64,000 nt of DNA from Nitrosopumilus sp. (lineage in GTDB: Archaea > Thermoproteota > Nitrososphaeria > Nitrososphaerales > Nitrosopumilaceae), in assembly GCA_963667665.2 (NCBI GenBank), contig OY763927.2, positions 1,152,001-1,216,000 on the forward strand, in the 5' to 3' direction. How positions within the stretch are numbered: position 1 is the first letter of the stretch; every line of letters begins with the position of its first letter. Of the stretch, positions 1-64,000 are shown piece by piece. The notes beneath the pieces were generated by a model. That model saw nothing but the letters and a program-made list of their open reading frames with translations. It was not told where the DNA came from and did not search any database. A program made the position numbers and the translations under genes.

Positions 1-957
1 AAAATTCATAAAGAAATTGTTGTTCCGCGGGTTCATGTTTGACCATAACATTTGGAACATGAAAACAGCATTTGCAGTTAAGGCAGATGCTAAAATTACT
101 GGAATGTTTGAGACATACATCAATTTGATTGGATACACAGCAGAGAAACCTCTGTATTTTGTAGATACAATTGGAATCTCAATTTTCATTCCCTGTGTAA
201 ATACAAGTATCAACAATATTCCAGCAGTAAGACACAACCCGAAGATACTCGGGAGTTGATTTGCACGGAATAAAATATTTGAAAGATCACCATTCATGAT
301 GGATTGACCAATATACGGGATTATGCCAATCATGCCTCCATCACCTGCAGGTAACGGGCTAAACATGCTCCAAAGAATTTGTTGAGCAACACCTGCCATA
401 ATGAATAAACTGATTCCACTACCAAGACCCCAACCCTTCTGGATTGTTTCATCTAAGAACATGATAATTATCGACGCGCCCATCAGTTGGCCAATCATTA
501 CATACAAAAAGTATGGTTCAGTAACTCCAGGACCATAAACTGCTACAGCATATACAATAGATTCAGCTATAATTACAATGTATGTAACTAATTTAGTAGC
601 TGTTTGAAATATTCCTCGTTCTTCTGGTTTTTTGAAATCAAATTTGAGAATATCTGAACCTCTCAATAATTGCATCAAGAGTCCAGCTGTAACTATCGGC
701 CCTATTCCTAATTCAACAAGGGTTCCTTGTTGTGATGCAAAAATAACTCTAGCAAATGCTAGAAAATCAAACTGTGGTGCAGTGGCTCCAAACAAGGGCG
801 TTTGGCCCATTACCATGTAAATTAATAATATTACTCCACACCATAACAATCGTTTTTGAAGAGTGATCTTCTTTTTTGGTTTTGGTACTTGAGGAAGATA
901 TGGTTCTACTTTGAAAACGATTTTTCTGATAGTACTAGTAATGGTACCTTCAGCCAT
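1..957 (-). CDS. secY: Preprotein translocase subunit SecY (Sec61 alpha), runs off the window start
   Basis: Not in the ORF track. Manual translation from ATG 957 gives MAEGTITSTIRKIVFKVEPYLPQVPKPKKKITLQKRLLWCG..., with LVELGIGPIVTAGL and GWGLGSGISLFI motifs; follows uL15. Confidence 0.96.
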   Translation of the reverse strand, partial: MAEGTITSTIRKIVFKVEPYLPQVPKPKKKITLQKRLLWCGVILLIYMVMGQTPLFGATAPQFDFLAFARVIFASQQGTLVELGIGPIVTAGLLMQLLRGSDILKFDFKKPEERGIFQTATKLVTYIVIIAESIVYAVAVYGPGVTEPYFLYVMIGQLMGASIIIMFLDETIQKGWGLGSGISLFIMAGVAQQILWSMFSPLPAGDGGMIGIIPYIGQSIMNGDLSNILFRANQLPSIFGLCLTAGILLILVFTQGMKIEIPIVSTKYRGFSAVYPIKLMYVSNIPVILASALTANAVFMFQMLWSNMNPRNNNFFMNF

Positions 958-1375
958 TATCAGATAACACCTCTCCCCCAACTGCTTTTAATTTCTCTTC
1001 AGCAGATGCTGTGAATTGTTTTACTTTGACGGAATAAGCGTTAGTTAGTTTTCCGCCGCCAAGGAGTTTTTCGTATCCTGCATTTTCAAGATCTACGATT
1101 TTCTTTCCTCCTTCTTCTTTACCGAACTTTGAGAACAAGTCATCAAGATCTCTGACGCTAGCCCATTTCTTTGTAATATTTGGGTGAGGTGGTTTAGTTG
1201 AATCATGACCATAATGATCTGGGTCAAATTTTAACATAGAACTGTAATGGTGTTTCATCATACCTGTTTGTCCAAGACCGCCCTTATGACCACTTGCACG
1301 ATGTTGACCTACTTGTCCCCATCCCATATGTCGTCCTCCTCTAAGTCTTCTAGTTTTTCGTAATCTAGTTGCCAT
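950..1375 (-). CDS. rpl15: 50S ribosomal protein uL15
   Basis: RKTRRLRGGRHMGWG...GHKGG and KLLGGG motifs; spc-operon position. Confidence 0.96.
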   Translation of the reverse strand: MATRLRKTRRLRGGRHMGWGQVGQHRASGHKGGLGQTGMMKHHYSSMLKFDPDHYGHDSTKPPHPNITKKWASVRDLDDLFSKFGKEEGGKKIVDLENAGYEKLLGGGKLTNAYSVKVKQFTASAEEKLKAVGGEVLSDNG

Positions 1376-1376
1376 G

Positions 1377-1853
1377 TTAAATCATTCTCCTAACTATAGT
1401 GTCAAGTTCTTTATTTTGTCCAAGCATACCTTTTTGCCCATATAGTTTCTTAGTGCTTCTCTTGAATCCATGTCTTGGAGGTGCTAAAGCAAACCAAGGT
1501 TTTAGAGGTTTTAATTTAGATAAAGTATCTTTGCCATCAGCCAAAGCTGTTGCCAATTCATCAGTACTTGCAAAACCAAGTTCTTTTAGATCTTCAGCAG
1601 TTATTTTTTTATAACCAGATTTTCTTGCTTTCTTTTCAATCAATTCTTTTGCTAAATCTGCATCAAGTTCAACCCAAGATACATAGTGTTGTACTTTTCT
1701 TAACATTCCCAAAGTGTTATCTTTAACAGGTAAAATTGTTGCACGATATTTTTTATCTAATTTTAACAAAGTCATAGTAGTTGTTGCCCAATATGGACAA
1801 TCAGCTTGACCTTTAATTCTAACAACAAGATATGCTTTTACCATTTTTATCAA
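1377..1853 (-). CDS. rpl30: 50S ribosomal protein uL30 (archaeal L30p); start may be ATG 1844
   Basis: YLVVRIKG, GMLRKVQHYVSW and LAPPRHGF motifs; between S5 and L15. Confidence 0.94.
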   Translation of the reverse strand: MIKMVKAYLVVRIKGQADCPYWATTTMTLLKLDKKYRATILPVKDNTLGMLRKVQHYVSWVELDADLAKELIEKKARKSGYKKITAEDLKELGFASTDELATALADGKDTLSKLKPLKPWFALAPPRHGFKRSTKKLYGQKGMLGQNKELDTIVRRMI

Positions 1854-2578
1854 CCTTGACTAAATGTCTGTCTAAGACAATCCAATACAGCTTTTGAAGT
1901 TGAACTCATTGTAGGAGTAGAGCCTTTTGCAGTAGTCCATGCATCTTTAAGACCAGCTAATTCCAATAATCGTTTAATTTTACCACCAGCAACTAAACCT
2001 AATCCACGAGGTGCTGGAATAATTTCAATGGTGACACTTCCACCCTTTCCTTTAACCTTGAATGGAATAGAATGTTTTTGATCACATCGGCATTCCCAAC
2101 TGCCACATCCTAATTTGATTGGGCTGACATTTAGAAAAGCTTGACTTGTTGCTTTCTCAATTGCAATTCTCATTTGTTTTGATTTTCCTCTACCAATTCC
2201 CAAGTAACCATTTTCATTTCCAGCTGCAACAATTGCTTTGAATCGTGTAGACTGGCCATTTGAAGTCATTTTTTGAATAATTCCTACATCAACAACTTCA
2301 CTTTTCAAATCTGGAAGTAGTTTCTTGATAATTCCTGCTTCTTGAATTCTTAATCCTGATTCAATTATTTCTTCAAGTGAAGTAATTTCGCCTGATGCAA
2401 CTTTTTTCCCCAAATTAGTTTTTGGAACCCAAACCTCTTCTACGGGTTCTCTTCGTGGTCTTCTTGGACGATCGCTATTTCCTCCTGGTGGACCTCGTCC
2501 ATAGACAGGTGCACGTTTTCCTCTTGGACCACCACTTGATTGCCCTTGTGTACCTTTAGTTTTTGTTGCTTGACTCAT
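1850..2578 (-). CDS. rps5: 30S ribosomal protein uS5
   Basis: WVPKTNLGK, RFKAIVAAGNENG and PAPRGLGLVAG motifs. Confidence 0.97.
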   Translation of the reverse strand: MSQATKTKGTQGQSSGGPRGKRAPVYGRGPPGGNSDRPRRPRREPVEEVWVPKTNLGKKVASGEITSLEEIIESGLRIQEAGIIKKLLPDLKSEVVDVGIIQKMTSNGQSTRFKAIVAAGNENGYLGIGRGKSKQMRIAIEKATSQAFLNVSPIKLGCGSWECRCDQKHSIPFKVKGKGGSVTIEIIPAPRGLGLVAGGKIKRLLELAGLKDAWTTAKGSTPTMSSTSKAVLDCLRQTFSQG

Positions 2579-2580
2579 TT

Positions 2581-3063
2581 CTATTTACCTTCATTATCAA
2601 TAGTTGATTTCATTTTTGAAATATCATTTTTAACAGTAAGATGTTCTCCGTTGATTCTATCATCAGATGGAAATGTTTCCTTATCAGCTGGAACTTGAAC
2701 TCCAGCATCAATAACTCCTTTGAGAGCTGCTGCCATTCTTTGCGTGTATCTTTTAGTTCCGGTATAAAGAATAGCATCATTTGCACCTTTACCAAGTGCT
2801 TTCTTACCTGCCAAGTATCCTGTAAGATATGCTGCAGGTACACTCTTTCTAGAACCTTTCCAACCTTTTTCAAGTAAATATCTGGAATGTGCAGATGCAA
2901 TAACAGTATCACCAGTCATCCCAGGCTTGAGAATTTGTACTTGAGTGTTTTCATTAGAAATATTTACAGTAATAAAATCACGTTTACCCATCAACATAGT
3001 TCCTCGTTTTTTATAATTGGTCTTTTCTTCTCTAAGTCTTCTCAATATTTTTGAATAGGCCAT
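2581..3063 (-). CDS. rpl18: 50S ribosomal protein uL18
   Basis: RRLREEKTNYKKR and PAAYLTGYLAG motifs. Confidence 0.95.
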   Translation of the reverse strand: MAYSKILRRLREEKTNYKKRGTMLMGKRDFITVNISNENTQVQILKPGMTGDTVIASAHSRYLLEKGWKGSRKSVPAAYLTGYLAGKKALGKGANDAILYTGTKRYTQRMAAALKGVIDAGVQVPADKETFPSDDRINGEHLTVKNDISKMKSTIDNEGK

Positions 3064-3099
3064 CTATAGAAACCGAGTTTGAATCTTCTCTTATATACG

Positions 3100-4014
3100 T
3101 TAAGCGTGAATGAGAGCAACAAGTAATGCCTTTTGAGTATGAAGACGATTTTCTGCCTCATCCCAAACAACGGATTGATAACTATCAATTACAGATGATG
3201 TTACTTCTTGTCCTCTCTTAGCAGGAAGACAATGCATAAAGATCGCATTTTTCTTTGCAGTTTTCATTAATTTTGAATTGACTTGATACTTGGGGGAAAA
3301 ATTTTTGATTCTTTTTGGATTACTATTATGAATAGATGAAAAAGTATCTGTAACAACTACATCAGCATTTTTAGTTGCAATGAATGGATCTGTAGTTAAT
3401 TCAATGTTAGTTAATTTCTTTGATTCTTTAAGAACAGTTTTGTCAGGTTCAAATCCTTTAGGAGTTGCAATCGACATGTCAATTCCAGATAATGCAGCAC
3501 CATAAATCATAGAATTACAAACGTTATTTCCATCCCCAACCCAAGCAATCTTTAATCCTTTGAGTTTTTTCTTCTTTTCTTTAATTGTCATAAAATCTGC
3601 CAAAGTTTGACAAGGATGAAAAGAATCAGATAATCCATTTATCACAGGTACGTTTGCATGTTCAGCTAGTTTATCTAACAATTCATGTTCGTAAACACGG
3701 GCCATTATACAATCAGTGTATCGTGAGAGAGTTTTTGCCGTATCTTCAATAGATTCACCACGAGATAATTGCATATCATTTGATGACAAATTAATTGCAT
3801 AACCACCTAATTGATACATTCCAATTTCAAAACTTACACGTGTTCTAGTAGATGGTTTTTGAAAGATCATCGTTAATGTTTTATTTTTCAAAAGAGGTTT
3901 GTTTCCACCTTTTTTAAGTTCTTTTTTTAGCTTTATTGAATAATCGATTAATTCCACAAATTCCTTTGGTGTTAATTCCGCTAAAGTGAGTAAATCTTTT
4001 GTTTTGAGTTTCAT
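3100..4014 (-). CDS. argF: Ornithine carbamoyltransferase (start taken at ATG 4014, MKLKTKD)
   Basis: STRTR, HPCQ, GDGNNV and HCLP motifs. Confidence 0.96.
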   Translation of the reverse strand: MKLKTKDLLTLAELTPKEFVELIDYSIKLKKELKKGGNKPLLKNKTLTMIFQKPSTRTRVSFEIGMYQLGGYAINLSSNDMQLSRGESIEDTAKTLSRYTDCIMARVYEHELLDKLAEHANVPVINGLSDSFHPCQTLADFMTIKEKKKKLKGLKIAWVGDGNNVCNSMIYGAALSGIDMSIATPKGFEPDKTVLKESKKLTNIELTTDPFIATKNADVVVTDTFSSIHNSNPKRIKNFSPKYQVNSKLMKTAKKNAIFMHCLPAKRGQEVTSSVIDSYQSVVWDEAENRLHTQKALLVALIHA

Positions 4015-4066
4015 TTCCCAAATCCAAACAACCTCGTTTCTTTTTAGGTTTTTCTTCTTTGTCTTT

Positions 4067-5308
4067 TCATTCACCAGATTCGAGTCTACCATGTTTAACC
4101 CACTCACGAATCTTGTTTGCTAGTTTGTTAGCTTCGTTGTCATTTTCAGGGGGAGGAACATCAAATAGATCTGAATAAGTTGCAATGTCATCATCGCTAA
4201 TTCCTTCAAACGGATCAGTAGAGGAAGATTCTGGTGTTGGTTCTGGTGTTGGTTCTGGTGTTGGTTCTGGTGTTGGTTCTGGTGTTGGTTCTGGTGTTGG
4301 TTCTGGTGTTGGTTCTGGTGTTGGTTCTGGTGTTGGTTCTGGTGTTGGTTCTGGTGTTGGTTCTGGTGTTGGTTCTTCTGTTTTTGTTATGTCAACATTA
4401 CCTAATGAACCAAAAACAGTTTCTAGAAAAGTTTCCTTATCAAATGGTTTTAGATCAGAATATTCTTGTCCGGTTCCAACATAAAGAACTGGTGTAGAGG
4501 TGACTTTTACAATGGATAAAGCAGCACCGCCTTTTGCATCTGCATCACTCTTTGTCAAAATAGAAGCATTGAATTTTACGCGTTTAAAAAATTCTCGTGC
4601 TTGATTAACAGTATCATTTCCAGCTAAAGAATCGCCTACAAAAATTGTCATATCAGGATTTACAACTTTGTTGATTTTTTCAATTTGTTCCATCAGGTTT
4701 TTGCTTGTTTGCATTCTTCCTGCAGTGTCAATTAACACACAATCTGTTTTGTGAGATTTTGCATACAATACTGCATCTCTAGCAACGGCTGCAGGATCTG
4801 AATTATAATTTTGTGCAACAAGTTTTAGATTTAGACGATTAGTATGTTCTCGTAGTTGCTCAATTGCACCAGCTCGATAAGTATCTGCAGCTGCAACAAC
4901 AACAGAATATTTTGCTTGTTGTAGCATATACGCAATTTTAGCTAAAGAAGTAGTTTTTCCTGTTCCATTAATTCCAACAAATAAAATCAGAAAGGGTTGT
5001 TCTTGTTTCTTTTTTTCATTAATTTTTTCAAATAGATCAATTTTCTCTACAGCATCAAATAATGCAGAGATGCTTGAAATCAAACTATCTTTAACAAATT
5101 TTTCAATTTGATGCTTGTCAATTTTTGAACCAATTAATTTTTCTTTTAGATCAGATTTAATTTCATCAATTACTTCACCAGCTACATCAGATTCTAAAAG
5201 AGAGATTTCTAATTCAAAAAGGATTTCTTCAATATCTTTTTCTTTGAGTTCCTTTTCACCAAAGCTTTTCGCTGCATTAGAAAATGCATCACGAAGTTTA
5301 TCAAACAT
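4067..5308 (-). CDS. ftsY: SRP receptor FtsY with a C-terminal (PTPE)n linker
   Basis: GINGTGKTT, DTYRAGA, DTAGR and TKSDADAKGG SRP-GTPase motifs. Confidence 0.97.
   Translation of the reverse strand: MFDKLRDAFSNAAKSFGEKELKEKDIEEILFELEISLLESDVAGEVIDEIKSDLKEKLIGSKIDKHQIEKFVKDSLISSISALFDAVEKIDLFEKINEKKKQEQPFLILFVGINGTGKTTSLAKIAYMLQQAKYSVVVAAADTYRAGAIEQLREHTNRLNLKLVAQNYNSDPAAVARDAVLYAKSHKTDCVLIDTAGRMQTSKNLMEQIEKINKVVNPDMTIFVGDSLAGNDTVNQAREFFKRVKFNASILTKSDADAKGGAALSIVKVTSTPVLYVGTGQEYSDLKPFDKETFLETVFGSLGNVDITKTEEPTPEPTPEPTPEPTPEPTPEPTPEPTPEPTPEPTPEPTPEPTPEPTPESSSTDPFEGISDDDIATYSDLFDVPPPENDNEANKLANKIREWVKHGRLESGE
4229..4372. repeat. Perfect 12-bp tandem repeat (TTCTGGTGTTGG) x12 encoding (PTPE)12 in FtsY
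   Basis: Counted directly: 144 bp, 12 identical units. Confidence 0.97.
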
Positions 5309-5311
5309 GTT

Positions 5312-5737
5312 TTATCCCGATTTTGGTTGTGATACAGATTGCATTAATTGATTAATTTGTTCTCGTCCTTGCTCTAATCGTGCTGCAGCATCTTGTTTTT
5401 TTGCAGTATTATCTTGTAAAGCAACTTCAATTTCTTTAATATGGGCTTCAAGATAGTTTATAGCTGAAGGGAAATCTTTTTCCACTGCAACTCCTGCACC
5501 AATACTCAAAACAATCTTGCTGTTAGATAAAATTTTTGTAGGAACATATGTACCGATTCCGATTGGAACAAGAGTTTCTGATTCAGGCTTTTGACTTAGA
5601 GTTTTAATGGACTCAATTGCAGCAGTTGTCTCTCTTAAAACACTCAAAAAAGTTCCTTCTCTTTGAGATAATTCAGAAAAATATGTTTCAAGCATTTGCA
5701 TTTGCTGCATTAACTGCTGTGCCTGTTCTTCACTCAT
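5312..5737 (-). CDS. pfdA: Prefoldin subunit alpha
   Basis: Coiled coil / beta-hairpins (LVPIGIGTYV, VLSIGAGVAVEK) / coiled coil; adjacent to ftsY. Confidence 0.92.
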   Translation of the reverse strand: MSEEQAQQLMQQMQMLETYFSELSQREGTFLSVLRETTAAIESIKTLSQKPESETLVPIGIGTYVPTKILSNSKIVLSIGAGVAVEKDFPSAINYLEAHIKEIEVALQDNTAKKQDAAARLEQGREQINQLMQSVSQPKSG

Positions 5738-5819
5738 TTACAACAAACCATTCTCAGATGGTTATAAATTCATTCACAGATATCTCTAATGAGAATAAAA
5801 AATAAATAAAGATTGAGCT

Positions 5820-6440
5820 TTATTTTGCTTTTGAGAATCTAGATTCTACTTCGTCCCAATTAACTACATTCCACCATGCCTCGATATAGACTGGTCGTTT
5901 GTTTTGATAGTTGAGATAGTATGCATGCTCCCAAACATCACAGCCTAACAATGGTACTAATCCTTCTGTTCTTGGACTAGTTTGGTTTGGCATTGATTTG
6001 TATTCAACCTTACTTGAAGAAGGATTGTATACTAACCATCCCCAACCACTGCCTTGAATTACTGCTGTAGTGGATGAAAATTTCTCTTTAAAGTCAGAGA
6101 AGCTTCCAAAAGAATCGTTAATTGCATCAGCAATTGATCCTCCAGGTTCTCCGCCTCCGTTTGCTTTCATGTTATTCCAAAATAGTCTATGGTTATCATA
6201 GCCACCACCGTTGAAATTAATTGCACCTCTTTTGTCTTCTGGTACTGAGTTGATATCAGACAAAATATCAAGAATATCTTTGTCTTGAATCTCAGCTGGA
6301 CATGATTCAAGAGCTGCATTTAGTTTGTCAGTGTATGCTTGATGATGTTTTGTATGATGAATCTCCATTGTTTTTGCATCAATGTGAGGTTCTAATGCAT
6401 CATAAGCATATGGCATTTCAGGAAGTGTGTATTTTCCCAT
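5820..6440 (-). CDS. sod: Fe/Mn superoxide dismutase
   Basis: LPEMPYAYDALEP, HHTKHH and DVWEHAYY motifs; start taken at ATG 6440. Confidence 0.97.
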   Translation of the reverse strand: MGKYTLPEMPYAYDALEPHIDAKTMEIHHTKHHQAYTDKLNAALESCPAEIQDKDILDILSDINSVPEDKRGAINFNGGGYDNHRLFWNNMKANGGGEPGGSIADAINDSFGSFSDFKEKFSSTTAVIQGSGWGWLVYNPSSSKVEYKSMPNQTSPRTEGLVPLLGCDVWEHAYYLNYQNKRPVYIEAWWNVVNWDEVESRFSKAK

Positions 6441-6518
6441 GAATACTTTTGAGAATTTATTCAATTTATTTGTTTAGTAAGCAATTCATTTTTACTTGTA
6501 AAAATAGTTAGAAAATTT

Positions 6519-8543
6519 GTGAAATTATTAGTTTTTTCTTTGATGGTAGTATTTTTGGTGGGTTTTATTTTATTTCAATCTATAGAATCTGAAAATGAAA
6601 TTCAGACATACTTGGAGAGAAGTGTTCCATATGTTGGAACAGAAATTCCAAGAATGGATGGAATTGATGGAACTGGAATTAAAATAGCAGTAATTGATAC
6701 TGGAGTTGATTTTAATCATCCAGATTTATTTGGATGGGGTCCTGATGGAAAAGTGATAGGAGGATATAATTTCATACAAGAAGATCAACCACCTTTAGAT
6801 ACAAACGGTCATGGTACGCAAGTTGCTGGAGTAATTGCAGCCGATGGTCAAGCAGTTGGAATTGCACCTAAAGCAAAAATTCTTGCCTACAAAGTTTCAG
6901 AAGATGGTGAAGGAGTATCATCAGAATTAATCACTAGAGCCATAGAAAAAGCAATTGAAGATGGTGCAGATATTATCAATATTAGTTTAGGAGTAAACAA
7001 AACAAATACAAAAATTGAACGTGCAGTAAATAATGCATTAGAAAAAGGAATTTTCGTAGTTACTGCTGCTGGAAATGATGGCCCAGGATTCAAAACAATT
7101 GGTAGCCCAGGTAGAAATTTTGGATCTGTCACGGTTGGTGCAACATACAACAATCTCACTTCAAGTTTGGTTGCAACATTAGAAGTAGATGACAAACCAT
7201 ATACTGTAATTCCAATGGTAGGTTCATCAAAACTAGAAGAACCAATTATTGGAAAAATAATTTTTGGAGGATATGGGAAAATTGAAAACTTGAGAAAAAT
7301 TGATGTGAAAGATGCAATATTAATTGTTGAGAGAGGAAGTGATGTGGAAGGAGAGTTATTGTATTTTTCCATCAAGGAAAATAATGCTGCAAATGCAGGA
7401 GCAAAAGCTTTGATTGTATACAATAACAAAGCAGGAATTTTTTTGGGTGAATTGATTCACGAATTTATGGAACTAGGATACAAACCACAAATTCCAGTTG
7501 TATCCATTGACAGAGAAGAAGGACTTGAAATTATAGAATCTATAAAAAATGGTAATGAAGCAAATATGCATTTATTTTACAACCCAGATTTTGTAGCACA
7601 TTTTAGTTCTAGAGGACCAGTATCACCATTTTACATAAAACCAGACATGGTAGCACCTGGTGCATATATCAATTCTACACAAAACAATGGAGGATATAAT
7701 TTTACGAGTGGGACAAGTTATGCAGCACCACATGTTTCTGGAGCAGCAGCACTATTACTTCAAAAAAACCCAGAACTTCATCATCATGAAATTAAATCCC
7801 TATTACTAACTACAGTTGAGCCTGTTTCAGATGCCTATGGACAAGAATTTTCACTGCATGAATCAGGTGCTGGGAGATTAGATATTGGGAATGCATATGG
7901 TGCAAAATTAATCATCACTCCACCAAATTTTGTAGTTAATGTATCATCAGATGTTCTAATTGCGGAGAAACAATTTAGAATAAAATTGATTGAGGGTACG
8001 TTTGATAATTTTGATGTTAAATTTGTTGGGCCAGAATTTGTAAAATTCACATATTTTTTTGAAGGTAATACTTTACAAATTAAAATGAATGTCACTGAAG
8101 AAAATTTTGGAGAATATGAAGGAAAAATAATCATCAATCATGACAGTACTCGATATGTAATTCCATTTCTATTACATTATACACCAGGTTCAATTTCAAT
8201 AAATCAACAAAATCAAAAACTTTTCTTTTATATTTATCATCCAGAAGAATGGAGCTTTGCAAAAATATCAGTTACAAACAGCAAAGATGGAAAAATAGAC
8301 ACCACTACTGTTACACCAAACAAAAAGTCATCAATAGAAATCTATGAAAATGCAGAATACTGGATTGATGCAAAAATTAAAGTTAATGGAAACACATCAT
8401 CTGCATTTAACACAATTAAAATTAGTTCACTTCCAGAAAATTCTTACAGATTAGAAATAATCGACATTCCAGAAAAGCAGGTAGGAATAATTGCAGGAAT
8501 TGTAATAATAATAGGAATTATTGGATTAATTAAAAGAAGATAA
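6519..8543 (+). CDS. Secreted, membrane-anchored S8 (subtilisin-like) serine peptidase with a PA domain
   Basis: VIDTG, HGTQVAG and GTSYAAPHV triad motifs; PA insert; signal peptide and C-terminal TM helix. Confidence 0.92.
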   Translation: MKLLVFSLMVVFLVGFILFQSIESENEIQTYLERSVPYVGTEIPRMDGIDGTGIKIAVIDTGVDFNHPDLFGWGPDGKVIGGYNFIQEDQPPLDTNGHGTQVAGVIAADGQAVGIAPKAKILAYKVSEDGEGVSSELITRAIEKAIEDGADIINISLGVNKTNTKIERAVNNALEKGIFVVTAAGNDGPGFKTIGSPGRNFGSVTVGATYNNLTSSLVATLEVDDKPYTVIPMVGSSKLEEPIIGKIIFGGYGKIENLRKIDVKDAILIVERGSDVEGELLYFSIKENNAANAGAKALIVYNNKAGIFLGELIHEFMELGYKPQIPVVSIDREEGLEIIESIKNGNEANMHLFYNPDFVAHFSSRGPVSPFYIKPDMVAPGAYINSTQNNGGYNFTSGTSYAAPHVSGAAALLLQKNPELHHHEIKSLLLTTVEPVSDAYGQEFSLHESGAGRLDIGNAYGAKLIITPPNFVVNVSSDVLIAEKQFRIKLIEGTFDNFDVKFVGPEFVKFTYFFEGNTLQIKMNVTEENFGEYEGKIIINHDSTRYVIPFLLHYTPGSISINQQNQKLFFYIYHPEEWSFAKISVTNSKDGKIDTTTVTPNKKSSIEIYENAEYWIDAKIKVNGNTSSAFNTIKISSLPENSYRLEIIDIPEKQVGIIAGIVIIIGIIGLIKRR

Positions 8544-8544
8544 T

Positions 8545-10149
8545 CTATAAAGTAAGTTTTGGACCTGCATCAATTATATCAGATGAAACATTTTCAAATT
8601 TCTTAAAATTTTCAACAAATATTTGAGCTAAATTTTTTGCAGAAAAATCATACGAATCTTTGTCAATCCAAGTATTTTTTGGATCTAAAATTTCAGAAGG
8701 AACATCATCTATTTCAGTTGGGACATCTAAATTGAATAAATCATTATGATCATATTTCACATTATCAAGTGCACCTGAAAGAGCAGCAGTAATCATTGCA
8801 CGACTATATTTGATCTTTATTCTTTTTCCAATTCCATATGGACCGCCAGACCAACCAGTGTTTACAAGATAAACTACAGTATTGTGTTGATTAATTTTGT
8901 CTCCAAGTAATTTTGCATAAACAGATGCTGGTCTAGGCATGAATGGAGCTCCAAAACACTCAGAAAATACAGATTTTGGTTCTTTGATTCCTCTTTCAGT
9001 TCCGGCTAATTTACTGGTATAACCGGACATAAAGTGATACATGGCACCTTCTTTTGTTAATCTAGAAACTGGAGGCAAAACTCCTAATGCATCAGCAGTC
9101 AAAAATACAATCACCTTTGGATGACCACCAACACTAGGAATTACTGCACCAGGAATGTAATCCAAAGGATATGCAACGCGGGTATTTTCAGTTAAACTGT
9201 TATCATCAAAATCAGGAACATTATCATCAAGTACTACATTTTCTAAAACAGCACCTGGTTTGATTGCATTCCAGATTTCAGGTTCTGCTTCTTGACTAAG
9301 ATTGATACATTTTGCATAGCATCCGCCTTCAAAGTTGAACGTACCATTGTCAGACCATCCATGCTCATCATCACCAATTAGTTGTCTATTTGGATCTGCA
9401 GAAAGGGTGGTTTTACCAGTACCAGATAATCCAAAAAATAATGTAGTATCACCTTTTTTCCCAATATTTGCAGAACAATGCATTGGAAAAATACCACGTT
9501 CGGGTAAAAGGTAATTCATTATACTAAACATTGATTTTTTCATTTCTCCAGCATATTGCGTACCTCCAATCAAAACAATTTTTCTTGTTAAATCAACTAG
9601 GATTAATACATTAGTTCGGGTTCCATCAATTTCTGGAACTGCCTCAAAATCATTAATACATAATATAGTAAATTCAGGTTCATGATTTTCCAACTCCTCA
9701 TTTGTAGGTCGAATAAACAAGGTTCGTCCAAATAGATTTTGCCAAACGTGATCATTAATCACTCTAATGGGTAGACGATTTTCAGGGTCAGAACCTACAA
9801 AACCATCAAAAACAAAAAGTTCTTTATCATCAACAAAGTTTTTCATTTTTTCAAGAAGTTTCTCAAATTTATCACTTGGAAATTGATGATTAATTTTTCC
9901 CCAATCAATTGTATTTTGAGTTTTGTCATCATATACAATAAATCGGTCATCAGGAGATCGACCAGTATATTTTCCAGTATTAACTGAAAGAGAACCTGTA
10001 GAATTTACTACACCTTCATTTCTTTCAACTGCAAGATTTACCATTTCATCTACGCCTAGATTTCTGTAAACTTTGGAAGGACTGATCCCAAATGTTGTTA
10101 ATTGTGATGAGAATTTGTCAGTTACAGCATTACCTACAACTTGAGTCAG
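8545..10149 (-). CDS. pckA: Phosphoenolpyruvate carboxykinase (ATP); probable CTG start at 10149
   Basis: TGRSPDD, GLSGTGKTT, LIGDDEHGW and NFEGGCYAK motifs; frame stays open 35 codons upstream of ATG 10044 and includes VYRNL. Confidence 0.95.
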   Translation of the reverse strand: MTQVVGNAVTDKFSSQLTTFGISPSKVYRNLGVDEMVNLAVERNEGVVNSTGSLSVNTGKYTGRSPDDRFIVYDDKTQNTIDWGKINHQFPSDKFEKLLEKMKNFVDDKELFVFDGFVGSDPENRLPIRVINDHVWQNLFGRTLFIRPTNEELENHEPEFTILCINDFEAVPEIDGTRTNVLILVDLTRKIVLIGGTQYAGEMKKSMFSIMNYLLPERGIFPMHCSANIGKKGDTTLFFGLSGTGKTTLSADPNRQLIGDDEHGWSDNGTFNFEGGCYAKCINLSQEAEPEIWNAIKPGAVLENVVLDDNVPDFDDNSLTENTRVAYPLDYIPGAVIPSVGGHPKVIVFLTADALGVLPPVSRLTKEGAMYHFMSGYTSKLAGTERGIKEPKSVFSECFGAPFMPRPASVYAKLLGDKINQHNTVVYLVNTGWSGGPYGIGKRIKIKYSRAMITAALSGALDNVKYDHNDLFNLDVPTEIDDVPSEILDPKNTWIDKDSYDFSAKNLAQIFVENFKKFENVSSDIIDAGPKLTL

Positions 10150-10298
10150 AGGATTATGCCTCCAAAAATTATTTTATCAATCTCAGATGGTTTCATGAGA
10201 TATTTCGATCCGCCTTGAATTTCCTTATTATCTCTTTCCTATCTGAAATTTTTTCTTATCTAGGAACGTATTTATTTCAAAATTCAAGACTCACTCTT

Positions 10299-10703
10299 AT
10301 GTCGATCAACAAAGAAAAGCTTGCAAAGAGACAGGAAATAAAAGGACATAATCCTGATTTTGTTAGACCAGAAAGTTGGCGTTATGTTAGATTACAAACT
10401 AATTGGAGAAAACCAAAAGGTATTGATCACCACCAAAGAAAACAAAAAAGTAGAGGTCGTCCAGGTCTTGTTAAAGTTGGATATGGAGGACCTAAAGAAG
10501 CAAGAGGATTACATCCTTCAGGATTTACAGATAATTTAGTTTACAATTTAAATGATTTAGAAAAATTAGATCCAAAAAAAGATGGTGTTAGATTTGGACA
10601 TAGTGTTGGTACTAAAAAGAGAAAAGAAATTGTTGCTAAAGCAGTTGAAGGAAAATTTAAAATTTTTAATGCGAGAGTGAATGTAAGTGGTAGTAAATCT
10701 TAA
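10299..10703 (+). CDS. rpl32e: 50S ribosomal protein eL32
   Basis: WRKPKGID and RGLHPSG motifs; true start taken at ATG 10299. Confidence 0.95.
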   Translation: MSINKEKLAKRQEIKGHNPDFVRPESWRYVRLQTNWRKPKGIDHHQRKQKSRGRPGLVKVGYGGPKEARGLHPSGFTDNLVYNLNDLEKLDPKKDGVRFGHSVGTKKRKEIVAKAVEGKFKIFNARVNVSGSKS

Positions 10704-11142
10704 AGCTAAAAAAAGACTGGCAGCTAGAGTTACTGGTGTCGGTGTTCATAGGATAAGATTTGATACTGATCATCTAGATGATGTTGCAGATGCAATTACA
10801 AGAGAAAATATTCGAAGTCTCATTACAGCAAATACAATTAGAATCAAATCATTTACAGGTACATCTAAAGGCAGAGCACATACAAAGAAAGCCCAGAAAA
10901 ACAAAAGAGGTATTACTCAAGGCACAAAAAAAGGTAGAAAAGGTGCACGAGTAGGTAAAAAAGAAGTATACGTTGCAAAAGTTCGTGCATTGAGACGATT
11001 GTTAAAGATTGCAAAAGACAGAAAAGATTTGACCAATCCAGAATTTTGGATACTCTACAAAAAAGTTGGTGGAAATACAGTTAGAAACAAAGCACACCTT
11101 AGAACTTTGATGGATGAAATTAAAGAAAAAAGAAATAACTAG
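10687..11142 (+). CDS. rpl19e: 50S ribosomal protein eL19
   Basis: KKRLAARV, AITRENIRSLI and KKGRKGAR motifs. Confidence 0.95.
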   Translation: MVVNLKAKKRLAARVTGVGVHRIRFDTDHLDDVADAITRENIRSLITANTIRIKSFTGTSKGRAHTKKAQKNKRGITQGTKKGRKGARVGKKEVYVAKVRALRRLLKIAKDRKDLTNPEFWILYKKVGGNTVRNKAHLRTLMDEIKEKRNN

Positions 11143-11438
11143 AATCTATATACTCTGTTTTTTAAATCCAGAATTTTACCATTTTTAATTTGAATGCCTT
11201 CATCATTTAGTAATTTTATTTTTACATGTTCTCCATACGCATAACCACCAATTTTTCCAGTAGACATCACCACCCTATGACATGGAATAATTACAGGGTA
11301 AGGATTTTTGTTCATTATTTTTCCAATTATTCTCTGTCCATTTTTCAACCCAACTGCTTTTGCTAATTCACCATAAGTTGTGATTTGACCTTTTGGAACC
11401 TCCAGTAATTTTTTGTAAATCTTTTGTTCAAGATTCAA
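11139..11438 (-). CDS. ogt: Methylated-DNA--protein-cysteine methyltransferase (MGMT C-terminal domain)
   Basis: TYGELA HTH and IPCHRVV active site. Confidence 0.92.
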   Translation of the reverse strand: MNLEQKIYKKLLEVPKGQITTYGELAKAVGLKNGQRIIGKIMNKNPYPVIIPCHRVVMSTGKIGGYAYGEHVKIKLLNDEGIQIKNGKILDLKNRVYRF

Positions 11439-12211
11439 AGTTTGATTACCTCAAGTTTTGTGGATTCAAGAAAACCAAGTACTTTCTGTTTATTGGATCC
11501 AAGTCCATTCCAATCCAAAAGAGCAGTTTGTGCCATACTATTTTGTGCAAGAATATGAGAAAATAATTTTTCATCAAGATTATCTAATGAATGTTTTGGA
11601 ATTACAGTTCCAAGTGCATATTTTCCTTCAAGTAGTTCATTTGTAAATTTTAAAGGATAGTGTGTTCCTCCAAAACAAATTGCCACAGGATTTTCTTTGA
11701 TTGGTTGTGTAATTACTTGATGAACCAATGTTGCTACTGAATTACACAAAGATATGTCGTTCCACTGTTTTTCAGATGTGCCTATTTCTATGAAAATAGA
11801 TGGTTTAGTCAGTGCAGTAGGCCCATGATGTGTTGCCTCTATAGTGATTTGGAATTCTGAAAATTTAGACTGATGTTTCTTCAAAGTTTGGAGATACGCT
11901 TTTTGAAGATGTGGGTGAGGGATTGATACTTGTTTTTCATTTCCACCAAATTTTGCTTCAGAAAAATTACCAGTGCAATGACAAGTTAATGCTAATACTC
12001 CTGATTCTGCAGCATGTTTTGAGAGAAATACAAATCCATCATAATGATATTTTTCTTCTAACCAATCTGCAGAAATTGCAGGAGTAGGAATTATTATCAT
12101 GTCATAAAATTTCCCATAGAAAATATCGCCTTCTTGGTTCATTTCTTTCGAAAGAAATTTTGCCATATTGTGACCTGCAGGATCATCTTGATACGCAACT
12201 AGTAGTTCCAT
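11435..12211 (-). CDS. dtdA: Archaeal D-aminoacyl-tRNA deacylase (DtdA/GEK1 family)
   Basis: FLSKH, EATHHGP, FIEIG and FGGTHY motifs; start taken at ATG 12211. Confidence 0.9.
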   Translation of the reverse strand: MELLVAYQDDPAGHNMAKFLSKEMNQEGDIFYGKFYDMIIIPTPAISADWLEEKYHYDGFVFLSKHAAESGVLALTCHCTGNFSEAKFGGNEKQVSIPHPHLQKAYLQTLKKHQSKFSEFQITIEATHHGPTALTKPSIFIEIGTSEKQWNDISLCNSVATLVHQVITQPIKENPVAICFGGTHYPLKFTNELLEGKYALGTVIPKHSLDNLDEKLFSHILAQNSMAQTALLDWNGLGSNKQKVLGFLESTKLEVIKL

Positions 12212-12250
12212 GAGATAAGAGATATAAAGACACCTTATTAATTTCCAGCA

Positions 12251-12427
12251 ATGAACCCTAAGCAGACTTTGAGAAACATGGTTAATATGATGAAAATGAC
12301 CAAAAAACCAGACAGAGATGAGTATCAACAACATCTTAGATTGGTAATGTTTGGAATAGCTGGAGTTGGTGCAATTGGATTTATTATTCAGTTTGTGTTT
12401 TCGGTAATTACATTTGGTAGGACATAA
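12251..12427 (+). CDS. secE: Protein translocase SecE / Sec61-gamma (58 aa)
   Basis: Not in the ORF track. Manual translation MNPKQTLRNMVNMMKMTKKPDRDEYQQHLRLVMFGIAGVGAIGFIIQFVFSVITFGRT; KP..EY motif plus TM helix; precedes spt5. Confidence 0.92.
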   Translation: MNPKQTLRNMVNMMKMTKKPDRDEYQQHLRLVMFGIAGVGAIGFIIQFVFSVITFGRT

Positions 12428-12921
12428 TGACAGAGGAAATAAAATCAACTGAGGAAGTTCAAACAACTGAGGAAATAAAATCACATTTGTTTGCAATTAG
12501 AACCACTGGTGGACAAGAAAAAGTGGTGATGAGGTTATTAGAAGCCAAGGCAAATGCAAATAAAATTAATATTCAATCAGTTTTGCTTGTTGATAATCTA
12601 AAAGGCTATGTTGTAGTTGAAGCAATCAATCCAAGTGATGCATACATGGCAGTTGAAGGAATAAGACACATTCGTGGTCAATTAAGAGGAGAATTAGAAT
12701 TCAAAGATATTGAAGGATATCTTATCAAGAAATCAACAGTTTCACAATTAGCAGTAGATAACGTAATAGAGATCACAGGAGGTCCATTCAAAGGAATGAA
12801 AGCAACAATTACCAGAATTGACGTTGAAAAAGAAGAAGCAACAGTAGTTTTGTTGGATGCATCATACCAATTACCAGTAACAGTAGATGCAAACTATCTG
12901 AAACTAGCAAGTGGGGCTTAG
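12427..12921 (+). CDS. spt5: Transcription elongation factor Spt5 (NusG)
   Basis: NGN domain (RTTGGQE, LKGYVVVEA) and KOW (ITGGPFKG). Confidence 0.96.
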   Translation: MTEEIKSTEEVQTTEEIKSHLFAIRTTGGQEKVVMRLLEAKANANKINIQSVLLVDNLKGYVVVEAINPSDAYMAVEGIRHIRGQLRGELEFKDIEGYLIKKSTVSQLAVDNVIEITGGPFKGMKATITRIDVEKEEATVVLLDASYQLPVTVDANYLKLASGA

Positions 12922-12956
12922 TAAGGATTAAATTTTTCATATTAAGAGGATAAAAA

Positions 12957-13436
12957 ATGGGAGAACAAAAAGTATCAGCACTTGTAACGGGAGGAGGAGC
13001 ATCTGCGGGTCCACCATTAGGTCCAGCATTAGGCCCTCTAGGTGTTAACATTATGGAAGTCATCAAAGCAATTAATGATAAAACAAAAGACTTTGAGGGA
13101 ATGAAAGTTCCTGTAATTGTTATTGTTGATACTGATACAAAAAAATATGAAATTGAGATAGGTATTCCTTCAGCTGCAGCCCTCATTATGAAAGAAGCAG
13201 GAATCCAAAAAGGCTCAGGTGCATCAGGAACTGAATGGGCAGGGGATATCACAATGGATTCAATTGTCAAAGTTGCAAATACAAAACTTGAGAAATCTTA
13301 TACTTCTTCATTGAAATCTGTTGCAAAATCCATCATTGGCACATGTGTAGCATTAGGAGTCAAAGTAGAAGGAAAGACTCCAAAAGAAATTACCGTCGAA
13401 ATTAATGATGGTAAATGGGATGAAAAATTCCAATAA
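12957..13436 (+). CDS. rpl11: 50S ribosomal protein uL11
   Basis: GPPLGPALGPLGVN motif. Confidence 0.97.
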   Translation: MGEQKVSALVTGGGASAGPPLGPALGPLGVNIMEVIKAINDKTKDFEGMKVPVIVIVDTDTKKYEIEIGIPSAAALIMKEAGIQKGSGASGTEWAGDITMDSIVKVANTKLEKSYTSSLKSVAKSIIGTCVALGVKVEGKTPKEITVEINDGKWDEKFQ

Positions 13437-13892
13437 TTATTGAATTAGATAAACAGGATCTTTATCGGTTTTTTGTAATTCTACAAAGGTTTCAGTATTT
13501 TGAATACCATCTATTTTTCCAATTTTTTCAATTACTACTGTATGAAGGGCTTCAAGATTCTTTGCATAAACATGAATCATTATATCGAATCTACCAGTGA
13601 TTTCAGAGATTGATACAACTTCTGGTGTTTCCATGAATTGTTTATGAATTGCATCCTTAAACTTTGGATCTCGATTGATTCCAACAGTGGCTTTTACACC
13701 AATACCTAAGAGAGAATCATCAATTTCTATGGTAAATTTTTTGACCAATTTTTTCTTTAGTAATCTCTTGATTCTACTATAAAGCACAGAAGCATTGATC
13801 CCAAGTTTTTTTGATAAAATAGGAACAGAGATAGATCCATCTTTAGTTAATTCATAAAGCAATTTCATATCAAGTTCATCAAATCTGTGCAT
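13437..13892 (-). CDS. Lrp/AsnC family transcriptional regulator
   Basis: DELDMKLL N-terminal HTH and ITGRFD RAM domain. Confidence 0.92.
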   Translation of the reverse strand: MHRFDELDMKLLYELTKDGSISVPILSKKLGINASVLYSRIKRLLKKKLVKKFTIEIDDSLLGIGVKATVGINRDPKFKDAIHKQFMETPEVVSISEITGRFDIMIHVYAKNLEALHTVVIEKIGKIDGIQNTETFVELQKTDKDPVYLIQ

Positions 13893-14058
13893 TGTGTTAG
13901 AAAATTATACTTGTGATTTAATATATGTAGGTTTTCAGACAAATTTCCCTTCGAATTACATCTATTTTATTGAAAAAGTGTAATTTTTTAAAATAATCAA
14001 TAATCAAAAATCTTAACCTCTAAACGATTTTAAGTAGGCTTTCTCGAAAATGTTCGTA

Positions 14059-14721
14059 ATGATTACAGAGACACAACTTACTGAAGTGATTAAAAAAGTC
14101 AAAGATGAAACTAAACAGAGAAAATTTACACAAGCTATAGAACTAATTATTAATTTCAAAGATATTGATGTCAAGAAAGGATTTGCTCTAAATGAAATAG
14201 TTCAACTTCCAAAGACAAGTTCTCCAGCAACTGTTTGTGTTATGGCTACAGGAGATATGAGTCAGAAAGCAAAACAGGCAAATGCTGATGCAGTTATTGG
14301 AACAGCAGAACTAGATAAATTTGCAACTAACAAAAGAGAATCTAGAAAATTCATTAACAAATATGATTTCTTTTTAGCAGACACTAAAGTCATGCCACTT
14401 GTAGGTAAAACTTTGGGTCAATTCTTAGGTCCTAGAGGAAAAATGCCAACACCAGTTCCATTTGATGCACCAATTGAATCATTTTTACAAAGATTTAGAT
14501 CATCAATCAAAGTTAGAACAAGAGCATCTTTATCCATATCATGTAAAATTGGAGACGAATCTATGGAGGACACAGACTTGGCAATTAATGCACATGCTGT
14601 AATTAGTGCAATTGAAAAGAAATTACCAAACGGTGAGAAGAACATTAAAAAAATTATGATAAAGACTACAATGGGTAAACCAGTAAAACAAGTACAAGAG
14701 GTTAAGAAGAAACGTGCATGA
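14059..14721 (+). CDS. rpl1: 50S ribosomal protein uL1
   Basis: RKFTQAIELI, LGPRGKMP and KTTMG motifs. Confidence 0.96.
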   Translation: MITETQLTEVIKKVKDETKQRKFTQAIELIINFKDIDVKKGFALNEIVQLPKTSSPATVCVMATGDMSQKAKQANADAVIGTAELDKFATNKRESRKFINKYDFFLADTKVMPLVGKTLGQFLGPRGKMPTPVPFDAPIESFLQRFRSSIKVRTRASLSISCKIGDESMEDTDLAINAHAVISAIEKKLPNGEKNIKKIMIKTTMGKPVKQVQEVKKKRA

Positions 14722-15580
14722 GAATAGAACATCTTATCCTAAAAGAAAAACCCAAATGTATCAACAATTACAAGAGTTGCCAAAAAAATACAAAGTTCTA
14801 GCTATAATCAAAATGAACAAAGTACGTTCCACACAAATATTACCATTAAGAAAAATTCTCAAAGATGACGTAGAATTTGTAAGTATCAAAGACAAAGTTG
14901 CAAAAAAAGCACTTGAGAAACTAGACGTGCCTGGAATCAAAGACATGATTGGAGAACTTACAGGACAATGCATGTTCATGTTTACTAACATGTCACCATT
15001 CAAGCTAAATGTCCTTCTAGCCAAAAATAAAATCATGATGATTGCAAGAGGAGGTGATATTGCAAGTATAGACATTGTAGTACCTGCAAAAAATACAGGA
15101 ATTGCACCAGGACCAATGCTTACAGAATTCAAAGAAGCAGGTATTCCAACTAAAATTGATCAAGGAACAATTTGGATTGCAAAAGATAGTACTCCTGTTT
15201 TGAAAGGTGAAGTAATCAATGAAAAATTGGCAACAATTCTTGGAAAATTAGATATCAAGCCAGTAGAGGCAGGAATTTCACTTTATTCAGCACTAGAAGA
15301 TGGACTCAAGTATGCTGAAGAAGAGATGGTAATTGACGTTGAGAAAATTAGAGGAGAATTTGCACAAGCACACCAAGAAGCAATTTCATTATCTATTGCA
15401 GCAGCATATGTTACTTCAGAAAATATTTCACAAATTCTTAATAAAGCATCTCAATCTGCACGTTCCGTATCTGTTGAATCAGGTTATATGACTGATGAAA
15501 CAAAGGAGCAGATTTTACAAAAAGCAGATGCTCAAGCTAAAGCAGTTGCTGGACAAGCAAAAGATTACACACCTGCATAA
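14714..15580 (+). CDS. rpl10: 50S ribosomal protein uL10 (P0)
   Basis: ARGGDIA..DIVVPAKNTGIAPGP and IPTKIDQGTIWI motifs. Confidence 0.96.
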   Translation: MHENRTSYPKRKTQMYQQLQELPKKYKVLAIIKMNKVRSTQILPLRKILKDDVEFVSIKDKVAKKALEKLDVPGIKDMIGELTGQCMFMFTNMSPFKLNVLLAKNKIMMIARGGDIASIDIVVPAKNTGIAPGPMLTEFKEAGIPTKIDQGTIWIAKDSTPVLKGEVINEKLATILGKLDIKPVEAGISLYSALEDGLKYAEEEMVIDVEKIRGEFAQAHQEAISLSIAAAYVTSENISQILNKASQSARSVSVESGYMTDETKEQILQKADAQAKAVAGQAKDYTPA

Positions 15581-15615
15581 ATTAAAATCTAGAACCAGAG
15601 AAATTATTAATTAAG

Positions 15616-16509
15616 TTATTCTTTATCCGTATTTTTTATAATGAGATCAATAACATCTGATGCTCTAAATGAACTTCTAACGAATGGGCCAGATTCTACA
15701 TGCAAGAATCCCAGTTTTTTCAAATCAAGTTTTAATTGGTAAAATTTTTCTGGTGTTACAAACTCCTTCACTGAAAGATGTGATAAAGATGGTTGTAAGT
15801 ACTGACCAAGAGTAATGAAATCAACATCAACATCTCTGAGTTCTTGTGCAGTTTGTAGAATTTCTTCTTTTGATTCACCTAATCCCAACATCAAAGATGA
15901 TTTTGTAAAAATGCTAGAATTTATTTCTTTTACATATTTCAGAACTTTCAGTGATTGCTTGTAATTTGCTCGAAGGTCTCTAATAGAGGGACTTAATCTT
16001 TTGACAGTTTCAACATTATGACCAATTACATTGGGTTTTGCTTTTGCTATCGTTTCGATGAATTTTTCATTTCCACTAAAATCAGGAATTAATGACTCAA
16101 CTACTGTATTTGGGCATTCAGATTTTATGCATTGAATAGTTTTAGCAAAATGCTCAGAGCCTTCATCTGGAAGATCATCTCTGCAAACAGACGTGATTAC
16201 TATATAACGAAGATTCCAATCTTTGATTGCTTCTGCTACATGTTGAGGCTCCTTAGAATCTAATTCGAAGGGTTTTCCAGTTTCAACATTGCAAAATTTG
16301 CAGCCACGTGAGCACACATCACCCATGATCATAATTGTTGCAGTTCCTACACCCCAACATTCAGAAATATTAGGACAGGAGGCCTCCTCACAAACAGTAT
16401 GTAGATTATATTTTTGCAAAGTCTTTCTAACTTTGAGATAGTTTTCACCTGAAGGAATTTTCATTTTTAACCAGCTGGGCCGGATTAAACTCATTGATTC
16501 AATGAACAT
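15616..16509 (-). CDS. lipA: Lipoyl synthase (radical SAM)
   Basis: CEEASCPNISEC (CX4CX5C), CSRGCKFC, GQYLQP and VRSSF motifs. Confidence 0.96.
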   Translation of the reverse strand: MFIESMSLIRPSWLKMKIPSGENYLKVRKTLQKYNLHTVCEEASCPNISECWGVGTATIMIMGDVCSRGCKFCNVETGKPFELDSKEPQHVAEAIKDWNLRYIVITSVCRDDLPDEGSEHFAKTIQCIKSECPNTVVESLIPDFSGNEKFIETIAKAKPNVIGHNVETVKRLSPSIRDLRANYKQSLKVLKYVKEINSSIFTKSSLMLGLGESKEEILQTAQELRDVDVDFITLGQYLQPSLSHLSVKEFVTPEKFYQLKLDLKKLGFLHVESGPFVRSSFRASDVIDLIIKNTDKE

Positions 16510-16536
16510 ATAACAAATAATAACATTTTACATTTC

Positions 16537-17592
16537 ATGCGATCTCCATTTTTCAAAAAACATTTAGAATCAAAAGCCAAAATGGTTGACTTTCATGGAT
16601 GGGAAATGCCATTACAGTATTCTGGAATTATTGATGAGCACAAAAATGTCAGAGAAAGCGTTGGATTGTTTGATGTTTCTCATATGGGTAGATTCAAGAT
16701 TATAGGAGATGCAGAATCACAAATACAACATTTGATAACAAATGACATTTCAAAGATTGGTGACAAACAAGCTATCTATTCTCCAATGTGTAACGAAAAT
16801 GGTGGAATAATAGACGATGTGATAGTTAGCAGAATCAATTCAGATGAATTTGTAATTGTTGTAAATTCATCAAACATCAAAAAAGATCTTGATTGGATCA
16901 CAGAGAATGTAAAGTCATGTGAGATTCAAAATGTCACAGATGACTATGCGTTATTAGCACTGCAAGGTCCAAAAGCTGAAAATGTTCTAAAAGATGCAGG
17001 GGTTGAGCAAATAGAAGATCTCAAGTCATTTCATTTACTTGAAACAAAACTATACAAAACTGATTGTATTATTTCAAGAACTGGGTACACTGGTGAAGAT
17101 GGATTTGAGTTATTTTTTGATTCAAAACAGCTACAAGTTTGGGAAAAATTATTGGAAACAGGCACAAAATATGGAATAAAGCCTATTGGTTTGGGTGCAC
17201 GGGACACACTAAGACTCGAAGCAGGATTGATGCTTTATGGGAATGACATTGATGAGACAATCACTCCACTTGAAGCACCACTAAAGTGGACCGTAAAATT
17301 TGAGACTGAATTTATTGGAAAAACAGCACTTGAACACAAAAAAGTGGAGAGAAAAATGAGAGGTTTTGAAATTATCGAAGCAAAAAGAGTTGCTAGAAAA
17401 GACAACAAGGTTTACGATGAGAAAGAGGAGATCGGAATTGTAACATCAGGTAGTTTCTCCCCCACACTTGGCAAGCCAATTGGATATTGTTTTGTACCTG
17501 TAGAATATTCTTTAGAGAGAAAAATTAAGATCGATATTGGTGATAAATTCTATGATAGCAAGTTAACATCTACTAGATTTTATAAAAGATAA
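16537..17592 (+). CDS. gcvT: Glycine cleavage system T protein (aminomethyltransferase)
   Basis: GWEMPLQY, LFDVSHMG, SRTGYTGEDGFE and GLGARDTLRLEAG motifs. Confidence 0.97.
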   Translation: MRSPFFKKHLESKAKMVDFHGWEMPLQYSGIIDEHKNVRESVGLFDVSHMGRFKIIGDAESQIQHLITNDISKIGDKQAIYSPMCNENGGIIDDVIVSRINSDEFVIVVNSSNIKKDLDWITENVKSCEIQNVTDDYALLALQGPKAENVLKDAGVEQIEDLKSFHLLETKLYKTDCIISRTGYTGEDGFELFFDSKQLQVWEKLLETGTKYGIKPIGLGARDTLRLEAGLMLYGNDIDETITPLEAPLKWTVKFETEFIGKTALEHKKVERKMRGFEIIEAKRVARKDNKVYDEKEEIGIVTSGSFSPTLGKPIGYCFVPVEYSLERKIKIDIGDKFYDSKLTSTRFYKR

Positions 17593-17629
17593 AACAACTT
17601 TTTTTAAAGAGATTATTTCAGAGTCTGCC

Positions 17630-18010
17630 GTGGCAGGAAAAAAATTTACTAAAGAACATGAATGGGTTGAAAAAAGCGATCAAAGTATAATTGTTGGAAT
17701 AACAGAATTTGCACAAGATCAGCTTGGAGACATAGTATCAATTGAATTACCTAAAGTTTCAAGTTCATTCAAACAAAATGATGTCATGGTAATCATAGAT
17801 TCCGTCAAAGCATCATCTGATATCTACTGTCCAGTAGATGGAGAAATTATTGAAATTAATGAAAAATTATTAGAACATCCAGAATTAATCAATCAGTCAC
17901 CCTATGAAGAAGGATGGATTGTGAAAATAAAACCAAGTAATCATGAGCAAATAGATTCTTTGCTTTCTAAAGAACAATATGATGAACTAGTAGGACAAAA
18001 TAAGGAGTAA
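17630..18010 (+). CDS. gcvH: Glycine cleavage system H protein
   Basis: HEWV, GITEFAQDQLGDIV, lipoyl-Lys in DSVKAS, NQSPYEEGW. Confidence 0.96.
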   Translation: MAGKKFTKEHEWVEKSDQSIIVGITEFAQDQLGDIVSIELPKVSSSFKQNDVMVIIDSVKASSDIYCPVDGEIIEINEKLLEHPELINQSPYEEGWIVKIKPSNHEQIDSLLSKEQYDELVGQNKE

Positions 18011-18013
18011 TCA

Positions 18014-19267
18014 ATGAACTTTATTCCGCATACAAAAGAAGACATTTCTAAAATGCTTTCAGTTGTTGGATGCTCAACATTAGATGAATTATTTTCAGAA
18101 TTCAAACCAAGACTTTCTGAATTAAAGCTAGACAGTCCGTTAAGTGAGATGGAATTAGTTTCATACATTACATCTTTGTCAGAAAAAAATTCAAAAATGA
18201 AATACTTTGCAGGTGGTGGGTCTTATGATCATTACATACCATCGGTGATCAATCATCTTGTGTCAAGAGGAGAATTTTTGACATCATACACACCATATCA
18301 ACCAGAAGCTAGTCAGGGAGTTTTGCAGGTTTTATACGAATTTCAGTCATTCATATGCCTTCTTACAGGCATGGATGTCTCAAATGCATCTCTTTATGAC
18401 GGTGCATCAGCCTTGGCTGAAGCAGCATTGCTATCCAGTGCACACACCAAACGAAAGGATGTTTTTGTAGATGATGGACTTAATCCAGAATATCTCAAAG
18501 TTCTTCAAACATACTGTGATGGTACAGAGCTTACCATTACAAATACAATTGATGAAAATACTGCATGTGTAATTTCACAGACTCCAGACTTTTATGGTAA
18601 TATCAAAAACTCTCAAAGCTTGATTGATAAGGCTCATCAAAACAATGCACTGTTCATAAACTGTATCTCAGATCCAACCTCTTTGGCAATACTCAAAACT
18701 CCTGGAGAATTTGGTGCAGATGTTGTTGTTGGAGAAGGTCAAGCATTTGGTATACCAAAAAGTTTTGGTGGTCCTTATCTAGGATTTATTGCAGTAAAAC
18801 AATTTTTGACAAAAAAATTACCAGGAAGAATTGTAGGAATGACTACAGATTACCAAGGCAATGAAGGTTTTGTTTTGACATTACAAGCAAGAGAGCAGTT
18901 CATCAGAAGGGAACGCGCCACAAGTAACATTACTACAAATCAGACACTGCTGGCATTAACTGCAACAATTTACTTGGCATCATTAGGAAAATCTGGACTT
19001 CAAAATGTAGCAAGGGCATCATATCACAGAGCACATCTTTTGCATGAAAAGTTAAGGAAAAATGGCTTTGATGCCATCAACACAAATCCATTTTATAATG
19101 AATTTTTAGTAAAATCACCAAAACCATCTGAAAAAATAATTGCAGATTTGATGGAATGTGGCATTTTTGGTGGAATAGATGTTGGAGACAATAAATTATT
19201 GGTATGTTGCACTGAAAAAAATTCACTTCAAGATATTGGTTCATATATTTCGGCGGTAAGTAAATGA
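18014..19267 (+). CDS. gcvPA: Glycine dehydrogenase (decarboxylating) subunit 1
   Basis: YTPYQPEASQG, NASLYDG, GGPYLG and RRERATSNI motifs. Confidence 0.96.
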   Translation: MNFIPHTKEDISKMLSVVGCSTLDELFSEFKPRLSELKLDSPLSEMELVSYITSLSEKNSKMKYFAGGGSYDHYIPSVINHLVSRGEFLTSYTPYQPEASQGVLQVLYEFQSFICLLTGMDVSNASLYDGASALAEAALLSSAHTKRKDVFVDDGLNPEYLKVLQTYCDGTELTITNTIDENTACVISQTPDFYGNIKNSQSLIDKAHQNNALFINCISDPTSLAILKTPGEFGADVVVGEGQAFGIPKSFGGPYLGFIAVKQFLTKKLPGRIVGMTTDYQGNEGFVLTLQAREQFIRRERATSNITTNQTLLALTATIYLASLGKSGLQNVARASYHRAHLLHEKLRKNGFDAINTNPFYNEFLVKSPKPSEKIIADLMECGIFGGIDVGDNKLLVCCTEKNSLQDIGSYISAVSK

Positions 19268-20676
19268 AATTAATTTTTGACTACAACCAATCAAATACAA
19301 AGCATACACCTTCTCAAGAAAATGATGTAGATTTGCCTGAAGATCTAAAAAGAAGTTCTCTTCCATTATGTGATGTAAACGAGATTCAAATTATTAGACA
19401 CTACACTGAGTTGTCAAGAAAAAATTATGGTATTGACACCAATTTTTATCCTCTAGGCTCATGCACCATGAAGTACAATCCCAGAGTAAATGAAGATCTT
19501 GCCAAACTACCAGGATTTTCAAACTTACACCCTCTCATGCCTACTACTCATGCACAAGGGGCATTGCAAGTCATTTGGGAACTAGAAGATAATCTAAAAG
19601 AAATCACTGGAATGGATGCGTTTTCTCTTCAACCATCTGCTGGTTCACAATGTGAATTGCTTGGAGTAATGATTGCAAAAAAATATTTTGCTGAAAAAAA
19701 TGAGAACAGAACAAAAATAATAATTCCAGACTCTGCTCATGGAACAAATCCTGCAACTGCAGCCATGTGTAAATTCCAAACAGTTACGATTCCAACAGAT
19801 GTACGTGGTAACATGGACATTAATGAATTCAAAAAGGCGATAGGACCAGATGTGGCAGTTGTAATGATTACAAATCCAAACACTTTGGGGTTATATGAAG
19901 AAAATTTATCTGAGATCAAAGATCTTGCAAAAGAAAATGGAGCGCTAATGTATTGTGATGGTGCAAACATGAATGCACTTTTGGGAATTAGTAAACCTGC
20001 AGATCAAGGATTTGATATGATGCATCTTAACTTACACAAGACATTTTCTACACCACATGGTGGTGGTGGACCTGGCGGAGGAGCACTTGGAGTTAGATCA
20101 TTTCTTGAAGATTATTTACCAGTACCAAGAATTAAAAAAGAAAATGAACAATTCATTTTTGATTCTAACAAAGAAAAGAGTGTAGGTAAGCTGCATTCGT
20201 TTTATGGAAACTTTGGAATACTTGTTCGCGCATTATCATACTTAAAATCATGGGGATCAGACATTCAAAAAGTTTCACAGATAGCAGTTTTAAATGCAAA
20301 TTATCTTTTTAGTTTGCTAAAAGAAGACTTTGATGTACCATATGACAGGAGGTGTGCACATGAATTTGTCATATCTGCAAAAAACTTTGGTGAGAAAAGT
20401 ACTATTAACATTGCAAAAAGAATTACAGATTATGGTTTTCATGCACCTACAATTTACTTTCCATTGATTGTAAAAGAGGCCTTGATGATAGAGCCAACAG
20501 AAACTGAAAGCAAAGACACACTAGATGAGTTTGCTAAGGTCTTGAAAACCATCATCAAAGAACTAAAAGAAGACCCAGAATTAGTCAAAAATGCACCTCA
20601 TACCATTCCTGGAAGATTAGATGAGGTAAAGGCAGCACGCCAGCTAAATTTACGATGGATGCCTAAGGAATCATAA
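19264..20676 (+). CDS. gcvPB: Glycine dehydrogenase (decarboxylating) subunit 2
   Basis: PLGSCTMKYNP; PLP-Lys in HLNLHKTFSTPHGGGGPG; IEPTETE. Confidence 0.97.
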   Translation: MKLIFDYNQSNTKHTPSQENDVDLPEDLKRSSLPLCDVNEIQIIRHYTELSRKNYGIDTNFYPLGSCTMKYNPRVNEDLAKLPGFSNLHPLMPTTHAQGALQVIWELEDNLKEITGMDAFSLQPSAGSQCELLGVMIAKKYFAEKNENRTKIIIPDSAHGTNPATAAMCKFQTVTIPTDVRGNMDINEFKKAIGPDVAVVMITNPNTLGLYEENLSEIKDLAKENGALMYCDGANMNALLGISKPADQGFDMMHLNLHKTFSTPHGGGGPGGGALGVRSFLEDYLPVPRIKKENEQFIFDSNKEKSVGKLHSFYGNFGILVRALSYLKSWGSDIQKVSQIAVLNANYLFSLLKEDFDVPYDRRCAHEFVISAKNFGEKSTINIAKRITDYGFHAPTIYFPLIVKEALMIEPTETESKDTLDEFAKVLKTIIKELKEDPELVKNAPHTIPGRLDEVKAARQLNLRWMPKES

Positions 20677-20677
20677 A

Positions 20678-20989
20678 TTGAATTCCAGCCACGATGAAAT
20701 CATTACTAAAATTATCACAGCAAAACTAGGCAAGATTGTAAAAATCGAGCTTGCCTACAAGCAAGAATCACAATTGATTCATTCAATTAGAATAACAGGT
20801 GATTTTTTTGTTCATCCTGAAGAAGTAATTGAAGAACTAGAGCAAGGACTTTGTGGAATCAAATTAGAAAAAGAAGATTTGAAAAACAAAATTCATTTAG
20901 TTTTGAAGAACTCAGAGATTTTTGGATTTGAAATTGATTCGTTAGTTGATGTTATACTTGATACAAAAGGTGATAAAAATAAAATTTGA
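20678..20989 (+). CDS. Lipoate-protein ligase small accessory subunit (stand-alone LplA C-terminal domain, LplB-like)
   Basis: IRITGDFFVHPEEVIEELEQGL motif; directly upstream of the ligase catalytic domain. Confidence 0.82.
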   Translation: MNSSHDEIITKIITAKLGKIVKIELAYKQESQLIHSIRITGDFFVHPEEVIEELEQGLCGIKLEKEDLKNKIHLVLKNSEIFGFEIDSLVDVILDTKGDKNKI

Positions 20990-21701
20990 AAAAATTAGAA
21001 TTTTAGAAACAGAAAATAATATTGGACCATGGAACATGGCAGTAGATGAGTTTTTACTTTACAACTGTAAAGAACCTATTTTAAGAATTTATGGTTGGTC
21101 AAAGCCCTGTATTTCTATTGGTTACTTTCAAAACATAGACGAAGTTAATTACAAAAAATGTAATGAGAAAAATGTAGATGTAGTTAGAAGAATTACTGGT
21201 GGGGGAGCAGTTTTTCATGATATGGAGTTAACATATTCGTTTGTTACAAAAAATTTTCCACAAAATATATTGGAATCATATAAAGAAATCTGTGAGATAA
21301 TCATACAAGCATTAAAGAATCTTGGACTTGATGCCAAGTTTTCGCCATTAAATGATGTTACAGTTAATGAGAAGAAGGTTTGTGGAAACGCACAGACTAG
21401 AAAGAACAATACTTTACTGCAACATGGAACAATCCTTTTAGATGTAGATGTAGAAAAAATGTTTTCACTGCTTAATGTACCAATAGAAAAGATTAGTGAT
21501 AAAAAAATTTCAGATGTTAAAAATAGAGTTGCAGGTATCTCAAAAACGTTTGAACAAGTTTCTGATGCTCTAAAAAGTGCCGCAAGGGATGTTTTTGGAT
21601 GTGAACTTGATCCTATCAAACTAAACCAAGAAGAATTAAAATCATGTCAAAAGTTAATGGATAAAAAATTTTCAAGTGAAAATTGGACGTTTAGAAGATA
21701 A
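20970..21701 (+). CDS. lplA: Lipoate-protein ligase catalytic subunit (start uncertain; GTG 20970 assumed)
   Basis: NMAVDE, RRITGGGAVFHD, KKVCGNAQ and QHGTIL motifs. Confidence 0.93.
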   Translation: MIKIKFEKIRILETENNIGPWNMAVDEFLLYNCKEPILRIYGWSKPCISIGYFQNIDEVNYKKCNEKNVDVVRRITGGGAVFHDMELTYSFVTKNFPQNILESYKEICEIIIQALKNLGLDAKFSPLNDVTVNEKKVCGNAQTRKNNTLLQHGTILLDVDVEKMFSLLNVPIEKISDKKISDVKNRVAGISKTFEQVSDALKSAARDVFGCELDPIKLNQEELKSCQKLMDKKFSSENWTFRR

Positions 21702-21742
21702 TCTTGGTAAAATTTATTGCTACTTGAATTTCATCAAATCCT

Positions 21743-23047
21743 ATGTATGATGCAGTCATAATTGGTGCCGGACCTGCTGGTTATGTGTGCGCAATAAGCC
21801 TAGCAAGGCAAGGTGCAAAGGTATGTGTTGTTGAGAAAAATGGTCTAGGAGGCACATGTACCCAAAAGGGCTGCATTCCAACAAAATATCTACATTCAAT
21901 GGGTGATATTGTAAGAAAGGCAAAATCAGCCAAAAAATTTGGTATCAACAGCAACATTGAGATTGATTATTCAATTCTAAGATCAAAAATGAAATCAACT
22001 GTTTCAAAGCTTGCATTAGGAATTGATTTTCTGTTCAAAGAGCATGGAGTAGAGCTAATAGAAGGAGAAGCTATCATTAAATCACAAAATCAAGTTATAG
22101 TAAATGATAAAACATTAGAGACAAAAAATATTGTTCTTGCAACAGGAAGCAAGCCCAAAAGTTTTCCAGTAAATAATTTAGCTGAAAAAATCGTGTCAAC
22201 TGATTCAATTTTTGATCTAGAATATCTTCCAGAATCTATTTTGATTGTAGGTGGAGGATATAGTGGATGTGAGTTTGCATCAATTCTCAATGCACTAGGA
22301 TGTAAAATTTGGTTAGTTGAGATGGAGAATTCTCTTCTGCCTGGTCAACCAAAAGAGGTAGGAGTTGCCATTGAAAAATATATGAAACTAGATGGAATTT
22401 CTGTTATGACAAAATCTTCTATAAAAATAGATAACGGAAAAGTAATGATAAATGAGGATGAGATCAATCCAGAAAAAATTCTAATCAGTACAGGAAGAGA
22501 ACCTAATTTTAACACTGATGAACTAGACAAGTTAGGAATTGCTTGGAATAAGGAGGGCATTACAGTTAATGAGCGCATGCAAACCAATCTGTCAAATGTT
22601 TATGCAATAGGAGACATTACAGGAAAATATGAGCTTGCACATGTAGCATCATATCAAGGTGAGGTTGCAGCACAAAATATCTTGGGAGAAAAAAGTACAA
22701 TGGATTATTCTGTAGTACCATTCTGTGTGTTTACATATCCTGAAGTGGCAATTGTTGGAAAATGTGAGGGAAATTCGAAAGAGTTTCCTATGGTAGCTAA
22801 TGCAAAAGCAAATTGTTTAGGAGATACACGTGGATTCATCAAGGTTTTTGAGGAAAATGGGATTTTACAGGGTACAATCATAGTTGGAGCACATGCAAGT
22901 GAAATCATTGGTGAAGCTACATTGGCAATAAAATTAAAACTGAAACCAAAAGACGTGATTGAAACAATTCATGCTCATCCTACCCTTCCAGAAGCATTTG
23001 TAGATGCTCTAAGAAGTCTGGATGGAAAAAGCATCCATACCTCATAA
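21743..23047 (+). CDS. lpdA: Dihydrolipoamide dehydrogenase (GCS L protein)
   Basis: GAGPAG, GGTCTQKGCIP redox disulfide and HAHPTLPE motifs. Confidence 0.94.
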   Translation: MYDAVIIGAGPAGYVCAISLARQGAKVCVVEKNGLGGTCTQKGCIPTKYLHSMGDIVRKAKSAKKFGINSNIEIDYSILRSKMKSTVSKLALGIDFLFKEHGVELIEGEAIIKSQNQVIVNDKTLETKNIVLATGSKPKSFPVNNLAEKIVSTDSIFDLEYLPESILIVGGGYSGCEFASILNALGCKIWLVEMENSLLPGQPKEVGVAIEKYMKLDGISVMTKSSIKIDNGKVMINEDEINPEKILISTGREPNFNTDELDKLGIAWNKEGITVNERMQTNLSNVYAIGDITGKYELAHVASYQGEVAAQNILGEKSTMDYSVVPFCVFTYPEVAIVGKCEGNSKEFPMVANAKANCLGDTRGFIKVFEENGILQGTIIVGAHASEIIGEATLAIKLKLKPKDVIETIHAHPTLPEAFVDALRSLDGKSIHTS

Positions 23048-23080
23048 TATTTTATACTAGAGAGGTATCGTAGAAATTTT

Positions 23081-24007
23081 ATGACTAAAATTGGAATTGA
23101 GCTTGGAATAAGAGCTCCTATAGAAGCTATAAAGCGAGCAGCTCAGATTGCTGATGCAAATTCTGTTGAATACTTTTTTGTGCCAGAAACACATCCAGGA
23201 TTTTTTGGAGTGAATGCATTAGATGTATTATCAAATATCAGTGAGAAAGTAAAGAATGTAAAACTTGGAACAGGGATAATCAATGTATTTTCAAGAACAC
23301 AAGAAGAGATTCTTGATGCTGCAAATCACATACACACAAAGACTGGCGGAAAATTTGTTTTAGGAATGGGAACAAGTGCACCCATAATTATTGAGAATTT
23401 GTGGAAGATGGAATTTAAAAAACCACTTTCACGATTAAGGGATTACTCTAATTTTATCAAGACAAAATATTCTGGTCCAATCTATTGGGCTGCAGTTGGC
23501 AAAAAAACCACAAAACTTGCAGCTGAAAATGCAGATGGTGTAATATTTTTTTTAAAACCAAGAGATCAAATTTCAAATCATATAGATCTAATCAACTCAA
23601 CACTAAAGTCCTTGAATAAATCAGAGGATGAGTTTAATGTAATTTCAATTCTTCCTACTTTTTTTTCAGACAATAACAATCAAGCAAAAATGACCCTAGC
23701 TGGATACATTGGTGCAAATGAATTTTATGCAATTTCACTAACAAATGCTGGTTTTAAAGAAGAGGTTAAAAAAATAAAGAGTACTTATGAAAAAGGTGGA
23801 TTATTGGAGGCTATGCAAAATGTTGCAGATATACTGCTTGATGAACTAACAGTTTCAGGCTCAGTAGAACAGTGCAAAGAGAAAATTAAAAAAATTACCA
23901 AAAGCACTAAATTGAAAACCATAATTTTGGGATTTGACCTACCTGAAAACAAATACACAGATGATTTTTTTGAGAAACTTGATAAATTGCTGAAAAGCCT
24001 TCAATAG
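23081..24007 (+). CDS. LLM-class (luciferase-like) flavin/F420-dependent oxidoreductase
   Basis: PETH, KLGTGIINVFSR, FVLGMG and AAVGKKTTKLAAENADG motifs. Confidence 0.85.
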   Translation: MTKIGIELGIRAPIEAIKRAAQIADANSVEYFFVPETHPGFFGVNALDVLSNISEKVKNVKLGTGIINVFSRTQEEILDAANHIHTKTGGKFVLGMGTSAPIIIENLWKMEFKKPLSRLRDYSNFIKTKYSGPIYWAAVGKKTTKLAAENADGVIFFLKPRDQISNHIDLINSTLKSLNKSEDEFNVISILPTFFSDNNNQAKMTLAGYIGANEFYAISLTNAGFKEEVKKIKSTYEKGGLLEAMQNVADILLDELTVSGSVEQCKEKIKKITKSTKLKTIILGFDLPENKYTDDFFEKLDKLLKSLQ

Positions 24008-24008
24008 G

Positions 24009-25106
24009 ATGCCATCTGTTAACTTATCAAACATAGTATTTACCAAGGCAAAATTTCGTTATTCAATTTCTGAGATAGTGGATGATTTTCTCAAGAAAAA
24101 GCTAGACAAGGAAGTTAGAGAATATGCAAAAAATGAGCTTGGAATAGACTATATCTACAAATCATATGATTTTTCAAAAATTGATTTTGACAAGGGGAAT
24201 TTTGTTGAGTCAGATGTTAGCCTAAATGACATGTATTATCAAACAGCAAAAAAGTCTCTACGTGGAGTCAATCCTAAAAAAATTGGATTATTCATTACAA
24301 TTAATGACAATCAGCAGTATCTTGATCCTTCACCAACAGTTGAACTAATTCCCAAGCTTTCATTTAGAAAAGATATCAGAGCACAAAACTTCCAGGGATT
24401 GGCATGTTCCTCATTTTCAGAATCGCTGCTAAATTCTGCAGGATATTTTCTCATGAATGGGAAAGAAGATGCATTTGTACTAATTGGGACACATTATACT
24501 CCATGGTTCTTAGATAGAATAAAGCAAATTAAACACATCACAAAAAAAGATAAAACAAATTTTTATAATTTAATTTATTTTTTGATTTTTAGTGATGCTG
24601 TTGCATCTACCATATTATCACAAAAAAAGACAAAAAATACGCAAATTCAGATTGATTCAAAATCAATTCTCACTCTAAAGGATACAAAAAATACTGAGAA
24701 AAATGCCACAATCAAAATGTCTCCAGACAAAAAACACAGAATAGTTTTTGATATGAAATTAAAGCCAAAAAAGCTTAGAGAAGAGGTAGCAAATCTTTCA
24801 GTAGAAAATCTCAAACTATTGCGCAAAAAGATGCCGTCTGAATTTAAAAGAATTAAGATCTGGGGATTACACACTGCGGGAGGTAGATTCGTAGATTATG
24901 TTTCAGAAAAATGTCAAATTGATAAAACAAAGATTGGACTCAGTTATGATTTAATGAAAAAGACAGGCAATACAGGTGCGGTAAGCTCACTACAATTCAT
25001 CTACGAATGCATAAATAAAAAAGATCTCTCCAAAAACAACTTGGGTTGTTTTATTGATTATGGTTGGGAAGGAGTTAACCTATTCATATTTAGAAAAGTA
25101 AATTGA
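24009..25106 (+). CDS. Thiolase-fold condensing enzyme, type III PKS / KAS III-like
   Basis: Cys-His-Asn triad in the expected order: QGLACSS, WGLHTAGG, TGNTGAVS; also IFSDA and GWEG. Confidence 0.8.
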   Translation: MPSVNLSNIVFTKAKFRYSISEIVDDFLKKKLDKEVREYAKNELGIDYIYKSYDFSKIDFDKGNFVESDVSLNDMYYQTAKKSLRGVNPKKIGLFITINDNQQYLDPSPTVELIPKLSFRKDIRAQNFQGLACSSFSESLLNSAGYFLMNGKEDAFVLIGTHYTPWFLDRIKQIKHITKKDKTNFYNLIYFLIFSDAVASTILSQKKTKNTQIQIDSKSILTLKDTKNTEKNATIKMSPDKKHRIVFDMKLKPKKLREEVANLSVENLKLLRKKMPSEFKRIKIWGLHTAGGRFVDYVSEKCQIDKTKIGLSYDLMKKTGNTGAVSSLQFIYECINKKDLSKNNLGCFIDYGWEGVNLFIFRKVN

Positions 25107-25122
25107 AAAAAAGTAAAGTTAT

Positions 25123-25410
25123 CTAGCCAAATAGAGAAGACAATCCTTCCATGGCTGCTTCTTCATTTTTAGGTTCTTCTTTCTTTTCTTCACCACCAGC
25201 TGCTGCATCTGGTGCGGCTGCTGCTGTAACTGCTACAGGTGCGGCTTTAACTGCCTCATCGATATTTACATCAGCCAAGGCTGCAACTAGGGATTTTACT
25301 TGAGCTTCATTAACTTCAGTACCAGATGCTTTAACAACTGAACTGATGTTTGTCTCATTGACGTCCTTTTTTAGCTTGTGAAGAAGTAAAGCAGCGTAAA
25401 CATATTCCAT
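25123..25410 (-). CDS. rpl12: 50S ribosomal protein P1/aL12
   Basis: [11 protein letters not shown] start and EGLSSLFG end. Confidence 0.97.
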
Positions 25411-25475
25411 TGTATCGAGATTTTCTTAGAGCATAATATAAAACTATGGAGAAATCATGGCTAAAATTTGAAAAG

Positions 25476-25985
25476 TTAGTTCAAGATTCTAAGACTTCGA
25501 CAAACAGAATAAAGTGTTCTTCTCAGGTTTTTATCAATTAAAGACTCCATTCTGTTTTTCAAAACCCGTTTTGCTTCATCTCTTTCAGAACCAAGAGGTA
25601 AGGATAATACTTTATTTAGAAATTCTGATAGAGATTCTCTAATCCAACCATCCAGCATTGCATACACTTGTGGAGGAATAATATCGCATTTGTCTTCATT
25701 AAGATTAACTATATCTGCATAATTTTCATATTCAATTCTATACACTAAAGCCAAAACAACATTATCAGGTGTAGGATGCTCTAATATTTCTCGTGAACGT
25801 TCTCCTGTTTTTCCTTGTTCCACCTTATTTTTTAGGCCAACAGGATTGACTATTACACCATTGACTCCTACTTTTTTGCCATCAATACCTGTAATTACTC
25901 CAAAGATAAAGTCAAAAAAATCACCATTTTTTTTAGTAGCAAAAACATGAGCCCCTTCTTTTAGGGTAAGTTTTTTTCCAAACAT
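25476..25985 (-). CDS. Hypothetical protein
   Basis: 169-aa ORF with host-like codon usage; no motif recognised. Confidence 0.75.
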   Translation of the reverse strand: MFGKKLTLKEGAHVFATKKNGDFFDFIFGVITGIDGKKVGVNGVIVNPVGLKNKVEQGKTGERSREILEHPTPDNVVLALVYRIEYENYADIVNLNEDKCDIIPPQVYAMLDGWIRESLSEFLNKVLSLPLGSERDEAKRVLKNRMESLIDKNLRRTLYSVCRSLRILN

Positions 25986-26063
25986 GAATCAACTGCATTA
26001 TGTAGTGTATTTAATTTATTATTAATCGACAATTCTTAATAATGGATTGGAGCATGCTCAACG

Positions 26064-28733
26064 TTGGATAAAAAAGAGATTCTAAAGGAATTTTCATCAG
26101 ATTCTGACAGATACTACAAAGTCAAGTTGTTTGATGAGCAAGGTTTTGTCAGAAAGGCTTGCTCAAAGTGTGGTAGGTTCTTTTGGACTTTGGATTCTGG
26201 AAGAAATTTTTGTCCTGATGATGCAGATGATACGTATTCGTTCATTGGAGAACCTCCAACAACTAAGAGATTTGATTATACACAAGCATGGAAACAAGTT
26301 GAAGAATTTTTTGTAAAAAATGGTCATACTTCAGTTAGTAGATACCCAGTAGTGTGTAGATGGCGTGATGACTTGTACTTTACAATTGCATCAATTGTTG
26401 ATTTTCAAAGAGTAATGGGTTCAAAAGTAGTTTTTGAGTTTCCTGCAAATCCATTAGTAGTTCCACAAACTTGTTTGCGTTTCAAAGATTTAGAAAATGT
26501 TGGAGTAACAGGTAGACACTTTTCTAGTTTTTGTATGATAGGACAACATAGTATTCCAAATGCAGATGGGTATTGGAAAGACCAATGTGTTGATTTAGAC
26601 TTTAGATTACTAACTGAGCAATTTGGGATAAAGAAAGAAGAAGTTGTTTTTGTAGAAGATGTGTGGGCTGGTGGCGGTTCATTTGGTTCATCATTAGAAT
26701 ATTTTGTGAGAGGGTTGGAACTTGGGAATGCAGTATTTACTGAATTTCAGGGAGAATTAGAAAAGCACACTACGCTAGACCAAAAAATTATAGACATGGG
26801 TGCAGGTCTTGAGAGATTTGCATGGATTACGATGGGAACTCCTACTGCATATGACTGCTGTTTTGGTCCAATAACGAATTATCTCTTTGAGAAAATAGGA
26901 ATTGATTCAGATTCTGAAATGTTAAGAAAATACTTTACAGCAATTGCAAAGAATCTTGAGATATATGATGACTTGATTGATGTAAGAAAACATGCAGTAA
27001 AGAGTGTAGGATTAAGTGAGGACCAAGTAAATAGAATTATCACACCGCTTGAAGGAATGTATCTTATTGCAGATCATCTTCGTACTTTGATCTTTGCAAT
27101 AGCTGATGGTGCTCTACCAAGTAATGTTGGAGGTGGATATAATCTAAGAATGATGATACGAAGAATTAGCGGAACAATTGATAGAATGAATCTCAAGCTA
27201 GACATTGATGAATTAGTGGATATGCATATTGACTATCTCAAAGATACTTACCCAGAACTAGATGAGAAAAGACAAGACGTCAAGACCATCCTAAAAATAG
27301 AATCTCAGAGATATGTTGAATCCAAAGTCCATATGAAGAAGAAAGCTGATAAAATTCGTGAAAAAGGAACACCATCAGTTGGTGAACTAATTACTTTGTA
27401 CGAATCAGATGGAATTACACCTGAATATCTCAAAGAGATAGATGTAATTTCAGAGATTCCCTCATCATTTTATGAAAAATTATCAGATTTGCATCAGTCA
27501 GACAAGAAAAAGACTGCAGAGCAACTATCCATTGAAGACTTGCCTGAAACTGAGATGTTATTTTACAAAGATGATCCTATATCATTTGATGCCAAAGTTC
27601 TCAGAGTAATTGATGATTTGGTAGTACTTGATAGAACCTCATTTTATGCAAGAGGTGGAGGACAAGAACCAGATTATGGCAGTATATCAGGCTCAAAAGT
27701 AGTTGATGTGAACAAACATGGCGGTATAATTTTGCACAAGCTTGATGGTAAAATTCCAAAAGAAGGAGAAACAGTATCATGTATAGTTGATGAAACTCGT
27801 AGATCAAACATTACAAAAAACCATACCAGCACACACATTCTAAATTCATCAGCTAGAGGAGTTTTGGGTTCATGGGTTTGGCAGCATTCTGCATTCAAAG
27901 ATGATGATCATGCCAGACTAGACATTACACATCATTCATCACTAACTGAACAACAAGTACAAGATATAGAGAGATCTGCAAATGAGGTTGTTGCAAAAGA
28001 CATGTCAGTTACAATTGATTACTATGATAGAGGAGCAGCTGAGCAAAAATATGGATTTAAAATATACCAGGGAGGTGTAGTTCCAGTAAAGTCAGTTAGA
28101 ATTGTATCAATTGAGGACTTTGATGTTGAAGCTTGTGGTGGAACACATGTCAAAAAGACAAAAGATATTGAATTAATCAAAATTACAAGAACTAAACGAA
28201 TTCAAGATGGAGTAGTAAGAATAGAGTTTGTCTCAGGACCAACTGCACAAAAATATGTTGAACAACAAAAAGTAAAACAATCAGAACAAGCTGAAGAATC
28301 AGCTCAAAAAGAAATGATAGAAAAACAAAGAGAAGAGCGAAAACAAAAAGATATAGAAAAGATGCGAGTATTATTTAAAGAAATCTCAGAAGGAAAATCA
28401 GGTATTATTGAAGAAATAGAAATGAAAGATAAATGTCGTTTTACATCTAGTAAAAAATATAATGAATTTTTCCATCAAAAATTTGGCGGAGATTTAGTAA
28501 AAATGGATAAAAAAATAGCCTATTGTGGAGTTTATGAAGCAGATAACGCGGTATGGATAATTGTATTTTGTGGAGAACAATCAGGGAAAAATGCAGAAGA
28601 AATTGTTCGTAAAGTCGCAAAAATCTTAGATGGGAAGGGTGGTGGAACTGCCAAATTTGCTAAAGGTGCTGGAAAAGACACATCTAAAAAAGACGAGGCA
28701 ATTAAAAAAGCAAAATCAATGATTTTAGGATGA
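26064..28733 (+). CDS. alaS: Alanine--tRNA ligase
   Basis: RWRDDLYFTIASI, IDMGAGLER, editing HTSTH...CGGTH, C-Ala GKGGG. Confidence 0.97.
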   Translation: MDKKEILKEFSSDSDRYYKVKLFDEQGFVRKACSKCGRFFWTLDSGRNFCPDDADDTYSFIGEPPTTKRFDYTQAWKQVEEFFVKNGHTSVSRYPVVCRWRDDLYFTIASIVDFQRVMGSKVVFEFPANPLVVPQTCLRFKDLENVGVTGRHFSSFCMIGQHSIPNADGYWKDQCVDLDFRLLTEQFGIKKEEVVFVEDVWAGGGSFGSSLEYFVRGLELGNAVFTEFQGELEKHTTLDQKIIDMGAGLERFAWITMGTPTAYDCCFGPITNYLFEKIGIDSDSEMLRKYFTAIAKNLEIYDDLIDVRKHAVKSVGLSEDQVNRIITPLEGMYLIADHLRTLIFAIADGALPSNVGGGYNLRMMIRRISGTIDRMNLKLDIDELVDMHIDYLKDTYPELDEKRQDVKTILKIESQRYVESKVHMKKKADKIREKGTPSVGELITLYESDGITPEYLKEIDVISEIPSSFYEKLSDLHQSDKKKTAEQLSIEDLPETEMLFYKDDPISFDAKVLRVIDDLVVLDRTSFYARGGGQEPDYGSISGSKVVDVNKHGGIILHKLDGKIPKEGETVSCIVDETRRSNITKNHTSTHILNSSARGVLGSWVWQHSAFKDDDHARLDITHHSSLTEQQVQDIERSANEVVAKDMSVTIDYYDRGAAEQKYGFKIYQGGVVPVKSVRIVSIEDFDVEACGGTHVKKTKDIELIKITRTKRIQDGVVRIEFVSGPTAQKYVEQQKVKQSEQAEESAQKEMIEKQREERKQKDIEKMRVLFKEISEGKSGIIEEIEMKDKCRFTSSKKYNEFFHQKFGGDLVKMDKKIAYCGVYEADNAVWIIVFCGEQSGKNAEEIVRKVAKILDGKGGGTAKFAKGAGKDTSKKDEAIKKAKSMILG

Positions 28734-28737
28734 TATT

Positions 28738-31599
28738 ATGGAAATTAACTGGAATGAATTAGAATCAAAGTGGAGAGAGAGATGGAATGAAACTCGAGAC
28801 TTTGAGACAAATCCAAATGATAAACCAAAAAAATTCATTACAGTAGCATATCCATATCCTAACTCACCTCAACACATTGGACATGGAAGAACTTACACCA
28901 TAGCTGACATTCATGCAAGATTTTATCGAATGAAAGGATACAATGTCTTGTTTCCAATGGGTTTCCATTATACTGGAACACCAATACTCGGCATGGCAAG
29001 AAGAGTAGAATCTAATGATAAGGAGATAATGGATGGTCTTCGTAACATCTATCATGTTCCAGAAGAAGACATCAAAACATTTGTTGAACCAATAAAGATT
29101 GCAGACTATTTCCATGAAGAGATTAAATCTGGAATGATAGAGATGGGTTATTCCATTGATTGGAGAAGAGAGTTCACTACAATAGTTCCAGCGTACCAGA
29201 AATTCATTGAATGGCAGATTAATATTTTGAAAGAGAAGAACTTGATCATCCAAGGGAATCATCCTGTTGGATGGTGTCCACGTGATCAGAATCCAGTATC
29301 ACAACACGATACAATGGGTGATGTAGAGCCAGACTTTACTGAATACATCTTGATTAAATTCAAGTTTGATGATTATATCATACCAACTGCAACACTACGT
29401 CCTGAAACAATTTTTGGTGTGACAAATCTTTGGGTTAATCCTGGAATAATGTATAAAAAAATTACGGTTAATGGTAAGAAATGGATTGTATCTAAAGAAT
29501 GTGCACGCAAGTTAGAATTTTTGGATAAAGAGATTACTTATGATGGTGAGATATCTGGTTCTGATTTGGTTGGAAAAAATGTCACCATTCCACATCTCAA
29601 TAAATCAATTCCAATGATTCAGGCTAGCTTTGTTGAATCAGCCACTGGGACTGGTCTTGTAATGTCAGTGCCAGCTCACGCTCCATTTGACCATCAAGCT
29701 CTAGTTGATTTTAAGAAAGATCAGCCTCTAGGCTCAGAATATCAGCTAATCAAGCCTATTTCAATCATATCTACAGAAGGATATGGAGATTTTTCAGCAA
29801 AAGAGACTTGTGAGAAATTTGAGATAAAGAATCAAGATGATCCAAAGCTGGAAGAAGCTACAGACGAGATTTATGGAAAAGAGTTCTACAGTGGAGTTCT
29901 CAAAGAAAATTGTGAGCAGTTTGCCGGCAAAAAAGTATCTGAAGCTAAAGATACAATCAAAGAATGGTTAGAGGAGAAAAAGTATTCAGATATTTTATTA
30001 GAATTAACAAACGCTCCTGTAAAGTGTCGTTGTGGAACTGAGTGTGTTGTTAAAGTTTTGACAAATCAATGGTTTCTTAATTACGGTGATAAAGACTGGA
30101 AAGATAAAGCTACAAAGTGTTTTGATACAATGGGAATATTACCAAATGAGATAGTTAGTGAGTTTCATTATGTAGTTGGATGGTTACGAGAACGAGCTTG
30201 TGCAAGACAACATGGTTTGGGTACCAAATTACCATGGGATAAAGACTGGATTGTTGAAAGTTTGTCTGATTCTGTAATTTACATGTCATACTATACAATT
30301 GCTAGATTTGTCAATGATGGAACCATTAAAGCTGAGAATTTGTCAAAAGAATTTTTTGATTATGTCTTTTTAGGTGAAGGTTCAGCTGATAAAGTATCTG
30401 GAATTCCAACTGGAACAGTAGAAGAGATAAGAAAAGAGTTTGTATACTTTTATCCAGTTGATTCAAGACATTCAGGTCGAGATTTAGTTCCAAATCACTT
30501 GACATTTTTTGTTTTTAATCACGTAGCTATATTTCCTGAAAATAATTGGCCGCAACAAATTGTTGTTAATGGTTCTGTACTAATGGATGGTAAAAAAATG
30601 TCAAAGAGTATGGGAAATATCATTCCATTACGACAAGCCATACAAGATTATGGTGCTGATCCAATCAGATTGGCAATTATCATATCAGCTGAGCTACTAC
30701 AAGACGCTGACTTTAATTTAGAATCAGTAGGCGGAATCAAAAACAAGCTAGAATCAATTCTTGAGGAATGCCACAAGCTGAAATCTGGTCAAATTAGCAA
30801 TTCTGAGGCTGAAGACAGGTGGATTACAAGTAGATTGCAGAATCTTATTGCAAATGTTACTGGCTCTGTAGAGAAAATGAGGCTACGTGAAGCACTCCAT
30901 GAGATATTATTTGCATTTGAAGGGGATCTACAGTGGTATCTCAAGCGTGCAAAGGCCAAAGGTCGAGATAATTATGATGGAATCTTACACCAAATTCATA
31001 GTACTAGAATAGCAATGCTTTCACCATTTGCACCCCATATAGCTGAAGAGATGTGGCAGAATCTTGGCAATTCTGAAATGGTTTCAAAATCTAGCTGGCC
31101 TACAGTAGATACAAGAGTAATTGATGCTAAAGCTATCCAAGCTGAAGACTTGTTAAAGTCAATCATTAATGATATTGCAAATATTCTCAAAGTTACAAAA
31201 ATTACTCCAAAGAAGATTACAATTTACACAGCTGATTCATTCAAGTCAAAAGCTTATCATACAATTTTAGAAAAAGTGATGGAAGAGCAAACTAACATGG
31301 GAGTAATAATGAAAGAATTAATTGCAAATCCGGAAACAGTTGACATTAAGAAAAATCCGGACTTTGTTCAAAAGACAATCAAGGATATTTTATCAGAACC
31401 AACTGAAATTAGAAAGACCAAGCTAGAAACTATAGATTTTGATGAGAAAAAGTTTGTTTCAGAAGAATTGGTTTCAATTGCAAAGCAAGACTTTGGTGTT
31501 GATGTGTCTGTATTTGCAGAAGATGATGCAAACATCTACGATCCAAAAGGAAAAGCTAGACATGCAAGACCATTCAAGCCAGCAATCCTAATTGAATAA
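28738..31599 (+). CDS. leuS: Leucine--tRNA ligase (archaeal type)
   Basis: HIGH and KMSKS motifs; CP1 GTGLVMSVPAH; IVESLSDS. Confidence 0.97.
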   Translation: MEINWNELESKWRERWNETRDFETNPNDKPKKFITVAYPYPNSPQHIGHGRTYTIADIHARFYRMKGYNVLFPMGFHYTGTPILGMARRVESNDKEIMDGLRNIYHVPEEDIKTFVEPIKIADYFHEEIKSGMIEMGYSIDWRREFTTIVPAYQKFIEWQINILKEKNLIIQGNHPVGWCPRDQNPVSQHDTMGDVEPDFTEYILIKFKFDDYIIPTATLRPETIFGVTNLWVNPGIMYKKITVNGKKWIVSKECARKLEFLDKEITYDGEISGSDLVGKNVTIPHLNKSIPMIQASFVESATGTGLVMSVPAHAPFDHQALVDFKKDQPLGSEYQLIKPISIISTEGYGDFSAKETCEKFEIKNQDDPKLEEATDEIYGKEFYSGVLKENCEQFAGKKVSEAKDTIKEWLEEKKYSDILLELTNAPVKCRCGTECVVKVLTNQWFLNYGDKDWKDKATKCFDTMGILPNEIVSEFHYVVGWLRERACARQHGLGTKLPWDKDWIVESLSDSVIYMSYYTIARFVNDGTIKAENLSKEFFDYVFLGEGSADKVSGIPTGTVEEIRKEFVYFYPVDSRHSGRDLVPNHLTFFVFNHVAIFPENNWPQQIVVNGSVLMDGKKMSKSMGNIIPLRQAIQDYGADPIRLAIIISAELLQDADFNLESVGGIKNKLESILEECHKLKSGQISNSEAEDRWITSRLQNLIANVTGSVEKMRLREALHEILFAFEGDLQWYLKRAKAKGRDNYDGILHQIHSTRIAMLSPFAPHIAEEMWQNLGNSEMVSKSSWPTVDTRVIDAKAIQAEDLLKSIINDIANILKVTKITPKKITIYTADSFKSKAYHTILEKVMEEQTNMGVIMKELIANPETVDIKKNPDFVQKTIKDILSEPTEIRKTKLETIDFDEKKFVSEELVSIAKQDFGVDVSVFAEDDANIYDPKGKARHARPFKPAILIE

Positions 31600-31652
31600 A
31601 AAAACCGCACAGGTATGCAATAAACATGAGGGGAATATGGCATATGTACGGT
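31598..31652 (-). ncRNA. Candidate structured small RNA or terminator hairpin with U-tail
   Basis: Minus strand ACCGUACAUAUGC pairs with GCAUA(CC)UGUGCGGU (13 bp with one G-U and a 2-nt bulge), followed by a U-run. Confidence 0.4.
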
Positions 31653-31768
31653 ATGCTACTAAATGATTATCAAAATTTCTAAAATGGATCATCTACTTTG
31701 TAATACCATTTGGTGAGATCAATTTGTCAAAAGCAAATTAGCGATCATATTATTTCATGTCGTAAACT

Positions 31769-31984
31769 TTATTTTTTCTCTTTTTTCAAGATATCAATAA
31801 TTTCAGTATTAGTCTTTATCCATGTTTTAAGATATGCAAAAAACAGATTCTCCAAATCATCAATTAATCCTTCAAGTCTAGGATCTAAGCGTATATCTGC
31901 AAGTTGTTCATCGAGATTTTCTAGAATCACAGCTAATCCTTGGTTAGAAATTTCTAACTTTTTAATTGCGTCTTCAACGGTCAC
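31769..31984 (-). CDS. Small helical hypothetical protein
   Basis: 71-aa amphipathic ORF filling an intergenic gap. Confidence 0.7.
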   Translation of the reverse strand: MTVEDAIKKLEISNQGLAVILENLDEQLADIRLDPRLEGLIDDLENLFFAYLKTWIKTNTEIIDILKKEKK

Positions 31985-32098
31985 AAAAATTATAATATAT
32001 CATAGATATTTATTGTTCTTAATATTATAATATTATAAACAATTTTTAAAGATACAAGTTATTTTCAAACACACTTTCGGATAGTATATTTATTAGGT

Positions 32099-33133
32099 AT
32101 GAATGAATCGCAAAATATCTTGAAGATAGCAGTGATGGGAATGGGAGTAGCAGGATCTTATCTCATGGCCAGACTAAAAGATTCTGAACATGAAGTTGTA
32201 GGATATGAAAGAATGGTAGAAGAAAGACATGACTCTATTTGTGCTTGGGGTACAATAAAGTCAGAGTTAGACAAGTTCTGCGAAAAGACTGGCAGAGATT
32301 TTGATGACTTTATGATTCATGATGGTAAAACCATGAAAGTCAAGATGGGTAATGGTGTAAAATTTGATATTGGATTACATGGATTATGTACGTATAACAA
32401 ATTAGCATTAATCAAAGATTTTATCAAAGATTCTAAGGTACTTTATGGAACAGCACCAAAGCTTGAAGAGTTAGAAAAAGAATATGACATGATAGTTGAT
32501 TGTACAGGATTTCATAGAATTTATCTGCCAAAGCTAAAAGAAGATTTTTTCTTGCCAACATATGAATACAAAGTTGAATATGAAAACGGTGTACCATTTG
32601 ATGACTTTTACCTAGAACCATTTCCTGGAATGTCAGGATATTTTTGGTACTTTCCATTAGGTGAAAAATGGGCACACATTGGAGCAGGGGACTACAAAAA
32701 GAATCACATCAAAGTAACTGATGATTTCTTGAAAAAATATGGAGGTAAAGTACTCAAAACTAAAGGACGTCCAATCAGGCTAGCCACACCTGATAGATGT
32801 AAACCATTCTATTCAGGAAAAGTAGTTGGTGTTGGTGAATCAATTGGAACAGTTTTTGCAATGTTAGGTGAAGGAATTATTCCATCTATGCAGTGTGTTG
32901 ATATTTTTCTTGAAAACATGCATGACTTTGCAGCATATGAAAAGGCAGTTGATAAACACTTCAAGGTATATGCCAAGGTTTTTAATTTCGTTAGAAAAAA
33001 AATCCACAAGGACTTTAATTTCTTCAAGGCATTACCTGACTTTATTGCAATATTTCTATACATGAAAAAGCATGAGAAAAGATTTGGAATGGACATTAAG
33101 ATTAGTAATTTAATGAAAGTAGCCAAAGCCTAA
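32099..33133 (+). CDS. NAD(P)/FAD-dependent oxidoreductase, geranylgeranyl reductase-like
   Basis: GMGVAG Rossmann motif, CAWG, GYFWYFP and GES.G....GEGI (GGR-family pattern). Confidence 0.8.
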   Translation: MNESQNILKIAVMGMGVAGSYLMARLKDSEHEVVGYERMVEERHDSICAWGTIKSELDKFCEKTGRDFDDFMIHDGKTMKVKMGNGVKFDIGLHGLCTYNKLALIKDFIKDSKVLYGTAPKLEELEKEYDMIVDCTGFHRIYLPKLKEDFFLPTYEYKVEYENGVPFDDFYLEPFPGMSGYFWYFPLGEKWAHIGAGDYKKNHIKVTDDFLKKYGGKVLKTKGRPIRLATPDRCKPFYSGKVVGVGESIGTVFAMLGEGIIPSMQCVDIFLENMHDFAAYEKAVDKHFKVYAKVFNFVRKKIHKDFNFFKALPDFIAIFLYMKKHEKRFGMDIKISNLMKVAKA

Positions 33134-33834
33134 CTAAAACTAACTGAACCAAATCCTTCTCGATTGGTTCTATTTGATGCCATATTGTAATCGTAAATAA
33201 TTTTTGAGTATTCTTTGAATTCGTCTTTCATAGGATCTAAAGTATCTGCCAAGTAAAATCCTGGACAATCACCGGTAAACTGAAAAGTTGCATGCACACG
33301 GGGTGTTCCTTTCTCATTTTCTAGCCAAGTACTAAATGGATAAAGATAACATACTCCAGGTCTATCAGGATGCATACCACAACCTCCCTCTTCATTTAAA
33401 AATCTACATGAGATATGTGTTCCATCATCAGCTTCTGTCTCTTCTTTCTTTCTTTTTAGATTAATTGTAGTCATTGTTGTCATCTCTCCTGATGGCCCTG
33501 GTTCTGAATATGTTACAGTTATAGTTTCATTTTTTATAAAATCCGAAGTCTTTTGATATTTCAAACCCTTTCCAATAGTTATTAGGTCATCAGAAGTTAA
33601 CGGAAGTCTTCCTTGTCTATCACAACAATTATGACAGTCAGGCCAATAACATTTCCATAAGATGTATTTTTTTTGAGAATTAAGAAATGGTACATGAAAA
33701 ATTACATCTTTTACTTTTAGTGGATAATCAGTCACATCAGTAACTTTACCTAAAGTAAATTCTCTTAATATTGGGTCAATGTCCCAATTTTTTTCTAGCA
33801 AATTTAATGATTCTTCAATTTCTTTTTGAGACAA
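33130..33834 (-). CDS. YkgJ-family cysteine-cluster (CxxCxxCC) protein
   Basis: CYWPDCHNCC ... CRFL ... CGMHPDRPGVCYLYPF ... CPG. Confidence 0.85.
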   Translation of the reverse strand: MSQKEIEESLNLLEKNWDIDPILREFTLGKVTDVTDYPLKVKDVIFHVPFLNSQKKYILWKCYWPDCHNCCDRQGRLPLTSDDLITIGKGLKYQKTSDFIKNETITVTYSEPGPSGEMTTMTTINLKRKKEETEADDGTHISCRFLNEEGGCGMHPDRPGVCYLYPFSTWLENEKGTPRVHATFQFTGDCPGFYLADTLDPMKDEFKEYSKIIYDYNMASNRTNREGFGSVSFS

Positions 33835-33931
33835 TCAAGTTATAACATATTTTTTAGATTTTATTAATGTAGTTAGAATAAAGTAATTTCAGTAAATGAT
33901 TATATTCTAAAACACCAGAATTTGTTTTGGT

Positions 33932-34019
33932 AGCCCGATAGTCTAGCGGTCAAGGATTCTGCCCTCTGGATCTCATGAGTGGATAGGCGGAGACGGGAGT
34001 TCGAATCTTCCTCGGGCTA
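33932..34019 (+). tRNA. tRNA-Gln (anticodon CUG) with a 15-nt intron at 37/38 (33970-33984)
   Basis: Acceptor stem AGCCCGA/TCGGGCT with A1-U72 typical of archaeal tRNA-Gln; anticodon arm CTGCC-CTCTGG[intron]A-GGCGG; GTTCGAAT T-loop; no encoded CCA. Confidence 0.93.
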
Positions 34020-34048
34020 CTGTAAAAATTTCTAAAAACAGTAAAGTT

Positions 34049-34648
34049 CTATCTTGATGCTTGTGCGATTCTTTCTAGCTCATGTTTCTTCTTGACTGAA
34101 GGAGCGTTAGAATCGTTTGCTGCTGCAAGTATTAGTTGTTCTGCCATGTGTTCTTCAATTGATTTTGGATTGGAAAATGTTGCCTCTTTGATTGCATCGG
34201 CGATAAATTTCAAAGCCATATCAACTCTTCGGATTGGAGCAACATCAACTGATACATGGTATGTAGTACCACCATAAACAATTCTAGTAGTGTCTTCGTT
34301 TGGAGCAGAAAACTCTACGGCTCTAACTAAAACTTCAACGGGGTTTTGTCCAGTCTTTAGTGCAATAATATCAAATGCAGATTTTACAGTGTTGAGAAGT
34401 TTAGTTTTCTTGCCAGTCATTCTACCAGTGTTTTTTGCATATTTCTTTCCAAAGTGCATTGACTTGTTGATTAATCTCTCAACAATGTTAACATCAGCTT
34501 TGTTGAATCGCTTTAATGCTGAACGACCATATGTGTATGGTAAAATTTGTTTTCTTAGACAGATTGCAGTTTTTAATCCAGGATCTTTGATTTCAATGTC
34601 TGATAAATCCCATTTTCTAAATAATAACAAGTTCTTTGTTTCTGCCAT
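34049..34648 (-). CDS. rps7: 30S ribosomal protein uS7
   Basis: IVERLIN, SVDVAPIRR and ERIAQASR motifs. Confidence 0.97.
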   Translation of the reverse strand: MAETKNLLLFRKWDLSDIEIKDPGLKTAICLRKQILPYTYGRSALKRFNKADVNIVERLINKSMHFGKKYAKNTGRMTGKKTKLLNTVKSAFDIIALKTGQNPVEVLVRAVEFSAPNEDTTRIVYGGTTYHVSVDVAPIRRVDMALKFIADAIKEATFSNPKSIEEHMAEQLILAAANDSNAPSVKKKHELERIAQASR

Positions 34649-34650
34649 GT

Positions 34651-35091
34651 CTATCTCCTTGGTTTCTCTTTCTTGCCAATTACTAATTCATGAAGTGATG
34701 TATCATTTACTTTGAAAACTTTGAATCTAACTCCAGGAATATCTCCCATTGCACCACCTTGTGTTGCACCCATACCTTGAATATGTACTTCATCATGCTC
34801 ATCAATGAAATTCATTGCACCGTCTCGTGGCAAAAATGCTGTAACGGTCTTTCCATTTTTAATTAATTGAACTCGAACACATTTTCTTATAGCAGAGTTG
34901 GGTTGTTTTGCTGCAATACCAACTTTTTCTAAAACAATACCTCGTCCTTGAGGAGCGCCTCCAAGAGGATCAGATTTTTTATCAATACCAAGTTTTCTTC
35001 TTTTGTAAGTAGAGATTGCCCATCTCTGTTTCTTTTTCTTAGAGTTCAAAACTCTACCAGCAAATAATCCGAGGGGTGATTTTCTTGTCAT
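34651..35091 (-). CDS. rps12: 30S ribosomal protein uS12
   Basis: [16 protein letters not shown] and [10 protein letters not shown] motifs. Confidence 0.98.
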
Positions 35092-35093
35092 TC

Positions 35094-35558
35094 TTACATC
35101 TCCAATGTTGATCTTTTTGGACTGTTAATTAGTACGTTTGTTATATTGAAATATCGTTTTGCAAGTAGACGTGCTTTTTCGGCATTTCTGCCTTCTCGTC
35201 CTACAACAATTCCTTTCTTTCTTGGGTCTACCAATACAATTGCCTGTTTTGAACCATCTGGTCTGGTATTTATTTTCACTTCAGAAACTAGTTTTGAGTT
35301 AAGTAAATTAGTCAAAAATTTTGCTGGATCTTCATCAAATTCTACCAGTTCAACATTTCTCTTGACAATATTTTGTAATGATTTGATATGCATGCCACCT
35401 TTACCAATTGCTAGACCCATTTTACCGGAATTAACTACAAAAATTACTCTATCTTGTTTTTCATCTTCTATACAATCACGTGCAGTTGCACCTGTTACAT
35501 TTTGGAAAAGAGACATCATACGCATTTGATCAGTAGAAAGTTTGATTGCTTGTGTCAT
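35094..35558 (-). CDS. nusA: Archaeal NusA (two KH domains)
   Basis: GLAIGKGG and [10 protein letters not shown] loops. Confidence 0.94.
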
Positions 35559-35621
35559 TAGAATTCCTTTTTATCTCCAACAAAAAATGTCTCATTTAAA
35601 CTTTCATGTAATAAAATACAA

Positions 35622-35945
35622 CTATTCATTTTTTTCCTCAGCTTCTGTATCTTTTAGAATTGTTTTGATGTTTGCATCAGTTATTGATGTGAATGAAATT
35701 GTTGAAATTCTAAATTGTAAGCCACATAGTCTACCCAATGCGACTGATGTTCCCTGAAAGTTCACTAATGGTATTTTTTCTTTTTTTGCATCTAATTCAA
35801 TTTTCTCAAATATTTCTTTTTTTACTGATTGAGACAATACAAGTAGCTTGGAATTTTTTATAGAGTTCAAAACTTGTTTAGTGCCCATCGTTAACTTATC
35901 TTCTTTAAGAGCATCCTTCAATGATTTTTCAAGTATCTTACTCAT
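35622..35945 (-). CDS. rpl30e: 50S ribosomal protein eL30
   Basis: L7Ae/L30e fold (GTKQV, LGRLCG); conserved position before nusA. Confidence 0.88.
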   Translation of the reverse strand: MSKILEKSLKDALKEDKLTMGTKQVLNSIKNSKLLVLSQSVKKEIFEKIELDAKKEKIPLVNFQGTSVALGRLCGLQFRISTISFTSITDANIKTILKDTEAEEKNE

Positions 35946-36020
35946 GTGTTTCCTTATGATGATCGTCTTAACAGGGCTTTATAGGTTTATTGAAAAATTT
36001 TATAGTTAAAAACAGAAAAC

Positions 36021-37583
36021 TTAGTTTAGAAAACCAAATAGAGAACCTAAAGAAGAAAATACAAGACTCATCTCTTCAAAAAAGTTAGTTGGTTTTTGTT
36101 TTTTTGAATCAAATAAAATAGTTTTTTCAGATAAAGAAGATTTGTGATTAATAATATTTTTAGTTTCAAATTTATCTATAGTGTTAACTACATTATGAAT
36201 TTGTGAAGTTTCTGATAAGACAATTTCAAGATTTTTTCTAGCAGTAATATAATGAGAGTTTTTTGTTAGAATCTCATTATACAAGGAAATGGCATCATCA
36301 GTATTTCCAAGATTTGCAAGAGCATTAGCCTTGTTATTTTTAGCAGGTAGGAAATTAGGATCAATATTGATTGCTTGATCATAGTACAATATTGCCTCTG
36401 AAAAATATCCCAATTTTCCTAAAGTGGAACCTTTGTTTACAAGAATTTCCACATCATTAGGATTGTCAATTAATGATTCATTAAAAAAATTCAAAGAACT
36501 ATCAAATTTACATAATCGATACAAGGCAGGACCCATACCATCATAATATGAAATTGTATCAGTGAATGTACTTGAATCACATTTCAAATTAATTTGATTC
36601 AGTAATTTACCTAATTCCATATCCTCTACAGTAAGATTAGTTTGTTTTTTGATTTCAGTTTTTACTATGATTTTTTTTGAATTATTTTTTTTATCAATTG
36701 GTTTTGCTTCTTCAATTTTAGGATTTGTTATTTTTTTAATATTTTTTTCTTCAGTAATTATTTTTTCATCTAATGAAATATTTGTACTATCAGAAATGAT
36801 TTCATCAAATGATTCTTCAATTTTTTCTTCAACGTGTTTATTTTCTTTAATTTTTTCTTCAATAGTATTTTGGATAGTCTCATCAATTATTGATGAGGGA
36901 ATTTTGTAATAATCAAAAAAAGACATGGCTTCTGTTTCTGCATAATATGCTTTTATTGAATATGTACCATCTACTCTAAAATTTACACTGTCTTTTACAA
37001 GAAAGCTTGTAGAAAATTCTAAATTAGAATCAATGGAGCCAAAGTAAAATCCTTCTGGTGTTCCAAATGGATCATAAACTCCTATCAACACTGTAGGTGA
37101 ATCTAATTTAGAAACTAAACCAGTGATTTTGATAAAATCTTTGTCAATGTATTGTTTTTTGTCAGTATAAAGTAAAATGATTTCAGGTTTTTCAAAGTGC
37201 TCAACTAAAATTTCAGGTTCAGAAAATTCATTTTTCATAACAAAATAATGATTTTCAGAAATTTGTCCATAATCTAATTTTACCATGTATTTCCCAATTT
37301 TTTCATAAAAGGGAGAGTCAAGTGAGATTGTTTTAAAAAAGGTATTCTGAGAGGATATTTCTAAATTATTTGCAGACAAAATTTTTCCATTGGGATTATA
37401 GATGCTTAATGCAATTATTGGCATTTTAAAATCAAGAATTTCACCTGAAATGGTGAGAGAATCACCTGTCTTGTATTGTTCTTGATTAAAATCAACAACA
37501 AATGAATCAGCAAGAACTTCTGTAAAAATCAAAGGAGACAATGCAGTTAACACTAGCATTATTCCTAGCAAATATCCTAACAC
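36021..37583 (-). CDS. Secreted protein with Ig-like repeats and C-terminal TPRs
   Basis: Signal peptide; two 'Y..GD.I.I.G' Ig-like modules; TPR motifs NKGSTLGKLG and NKANALANLG. Confidence 0.82.
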   Translation of the reverse strand: MLGYLLGIMLVLTALSPLIFTEVLADSFVVDFNQEQYKTGDSLTISGEILDFKMPIIALSIYNPNGKILSANNLEISSQNTFFKTISLDSPFYEKIGKYMVKLDYGQISENHYFVMKNEFSEPEILVEHFEKPEIILLYTDKKQYIDKDFIKITGLVSKLDSPTVLIGVYDPFGTPEGFYFGSIDSNLEFSTSFLVKDSVNFRVDGTYSIKAYYAETEAMSFFDYYKIPSSIIDETIQNTIEEKIKENKHVEEKIEESFDEIISDSTNISLDEKIITEEKNIKKITNPKIEEAKPIDKKNNSKKIIVKTEIKKQTNLTVEDMELGKLLNQINLKCDSSTFTDTISYYDGMGPALYRLCKFDSSLNFFNESLIDNPNDVEILVNKGSTLGKLGYFSEAILYYDQAINIDPNFLPAKNNKANALANLGNTDDAISLYNEILTKNSHYITARKNLEIVLSETSQIHNVVNTIDKFETKNIINHKSSLSEKTILFDSKKQKPTNFFEEMSLVFSSLGSLFGFLN

Positions 37584-37683
37584 ACGAGTAAAAATGTAAT
37601 TTTCTATTTAATAATCACGTAGAAAACATACTTTTTGATTCAACGATATCAAAAATTGAATTTAATGTTTGATGGATAAATTT

Positions 37684-37914
37684 CTAAGAATCTTCTTTAG
37701 GAATAGAAACTGCCAAAATATTATCACCACGTATCAAAACTGTTCCAAGTTTTTCAGGATTTTCATCAGAAATGTATTCTGCATCATCCAAAGTCAAATT
37801 CATGTGAATGTCAAATTGTTTTAGTCTACCTTGAATAGTTGGGGTATTTTTCATTCTAAGTAAAACAACTTTATCTTTACTGTTATTCATTAATGTTGAA
37901 ATTTCAAAAGCCAT
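37684..37914 (-). CDS. Sm-like (Lsm/SmAP) RNA-binding protein
   Basis: Sm1 GRLKQFDIHMNLTL and Sm2 LIRGDNI. Confidence 0.93.
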   Translation of the reverse strand: MAFEISTLMNNSKDKVVLLRMKNTPTIQGRLKQFDIHMNLTLDDAEYISDENPEKLGTVLIRGDNILAVSIPKEDS

Positions 37915-37944
37915 AATTGTTCAGTGTAGTTTATTTTTTATTCC

Positions 37945-40900
37945 TCATTTTTTCTTGCTTACTTGCATGTATAAATCAACAGTACCACTTCCAATTGGAA
38001 TGTTACTTCCAACAATTACATTTTCAGTAATACCTTTGAGTTGTTCAATTTCTCCACCAAGTGCAGCTTTTGCAATTGTTGGTACTGTAATTTCAAATGC
38101 AGCTCTTGCAAGAACACTATCTTTTGTACCAGCAATTCCATGTCTACCTATTTGTTGCATGTAACCTCTTGAGCACATTAAGTCTGATACTAGCATGATA
38201 TACCTATTATCAACTTCTAGTCCTTGGTCTTCTAGAGTATGATTTAGTTCATTAATCAATGAATTTCTTGCAGCTTCAATACCTAAAGTTCCTGCAACTT
38301 CAAAGACATTATTTGTTCTAACATTTTGTTTGTCAATACCTTTGACTTCAAGTACTTTGGCAATGTTAGATCCAGTTGTTTGGATAACCCATTCATCATC
38401 TTTTTGAACTAATGTAACTCGTTCAATGTCTGGAACTCCTTTAACTGTAGTTTTAAGAACTTTATTTCTAATTGCAATTGCAGTTGGAGCATCACATTCG
38501 TCAACTAGTTTTAGAGTGATTAATTCACCAATTATTTCCATCTTGAATTTTTTATTTGATGAAAGTGCATTTTCTATCTCGGTAATTGTGCATCCTCTTT
38601 CTTTAAGTCTATTCTCACTTACAATTAGTTTGATTTCAGTTGAATAATCAGTTTCAGTATCAGCAAGTAATGCACTTACTTGAGTTTGTAATACATTTCT
38701 TGCAACATCTATTGCTTTTTCTCGTGATTTCTTTGATTCATTATCAAGATAGATATCCATAGTTGGAGTTACAGGTTTCTTTCTTGCATCAACTAATTCA
38801 ATTAGTCGTGGAAGACCCAATGTAACGTTTCTTTCTTTAATTCCTGCAAAGTGGAAAGTTCTCAAAGTCATTTGAGTACCAGGTTCACCAATTGATTGAG
38901 CAGTAATAATTCCCACAGCTTGTCCTGGTTCTACTTGTGCACTATTGTAAAGTGAAAGTCCTTTCTTACATACAATTTCTGCACCATCTTTACTCAAACC
39001 AGATTTCTGTAAGGTATCAATTACAAGTGAAGTTAATCTTGGATTAAACGTCTTTGTATATTTTTTAGTAAGAGTATCAATCTCATCTTTTGTAGCTTTC
39101 TTGCCAGAATCAATAAGGCTTTGAGATTCAGTTAGTCTTTCAATGTTAAATGCCTCACCATGATCACTTTTTTGCACATCTATTCCGTCTTCGCCATAAA
39201 GGAATTGAACAATGTGACCATGTGGATCTCGTACTGTTCCATCATATTCTAATCTAATGTGTTCTAATGCGTTAATCAGTCTACGTTGCATGTAACCACT
39301 TTGTTGTGTTCTAACTGCAGTATCTACTAGTCCTTCACGACCACCCATTGCATGGAAAAAGAATTCTAATGTAGAGAGACCTTCTCTGTAATTGGATTTC
39401 ACAAATCCGTGTGCGTCAGGATTTGGATCATTTTCTACATAATGTGTCAATGCACGATTAGTGTAACCTGTATTCATTCTATCTCCTCTTCTGGATTGTT
39501 GACCCAAGGCACCTGCCATCTGACCTACGTTTAGAGATGAACCTCTGGCACCAGTTGTAGCCATAATTTTTCCAGCATTCATATCATCAAGTGAACTATT
39601 TGCAGTAGATCCTGCTTTGTCTCTTGCTTTACCTAATTCATTTACAATGTATGCTTCTAATGCCTCTTCAGGCCTCATACCTCTTGTGAGTTTTAGAGTT
39701 CCTTTTTCATATTGACGAGTCAAGTCAGCCACTACATCATAAGTTGATTTAATATCATCAATAATCTGTTGTCTCTCTTTTTCTGGAACTTCAAGATCAC
39801 CAAAACCATAACTAAAACCATAATGTGTAATGAATTGTTTAACCATAATTAGAATAGAGTTAAGGAAATTTTTTCCAACTTCATTTCCATAGTCTTTTAC
39901 AATTCTATGTAAGACACTTTCTGGCTCTTCTGCACCTATGGATGTTTTATCAATTACACCACTAATTAGTTCACCATTTTTAATTACAACATCTTTGTCT
40001 TTTCCACCTGTTCCTTTTGACCATTTTGATGTGAGAACATAGTTGAAGTCTTTTGGAAGAAATAATGAGAATAGTTGTTTTCCAGTATATGCTGGTCCAT
40101 CTTTTGTTTTAGTGGCAGGTTTAGGAAGTTGACCAGTATAGTTACCAAGCATTGCAAGGTTTGAAAATTCTTGGACAGATAGTGTTGTATCATCTTTAGT
40201 TAGAAGATACGCACCAGTAACAAAGTCTCTTAGTGCTCCAATAATTGGACCGCCATATCTTGGAGAGATTAATTGATCTTGAACTCTCATCAAAAGAATT
40301 GCTTCTGCTCTTGCTTCTTCACTTTGAGGAACGTGAAGATTCATCTCATCACCATCAAAGTCTGCGTTGTATGGTGGACATACAGAAGGATGTAATCTGA
40401 AAGTCTTACCTGGAAGCACCCTAACATAGTGAGCCATAATAGACATTTGATGAAGTGATGGTTGTCTGTTAAACATCACAATATCACCATTTGAAAGATG
40501 TCTTTCAATTAGATATCCATTCTCAAGTGTTTCAGCAATTATAGAGCGGTCTTCGACAAAATCTAATCTAATCTTTACACCATCAGGTCTAACGATATAA
40601 TTTACACCTGGGAATATATCAGGTCCGTTAATTACAAGTTTTCTCATTCTATCAATGTTCCATTCTGTAACAATTTCAGGAATTGTTAGTTTCATTGCAA
40701 CTTGAGTAGGAACTCCAACTTCAGATAAATCCAAACTAGGATCTGGAGAAATTACAGTTCTACTTGAAAAGTCAACTCTCTTTCCAGATAATGAACCTCG
40801 GAATCTTCCTTCTTTTCCCTTGAGTCTTTGAGTCAATGTTTTGAGAGGACGACCAGAACGATGATGTGCTTGTGGAATTCCAGAAACTTCGTTATCAAAA

Positions 40901-41736
40901 TATGTTGTAGTGTGATATTGTAACAAGTCAACTAAATCTTGAACAATTAGTGGTGGAGTTCCTGCATCTTTACTTTCTTTTAGTCTTTGATTAACTCTAA
41001 TGATATCAACCATTTTGTGTGTCAAATCATCTTCTGATCTTATTCCTGTTTCAAGAATAATTGATGGTCTAACAGTTACAGGTGGGACAGGAAATGCTTG
41101 AAGAATAAACCATTCGGGTCTTGCAGTAACAGGATCATAGTTTAATAGTTTCAAATCTTCATCAAGTATTTGTGAAAATCTTTCTCTAATTGTTATTGGA
41201 AGTAATCTATGTTCACCAATTTCTGTTTTCTCTACAAAAATAGTTGGCTTTGTAAAGATTAACTCATATTGTGTTTTTCCACAATGAGGACATTCTTTTG
41301 CTTTTTTTGCTTTCTCTATGATTTGTTCTGGAATACGTTTTTGAGAAATTACAGTATAAGCAGCTTTTTTGTTTTTAATTTTTAGAAATACATCTAAATC
41401 TTCTTGAGGAACTTTGAGTCTTGCACAAGAACGACATGTTGATTGTAATAGTTTGTAGATATTATCAATAAATGCAATATGTAAGATGGGTTCAGCAAGT
41501 TCAAGATGTCCAAAGTGCCCAGGACATCGCGCTGCTGTATTTCCACATGTAAGACATTTTTGTCCAGGCTCAAGAGTACCAAGTCTGCCATCCATAAGAC
41601 CTCCTTGTACTGCCATTCCATCTTCATCATATGTTTCAGGAGCAGTAATTTCAGCAACAGAGTATTTTCTAATTTCAGTTGGAGACCATACTGAAAAACG
41701 AATTGCATCAATTTTTTTTATTGCTTGAATAGACAT
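37945..41736 (-). CDS. rpoA: RNA polymerase largest subunit Rpo1, fused A'+A''
   Basis: NADFDGD active site, Zn sites and the A'' region (GEPGTQMTLRTFH) in a single ORF. Confidence 0.98.
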   Translation of the reverse strand: MSIQAIKKIDAIRFSVWSPTEIRKYSVAEITAPETYDEDGMAVQGGLMDGRLGTLEPGQKCLTCGNTAARCPGHFGHLELAEPILHIAFIDNIYKLLQSTCRSCARLKVPQEDLDVFLKIKNKKAAYTVISQKRIPEQIIEKAKKAKECPHCGKTQYELIFTKPTIFVEKTEIGEHRLLPITIRERFSQILDEDLKLLNYDPVTARPEWFILQAFPVPPVTVRPSIILETGIRSEDDLTHKMVDIIRVNQRLKESKDAGTPPLIVQDLVDLLQYHTTTYFDNEVSGIPQAHHRSGRPLKTLTQRLKGKEGRFRGSLSGKRVDFSSRTVISPDPSLDLSEVGVPTQVAMKLTIPEIVTEWNIDRMRKLVINGPDIFPGVNYIVRPDGVKIRLDFVEDRSIIAETLENGYLIERHLSNGDIVMFNRQPSLHQMSIMAHYVRVLPGKTFRLHPSVCPPYNADFDGDEMNLHVPQSEEARAEAILLMRVQDQLISPRYGGPIIGALRDFVTGAYLLTKDDTTLSVQEFSNLAMLGNYTGQLPKPATKTKDGPAYTGKQLFSLFLPKDFNYVLTSKWSKGTGGKDKDVVIKNGELISGVIDKTSIGAEEPESVLHRIVKDYGNEVGKNFLNSILIMVKQFITHYGFSYGFGDLEVPEKERQQIIDDIKSTYDVVADLTRQYEKGTLKLTRGMRPEEALEAYIVNELGKARDKAGSTANSSLDDMNAGKIMATTGARGSSLNVGQMAGALGQQSRRGDRMNTGYTNRALTHYVENDPNPDAHGFVKSNYREGLSTLEFFFHAMGGREGLVDTAVRTQQSGYMQRRLINALEHIRLEYDGTVRDPHGHIVQFLYGEDGIDVQKSDHGEAFNIERLTESQSLIDSGKKATKDEIDTLTKKYTKTFNPRLTSLVIDTLQKSGLSKDGAEIVCKKGLSLYNSAQVEPGQAVGIITAQSIGEPGTQMTLRTFHFAGIKERNVTLGLPRLIELVDARKKPVTPTMDIYLDNESKKSREKAIDVARNVLQTQVSALLADTETDYSTEIKLIVSENRLKERGCTITEIENALSSNKKFKMEIIGELITLKLVDECDAPTAIAIRNKVLKTTVKGVPDIERVTLVQKDDEWVIQTTGSNIAKVLEVKGIDKQNVRTNNVFEVAGTLGIEAARNSLINELNHTLEDQGLEVDNRYIMLVSDLMCSRGYMQQIGRHGIAGTKDSVLARAAFEITVPTIAKAALGGEIEQLKGITENVIVGSNIPIGSGTVDLYMQVSKKK

Positions 41737-44700
41737 TAGATTTTCTCCTTGATTAGTAATCGTGGTGCAATGTTAAGACTCTGCATTTCTTGTAAGAGTA
41801 GTTTGAATGCATATGCTACAGATACTGATGATACTTTGGCTTTATCACCACAAACTCTGCAGACATATTTTCTTTGTTTTACATCATGATAAGCTACCAA
41901 ACCACATCTTTCACATACAAAGATATCAGATTTATCAGATTCATCAAGTAATCTATCTTTTAGAATCATTGATGCACCATAAGCAATCAAACAATCTCTT
42001 TCCATTTCACCAAATCTTAATCCACCACCTCTTGCTCTTCCTTCTGTTGGTTGTTTGGTTAACATCTGTACTTGTCCACGTGCTCTTGCATGGATTTTAT
42101 CTGCAACCATGTGATGAAGTTTTTGATAATATACAACTCCAATAAAGACATCAACGGGGAATGATTTTCCAGTTCGACCGTCATACATTATTTCCTTACC
42201 AGAATATTTGAAATTGTGTGCATCCATTACTTCTTTAACTTCATCCATTTTTTCTCCAACAAATGCAGAACCATCAAATCGTTTTCCACGAAATGCTGCA
42301 GCCTTTCCACAAATTGATTCCATCATCATTCCAACTGTCATTCTTGATGGGAATGCATGAGGATTAATCAAAACATCAGGAGACATTCCTTCTTTTGTAT
42401 ATGGTAAATCTTCTGCTTTAGCTAAAATTCCCATTACGCCCTTTTGTCCGTGTCTTGATGCAAACTTGTCACCAATCTCTGGAATTCTCATATCTCTTGC
42501 TCTAATTTTATACATTTTTCCGCCTTCGTTTGATTGAGTCATAACAACAGTATCTACAACTCCAGTTTCAGAAGGTCTTACACCAATAGAAGTATCACGT
42601 CTGTAGGGACCAGTTGATTCAAACTCTCTATATTCTTCCATAAATCGTGGAGGACTAGTTTTTCCAATCAAAATATCTCCTCCTTTAATTGGAGATTCTG
42701 ATGCAACTACACCATCTTCTTCTAGTAATCTGTATGCGCGCTCTCCTTTGTAGCCTCGAATGTTATCTTCAGCATTTGGAATCTCAAAGCTATCACGCAT
42801 TCCACCTGGGTATTGTTTTGCTTCAGCATCGTATATTCTAAAGAAGAAACTTCTTCCTAATCCTCTATCAACTGATGCTTGACTAAGTACAATTGCATCT
42901 TCAATATTGTAACCATCAAATGGCAATACTGCAACAATACAATTTTGACCTGCTGGTCTGTCTTCTAGTCCTAAAAGCTTCATTGCTTTAGTATTAACAA
43001 TTGGGACTTGGGGATATAACATAAAGTGTTGTCTAACATATGTACTAGTATTCATCATTGGTGTAGAGAATCCTAAACTTTGTTTTGCCATTGCAGATTC
43101 GTATGTATTTCTTGGAGATTGGTTGTGTTCAGGATATGGAATTATTGAAGCACCAGCACCAAGGATTGCTGGGGGGAATACTTCAAGGTGAGTACGCTTT
43201 TTTGTATCTTTGTCATCTAAAGTAACATAACAATTTTCTTCTTCATTTGCATCAATCATTTCCAAAACACCCATTCTCAAAAGATCAGTCCAAGAAAGTA
43301 ATTTCTTTGAAATTTTATCCAATAGATCTTGTGTTAACAATGATTTGTTATCTTTGATAATAATTAATGGTCGTAAGACACGTCCTGCATTACAATTCAC
43401 ATAAAGTCTTCTTGTTGAACCTTCAATGTCAGATTTATGAAATGAAATTCCAACATGAGGATGAATCTTTGAGTTTCGTCTAAGGTCTCTAAGTAATTCT
43501 GCTAGTTCTCCACCATCTTTGAAATATCCAATTAAGCGACCGTCAACAAATATTCTGGTTCCATCTTTTTTCAAATCTTCTTTTGCATCAAAGAAATGTA
43601 CGGTTCCAAGATCATAGAGTTTTTCCACAATTTCTTCAGAGGGAACATTAACTGAGATAATTCCAGATAGTGCCAAATTTTTTACTAAACCACAATTCGA
43701 GCCTTCTGGAGTTTCACTTGGACAAATTCGTCCAAAGTGAGTTGCATGCAAGTCTCTTGCTTGAAAGTTTGGCTGAGTTCTACTAAGTGGAGATTGAATT
43801 CTTCTAAGATGACTAATAGTTGAAAGATAATTGGTTCTATCAAGTAATTGAGTAACACCAACACGTCCACGTCCCCAGTTTCCAGTTGCAATAGCATTGT
43901 TTAGTTTATCAGTAATTATTCCTGGACGAATTGCTGCAGCCACTGCATTAATTCCACGTTTTTGGCCTGATCTTTCTAATTGATATTTCATATCTCTAAC
44001 AAGATTTCTAAATGCAGTTCTAAACAGGTCTGCTAACATTTGACCTGCAAATTTTATGACTTTGTTTCCATAGTGATCTTTATCATCAGATGTAATCCAT
44101 CCAAGTTTTAATTCTAATAGTTTACAAGCTGCTTCTCCTAAGAATTGGGCTTTTTCTTTTCTGTTTTCAGGATGCTTACCCAAGTGTGGTAACAATCCCC
44201 AATCCAGTAAAGTCTCTGCGCGTTTTATCTGGAATTCTTCTAACATTCCAGGTGCAATTCTTTTACTGATGTAAACAATTGCATCTTTTGATGTTGCAAC
44301 ATCAGCTGCTTTTTCAAATGAACCTTCTAATTCATCTTGCAAGTCATCTACCAATGAAACCACTCCAGCAATCTCTCTATCAGATTCTAATCCAAGTGCT
44401 CTCATCAATATTACAACTGGAATATCAACTGGGGAGCCAGGAATTCTAGCGACAATTAGTCCATCATTTTTCATTACAAGTTCTAATTTTGCGCGATAAC
44501 CAACAATTGAAGAATAGACTTTGGCTTTGAAAACAATATTTCCACCAACAGTTTCTCTATCAACAATAATTTTATTGTAAGAAAGATCTTCTAATCCTAC
44601 AATGACTCGTTCAGAACCATTGATGATAAAGTAACCACCAGGATCATTTGGATCTTCACCATGTTCAATTAATTTTTGAGTAGAAAAGTTATGTAAGATA

Positions 44701-45083
44701 CATGCATTTGATTTTGCCATAACTGGAACATCGCCGATATGAACAAATCTAGATTCCAAAATTTTTCCATCTTCTACAACACTTGCCTCCATCATTACAG
44801 GTGCAGAGTATGAAACATTTCTTAGTCTTGCTTCAGCAGGGGTGATATGAGTAATAGAACCGTCAAGTTCCATCATTCGTGGTTGTTGAAGTTTAACTTT
44901 ACCTAGTTGAATTTTGTAAGGATATTCAGCGTTTTCAATATCTATTTGGCTGACTTCATTGATAATGCTTTGAAGACCTCTTTCTAAAAATTCATCAAAG
45001 GAGTTGAGATGTTGACGTGCAATACCTTCACGTTTTAGAATATCTTGAATTACAGGCCAGCGTTTGTTAGAAGGATGAACCAT
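41736..45083 (-). CDS. rpoB: RNA polymerase subunit Rpo2 (B, unsplit)
   Basis: GDKFASRHGQKG and GGLRFGEMERD motifs; C-terminal Zn finger. Confidence 0.98.
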   Translation of the reverse strand: MVHPSNKRWPVIQDILKREGIARQHLNSFDEFLERGLQSIINEVSQIDIENAEYPYKIQLGKVKLQQPRMMELDGSITHITPAEARLRNVSYSAPVMMEASVVEDGKILESRFVHIGDVPVMAKSNACILHNFSTQKLIEHGEDPNDPGGYFIINGSERVIVGLEDLSYNKIIVDRETVGGNIVFKAKVYSSIVGYRAKLELVMKNDGLIVARIPGSPVDIPVVILMRALGLESDREIAGVVSLVDDLQDELEGSFEKAADVATSKDAIVYISKRIAPGMLEEFQIKRAETLLDWGLLPHLGKHPENRKEKAQFLGEAACKLLELKLGWITSDDKDHYGNKVIKFAGQMLADLFRTAFRNLVRDMKYQLERSGQKRGINAVAAAIRPGIITDKLNNAIATGNWGRGRVGVTQLLDRTNYLSTISHLRRIQSPLSRTQPNFQARDLHATHFGRICPSETPEGSNCGLVKNLALSGIISVNVPSEEIVEKLYDLGTVHFFDAKEDLKKDGTRIFVDGRLIGYFKDGGELAELLRDLRRNSKIHPHVGISFHKSDIEGSTRRLYVNCNAGRVLRPLIIIKDNKSLLTQDLLDKISKKLLSWTDLLRMGVLEMIDANEEENCYVTLDDKDTKKRTHLEVFPPAILGAGASIIPYPEHNQSPRNTYESAMAKQSLGFSTPMMNTSTYVRQHFMLYPQVPIVNTKAMKLLGLEDRPAGQNCIVAVLPFDGYNIEDAIVLSQASVDRGLGRSFFFRIYDAEAKQYPGGMRDSFEIPNAEDNIRGYKGERAYRLLEEDGVVASESPIKGGDILIGKTSPPRFMEEYREFESTGPYRRDTSIGVRPSETGVVDTVVMTQSNEGGKMYKIRARDMRIPEIGDKFASRHGQKGVMGILAKAEDLPYTKEGMSPDVLINPHAFPSRMTVGMMMESICGKAAAFRGKRFDGSAFVGEKMDEVKEVMDAHNFKYSGKEIMYDGRTGKSFPVDVFIGVVYYQKLHHMVADKIHARARGQVQMLTKQPTEGRARGGGLRFGEMERDCLIAYGASMILKDRLLDESDKSDIFVCERCGLVAYHDVKQRKYVCRVCGDKAKVSSVSVAYAFKLLLQEMQSLNIAPRLLIKEKI

Positions 45084-45334
45084 TATACTTCCACCACATA
45101 TCGGTAATAGAGACTCGTACCAGCAGTTGGGCTTTTTCGGGTAATCTTTATCAAATCACCTGGTTTTACACCAAGTCCCAAAATTGCAGGATCAGTTACA
45201 AAAATTAATGGTAATTCAGTTGGGTTACAATTGTATTTTTCTAAAACTTGCTCAGCTTCTTGTTTTGAAATAATTTCATGTTTTGGAACATAGATATGAT
45301 CAGGAACTAGAACTTGATTTTTCTTAGTTGCCAT
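45083..45334 (-). CDS. rpoH: RNA polymerase subunit Rpo5 (H)
   Basis: HIYVPKHE, LPLI..DP and RKSPTAG..YYR motifs. Confidence 0.96.
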   Translation of the reverse strand: MATKKNQVLVPDHIYVPKHEIISKQEAEQVLEKYNCNPTELPLIFVTDPAILGLGVKPGDLIKITRKSPTAGTSLYYRYVVEV

Positions 45335-45510
45335 CTATAAGACCTCCATTAGAACATTAAATGTAATAGTAAAGAATACACACAAACTGTAAAAAATTCC
45401 GTTCAGGTTAATATATATCTAATCTGAAATTCGTCGCAACAAGTGTTTTTTCTTATTTGTCAATAAATTTTTTCACAACCTTAAATAGTGTAAATTTAGG
45501 CGTAGAATTG

Positions 45511-46347
45511 ATGAAAGCTTATCTATCGGTGTTTGCCCTATCTGCAATTTTAATTGCAAGTATTGGTATGGCACCAGCATTTGGACAAAGCTCACTTGTA
45601 GTAACTACAGACAAAGCATCCTATTCAGAAGGTGATACTGTAGAAATTACAGGAGAAGTTGCTCAACTTCTAGGAGGATATGCCTTATCTGTCAGAGTGA
45701 TAGCACCAAATGGAAATATTGTTTCCATTGAACAGCTCACAGTTGGTGCAGATAAAAAATTCAGTTTTAGTACAACTGCAGGCGGCCCACTATGGAAGAG
45801 TGGAGGAACTTATACAGTTCTAGTCCAATATGGAGACAACAAAAATAATTCAGGAACAACATCATTTGAATTTGGTGGTTCTACAACGACACCACCAACT
45901 GAAGTAGAAGGATCAGTGTTAACTGATACAACTGTTTCAGTTTCAGGTTCTAGTGATTTGATAGGATATGAGATTACAGGTGGAAAACTACTAGGCATCG
46001 TAACTGATTTTGATGCAAATTCACTGATCATATCTATTCAAGCTGATGAGGATGGCACATTAATCCTTACAATACCTAGATCGGTGTTAGATGCAACAAT
46101 TAATGGTGAAGATGATGACTTCTTTATCTTAATTGATGGAGAAGAAGTAGACTTTGATGAAACAACCACATCAACAGACAGAACACTTACCATAGCATTT
46201 CCAGCAGGTGCTGAAGAGATCGAGATAATCGGTACCTTTGTGATTCCAGAATTTGGTACAATTGCAGTCATGATTCTAGCAGTAGCAATTATCTCAATAA
46301 TTGCAGTATCTGCAAAGTCAAGACTTAGTATTATGCCAAGATACTAA
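45511..46347 (+). CDS. PEFG-CTERM sorting-domain surface protein 1
   Basis: Signal peptide, Ig-like domain, VIPEFG + TM helix + basic tail; start taken at ATG 45511. Confidence 0.9.
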   Translation: MKAYLSVFALSAILIASIGMAPAFGQSSLVVTTDKASYSEGDTVEITGEVAQLLGGYALSVRVIAPNGNIVSIEQLTVGADKKFSFSTTAGGPLWKSGGTYTVLVQYGDNKNNSGTTSFEFGGSTTTPPTEVEGSVLTDTTVSVSGSSDLIGYEITGGKLLGIVTDFDANSLIISIQADEDGTLILTIPRSVLDATINGEDDDFFILIDGEEVDFDETTTSTDRTLTIAFPAGAEEIEIIGTFVIPEFGTIAVMILAVAIISIIAVSAKSRLSIMPRY

Positions 46348-46351
46348 AATT

Positions 46352-46370
46352 CATCTTTTTTTCTCTTTTT
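46352..46370 (+). terminator. T-rich archaeal terminator after PEFG gene 1 (same sequence after gene 2, ~51090-51108)
   Basis: CATCTTTTTTTCTCTTTTT shortly after the stop codon. Confidence 0.6.
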
Positions 46371-46372
46371 AA

Positions 46373-46428
46373 GATTCTGGGTAATCTGAGGGGTTTGTTT
46401 TGAATAATTCTCCGTGTTTACTTTCGGG
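46373..46428 (+). repeat. Left terminal inverted repeat
   Basis: GATTC-TGGGTAATCTGAGGGGTTTGTTTTGAATAATTCTCCGTGTTTACTTTCGGG. Confidence 0.9.
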
Positions 46429-46493
46429 TGTTTGTTAAGTATAGAATCTAAGTCTTGAAAAGATAAATTGAATATATCATATTCTCATAATAC

Positions 46494-46712
46494 ATGAGAT
46501 CGATTTATACTATAATTCAATATGTCTGTGTAGATGATTTCATCGATTATTCTTTTTGGGGGCTTGTCGTAGGACTTGTCACTCTTGCTGGCGGAACTGG
46601 TTTAGCATTATATTTGTATTTTAGAACAAAGAAAGATATTGATGCTATTGGCTTACATGATGATGTTATTGTAAGTAGACTAAGTTCGGCAGGCATAGAG
46701 ATTACGGATTGA
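46494..46712 (+). CDS. Small single-TM hypothetical protein (transposon cargo)
   Basis: FWGLVVGLVTLAGGTGLALYLYF TM segment followed by RTKK; start uncertain, may be a remnant. Confidence 0.5.
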   Translation: MRSIYTIIQYVCVDDFIDYSFWGLVVGLVTLAGGTGLALYLYFRTKKDIDAIGLHDDVIVSRLSSAGIEITD

Positions 46713-46753
46713 ACAAATAAATTCATAAATATAGGAATTTTTGAATATTATGT

Positions 46754-46897
46754 ATGTCTGAAACCACAATTAAGAAATCGACATTATCTAATCCAGATAA
46801 TGAAATAGAAGTTACAACAACTTTTCAAACAAAAACAACAATTGTTAATAATAATACTGAATATGACAAGGTAGATGACGACAAAGAAGAATATTGA
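46754..46897 (+). CDS. Possible 47-aa acidic, Thr-rich microprotein (cargo)
   Basis: Manual translation MSETTIKKSTLSNPDNEIEVTTTFQTKTTIVNNNTEYDKVDDDKEEY; TATA-like ATAAATA ~25 bp upstream; overlaps the next ORF. Confidence 0.35.
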   Translation: MSETTIKKSTLSNPDNEIEVTTTFQTKTTIVNNNTEYDKVDDDKEEY

Positions 46898-47312
46898 TTT
46901 TGAAGTTATAAAAGAAAGGTGGGGTAAATACACCTTAAATGATGGCTCAGTTTTAAAAATTAGATTTATTTTAACAAACATAAAAACATGGAATGAAAAC
47001 GGAGAGAAAAAATACACTGCAAATAATCAAGTCATTCAAACAATTCTTTCTGCTGAACATCTAATTGGAGAACCAGCAAAGGCTACATTTACACCCGAAG
47101 TATTACAAAAAAATATAGAAAAAGATGATTTATCATATGAGCAGTTAGAAACCCCAGTTAATGAATACATTTTAGATGATGGAACAAAACTCAAACTTTT
47201 CCCTCAAGTAATAAGAGTCGATAGATCTTCATTAAAAAATAAACTTGGTGAACCTATCTATATGGTAACTACCAATGTAACAATTAATTATAATTTACCT
47301 AAAACATCATAG
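46875..47312 (+). CDS. Hypothetical protein with an internally duplicated beta-rich domain (cargo)
   Basis: Two copies: IDFEVIKERWGKYTLNDGSVLKI and LSYEQLETPVNEYILDDGTKLKL. Confidence 0.8.
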   Translation: MTTKKNIDFEVIKERWGKYTLNDGSVLKIRFILTNIKTWNENGEKKYTANNQVIQTILSAEHLIGEPAKATFTPEVLQKNIEKDDLSYEQLETPVNEYILDDGTKLKLFPQVIRVDRSSLKNKLGEPIYMVTTNVTINYNLPKTS

Positions 47313-47336
47313 ATGAATCCTATGATCTATGTGATT

Positions 47337-48449
47337 TTATTTTTTACTGGAATTTTGAATTAAGGTTATCCATTTGTTTTTTCCATTAATTTTAATTCCT
47401 GCCCTATCTGCTGGAGTATCATTATTCAATCCCATGTGGGAACGGATGTAATTATGATGAATCTGCATACCTGTAATAATTGGAGAGTCATCTTTTTTCA
47501 ATCCTCTCATGACCTTTTCCCTGTCTCTAAGTTCTCCGTTAAGTCTCTCCATTTTGTTGTTGTTCATATCTCCCTTAAAGTGAACATGACGAATGTGGAT
47601 TGATTGATCTATTTTGTATCTTGAATACCATTCCTTTTTGTGGGCTTGCTGAAAGTTTCTAGCACCGTCTGAAATGAGTACTTTGGGTTTCTTTCCTGCA
47701 ACTTTTACACTTTCCTTAAACATTGGTCTTACATCCTCAGTGTACTTTGTATTTGAAACCTGTTTTGCAATCCAGAATCTAGTTTCATCATCCATCATTA
47801 CATAGAGATATTTTCTATCCCCTTTAATTTTGAGATATAGTTCGTCAGTTCTCCACTTGTCTGAAACTTGTGGTGTAATTTTTTCAAGATATTTCTCCAT
47901 AAGATTTGTATATTTTCTAATCCAATTCCATACTGTTTTGTGAGTTACTTTGACTCCTTGCAACTCTAAGAATCTCTGAGTATTCCTTAATGACTCTCCT
48001 GTAAAGTATAGTTGTAATGCAGATGTTATCATTTGAGGACTTGCTTTCATTTTCTCAAAGCCCAGATTGATTGAGAATTTCTTCTCACAGTTCTTGCATT
48101 TGAATCTCTGAATATCATAGTTTTTGTTGTGTCTAACTCCATCTTTTTTGAGATTAACAGATTCACAATTAGGGCAGGATTGATTATTAATTTCATTTAT
48201 GGTAACTTGTTGTTTTACTATCTCTCTAATTTCAAGTGAAACCTCTACTGCATGGATGTGTTTGCAACAAATTTGTCTGAATGTGTGATCAGGACAGGAA
48301 CATTCCCATCCTTGTTCAGTTGAGATAACGTCATAGTATTTGTTTTGTGATTGTGATTTTACTAGGTAGTAATGACTATCAATTCTCTTGATCTGGTCTT
48401 GTTTTTCTGCAATCTTTTTTCCTCTTTGTTGTCTTGGGTTTGGTTTCAT
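47337..48449 (-). CDS. DDE transposase (IS6/IS240-like core) with N-terminal SWIM finger and Zn ribbon
   Basis: SWIM CSCPD...CKH; CPNC...CKNC; HTH; WRTDE, LISDG and NNNKMER catalytic motifs; HNYIRSH..L..TPA; start taken at ATG 48449. Confidence 0.92.
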   Translation of the reverse strand: MKPNPRQQRGKKIAEKQDQIKRIDSHYYLVKSQSQNKYYDVISTEQGWECSCPDHTFRQICCKHIHAVEVSLEIREIVKQQVTINEINNQSCPNCESVNLKKDGVRHNKNYDIQRFKCKNCEKKFSINLGFEKMKASPQMITSALQLYFTGESLRNTQRFLELQGVKVTHKTVWNWIRKYTNLMEKYLEKITPQVSDKWRTDELYLKIKGDRKYLYVMMDDETRFWIAKQVSNTKYTEDVRPMFKESVKVAGKKPKVLISDGARNFQQAHKKEWYSRYKIDQSIHIRHVHFKGDMNNNKMERLNGELRDREKVMRGLKKDDSPIITGMQIHHNYIRSHMGLNNDTPADRAGIKINGKNKWITLIQNSSKK

Positions 48450-48459
48450 GTTGTTATAG

Positions 48460-48473
48460 TTATGGTACCATAA
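48460..48473. promoter_or_regulatory. Perfect 14-bp palindrome TTATGGTACCATAA in the divergent transposase/AbrB promoter
   Basis: Seen directly; abuts TATA-like TTTAAAA at 48474-48480. Confidence 0.55.
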
Positions 48474-48483
48474 TTTAAAATAC

Positions 48484-48912
48484 ATGAACTATCCTAAACA
48501 AATTATGAAACTACAAAAAGTTCATGCGTACAACTATGGGGATAAAGCCCACCACAAGTATGTGATAACCTTGCCTGAGGAATTGATTGGTGAATTAAAG
48601 TGGGAACATGGTAGTGAATTAGAAGTTAAAAAACTTAAAGATAAAATTCAAATTTCATTTGTTTCAAAACCCGTCAAAAATCCGAAACCTAAGAACATAA
48701 AACCAAAGATGCCATATAGTGAATTTAGAGAAAAAATCCAAAATGCTTTGGAGTATAGAGATGATGGGGCTACATGGACTGAATTACGAGATCAATTAGA
48801 ATTAGAGCAAGTCGTACCTAATAACAAATGGGTTAGACAATTAGAGAAAGACATCGGACTAAAACGAATTAGAGACATGAAAGGAGTTGTGTGGCGAATT
48901 AGTCATGTCTAA
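48484..48912 (+). CDS. AbrB/MazE-like DNA-binding protein with a C-terminal helical (wHTH-like) domain (cargo)
   Basis: KYVITLPEELIGELKWEHGSELEV swapped-hairpin motif; GATWTELRDQLEL C-terminal domain; start may be ATG 48505. Confidence 0.78.
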   Translation: MNYPKQIMKLQKVHAYNYGDKAHHKYVITLPEELIGELKWEHGSELEVKKLKDKIQISFVSKPVKNPKPKNIKPKMPYSEFREKIQNALEYRDDGATWTELRDQLELEQVVPNNKWVRQLEKDIGLKRIRDMKGVVWRISHV

Positions 48913-49683
48913 GGGATTAAAGGCGTTTGATGATGTTAAAGTAGAAACAACAGTTGAGAAAAAATATTTTGAAGATCTTATTGTTTTAGGTAATGCTGTA
49001 CCTGATGAAATTAGTGACAATAGAAAAACTGTTTGCACAGTAGCGTTTTCAAAAGAACATGGACTGATTAGAATTTATCCAGTACCGCCATACTCTCCAA
49101 TGAAAAGGTGGAATGTAGTTTCTTTGCCCTTAGAAAGAAATACAAAAGATAGTAGAGATGAAAGTTGGAAAATTCAAGGCTCAAAAACAGAATGGGAGAC
49201 ATTATCAGATAAAATAATAGTAAAGCGAAAATTATCAAGAAAAGAGTGGGTAGAACTAATTACATATTTGAAAGAAAATCATAGTTATGGTTGTATCGAA
49301 GATATTAATGATAAAAAATTGAGTTTAGGAATAATTGTCCCAAAAATTATTGATAAGAATTTAGAAAAAATGTGGATTCTACTGTTCAAACCACATTAGT
49401 GAATGATGACTTATTCATGACAATTCAAAATTATGGAGTTCGTCCAGTTATTACATATAGTTGTCCCCATTGTAGAACTAAAAAACAACAACACAAACAG
49501 GGCGTGTTGGAATGGGGAGTGTATGAGTGGTTACGTTATAATCCTGTTGAAAAAGTTCAAGATCAAGTTTGGGATAATCTACACATTGATGAATCAGGGT
49601 ATGACCAAACGTTTCTTGTTGGCAATATGAATCTCCATAGGAGTAGATTTTTGATTATTAGTATTTTCAGGTACAAACTTTGA
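48905..49683 (+). pseudogene. One ~259-aa gene split by a -1 frameshift at A6 (49365-49370); putative OB-fold-like, DUF488-associated protein
   Basis: Adding one A joins ORFs 48905-49399 and 49372-49683 (…LEK-N-VDSTVQ…). The halves carry complementary motifs: TVCTVA/LIRIYPVP/DSRDESW and CPHC...H/EWG/FLVGN/FLIISIF. Confidence 0.72.
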
Positions 49684-50040
49684 TTGTAACAATCTAGGAT
49701 CTTCAACCAACTCTCTAACCATGTGTCTGTGACAAGGGCAGCCATCTTTTTCATAACAAAGTAATGTAATGTCTTGCATGTTGCTTCTAGCTTGTAATGC
49801 ATGAATTGCTTCAACACTATCCATATTGTCTCTTAACTCAGACAATAGGGTTATTTTAAAATCATCCCAATCTACTTCAGTATTTTTGTATCGTTTTAGT
49901 AATTCTGCACTTGAGGCTAACTCTCGTACCCAAATATCATATTTTTCTCGTTTAACTCCCCTAGGATACCATCTAGTAATCAAAACTCGAAGTCCATCTT
50001 CTTCTTCGATTGGTTTGTAAATGGACTTTGTCTTAATCAC
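49594..50040 (-). CDS. DUF488 (YeaO-like) family protein (cargo)
   Basis: KSIY...DGLRVLITRWYPRGV, W.RELASS.EL and ITLLCYE...CHR motifs. Confidence 0.88.
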   Translation of the reverse strand: MIKTKSIYKPIEEEDGLRVLITRWYPRGVKREKYDIWVRELASSAELLKRYKNTEVDWDDFKITLLSELRDNMDSVEAIHALQARSNMQDITLLCYEKDGCPCHRHMVRELVEDPRLLQSKFVPENTNNQKSTPMEIHIANKKRLVIP

Positions 50041-50143
50041 GGCTGTTCGCCTTTATCCTTGCACAAAATATAATTCATGATCCGATGTTGAAAAGCAAGG
50101 ATCAAAGGAGAGAGATCGAGAAAAGTTGACTTTTTACTTAGCC

Positions 50144-50199
50144 CCCGATAGTAAACAAGTAGAAGATTTGAAAATAAACCCTTCAGATTACCCACTTCC
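50144..50199 (-). repeat. Right terminal inverted repeat
   Basis: Reverse complement reads GGAAG-TGGGTAATCTGAAGGGTTTATTTTCAAATCTTCTACTTGTTTACTATCGGG. Confidence 0.9.
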
Positions 50200-50200
50200 C

Positions 50201-50220
50201 TTTTTAAATATACATAAATA
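50201..50220 (+). promoter_or_regulatory. Probable BRE/TATA promoter TTTTTAAATATACATAAATA (identical copy at ~51104-51123)
   Basis: Same 20-mer ends ~25 bp before the ATG of PEFG genes 2 and 3, consistent with leaderless transcripts. Confidence 0.65.
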
Positions 50221-50245
50221 CCAAAGATATCTGGATTGAAACAGG

Positions 50246-51085
50246 ATGAATTTTAAACGTTCTACAACATCAATGGCAATAGCCCTTATGGCACTGTCAT
50301 TAATTTCAGTGGTATCAATTCAACAAGATGCTTTTGCTGCAAGTCAAGGAATGTCTATTACAGCAACAGCTGATAGAGGTTCAGATACCATTACTCTAAT
50401 GGGTATGACAACTTCAGGATATACAGATGTTACAATTAGAGTAGTATCACCAATGGGAAATGTAGTATCTGTAGGTCAGGAAACACCAGATGAAAATGGA
50501 AATTTTGAAGATGTATTCAATGTTAGTAAATGGAATGAAGATGGATACTATACAATTCAAGCCAAGCAAGGTCAAGGAATTTTCACATTATCTGTAGATG
50601 TTCTAGTTAACAATGGTATGACTGAAAAAACTTCTGAAACTCAATCTACTTTAGATACAGGAATTTTTGTTCCAAACGTCATTACTAGAGACGCAGGAAT
50701 TGAAATTTTTGCAGAAGCTGAAATTGGTTCTACAACAATCAATATTATTGGAACTACAGACAGAGTAAGTGAAGCTATTACATTAACTGTAATTTCACCA
50801 AATGGGAATATAGTATCAATTGATCAAGTAACAGCAATGCTTAATGGAGAATTCACTTCAGTTATTGCTACAGGAGGACCATTATGGAAACAAGATGGTT
50901 TTTACACTGTAACTGCATACCAAAATGACAATCCAAAATATTCTGCGTCAACTGAGGTAGATATCAAAGATGGAGTAGTAGTACCAGAATTTGGTACAAT
51001 TGCAGCTATGATTCTAGCAGTAGCAATTATCTCAATAATTGCAGTATCTGCAAAGTCAAGACTTAGCATCATACCAAGATACTAA
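50246..51085 (+). CDS. PEFG-CTERM surface protein 2
   Basis: Signal peptide, two Ig-like repeats, VVPEFG + TM helix. Confidence 0.9.
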   Translation: MNFKRSTTSMAIALMALSLISVVSIQQDAFAASQGMSITATADRGSDTITLMGMTTSGYTDVTIRVVSPMGNVVSVGQETPDENGNFEDVFNVSKWNEDGYYTIQAKQGQGIFTLSVDVLVNNGMTEKTSETQSTLDTGIFVPNVITRDAGIEIFAEAEIGSTTINIIGTTDRVSEAITLTVISPNGNIVSIDQVTAMLNGEFTSVIATGGPLWKQDGFYTVTAYQNDNPKYSASTEVDIKDGVVVPEFGTIAAMILAVAIISIIAVSAKSRLSIIPRY

Positions 51086-51147
51086 AATTCATCTTTTTTT
51101 CTCTTTTTAAATATACATAAATAGAGATAGGTGTAAATCGCAACAAG

Positions 51148-52005
51148 ATGAACAACCGTACGTCGTTCGCGCTACTAGCCGTTTTGACTGTAGTCGCTAC
51201 TTTAACCATGTCATCAGCATATGCTCAACAACCAGCAGTATATTCTGAGGAGGAAGCAAGAATAGCAGCAAATGAGTTTTTGCTTCAGGATCTTCCAGTA
51301 TCTGTTTGGACAGACAAAACAGATTATGTTCACAATGACATGATTATTGTAACAGGTCAAGTAGCAAATGTATCTGGATTTCCAATCACAGTTACTGTTG
51401 TGAGTCCACTAAACTCCCTTGTTACAATTGCTCAACTCACTGTAGCAAATGATGGTAGTTTTGAGACAACACTAAACACAGCAGGTGCAATGTGGAAATA
51501 CGATGGTACCTACACCATTAAAGTAAACTATGGAAGCCCTGAAAAAAGTAACAAAGCAAAAGTTGAACTAACTGGTGAAGTTGCATATACACCAACAGTG
51601 CCAGCAAAACAATGTGGTACTAATGATATATCTGTAGATGGTCAATGTATACCATACAGCATTTCAGGTGGAATGGTAACTAGTGCAACCTTCAATACTG
51701 ATGATAATTCAATTATCATTAACATCAACGCAGAAGATGATGGAACACTAACAATAAACCCAGAAACACAAGTCATAGATGGTATCTTTATGGTACTAGT
51801 TGACGGAGAAGAATGGGATGATGTTGAAATTGTTGCAAATAAAGTAACAGTAATGTTCCCAGCAGGCGCTGAACAAATTGAAATTATTGGTACCTTTGTG
51901 ATTCCAGAATTTGGTACAATTGCAGCCATGATTCTAGCAGTAGCAATTATCTCAATAATTGCAGTATCTGCAAAGTCAAGACTTAGCATCATACCAAGAT
52001 ACTAA
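51148..52005 (+). CDS. PEFG-CTERM surface protein 3
   Basis: Signal peptide, Ig-like domain, Cys pair, VIPEFG + TM helix. Confidence 0.9.
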   Translation: MNNRTSFALLAVLTVVATLTMSSAYAQQPAVYSEEEARIAANEFLLQDLPVSVWTDKTDYVHNDMIIVTGQVANVSGFPITVTVVSPLNSLVTIAQLTVANDGSFETTLNTAGAMWKYDGTYTIKVNYGSPEKSNKAKVELTGEVAYTPTVPAKQCGTNDISVDGQCIPYSISGGMVTSATFNTDDNSIIININAEDDGTLTINPETQVIDGIFMVLVDGEEWDDVEIVANKVTVMFPAGAEQIEIIGTFVIPEFGTIAAMILAVAIISIIAVSAKSRLSIIPRY

Positions 52006-52075
52006 AATCACAACTTTTTTTCATTTTTTCATTTTAGATAGTAAAGGAAATATACAAATGTGCATTTGGAAACTT

Positions 52076-52879
52076 GTGGAATCTAAAATATTTTATGGTA
52101 TCATAGTTTTATTTTTTATTTCAACTACAACTGCGTTTGCTCAAGAATCTTTAATTTCCGATTTTAAGACAGATGACAATCTGTACGATGAAGGCGATAC
52201 AGTTGTAATATCAGGTATTGTAAATACAGTAATTGGAAAAACGCCAATCATAATACAAATAATTCATGAAGCAACATACGTACATTTTGCACAAATAGAA
52301 GTAGCCCAAGATGGTACATTTTCAGAAACGGTTATTGCAGAAGGGCCATTATGGAAAAATGCAGGAGAATACATAGTTAGAGCATCATACCAAGATCAAA
52401 TAGCAGAAATTGAATTTGATTATACTCCAAAATCAGAGTCAATTGAGACCACAACCAATTTTGAAGTAGATGCAGGAAGTTATGGAACATTTGATGTAGA
52501 GTATACCATCAGAGGAGGTACAATTAAAGACATGATAGTAGATACGGAACAGTTTGCAATAATAGTACAAATTGATTCAACAGACGAGGGAACCATCACA
52601 TTAGATTTACCTAGAGAATTCATAGGTGCTGAGAAACAAAATGGTAAAGATGATACTTTCATTATTCTGATAGATGGAATAGAAGTTGCATATCAAGAAT
52701 CTTTAGTACACCCAAATTCCAGAGTCATAACAGTGAATTTTGAAGAAGGGGATTCAGATATTGAAATTATTGGAACTTATGTTGTTCCAGAATTTGGCAC
52801 CATTGTAATGATGATTCTGATTGTAGGTATAATGACAGTTATTTTAGCATCCAGAAACAAATTACAAATTAAGATTTAG
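52076..52879 (+). CDS. PEFG-CTERM surface protein 4 (start taken at GTG 52076)
   Basis: Signal peptide, Ig-like domain, VVPEFG + TM helix with a diverged tail. Confidence 0.88.
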   Translation: MESKIFYGIIVLFFISTTTAFAQESLISDFKTDDNLYDEGDTVVISGIVNTVIGKTPIIIQIIHEATYVHFAQIEVAQDGTFSETVIAEGPLWKNAGEYIVRASYQDQIAEIEFDYTPKSESIETTTNFEVDAGSYGTFDVEYTIRGGTIKDMIVDTEQFAIIVQIDSTDEGTITLDLPREFIGAEKQNGKDDTFIILIDGIEVAYQESLVHPNSRVITVNFEEGDSDIEIIGTYVVPEFGTIVMMILIVGIMTVILASRNKLQIKI

Positions 52880-54045
52880 TTTTTTGAAACAAAAGAATAT
52901 TTTTCTTTGAATGGAGAAACGGAACGAAGTTCTTGAACTATTTTTTTTAGAATATCAACTGTTTGATCGATTTCTTTTTGATCATTAAAAATTCCTGTTG
53001 TCAAACGCAAAGAACCAGTAATTTGTTCAAGTGAAAATCCCATTGCTTCTAAAACATGTGAAGCTTTTTGTGTGTTTACAGAACATGCAGAACCTGTAGA
53101 TGCTGCAATTCCATATTCATCAAGTTTGATTATAAGATCCTCACCATTTACACCAAGAAATGTAAAATGTGCATTATTTGGTAATCTGAATTGAGGATGA
53201 CCATTCAAAGTCACTTCAGGAATTTCATTTATTACTTTTTCAATTAGGGTATCCCTAAGTTTTTTCATCTGAGAGATATTTCCATTTAGATTATTTTTTG
53301 CTAATTCACATGCCTTTCCAAATCCTACAATGCTTGCAACATTTTCAGTTCCAGAACGCAATCCATGTTCTTGTCCTCCACCCAGAATCACAGGATCAAT
53401 GTCTATACCATTTTTGATGTATAATGCACCTATCCCTTTTGGACCATATAGCTTATGAGATGAAATAGAGAGTAAATCTATTCCTAATTTTTTAACATCC
53501 AGAGGAATTTTACCAACAGCTTGTACAGCATCAGTATGAAATAGAACGTTTTTTTCATTACATATTTTTGATATTTCAGATATTGCTTGTATAGTACCTA
53601 CTTCGTTATTTCCAAACATTATAGAGACAAGAATAGTTTTCTCAGAAATATGACTTTTCAAAACAGATGAATCTACCACACCAAACTTGTTTACTGGTAG
53701 ATAATCTACATCAAATCCATTTTGTTTTAATTTTTTACATGGTTCTAAAATTGCATCATGTTCAATTAAGGAGGTAATGATTTGGCCAGAGGTATTTTTC
53801 ATGGCTATCCCTTTCAAGGCAGTGTTATTTGATTCAGTACCACCAGATGTAAGTAAAATTTCAGAAGGTTCTGCATTAATTAAAGATGCAATTTGTTTTC
53901 TTGATTTTTCAATTGCTTTGTGAGCTAACCTACCATAACGATGTAGGGATGATGGATTTCCATATTGTTCTTTTAGGTAGGGCAACATTGAATTCAAAAC
54001 ATCTTCATGAATTTGAGTTGATGCAGCATTATCTAGATAAATCAA
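52876..54045 (-). CDS. iscS: Cysteine desulfurase (IscS/NifS class I)
   Basis: YLDNAAST, SSHKLYGPKG (PLP-Lys) and STGSAC motifs. Confidence 0.95.
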   Translation of the reverse strand: MIYLDNAASTQIHEDVLNSMLPYLKEQYGNPSSLHRYGRLAHKAIEKSRKQIASLINAEPSEILLTSGGTESNNTALKGIAMKNTSGQIITSLIEHDAILEPCKKLKQNGFDVDYLPVNKFGVVDSSVLKSHISEKTILVSIMFGNNEVGTIQAISEISKICNEKNVLFHTDAVQAVGKIPLDVKKLGIDLLSISSHKLYGPKGIGALYIKNGIDIDPVILGGGQEHGLRSGTENVASIVGFGKACELAKNNLNGNISQMKKLRDTLIEKVINEIPEVTLNGHPQFRLPNNAHFTFLGVNGEDLIIKLDEYGIAASTGSACSVNTQKASHVLEAMGFSLEQITGSLRLTTGIFNDQKEIDQTVDILKKIVQELRSVSPFKEKYSFVSKN

Positions 54046-54839
54046 TCTGCAATCACATTAATTTTTCCCGGTTTATATCCATCCTGATCAATTTCAACTG
54101 CAGAAAATCCAATCATCTTTAATTTTTCAGTGATTTTATTCAGAATTGCATCATTAAATGACGATATCATTACTTTGTCGACTTCAATTTTTGCACAACC
54201 ATTAAGATCTCGAACTCTAACTCGTTTTACATTTGTAAGTTGTTTAACAATTGTTTCACCAAATTCAATCCTAATTAATTTCTCAGCTGTTACTCTTTGT
54301 CCCCAAGGTATTCTAGAAGCCAAACAAGAATTTGATGGTCTATCATAAACAGACAATCCTATAAATTTTGCAGATTCTCTAATTTCTAATTTTGAAAAAT
54401 TTGTTTCTACAAGTGGGCTTCGGATACCATTTTGTTTTAAAGCTTCAATTCCAGGTCTGTAATCACCCAAATCATCCAAATTAGTTCCATCAACTATTAC
54501 TTGAACACCATGTTTATTGGCTAATGCAATCAAATGATCTCCTAATTCTATTCTACAATGAAAACATCGGTTTGAGTCATTTTTTATAAATTCTTCATTT
54601 TCAAGTTCATTATAATCCAAAAAGAGTTGTCTTATTCCAATCTCTTTGCATATTTGTTTGGCAGAATCAAGTTCTTCCTTAGATAGTGTTTTGTAATCAG
54701 CAGTAACTGCAATTGCTGAATTTCCTAGTTTTTGAAAAGCAGCATACGCAACAAGGGCACTATCAACACCACCTGAAAGTGCAATCATTACTTTATTTTT
54801 AGATTCAAACCAATTTACTAATTCATCCAGTTTTGTCAT
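54042..54839 (-). CDS. larE: ATP-dependent sulfur transferase LarE (NPN cofactor biosynthesis)
   Basis: PP-loop SGGVDS, RCFHC, DGTNLDD..DYRPG and SCLASR motifs. Confidence 0.92.
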   Translation of the reverse strand: MTKLDELVNWFESKNKVMIALSGGVDSALVAYAAFQKLGNSAIAVTADYKTLSKEELDSAKQICKEIGIRQLFLDYNELENEEFIKNDSNRCFHCRIELGDHLIALANKHGVQVIVDGTNLDDLGDYRPGIEALKQNGIRSPLVETNFSKLEIRESAKFIGLSVYDRPSNSCLASRIPWGQRVTAEKLIRIEFGETIVKQLTNVKRVRVRDLNGCAKIEVDKVMISSFNDAILNKITEKLKMIGFSAVEIDQDGYKPGKINVIAD

Positions 54840-54841
54840 TG

Positions 54842-56062
54842 TTAATCCTCTAATTTCTCAATCTCTTTTCTTAATAATGACTCGGTCTCTTTAATTGATT
54901 TGTCAATTGTGTTAGATACAGTTTTCAAGTCATCAAATTCTATTTTAAAATCAGTTTTTCCTTTGAAGGATGATTTTTTGTAATTTACTTGAAAAGATAC
55001 ACCATTCAAAGTTAAAGAAACAGAATGGATTGTCCTAGGAACAATTAATCGATTAGATTCAGAAATTCGAATTCCCAAGGTACCAGTTTCAAGAATTAAG
55101 GTATCAACAATTTCTTCAACGTTTTCATCATTACAAATTACAGATACAAGATTTGTAGGTCTACCTTTCTTGGTAATTCCATGATAAATTGAAACATCTT
55201 TTGCACCTTTTTCCATAATTTTTTCAATTAGATTTCCTAGAATTTCTCCTGAAACATCATCCACATTTGTTTCAAGAATTTTTACTGAATCAATATCAAA
55301 ATTATTTTCAGGGCCTCTAACAATTTTCAAAACATTTGAAAAAGTTTCAAAATCTTTTTGTCCTGCACCATAACCTATTGAATCAATTTTCATAGAGGGG
55401 TAATATTCCACAGCATTATTTGTTAGATTTGCTAAAATACAGGCCCCAGTTGGAGTAGTAAGTTCTTCGTTTGCAGTATTTCCTTTAATTGTTAAATTCG
55501 AATTTTTGAAAATCTCAAGAATTGCACTAGCTGGATTTGACATGGTCCCATGTGAAAAAGTTACATTACCTCCACCAACTGAGATAGGTAAACAAAGAAT
55601 TTTTTCATCAAATAGTCCTAAATCTTCTAGAGCAATTGTAATGCCAACAATATCCACAAGCGTATCAATACTAGATGCTTCATGAAAGAGAACAGAATCT
55701 TTGGGAATTCCATGTATTTTAGATTCAGAAGAAATAAGTGTATCAATACAAGAATTTGAAAAGGTGTTTGCTTTTTCTGAAAGTCCAATGGATTGAATAG
55801 AATCAGAAATTGCCTTTTTGATTTCTGAGCCTTTTCTTTCATGAACATCTTCATTAATTTCTAAAATTAATTGAACAGATTCGATTCCATGTTTAGAAAT
55901 TTTTTCAAAATCAATTTGTTTAATTGATGAATTTGGGAAAAAAAATTCTGATTGTTTTATTCCATTAATTATCTTATTTTTATCAGCACCTAAATCCACC
56001 AATGAGCAAAGAAGCATATCTCCAGATATTCCAGCAATCTGTGGATCAATTACAACAACCAT
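54842..56062 (-). CDS. larC: Nickel insertion protein LarC
   Basis: GISGDML, HG.....FHE...DTLVDIVG, ELTTPTGA, LETNVDD and ETGTLGIR motifs. Confidence 0.92.
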   Translation of the reverse strand: MVVVIDPQIAGISGDMLLCSLVDLGADKNKIINGIKQSEFFFPNSSIKQIDFEKISKHGIESVQLILEINEDVHERKGSEIKKAISDSIQSIGLSEKANTFSNSCIDTLISSESKIHGIPKDSVLFHEASSIDTLVDIVGITIALEDLGLFDEKILCLPISVGGGNVTFSHGTMSNPASAILEIFKNSNLTIKGNTANEELTTPTGACILANLTNNAVEYYPSMKIDSIGYGAGQKDFETFSNVLKIVRGPENNFDIDSVKILETNVDDVSGEILGNLIEKIMEKGAKDVSIYHGITKKGRPTNLVSVICNDENVEEIVDTLILETGTLGIRISESNRLIVPRTIHSVSLTLNGVSFQVNYKKSSFKGKTDFKIEFDDLKTVSNTIDKSIKETESLLRKEIEKLED

Positions 56063-56152
56063 AGATTAAAAATTATCAAAAATACTTATAAATTCGTCTA
56101 ATAGGTAATGAATTTCATTAGATTTAATTATTGAAAATCAACAGTGTTTTTC

Positions 56153-57067
56153 ATGATTACTATTATTGGTTCAGGTAAAGTAGGTGGAGATGCTGCATTA
56201 TTCTCTGCATTAAAGCGACTAGATGATCAAATTTTGTTATTAGATGTTGTTGAAGGACTTCCACAAGGAGAAGCAATGGATATCAACCATATGTTATCAG
56301 AACAGGGAATTGATGTTGAGGTAAAAGGTTCAAATGATTATGCAGATATGAAAGGCTCAAACATTGTTGTAGTTGTTGCAGGTTCTGGAAGAAAACCAGG
56401 AATGACAAGAATGGATCTTTTGAAGATTAATGCTTCAGTTGTCAAAAGTGTTGTTGGAAATATCAAAAAATATGCTGATGACTCGATGATCATTCCAGTT
56501 ACAAATCCACTTGATCCAATGGCATATGTCACATACAAAGTCTCAGGATTTGATAGGAGTAGAGTATTTGGAATGGGAGGAATGCTAGACTTGTCAAGAT
56601 TCAAACAATTTATTCATGAAGCTACAGGACATTCACGTGATTCCATTAGAGCATTAGTAATTGGAGAGCATGGAGAAAATATGCTTCCATTACCAAGATT
56701 TTCATCAGTTTCAGGTATTCCATTATCAACTTTTCTTCCACAAGAAAAATTGGATGAATTGGTTCAAAACACAAAACAAGTTGCAGCCAAAGTTATCGAG
56801 TTAAAAGGTGCCACAGTACATGCTCCAGGAAATGCAATATCTGCAATTGTTGAATCAGTTGTAAAAGATAGAAAACAAGTCATGCCAGTTGCAACATATC
56901 TTGATGGAGAATACGGTCATTCAGATGTTACGATAGGAGTTCCAGCAGTTATTGGGAAGAAAGGCGTAGAGAAAATCATAGAACTAGACCTTAATGATGA
57001 AGAAAAACAAGTTTTTGAAAAAGGAATTGAGAGTGTAAAAGGTGCCATCTCAGGTATTGAGATCTAA
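56153..57067 (+). CDS. mdh: LDH-like malate dehydrogenase
   Basis: [18 protein letters not shown] (specificity Arg), NPLD and GEHG motifs. Confidence 0.94.
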
Positions 57068-57100
57068 GCCTTTTTTTATCCAAACAAAGAAAAATCATCA

Positions 57101-57874
57101 TTGGAAATTCATGAAATTTTAGAATCATTGAAGGCAGGTAAAATTGCAGTTAATGATGCAAAAAAACTTCTCTCATTATATTCAATTGAACAAGTAGAAG
57201 GATTTGCCAAAATTGACATCAACCGAAGAAAGAGAAGAGGGATTCCAGAAGTGATTTTTGCCGAACCAAAAGAACTAAACGAAATTAAAAAAATTATAAA
57301 GAAAACTCTTGAAAAAAATAACTCAGTAATTGTCTCAAGGATTAAGAAAAAAGATTATCCAAAAATTATAGCATTCGCAAAGAGACTTGAAGTAAAAATA
57401 AAAACTGGAAAAAATTCATCATCAGTGTTGCTATTTAAAAAACCTATAAAATTTCATGGAGGGAAAGTAGGAATACTCACTGCTGGAACATCAGATATTG
57501 GAGTGGCAGAAGAATCTAGGTTAATGTGTGAGGCAATGAACTGTAAATGTATTACAAGTTATGATGTAGGAGTTGCAGGTATTCATAGAATTTTTCCAAT
57601 TTTAAAAGAAATGATAAAAGAAGATGTGGATTGTATAATAGTGGCTGCAGGAATGGAAGGTGCTTTGGCCACACTTGTTTCTACCATGGTAGACATTCCA
57701 ATCATAGGAATTCCAACATCTGTAGGATATGGATACGGTGAAAAAGGAATAGCTGCCCTTGCATCAATGCTACAAAGTTGTTCGTTAGGATTATCAGTAG
57801 TAAATATAGATAATGGGATTGCAGCAGGTGGGATTGCAGCAAATATTGCAAACAGAGCTGTCAGAAAAAAATGA
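57101..57874 (+). CDS. larB: LarB (PurE-like carboxylase/hydrolase, NPN cofactor biosynthesis)
   Basis: R..RRGIPEV, AGTSD..VAEE, DVGVAGIHR, AGMEGAL and PTSVGYG motifs. Confidence 0.93.
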   Translation: MEIHEILESLKAGKIAVNDAKKLLSLYSIEQVEGFAKIDINRRKRRGIPEVIFAEPKELNEIKKIIKKTLEKNNSVIVSRIKKKDYPKIIAFAKRLEVKIKTGKNSSSVLLFKKPIKFHGGKVGILTAGTSDIGVAEESRLMCEAMNCKCITSYDVGVAGIHRIFPILKEMIKEDVDCIIVAAGMEGALATLVSTMVDIPIIGIPTSVGYGYGEKGIAALASMLQSCSLGLSVVNIDNGIAAGGIAANIANRAVRKK

Positions 57875-57958
57875 AAAAACAATTCTAATTAAAATTTACA
57901 AATGATCTAGTCACGGTCTCGTAAATGATATATAACACACTTTAACGACGTTTTGTAG

Positions 57959-59539
57959 TTGGCTGGCAAACGTGTTGTACTTACTGCTGATCGTAGTTTA
58001 ATGACAAATTATAGAGGAAATTTTCTGTATGGTTTTATTGCATGTGGACCATATGAAGTTCTACCAGAATGGGTTTTTGACAAAGTTTTCTGTCCATCAG
58101 TTGAAACAGACAAAACTACAGGAGAAGTTAAAGTTGCTCAAGTAGGATTAAGAAGAGTAGAAAGCTCACTTCTTCAAGGAGGATACAAAAGAGATGAAGT
58201 ATTCCTTGCACATCCTGAAATGTTACACAAATCAATTGGGCCTGATACCAAAGTTGTAGGAATTAATGTAATGGATCCACTAGGAATGGCTCCAGTAACA
58301 ACAACAATGTCACCAGAAAAACTATCCTATGTAGCAATGAAATTCAAGAAAATGTGTGCTAGTATTATTCAGCTCAAAAAGAAATATGACTTCAAAGTGG
58401 TAGTTGGAGGTAATGGAGCATGGGAATTAGCTAAATCAGACAGAATGAAAATTCACGGAATTGATACAGTAGTTGTTGGTGAAGCTGATGAGTTAGCAAT
58501 AGATTTGTTCCAAGATCTAGAAAAAGGGGATGCACCAGAACTAATGCATTGTTTTGTCAGAAATCTTGAAAATATTCCAGTTATTGAAGGCCCTACAATC
58601 AATTCCTTAATTGAAGCAATGAGAGGTTGTGGAAGAGGATGTGACTTTTGTGACGTAAATAAAAGATCAAAGAAAGACCTTCCATTAGAAAGATTACAAC
58701 ATGAAGCAAAAATTAACTTAGATTATGGATTTGATTCAATTTGGTTACATTCAGATGAGATGTTACTTTATGGATGTGACAATAGAGACTTTTATCCAAA
58801 CAGAGATGTCATTACTGATTTATGGAAAGGACTCAAAGGATTAGGAGCAAACTTTATTGGAACTACACATATGACATTCTCAGCAGTTGCAGCAGATCCT
58901 ACATTAATGCAACAAATTTCACATATCAATGAACAAGACAAAACAGGAAGATGGCTTGCAACAAATTTGGGAATTGAAACAGTTGCACCAGCATTAGTAA
59001 AGAAACATCTGGGTGTTAAAACAAAACCATTCTCACCTGATGAATGGGGAAGTGTTGTAATGGAAGGTGCAAAGATTCTAAATGAAAATCACTGGTTTCC
59101 AGCTGCAACAATTATCATTGGTTGGCCTGATGAAACTCCAGAGGACAATCAGTATACTATTGATATGGTCAGTGACTTTAGAGAGATGAATTTTAGAGGA
59201 TTGGTTGCACCATTACTTTACCAAGACTTTAGTGAAAAGAATTCAATGCACTTTGGAAACTTGAATGAAGCCCAATTCACATTATTTTGGAGATGTTGGG
59301 AAAATAACTTACGTGTAATTAATGATATAATTCCAATTATTCTTAGAAACAAGACCTATGGTCCACCAATGAAAGTCTTCATGTATGGTATTCTTAGAGC
59401 AGGAACATGGGCAATAATGAGATATCTCAGAGGACTGTGTAAAGATCTTTTCAATGGACGAACTCCAGAAGAGATTATGGACAAATATGCAAGAAGTAGA
59501 TCAGTAACTGCACCTAGAATTCAAACAAAGAAATTATAG
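57959..59539 (+). CDS. Radical SAM protein with N-terminal B12-binding-like domain; possible GDGT ring synthase (Grs-like)
   Basis: RGCGRGCDFC motif; N-terminal LTADRSLM, GLRRVE and MDPLG segments resemble Grs-type enzymes as I recall them (radical SAM call firm, Grs call tentative). Confidence 0.7.
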   Translation: MAGKRVVLTADRSLMTNYRGNFLYGFIACGPYEVLPEWVFDKVFCPSVETDKTTGEVKVAQVGLRRVESSLLQGGYKRDEVFLAHPEMLHKSIGPDTKVVGINVMDPLGMAPVTTTMSPEKLSYVAMKFKKMCASIIQLKKKYDFKVVVGGNGAWELAKSDRMKIHGIDTVVVGEADELAIDLFQDLEKGDAPELMHCFVRNLENIPVIEGPTINSLIEAMRGCGRGCDFCDVNKRSKKDLPLERLQHEAKINLDYGFDSIWLHSDEMLLYGCDNRDFYPNRDVITDLWKGLKGLGANFIGTTHMTFSAVAADPTLMQQISHINEQDKTGRWLATNLGIETVAPALVKKHLGVKTKPFSPDEWGSVVMEGAKILNENHWFPAATIIIGWPDETPEDNQYTIDMVSDFREMNFRGLVAPLLYQDFSEKNSMHFGNLNEAQFTLFWRCWENNLRVINDIIPIILRNKTYGPPMKVFMYGILRAGTWAIMRYLRGLCKDLFNGRTPEEIMDKYARSRSVTAPRIQTKKL

Positions 59540-59857
59540 ATTTTCAATAGCAATATCTGCTATAGTGTTTCGTTTTGGTGTTATGGAGATAAAATAAACT
59601 TTGTCTGCTCTTTCAATACTTTCAACTTTTTTGTAAGACTTTGATGTTACATCAAATTCATAGATTCCTGATTCAAGTGAACCTTTTGAATAAAGCATAA
59701 GAAATGTTTCTCCAGTTATTGGACTAAGCGGAATAAATGACATTACATATTCTTTGTAAGAATTAATGGGCATTGTATTTTTCATTGGAGGAGCTGCTGC
59801 TGCCATGTACATAAAGAAGTCTTCAATTGTATCAAATTCTTCGTATTCAATATGCAT
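59534..59857 (-). CDS. Hypothetical protein
   Basis: 107-aa ORF; no motif recognised. Confidence 0.72.
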   Translation of the reverse strand: MHIEYEEFDTIEDFFMYMAAAAPPMKNTMPINSYKEYVMSFIPLSPITGETFLMLYSKGSLESGIYEFDVTSKSYKKVESIERADKVYFISITPKRNTIADIAIENL

Positions 59858-59910
59858 TAAGTTTCATAATTTGCTTTAGTATAATAACCTACTAATGAAA
59901 TGAGGTAAAA

Positions 59911-60885
59911 TTATTTTCTAGATTTGATGTGGTTGTGAACTTTAAATCCAATCAATGCAGGTGCTGCAATATACATTCCCAAGTTGAGTGCAATTACAGA
60001 AATTCCAAGTCCTAGAACTTCAACTTCTGAACCATCTTCAGCTAATGTCATTATTGACAATGATGATATCATTGGAGTGATAAAAGCTCTCACTACTTCT
60101 TGGAACATTGGATTTTCTCTTTCCATGTCAGCAATGATTGGTGAGAATGAATAGTACAATTGATTAAATCCAGTCATGAATGCTATTCCTGATTCAGTAC
60201 TCATTACAGTATTATCTCTAATTTCTCTGAGGAATTGAACTTGTGGTGCTAATTCAGTTCCATATGCTGCTGTTGCAATTAGACAACCACCACCACCTTT
60301 TGCTTCAGGTTCTTTATCCATTACTACTTGGCAAATACCATTTACTAATTCGGTTCCAGCTCCACATGTTGGTTCTGGTTCAGGTGTTGGTTCAGGTGTT
60401 GGTTCAGGTGTTGGTTCAGGTGTTGGTTCAGGTGTTGGTTCAGGTGTTGGTTCAGGTGTTGGTTCAGGTGTAGTACCAACAAACTCTCCACCAACATAAT
60501 TAATTGCAATTTCAGATTTATCGCCACCATATTTTGCTTCAACCATATAATCACCACTTAATTTCCATAGGTTACCACCAGCAGTGAAAGTAAATTGGAA
60601 TGAACCATCAGAGTTTGGAGATAGTTGTCCAATCCCCACAATACTATTGTCAGGAGACCATACCAGATAAGTAATATCACCAGCAGTTAATGATGAAGAT
60701 TCATAATTTTTGATCTGTCCAGAGATAACAACCTGAGAATCATTTGAATATATTGTCAAGTCAGATTCAAGGAATACTGGAGGAACATTATGTTCATCGG
60801 CAAAAGCAGAACCATTAACACCATAAGATAGGATTGAAATAAATAATAATGCAAACGCTAGGAATGCTGAAAGCCTCATTTTCAT
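59911..60885 (-). CDS. CFI-box-CTERM surface protein with a (PTPE)n stalk
   Basis: Signal peptide, Ig-like domain, CGAGTELVNGIC, GGGCLIATAAYG...QVQFLREIRD, C-terminal TM helix. Confidence 0.9.
   Translation of the reverse strand: MKMRLSAFLAFALLFISILSYGVNGSAFADEHNVPPVFLESDLTIYSNDSQVVISGQIKNYESSSLTAGDITYLVWSPDNSIVGIGQLSPNSDGSFQFTFTAGGNLWKLSGDYMVEAKYGGDKSEIAINYVGGEFVGTTPEPTPEPTPEPTPEPTPEPTPEPTPEPTPEPEPTCGAGTELVNGICQVVMDKEPEAKGGGGCLIATAAYGTELAPQVQFLREIRDNTVMSTESGIAFMTGFNQLYYSFSPIIADMERENPMFQEVVRAFITPMISSLSIMTLAEDGSEVEVLGLGISVIALNLGMYIAAPALIGFKVHNHIKSRK
60379..60471. repeat. 12-bp tandem repeat (TTCAGGTGTTGG) x~7.75 encoding PTPE
   Basis: Counted directly. Confidence 0.95.
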
Positions 60886-60939
60886 TTTGAATCTGAGTTG
60901 AGAGTATTTATGTATTAAATGAAATAAAAATTGACAGTA

Positions 60940-63900
60940 TTATACTAGAATTATACCTTTTTTGACCAAGTATTGGATCGACTCTATAAAGTCTTCATCA
61001 GATATTTGTTCATCAGCCCACCATTTGGCATTATTTTTGATCCAATCAGGAATTTCTCGTTCAAAAGAACTTCTCTCAGAAGGCATAACAGAGATTATTT
61101 CTTTATCAATTAGATGTTCAATTCCGTCAATAAATTCATTATCAGAAATACTGTTTGAAGACCACCAACGGGCATTATTTTTAATCCAATCAGGTATAAT
61201 TTCTGAAATTACAGAAAATGATAAAGTTCCAATATTTTTGTCATCATAGGAAAGATGGATTAAATATTTTCCAGGTGAGGAATTAGCATTTACAGTAAAA
61301 ATTGACTTGTAGCCGCCACTTGTACTTAGAGTTGCAGCAAAGTTTTGATCAGTTCCATCAGGATTTGTAAGAGTGATAGATAATGGAATTCCACGTTTTT
61401 GGTTCTTTATACTTCCAGACAAAATTATTTCTTGAACAGAACCAGTGTCTGGTAATGAAACTTTATCATGACTCAATTTTGCGGGACTAGAGAATGAGAC
61501 TGAAGTTTTCGAACTTGACAAACTGAAGATATTTGAATTTCCAGAGGCATCACGTGAATCATAATATCGTGCATCAATACTACCTCCAGCTGGCGAAATT
61601 AATTTTGAGCCAGTTCTATCACAAATCCATGATGGTAACTTAAAGACGCCCTCAAAGATTCCAGTACTTGGTCCTGTTTCAATTAGAGCAAATCCTGATG
61701 AAGCTAAACCACTATACTCAACACCGTCAATGGTACAACGTTTGTAACGAATGTCTTTGATTTTGATCTCTAACAAAATATTTCCATCTTTTCCTACAGT
61801 ATCAACAATAGGAGAATTTGGATCATTGATAGATTGATAGATTTCTATTGTATCACTTTTTAAATTAAGATCAGAATCTTTGAGAATAATGGTAACTGGT
61901 TGTCCAAATCGATACGTTGTTGAAGTAGTTGAAACTGTTCCAGAACTTGTTGATACATCAGATTTTGTAGAAGTTGTAGTAATCACACCGGTCTCATCTA
62001 AATCAGAATAAGATATTGCAATTCCTTCTTCATCAATTAATCTGTCGGTTACAATAATTTTTATTTCATCATCAATAGTTTGTATGGTTTGAATAAAATT
62101 AGGATCTAATATATTCAATTGATTTGTTACAGCATACTCAAAAGTACCTTCAAAAGTAGAAGAATTATCCTGAGTTTCTTCTAATTCAAAACGATAAATT
62201 GAATTGTTTATACTTTGATCATTTTTTAATCCAAATGAAAATAAATCAAAAACAATTGGTTGTTTGTTTGTTTCACTAGTAATAGACATTGCTCCAGAAG
62301 AATCAAAATCAATTATAAGAAATACAGTTCCGCTTTTAGCTGCAATAGCTTTCACATCCACATCATCAATTTGGATAAATCCTTGCGATGATGAAATATC
62401 GCCTGCATCAACTATAGTTATTGTGGATGAACCAAGAGTTACAAAAGAAAGAGCAAATGTAGTATCACTAAAATCAGAAATTCCAAAGTCACTTTCAAAG
62501 GATCTTAAATCATAATTTATCCAATTTGTACCATCTGTGTTTGATTCAGATACATCAAGCAAAATTGAAGATAGTGATAGTGCGGAAATTCCCAAGTCTA
62601 TTGAAAACATTTCATATGTGCCATCATCTACAATAGATGTGTCAATTACCAGCCGGTCAGAGTTAAAGTCAGGCACGGAAGAGTTTGCATCATCACCTAT
62701 AGGAAAAGTAGCAGATGATGTGTGAAATAGTACATCCTGAGTATTCTCAAAAGTAATAGGATTTCCGATTGTGATGGTTGGTATGATTGCTGTTGTTCTA
62801 AATACATCCAAATCACCGCGTGCGCCAGTGTTTAGATTTTGATCAGGATCTACCAAAATTACAGGGTATTCAGTTCCAGGATGAAGAGTTTCACCATTTG
62901 CAATTGTCAATACTGGGTCAGGGTTAAGCGAGACTGAAGCAGTTGAAGATCCTGTCAAAACTGAGATAGAATCTTTATTGTAATTGATTATTCCAGTTTG
63001 ACCACGTGGAGCATCATCAAGAATTCCTATTGTAGATTGATCACTTGAATCAAAGTTTTCAAAAAGTCCAGAATTTGGTTCTTGTTCAACTAATGTGACA
63101 ATTTTAGAAAATGTGTTTGTACCCCCATCACCTACTGAAGAATTAGGTTGATCACTGTTTATTTTTAGCTCCATTATGTTTCCAAGATTCAAAGAGAGTT
63201 TACCATTATCTTCAAATCCTAAGTTTGAAAGATATGGAACCAAATCTACTAAACCTGCCCCTCCATTTGCAGAGCTAGTACCAGCATTATCATATGCTTG
63301 ATAAAATGTACTCATTGTAGAATTAATGTTAAAAGTCCAAGAGTCTTCATCAGTAGGATCTTGATTTAATTGAAAGTCATTTACATTTAGAAAAACTTCG
63401 GCATTATCGGGATATAGATCTCTATCTATACTAAAAGAAATATTTTGTATTTCATCATATTCAAGTGAAACTTGTTGTGATGGGCCACCAGGATTGTATT
63501 GAATTATTACATCATCAAATGAATAGAGTTGAATTAATGGCCAAGCATTAGAATCTAATCCAATTTGTCCAGTAGGAATATTTGGATTTGTATTAATTGA
63601 TTTTGCTTTTCTAACTATATTATTCAAATTTGTAGAACCAGTTGGAGAACCAGTACAGGAACTAAATGAGGAATCGCCATTAGTAAAACTCCCCAAACCT
63701 ACAGATTGAGGTACTGCAACTCCATCAGTTTCAGATATAGTAATTCCAAATACAGATGATGATGTATCTCTACTACAGAAAACTCCAAAATCTAATCCTT
63801 GTCCAGCTAATCCTACCGTAGAATCTGCTATCTTTGCCTTCTCGACATTTGCAAAATAAGCATACCAATTACCATCAGTGGCCTGAACCATTCGTAATGA

Positions 63901-64000
63901 TTTTCCATTAAGTGTAACATCAGGTTCTCCCTTTCCATCATCAGTATCATGTAGATTTGAATCACGAATAACTACTTCAATTACCATAGAGCCTGAAAAA
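60940..64000 (-). CDS. Large S-layer-like secreted protein with two C-terminal IPDWIKNNA.WW repeats; 5' end lies outside the window
   Basis: Frame open to the window edge (FSGSMVIEVV...); KGEPDVT.NGK.LRMVQA.DGNWY, DPDQN and ETGPSTGIF motifs resemble Nitrosopumilus S-layer proteins. Confidence 0.78.
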   Translation of the reverse strand, partial: FSGSMVIEVVIRDSNLHDTDDGKGEPDVTLNGKSLRMVQATDGNWYAYFANVEKAKIADSTVGLAGQGLDFGVFCSRDTSSSVFGITISETDGVAVPQSVGLGSFTNGDSSFSSCTGSPTGSTNLNNIVRKAKSINTNPNIPTGQIGLDSNAWPLIQLYSFDDVIIQYNPGGPSQQVSLEYDEIQNISFSIDRDLYPDNAEVFLNVNDFQLNQDPTDEDSWTFNINSTMSTFYQAYDNAGTSSANGGAGLVDLVPYLSNLGFEDNGKLSLNLGNIMELKINSDQPNSSVGDGGTNTFSKIVTLVEQEPNSGLFENFDSSDQSTIGILDDAPRGQTGIINYNKDSISVLTGSSTASVSLNPDPVLTIANGETLHPGTEYPVILVDPDQNLNTGARGDLDVFRTTAIIPTITIGNPITFENTQDVLFHTSSATFPIGDDANSSVPDFNSDRLVIDTSIVDDGTYEMFSIDLGISALSLSSILLDVSESNTDGTNWINYDLRSFESDFGISDFSDTTFALSFVTLGSSTITIVDAGDISSSQGFIQIDDVDVKAIAAKSGTVFLIIDFDSSGAMSITSETNKQPIVFDLFSFGLKNDQSINNSIYRFELEETQDNSSTFEGTFEYAVTNQLNILDPNFIQTIQTIDDEIKIIVTDRLIDEEGIAISYSDLDETGVITTTSTKSDVSTSSGTVSTTSTTYRFGQPVTIILKDSDLNLKSDTIEIYQSINDPNSPIVDTVGKDGNILLEIKIKDIRYKRCTIDGVEYSGLASSGFALIETGPSTGIFEGVFKLPSWICDRTGSKLISPAGGSIDARYYDSRDASGNSNIFSLSSSKTSVSFSSPAKLSHDKVSLPDTGSVQEIILSGSIKNQKRGIPLSITLTNPDGTDQNFAATLSTSGGYKSIFTVNANSSPGKYLIHLSYDDKNIGTLSFSVISEIIPDWIKNNARWWSSNSISDNEFIDGIEHLIDKEIISVMPSERSSFEREIPDWIKNNAKWWADEQISDEDFIESIQYLVKKGIILV

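Follow-up and report, generated by a model that had tools for sequence, protein, structure and literature searches.

A probable IS6-family transporter insertion sequence with a marked target preference upstream of PEFG-CTERM genes in Nitrosopumilus

IS6 elements are textbook small, single-gene insertion sequences (ISs), which carry cargo only as two-copy composites and exercise little target choice. Within the window (the whole 64,000-nucleotide stretch of Nitrosopumilus DNA that we analysed), a 3,827-bp element at 46373-50199 has 51-nt inverted repeats at both ends and an exact 8-bp duplication outside them. The earlier note had described imperfect inverted repeats of ~55 bp with 42 of 51 core positions identical, and we recovered the same arms: the terminal inverted repeats (TIRs) at 46378-46428 and 50144-50194 are complementary at 42/51 positions (82%), forming the longest inverted repeat within 45500-51500, where the best 51-nt inverted match in block-shuffled controls (n = 40) reached only 28-34. 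Taken to their tips, the TIRs are ~58 bp long, at 46373-46430 (left, + strand, tip GATTCTGGGTAATC) and 50142-50199 (right, - strand, its reverse complement beginning GGAAGTGGGTAATC). The octamer CTTTTTAA stands at 46365-46372 and again at 50200-50207; the duplication is exactly 8 bp, as had been claimed, with the next outward base mismatched on both sides, and the same 8-mer flanks sister elements in three other genomes (G224, G152 and G190). In silico excision of 46373-50207 left a 34-nt string identical to 51090-51123, confirming that removal regenerates an undisturbed junction. The left flank (46246-46372), formed by the 3' end of the upstream PEFG-CTERM gene and its intergenic tail, is 96% identical to 50984-51110.

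Between these ends lie one transposase gene and at least five further open reading frames (ORFs), passenger genes flanking the transposase gene to left and right, which supports the original description of a TIR-bounded unit with a single IS6-like transposase. The transposase gene is separated from the left arm by 0.91 kb and from the right one by 1.66 kb, in agreement with the ~0.9 and ~1.7 kb first estimated. Neither the ORF list nor family profile searches revealed a resolvase or integrase gene in the element, and no second transposase fragment or internal junction was found inside it. A sigma-70 promoter and terminator scan returned 21 sites against 19.9 expected and was set aside, as this bacterial model is not appropriate for an archaeal host. 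Contig depths from an RNA run were likewise set aside, as they do not allow genes to be ranked by expression.

The intact transposase gene (47337-48485, - strand) encodes 382 amino acids with a SWIM finger, a zinc ribbon and a helix-turn-helix (HTH) as well as a DDE domain; translation probably starts at Met13 (48449). The protein matched Pfam DDE_Tnp_IS240 (PF13610) at 55.5 bits (cut-off 27), and its best NCBIfam match was the IS6 profile NF033587 at 118.2 bits, just under the curated cut-off of 125, with an alignment spanning profile positions 1-200 of 202. Among nine aligned transposases, D214, D273, E313 and R320 were invariant, the arginine standing seven residues past the glutamate, as were eight Cys/His ligands. 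By the IS26 motif pattern, we take these four columns to be the catalytic triad and its accompanying basic residue. NCBI names homologues of the protein 'IS6 family transposase'. Across the family, the tip sequence is GGTTCTGT or GGCTCTGT, and target duplications measure 8 bp (AAATTAAC, GCAAAAAG, GTCAAAAA and NTTTTTAA); ends of relatives read GGTTCTGTG (G013), GGCTCTGTC (G322) and GGTTCTGTTGCA (p3). The window element's own ends (left, GATTCTGGG; right, GGAAGTGGG) are neither of them canonical for a GG start followed by cTGTt. It also departs from IS6 dimensions, with terminal repeats of 51 nt rather than 14-20 bp and a length of 3,827 bp rather than 0.7-0.9 kb (~1.76 kb in the longest clades) with a single ORF. 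Because the full IS6 profile is covered, the family tips are of IS6 type and homologues carry the IS6 name, the element is, as judged from its sequence, a member of IS6. The proposal of a distinct thaumarchaeal family of cargo transposons therefore stands in so far as a family of single-transposase cargo units exists, but not as a family apart from IS6.

Cargo flanks the transposase gene on both sides. To its left, on the + strand, are a 72-aa ORF with a hydrophobic segment (46494-46712) and a 47-aa ORF whose coding status is uncertain (46754-46897), both without a family match, followed by a 145-aa ORF, o145 (46875-47312), which had no Pfam or NCBIfam match and recurs in the elements of G322 (35% amino acid identity) and G190. 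To the right and divergent from the transposase gene, a gene for a 142-aa AbrB/MazE-like DNA-binding protein (48484-48912, + strand; Pfam MazE_antitoxin at 21.5 bits, below the cut-off of 24.7) heads a three-gene module that is 63-71% conserved at the amino acid level in G044, G384 and G353. An imperfect palindrome with 24-nt arms (79%) lies between the divergent starts at 48445-48488 and is a candidate operator; the G224 element carries an analogous 31-nt palindrome at the same place. In 5 of the 13 elements that we delimited, an AbrB-like ORF of 55-60 aa is oriented divergently to the transposase gene. The divergent position in G224 holds a small ORF that looks RHH-like by eye and has no family match.

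The second gene of the right-hand cargo (48905-49683, + strand) is frameshifted into ORFs 48905-49399 and 49372-49683; its intact form in G044 has 259 aa. Compared with a second copy in the same genome, it differs by the 7 nt AGAAAAA after 49362. These nucleotides were considered as a polymorphism of the locus in sequencing runs X2 and X13 and ruled out, as a loose end places them at the second copy (C1:598 kb). An Atlas lookup gives, as a lead only, a dual-OB (DuOB)-like identity for this gene. Convergent with it and overlapping it is a 148-aa DUF488-N3a gene (49594-50040, - strand; PF22751 at 98.5 bits, cut-off 27); a literature search pairing DUF488 with DuOB found nothing. Most cargo ORFs had no match in Pfam or NCBIfam. 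Among the cargo observed in this study are nuclease-, methylase- and DUF488/dual-OB-type genes, which may be linked to defence.

We delimited 13 TIR-bounded elements in related archaeal genomes, as the earlier note had anticipated, and these were 2,444-4,509 bp long against a transposase gene of ~1.1 kb. Most have 50-60-bp TIRs, IS6-like tips, 8-bp duplications and cargo that differs from element to element. TIR similarity extends over ~50-60 bp in G224, G322, G013, G134, G190 and G136 and over ~25 bp in a distant clade (G219 and p3). Duplications of 8 bp were also present at G224, G152, G190, G219, G322, G325, G134, G195, G013a, G136 and p4, and were absent from G013 copy b and from p3 of G000 (the window's own genome), two elements that lie elsewhere in their genomes. 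Genome G013 contains a pair of copies with 100% identity across all 2,826 bp from one TIR to the other, passenger genes too, in unrelated flanks, and one of them has an exact 8-bp duplication. Such units therefore move whole. Cargo within one inverted-repeat pair served by a single transposase, the arrangement of a transporter IS (tIS), is supported for the family by the two G013 copies and, for the window copy, by its anatomy only; carrying cargo appears to be the rule (13/13 delimited elements).

Remnants accompany these elements. Several TIRs in related genomes are solo, those in G384, G402, G322 and G353 (two places) having no mates within ±9 kb, and G000 contains a single full copy and one solo TIR. 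Inverted repeats were not detected around the transposase genes at L133, L134, L135, L139, L141 and G000 paralogue p1; a single end was found for paralogue p2, and matches in L136 and L140 were rejected as element ends. A G(G/T)GTTT(G/A) motif recurring in the window TIRs had been proposed to mark multiple transposase-binding sites. That proposal gained no significant support, as the best 14-mer direct repeats within these TIRs were no better than mononucleotide shuffles, 88/300 and 159/300 of which equalled them. Repeats of this kind are only suggestive in G136, G013b, G224-R and p4-L.

How does this family compare with known systems? By the ISfinder definition given in the 2021 IS6 review (Varani et al. 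2021, PMC7986276), IS6 members such as IS26, IS257/IS431 and IS6100 measure 0.7-0.9 kb with TIRs of 14-20 bp and one transposase gene, and the IS6 tree of the review includes no thaumarchaeal member. Our elements resemble this family in their IS240/IS6-type DDE domain (D-D-E with a basic residue 7 positions after E), in the 8-bp duplications, in the GG..CTGT tips of the window element's relatives and in having no resolvase gene. They differ in length (2.4-4.5 kb), in TIRs of ~50-60 bp in the main clade, in carrying several genes, and in an internal transposase gene divergent from a small regulator, whereas the IS6 gene is driven from the left end. Reuse of one 20-nt motif as target is a further difference.

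Among tIS, the review names ISDsp3 of Dehalococcoides as the sole IS6-family example (PMC7986276). Our elements likewise enclose a single transposase and passenger genes in one terminal-repeat pair, but unlike ISDsp3 they carry multi-gene cargo on both sides of the transposase gene, and this cargo varies between elements. IS6 clade h, clostridial and 340-350 aa long by the review's description (PMC7986276), shares the N-terminal zinc-binding extension before an HTH and DDE core, a likeness by description; the archaeal proteins are 370-382 aa, and their extension combines a SWIM-type CxC...CxH finger with a four-Cys ribbon. In the pseudo-compound transposons and translocatable units of IS26, cargo is also moved by an IS6-type enzyme, and IS26 can insert beside an existing copy, which resembles the tandem arrays described below. 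However, IS26 cargo lies between two direct IS copies, whereas here it sits inside one pair of inverted ends with one transposase gene only, and new insertions make their own duplication. Tn3-family elements are similar in enclosing passenger genes, in their long terminal repeats and in a replicative logic, but use a transposase of ~1,000 aa from a different family together with a resolvase and res site, and make 5-bp duplications; profile searches found no Tn3-type transposase or resolvase/res domains in the window element, and its duplication is 8 bp.

The strongest result, absent from the earlier note, was the repeated use of one target. The element lies between an upstream gene for a PEFG-CTERM surface protein (PEFG_L, 45457-46347, + strand; TIGR04296 at 49.3 bits, cut-off 25) and a downstream PEFG-CTERM gene (PEFG_R, 50246-51085, + strand). 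On the same strand, the 20-nt motif TTTTTAAATATACATAAATA (50201-50220), which we infer to be a TATA-like promoter element, lies 26 nt upstream of the PEFG_R start codon at the occupied junction (site A), and a paralogous target junction (site B, 51099-51123, + strand) is unoccupied in the window. This motif occurs only twice in the 1.89-Mb genome, at the two target junctions. It was present in 237/401 genomes of the family (a reversed-pattern control gave 0) and was kept in 18 of 27 sampled genera. IS6-type TIR ends abut the identical 8-bp target in at least 12 genomes from two genera, with site A occupied in G000, G224, G195, G219, G152, G190, G373, G405, G447 and G331 and site B in G322, G325 and G134. 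The predicted empty site also exists, at 17 of 30 surveyed orthologous loci within the genus; occupancy fractions are rough, as loci for the site A survey were picked for their resemblance to the window and some of the occupied ones came to light via TIRs. Contigs from run X9 reading from CTTTTTAA into ATATACATAAAT were considered as an empty site A and set aside as unassignable, the left flank being 96% identical to site B.

A single ancient insertion, inherited vertically and followed by decay and cargo turnover, could place elements at one site in many genomes with no repeated targeting. The decayed site A copies in G195, G331, G405, G447 and G373 do look old, and between species even the flanking PEFG genes share no more than 60-85% identity. 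However, the hosts are nearly equidistant (RpoB 96-97% identical), whereas the transposases at the target share 40-83% identity and split into two deep clades whose TIRs are unrelated. Site B is occupied in three genomes in which site A is empty, the loci closest to G000 in PEFG_R (G411, G239, G353 and G377) are empty, and tandem insertions exist. We therefore consider a single ancient insertion very improbable. Comparison across genomes shows, at the level of sequence, that elements of this lineage repeatedly landed on the 8-bp target NTTTTTAA at the 5' edge of the 20-nt motif. Target choice is a preference and is not absolute, because the family inserts at other sites too.

What determines this choice is a separate question. 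The hot-spot could lie with the target instead of the transposase, as short, unrelated inserts of ~70-200 bp lie at the same 8-mer in three genomes; in G384 and G038 they have no recognisable IS6 TIRs and the 8-mer is duplicated or near-duplicated, and the insert in G213 is longer. Promoter DNA or a bound host protein might then attract varied insertions, or a harmless site might let them survive. Use of the same site by two very distant transposase clades with unrelated TIRs fits this explanation, as do loose ends from one sponge-metagenome run in which a third, p3-like TIR type abuts CTTTTTAA. Conversely, the genome contains ~1,370 NTTTTTAA 8-mers and the cases seen use only the two inside the 20-nt motif, survival bias does not explain single-nucleotide precision, and the short inserts may themselves derive from this family by decay. 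On balance, a hot-spot owned by the target is possible but on the unlikely side. We give about even odds to homing by a whole lineage of IS6-type archaeal transposons to a single conserved promoter element, its determinant being the motif or a bound host factor. In such homing, the 8-bp target would be the upstream edge of the TATA-like motif before PEFG-CTERM genes and each new copy would enter on the promoter side of those already present, which would place the determinant in the motif itself or in a host transcription factor that binds there; its reader might be the transposase's SWIM/zinc-ribbon extension or the AbrB-like protein that the element encodes. A literature search for site-specific or promoter targeting by IS6 elements in archaea yielded nothing relevant among the matches listed.

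Divergence within its TIR pair, unlike tips and a frameshift in one cargo gene make the window copy itself look old or hybrid. Its TIRs are identical at 44/58 positions, among the most diverged, compared with 52-58/58 in G322, G013, G134, G190, G136 and G224. The outer 5 bp read GATTC on the left and, as the reverse complement, GGAAG on the right, a mismatch recorded from the outset; in other elements each variant occurs at both ends, GATTCTG in G134 and G190 and GGAATTG in G224 and G152. With tips of different types, the present unit may never have moved in its present composition. The copy is perhaps a hybrid of two successive hot-spot insertions: two elements would have entered the same 8-bp target in turn, and internal deletion or recombination would have left a chimaera, one element's left portion joined to the other's right portion. 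Because each insertion there duplicates the same 8-mer, the apparent duplication would be automatic, and the 3.8-kb unit would never have transposed as such. Tandem double occupancy is found in G190 (a 3,260-bp element alongside a 630-bp remnant, the 8-mer occurring three times), a ~35-bp remnant of an older end adjoins the G224 element, each window tip is of a type found symmetrically in other elements, and the left TIR is 93% identical to the solo TIR elsewhere in the genome (G000:C1:598226-598281) and 82% identical to its own partner. Against fusion, the gene order (cargo, transposase, divergent regulator, cargo) is that of intact relatives, the left and right ends of single ISs often differ, and the element contains neither an internal junction nor a second transposase fragment. 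We consider a hybrid relic unlikely. The window copy is probably an old resident rather than recently active.

Taking these observations together, we think it probable that 46373-50199 is an IS6-family transporter IS whose lineage reuses one target, the window copy probably being an old resident. By analogy with characterised IS6 members, the transposase would bind both long ends, nick them and attach their 3' ends to target strands cleaved 8 bp apart; copying of the element by replication, a step modelled on the IS26/IS6 literature only, would yield a cointegrate, and host homologous recombination would resolve it to leave the whole TIR-to-TIR unit with an 8-bp duplication. The divergent AbrB-like protein would probably repress the transposase gene via the palindrome.

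The element is best read as an IS6-family transporter IS with a marked target preference. Its lineage would widen the IS6 repertoire to several genes within long ends, a divergent small regulator and return to one promoter motif, and would serve as a natural model in which to study how DDE transposases choose targets in archaea. Homing, if true, would amount to a 'safe harbour' strategy directed by sequence or by a factor, in a DDE family to which little target choice has so far been ascribed, and would resemble, by analogy, the use of the transcription machinery by yeast Ty elements. The results identify the PEFG-CTERM gene cluster as a place where foreign genes repeatedly enter the small genomes of ammonia-oxidising archaea. 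They also bear on how these abundant organisms acquire accessory functions.

A repeat search of 45500-51500 returned as its longest inverted repeat a pair of 51-nt arms (46378-46428 and 50144-50194) matching at 42/51 positions, the core of the ~55-bp imperfect repeats described in the earlier note; the best 51-nt inverted match after block-shuffling of the same 6-kb region was 28-34 (40 shuffles). The target-site duplication CTTTTTAA borders the element (46373-50199, 3,827 bp) at 46365-46372 and 50200-50207, and its length is exactly 8 bp, as had been claimed, because the bases next to both copies differ. In silico removal of 46373-50207 regenerated the anticipated junction, a 34-nt string identical to 51090-51123, and the left flank (46246-46372, 127 nt) is 96% identical to 50984-51110. 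Both flanking genes, PEFG_L (45457-46347) and PEFG_R (50246-51085), and the next downstream gene encode a PEFG-CTERM sorting domain (TIGR04296, 46-49 bits, cut-off 25). The main inference of the earlier note is right in substance, and the finding is real.

The element is a single-transposase unit with passengers on both sides, again as first described. The transposase gene (47337-48485, minus strand) encodes 382 aa, with homologues beginning near Met13, and its product matches Pfam DDE_Tnp_IS240 at 55.5 bits (cut-off 27); the top NCBIfam match is the IS6 profile (positions 1-200 of 202; 118.2 bits, just below the curated cut-off of 125). The catalytic residues are intact: all nine aligned sequences have D214, D273, E313 and R320, together with a CxC...CxH set (C62, C64, C74, H76) that gives a weak SWIM match and a four-Cys ribbon (C104, C107, C130, C133). 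To the left lie ORFs of 72, 47 and 145 aa, for which Pfam and NCBIfam gave no family match. To the right are a divergent AbrB/MazE-like gene (142 aa, its Pfam match falling under the cut-off), a frameshifted gene (48905-49399 and 49372-49683) and a DUF488-N3a gene (98.5 bits). A palindrome with 24-nt arms (48445-48488) sits between the divergent starts of the transposase and AbrB-like genes, a layout suggesting that the protein encoded opposite the transposase (AbrB-like or, by eye, RHH-like) may control it by acting on the palindrome. Just inside the right end, at 50065, contigs of three sequencing runs contain an AT-repeat longer by one AT, which reflects either strain polymorphism or the second genomic copy described below.

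The available part of the 2021 IS6 review (PMC7986276) gives IS6 members as 0.7-0.9 kb long, with a few at 1.2-1.76 kb, having 14-20-bp inverted repeats tipped by GG and bearing a cTGTt motif, 8-bp repeats, one ORF and no resolvase; it lists a passenger gene in only one member, ISDsp3, places zinc-finger-extended transposases in clostridial clade h, and includes no thaumarchaeal member. The elements described here resemble IS6 in their enzyme, their 8-bp repeat and, for most of them, their tips (GGTTCTGTG, GGCTCTGTC, GGTTCTGTTGCA), but TIR length, overall size, gene complement and gene arrangement set them apart. The transposase has more than 5,200 protein matches at E <= 1e-10, and some homologues in Nitrosopumilus and Nitrosotenuis already carry the NCBI label 'IS6 family transposase'. 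Krupovic et al. (2019) counted IS families in Thaumarchaeota, with no cargo-bearing IS6 described in the part available (PMC6563490), and the corresponding part of a 2026 archaeal IS survey does not mention passengers (PMC13343696). The proposed distinct thaumarchaeal family of single-transposase cargo transposons stands as to its cargo units and falls as to separation from IS6: the window's element is best classed as a transporter IS (one transposase plus passengers inside one IR pair) within a thaumarchaeal subgroup of the IS6 family.

Spread through related archaea, implied by the earlier note, was borne out by a DNA search with matches in 207/401 genomes of the taxonomic family (a tally that takes in eight genomes flagged unpublished, on which none of the specific results given here depends), transposase genes being 65-79% identical among the matches listed. 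From fetched flanks we delimited 13 elements, picked from the best transposase or TIR matches rather than as a random sample. Besides the window's element in its host genome (G000, in which the window spans C1:1152001-1216000) and two paralogous loci there, these comprise, in coded related genomes, G224 (3,965 bp), G195 (2,444 bp), G219 (3,168 bp), G152 (2,557 bp), G322 (2,456 bp), G325 (2,932 bp), G134 (4,408 bp), G190 (3,260 bp), G136 (4,509 bp) and G013 (two copies, 2,825 bp). None of the 13 is a simple ~1.3-kb IS, and a search for ends around transposase loci L133, L134, L135, L139, L141 and p1 of G000 found none. Identity between the two copies in G013 is 100% tip to tip (2,826 bp), three non-transposase ORFs included, and their flanks are unrelated, with an exact duplication AAATTAAC at one and none at the other; this is direct evidence that cargo-bearing units of the family move whole, served by a single transposase. 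The paired TIRs agree at 52-58 of 58 positions in G224, G322, G013, G134, G190 and G136; agreement is lower, 33-47 positions out of 58-65 aligned columns, in G000, G152, G195, G325, G219, p3 and p4. At 44/58, the window's pair is among the most diverged. Its outer tips are of two different types, and one cargo gene is frameshifted beside an intact transposase gene, so this copy is probably an old resident, or else a hybrid formed from two hot-spot insertions, and not a recently active unit.

Cargo varies among elements, and only the NurA-domain protein of G219 has a family match. Recurrent genes are a 55-60-aa AbrB-like ORF divergent from the transposase gene (5/13 elements) and relatives of the 145-aa ORF (G000, G190, G322). 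In G384 and G353 the module of AbrB-like, 259-aa and DUF488 genes adjoins IS6-type transposase genes; in G044 it has no such neighbour. As a trio with DUF488-N3a (48484-50040 in the window; loci L058, L059 and L092) it is conserved at 63-85% aa identity in IS-rich settings of several genomes, and may be a conflict or DNA-modification module; the 259-aa protein falls near dual-OB (DuOB)-like, largely viral clusters in Atlas, a placement that serves as a lead only.

Within G000, TIR-like sequence occurs at only three places, the element's two ends and a solo copy at C1:598226-598281 that is 93% identical to the left end. Its outer tip adjoins a second copy (98% identity) of element positions 2677-3480, a stretch that takes in the DUF488 gene's 3' half and an unframeshifted version of the adjacent gene, in surroundings near C1:598 kb rich in transposase fragments. 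The right-hand cargo is therefore present twice in G000, its second copy itself struck by an element with such ends. The encompassing region (C1:590001-603000, L026), outside the window, is dense in mobile-element debris; in L026 coordinates it includes a split IS-type transposase (2719-3580), an IS6-type transposase fragment (4899-5051), the solo TIR (8222-8281), a truncated DUF488/259-aa module copy and a short stretch of tandem peptide repeats (9886-10474).

G000 has three more full-length paralogous transposase genes, 40-45% identical to the window's, and recognisable ends at two paralogous loci. The first, p3 (C1:474894-477934, 3,041 bp), includes one of these full-length genes and a split, by eye methyltransferase-like cargo between perfect 24-nt ends (GGTTCTGTTGCATC...), at which no target-site duplication was found. 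The second, p4 (C1:403718-406290, 2,573 bp), has 42-nt ends, the duplication GTCAAAAA and a transposase of which just the C-terminal part is present (residues 191-380, 48% identity). Its 491-aa ORF joins an N-terminal, by eye N6-adenine DNA methylase-like part to this IS6-type C-terminal half and is probably a truncation fusion. By analogy with the IS6 literature, transposition would be copy-in via a cointegrate resolved by host recombination, and intramolecular events could yield copies without duplications and the rearranged solo end at 598 kb.

A probe (50200-50700) covering the junction hit by the window's element upstream of PEFG_R (site A) matched 114/151 genomes of the genus, and we scored site A at the 30 loci returned, G000 included. 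The predicted empty junction (...TTTTTTCT joined to NTTTTTAA ATATACATAAATA) was found at 17/30, an IS6-type TIR end abutting the same base at six (G000, G219, G373, G224, G405, G447) and other sequence at six, with one locus not assessable. Other routes added occupied site A loci in G195, G331, G152 and G190. The paralogous downstream junction (site B, 51099-51123) is occupied in G322, G325 and G134, the first two having an empty site A; G134 and G190 come from a second genus. Wherever both element ends are present the 8-mer is duplicated, as CTTTTTAA (G224, G152, G190), ATTTTTAA (G195, G325) or TTTTTTAA (G219, G322, G134). A 53-bp solo end lies between two ATTTTTAA copies in G373. A 630-bp remnant and the 3,260-bp element stand in tandem in G190, separated by three 8-mer copies, and a ~35-bp older end remnant adjoins the G224 element; in both tandem cases the newer element is on the promoter side.

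Three of the six 'other' loci (L110, L111 and L118, in G384, G038 and G213) have short insertions (~70-200 bp) at this same 8-mer, in two cases between intact and degenerate 8-mer copies upstream of the PEFG_R orthologue. No recognisable IS6-type TIR was found in these inserts, which could be MITE-like; they are either decayed family elements or an indication that elements of more than one kind are drawn to the site. The preference is not absolute, since sequences other than this target border G013, G136, p3, p4 and five solo ends.

Twelve public runs from several studies, two labelled sponge metagenome, contain at least half of the sampled words. Contigs of run X2 span both element junctions, weak independent support because the source sample may be among the best-matching runs. 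In run X9, loose contig ends place a p3-type end (...GCAACAGAACC) against CTTTTTAA, and CTTTTTAA against the other end of the same type, a hint that the target is also used by a third TIR type in a natural population; each end rests on one contig, and the junction could be A, B or another organism's. Both PEFG genes and parts of the element are represented among RNA-library contigs, and such contigs show neither transcription nor ranking. Two PEFG-CTERM genes are reported, in the available part of one preprint, as co-expressed with amoABC in another thaumarchaeon (10.1101/175141).

The target 8-mer lies at the 5' edge of a conserved 20-nt motif with only two copies in G000, where NTTTTTAA 8-mers number ~1,370. 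With at most one mismatch, the motif occurs in 237/401 family genomes (five unpublished genomes included) and 18/27 genera, often in two copies ~920 bp apart; a reversed-pattern control gave zero across the 401 genomes. It lies 26 nt upstream of the start codon and is presumably, from the archaeal promoter consensus, a TATA-type promoter. In G283 (C2:45636-47622) two copies are 1,967 bp apart instead of the usual ~920 bp, suggesting a ~1-kb insertion at site B. A near-match has the same flanks on G000 contig C2 (6,911 bp, position 1748) and at C1:936125, so this small contig may duplicate part of the chromosome.

Common descent could in principle account for the shared position. Five of the occupied genomes have RpoB 96-97% identical to that of G000, whereas their transposases are only 40-83% identical to its transposase, and a midpoint-rooted tree of 13 transposases (with a long-branch warning for p1) places the site A and B elements in two deep clades, with G013, inserted elsewhere in its own genome, nested among them. 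Common descent thus fails to account for the pattern. The insertions are independent, the target is unusual, and the subgroup returns repeatedly to one conserved promoter-proximal motif, which is explained by repeated targeting or a target-borne hot-spot.
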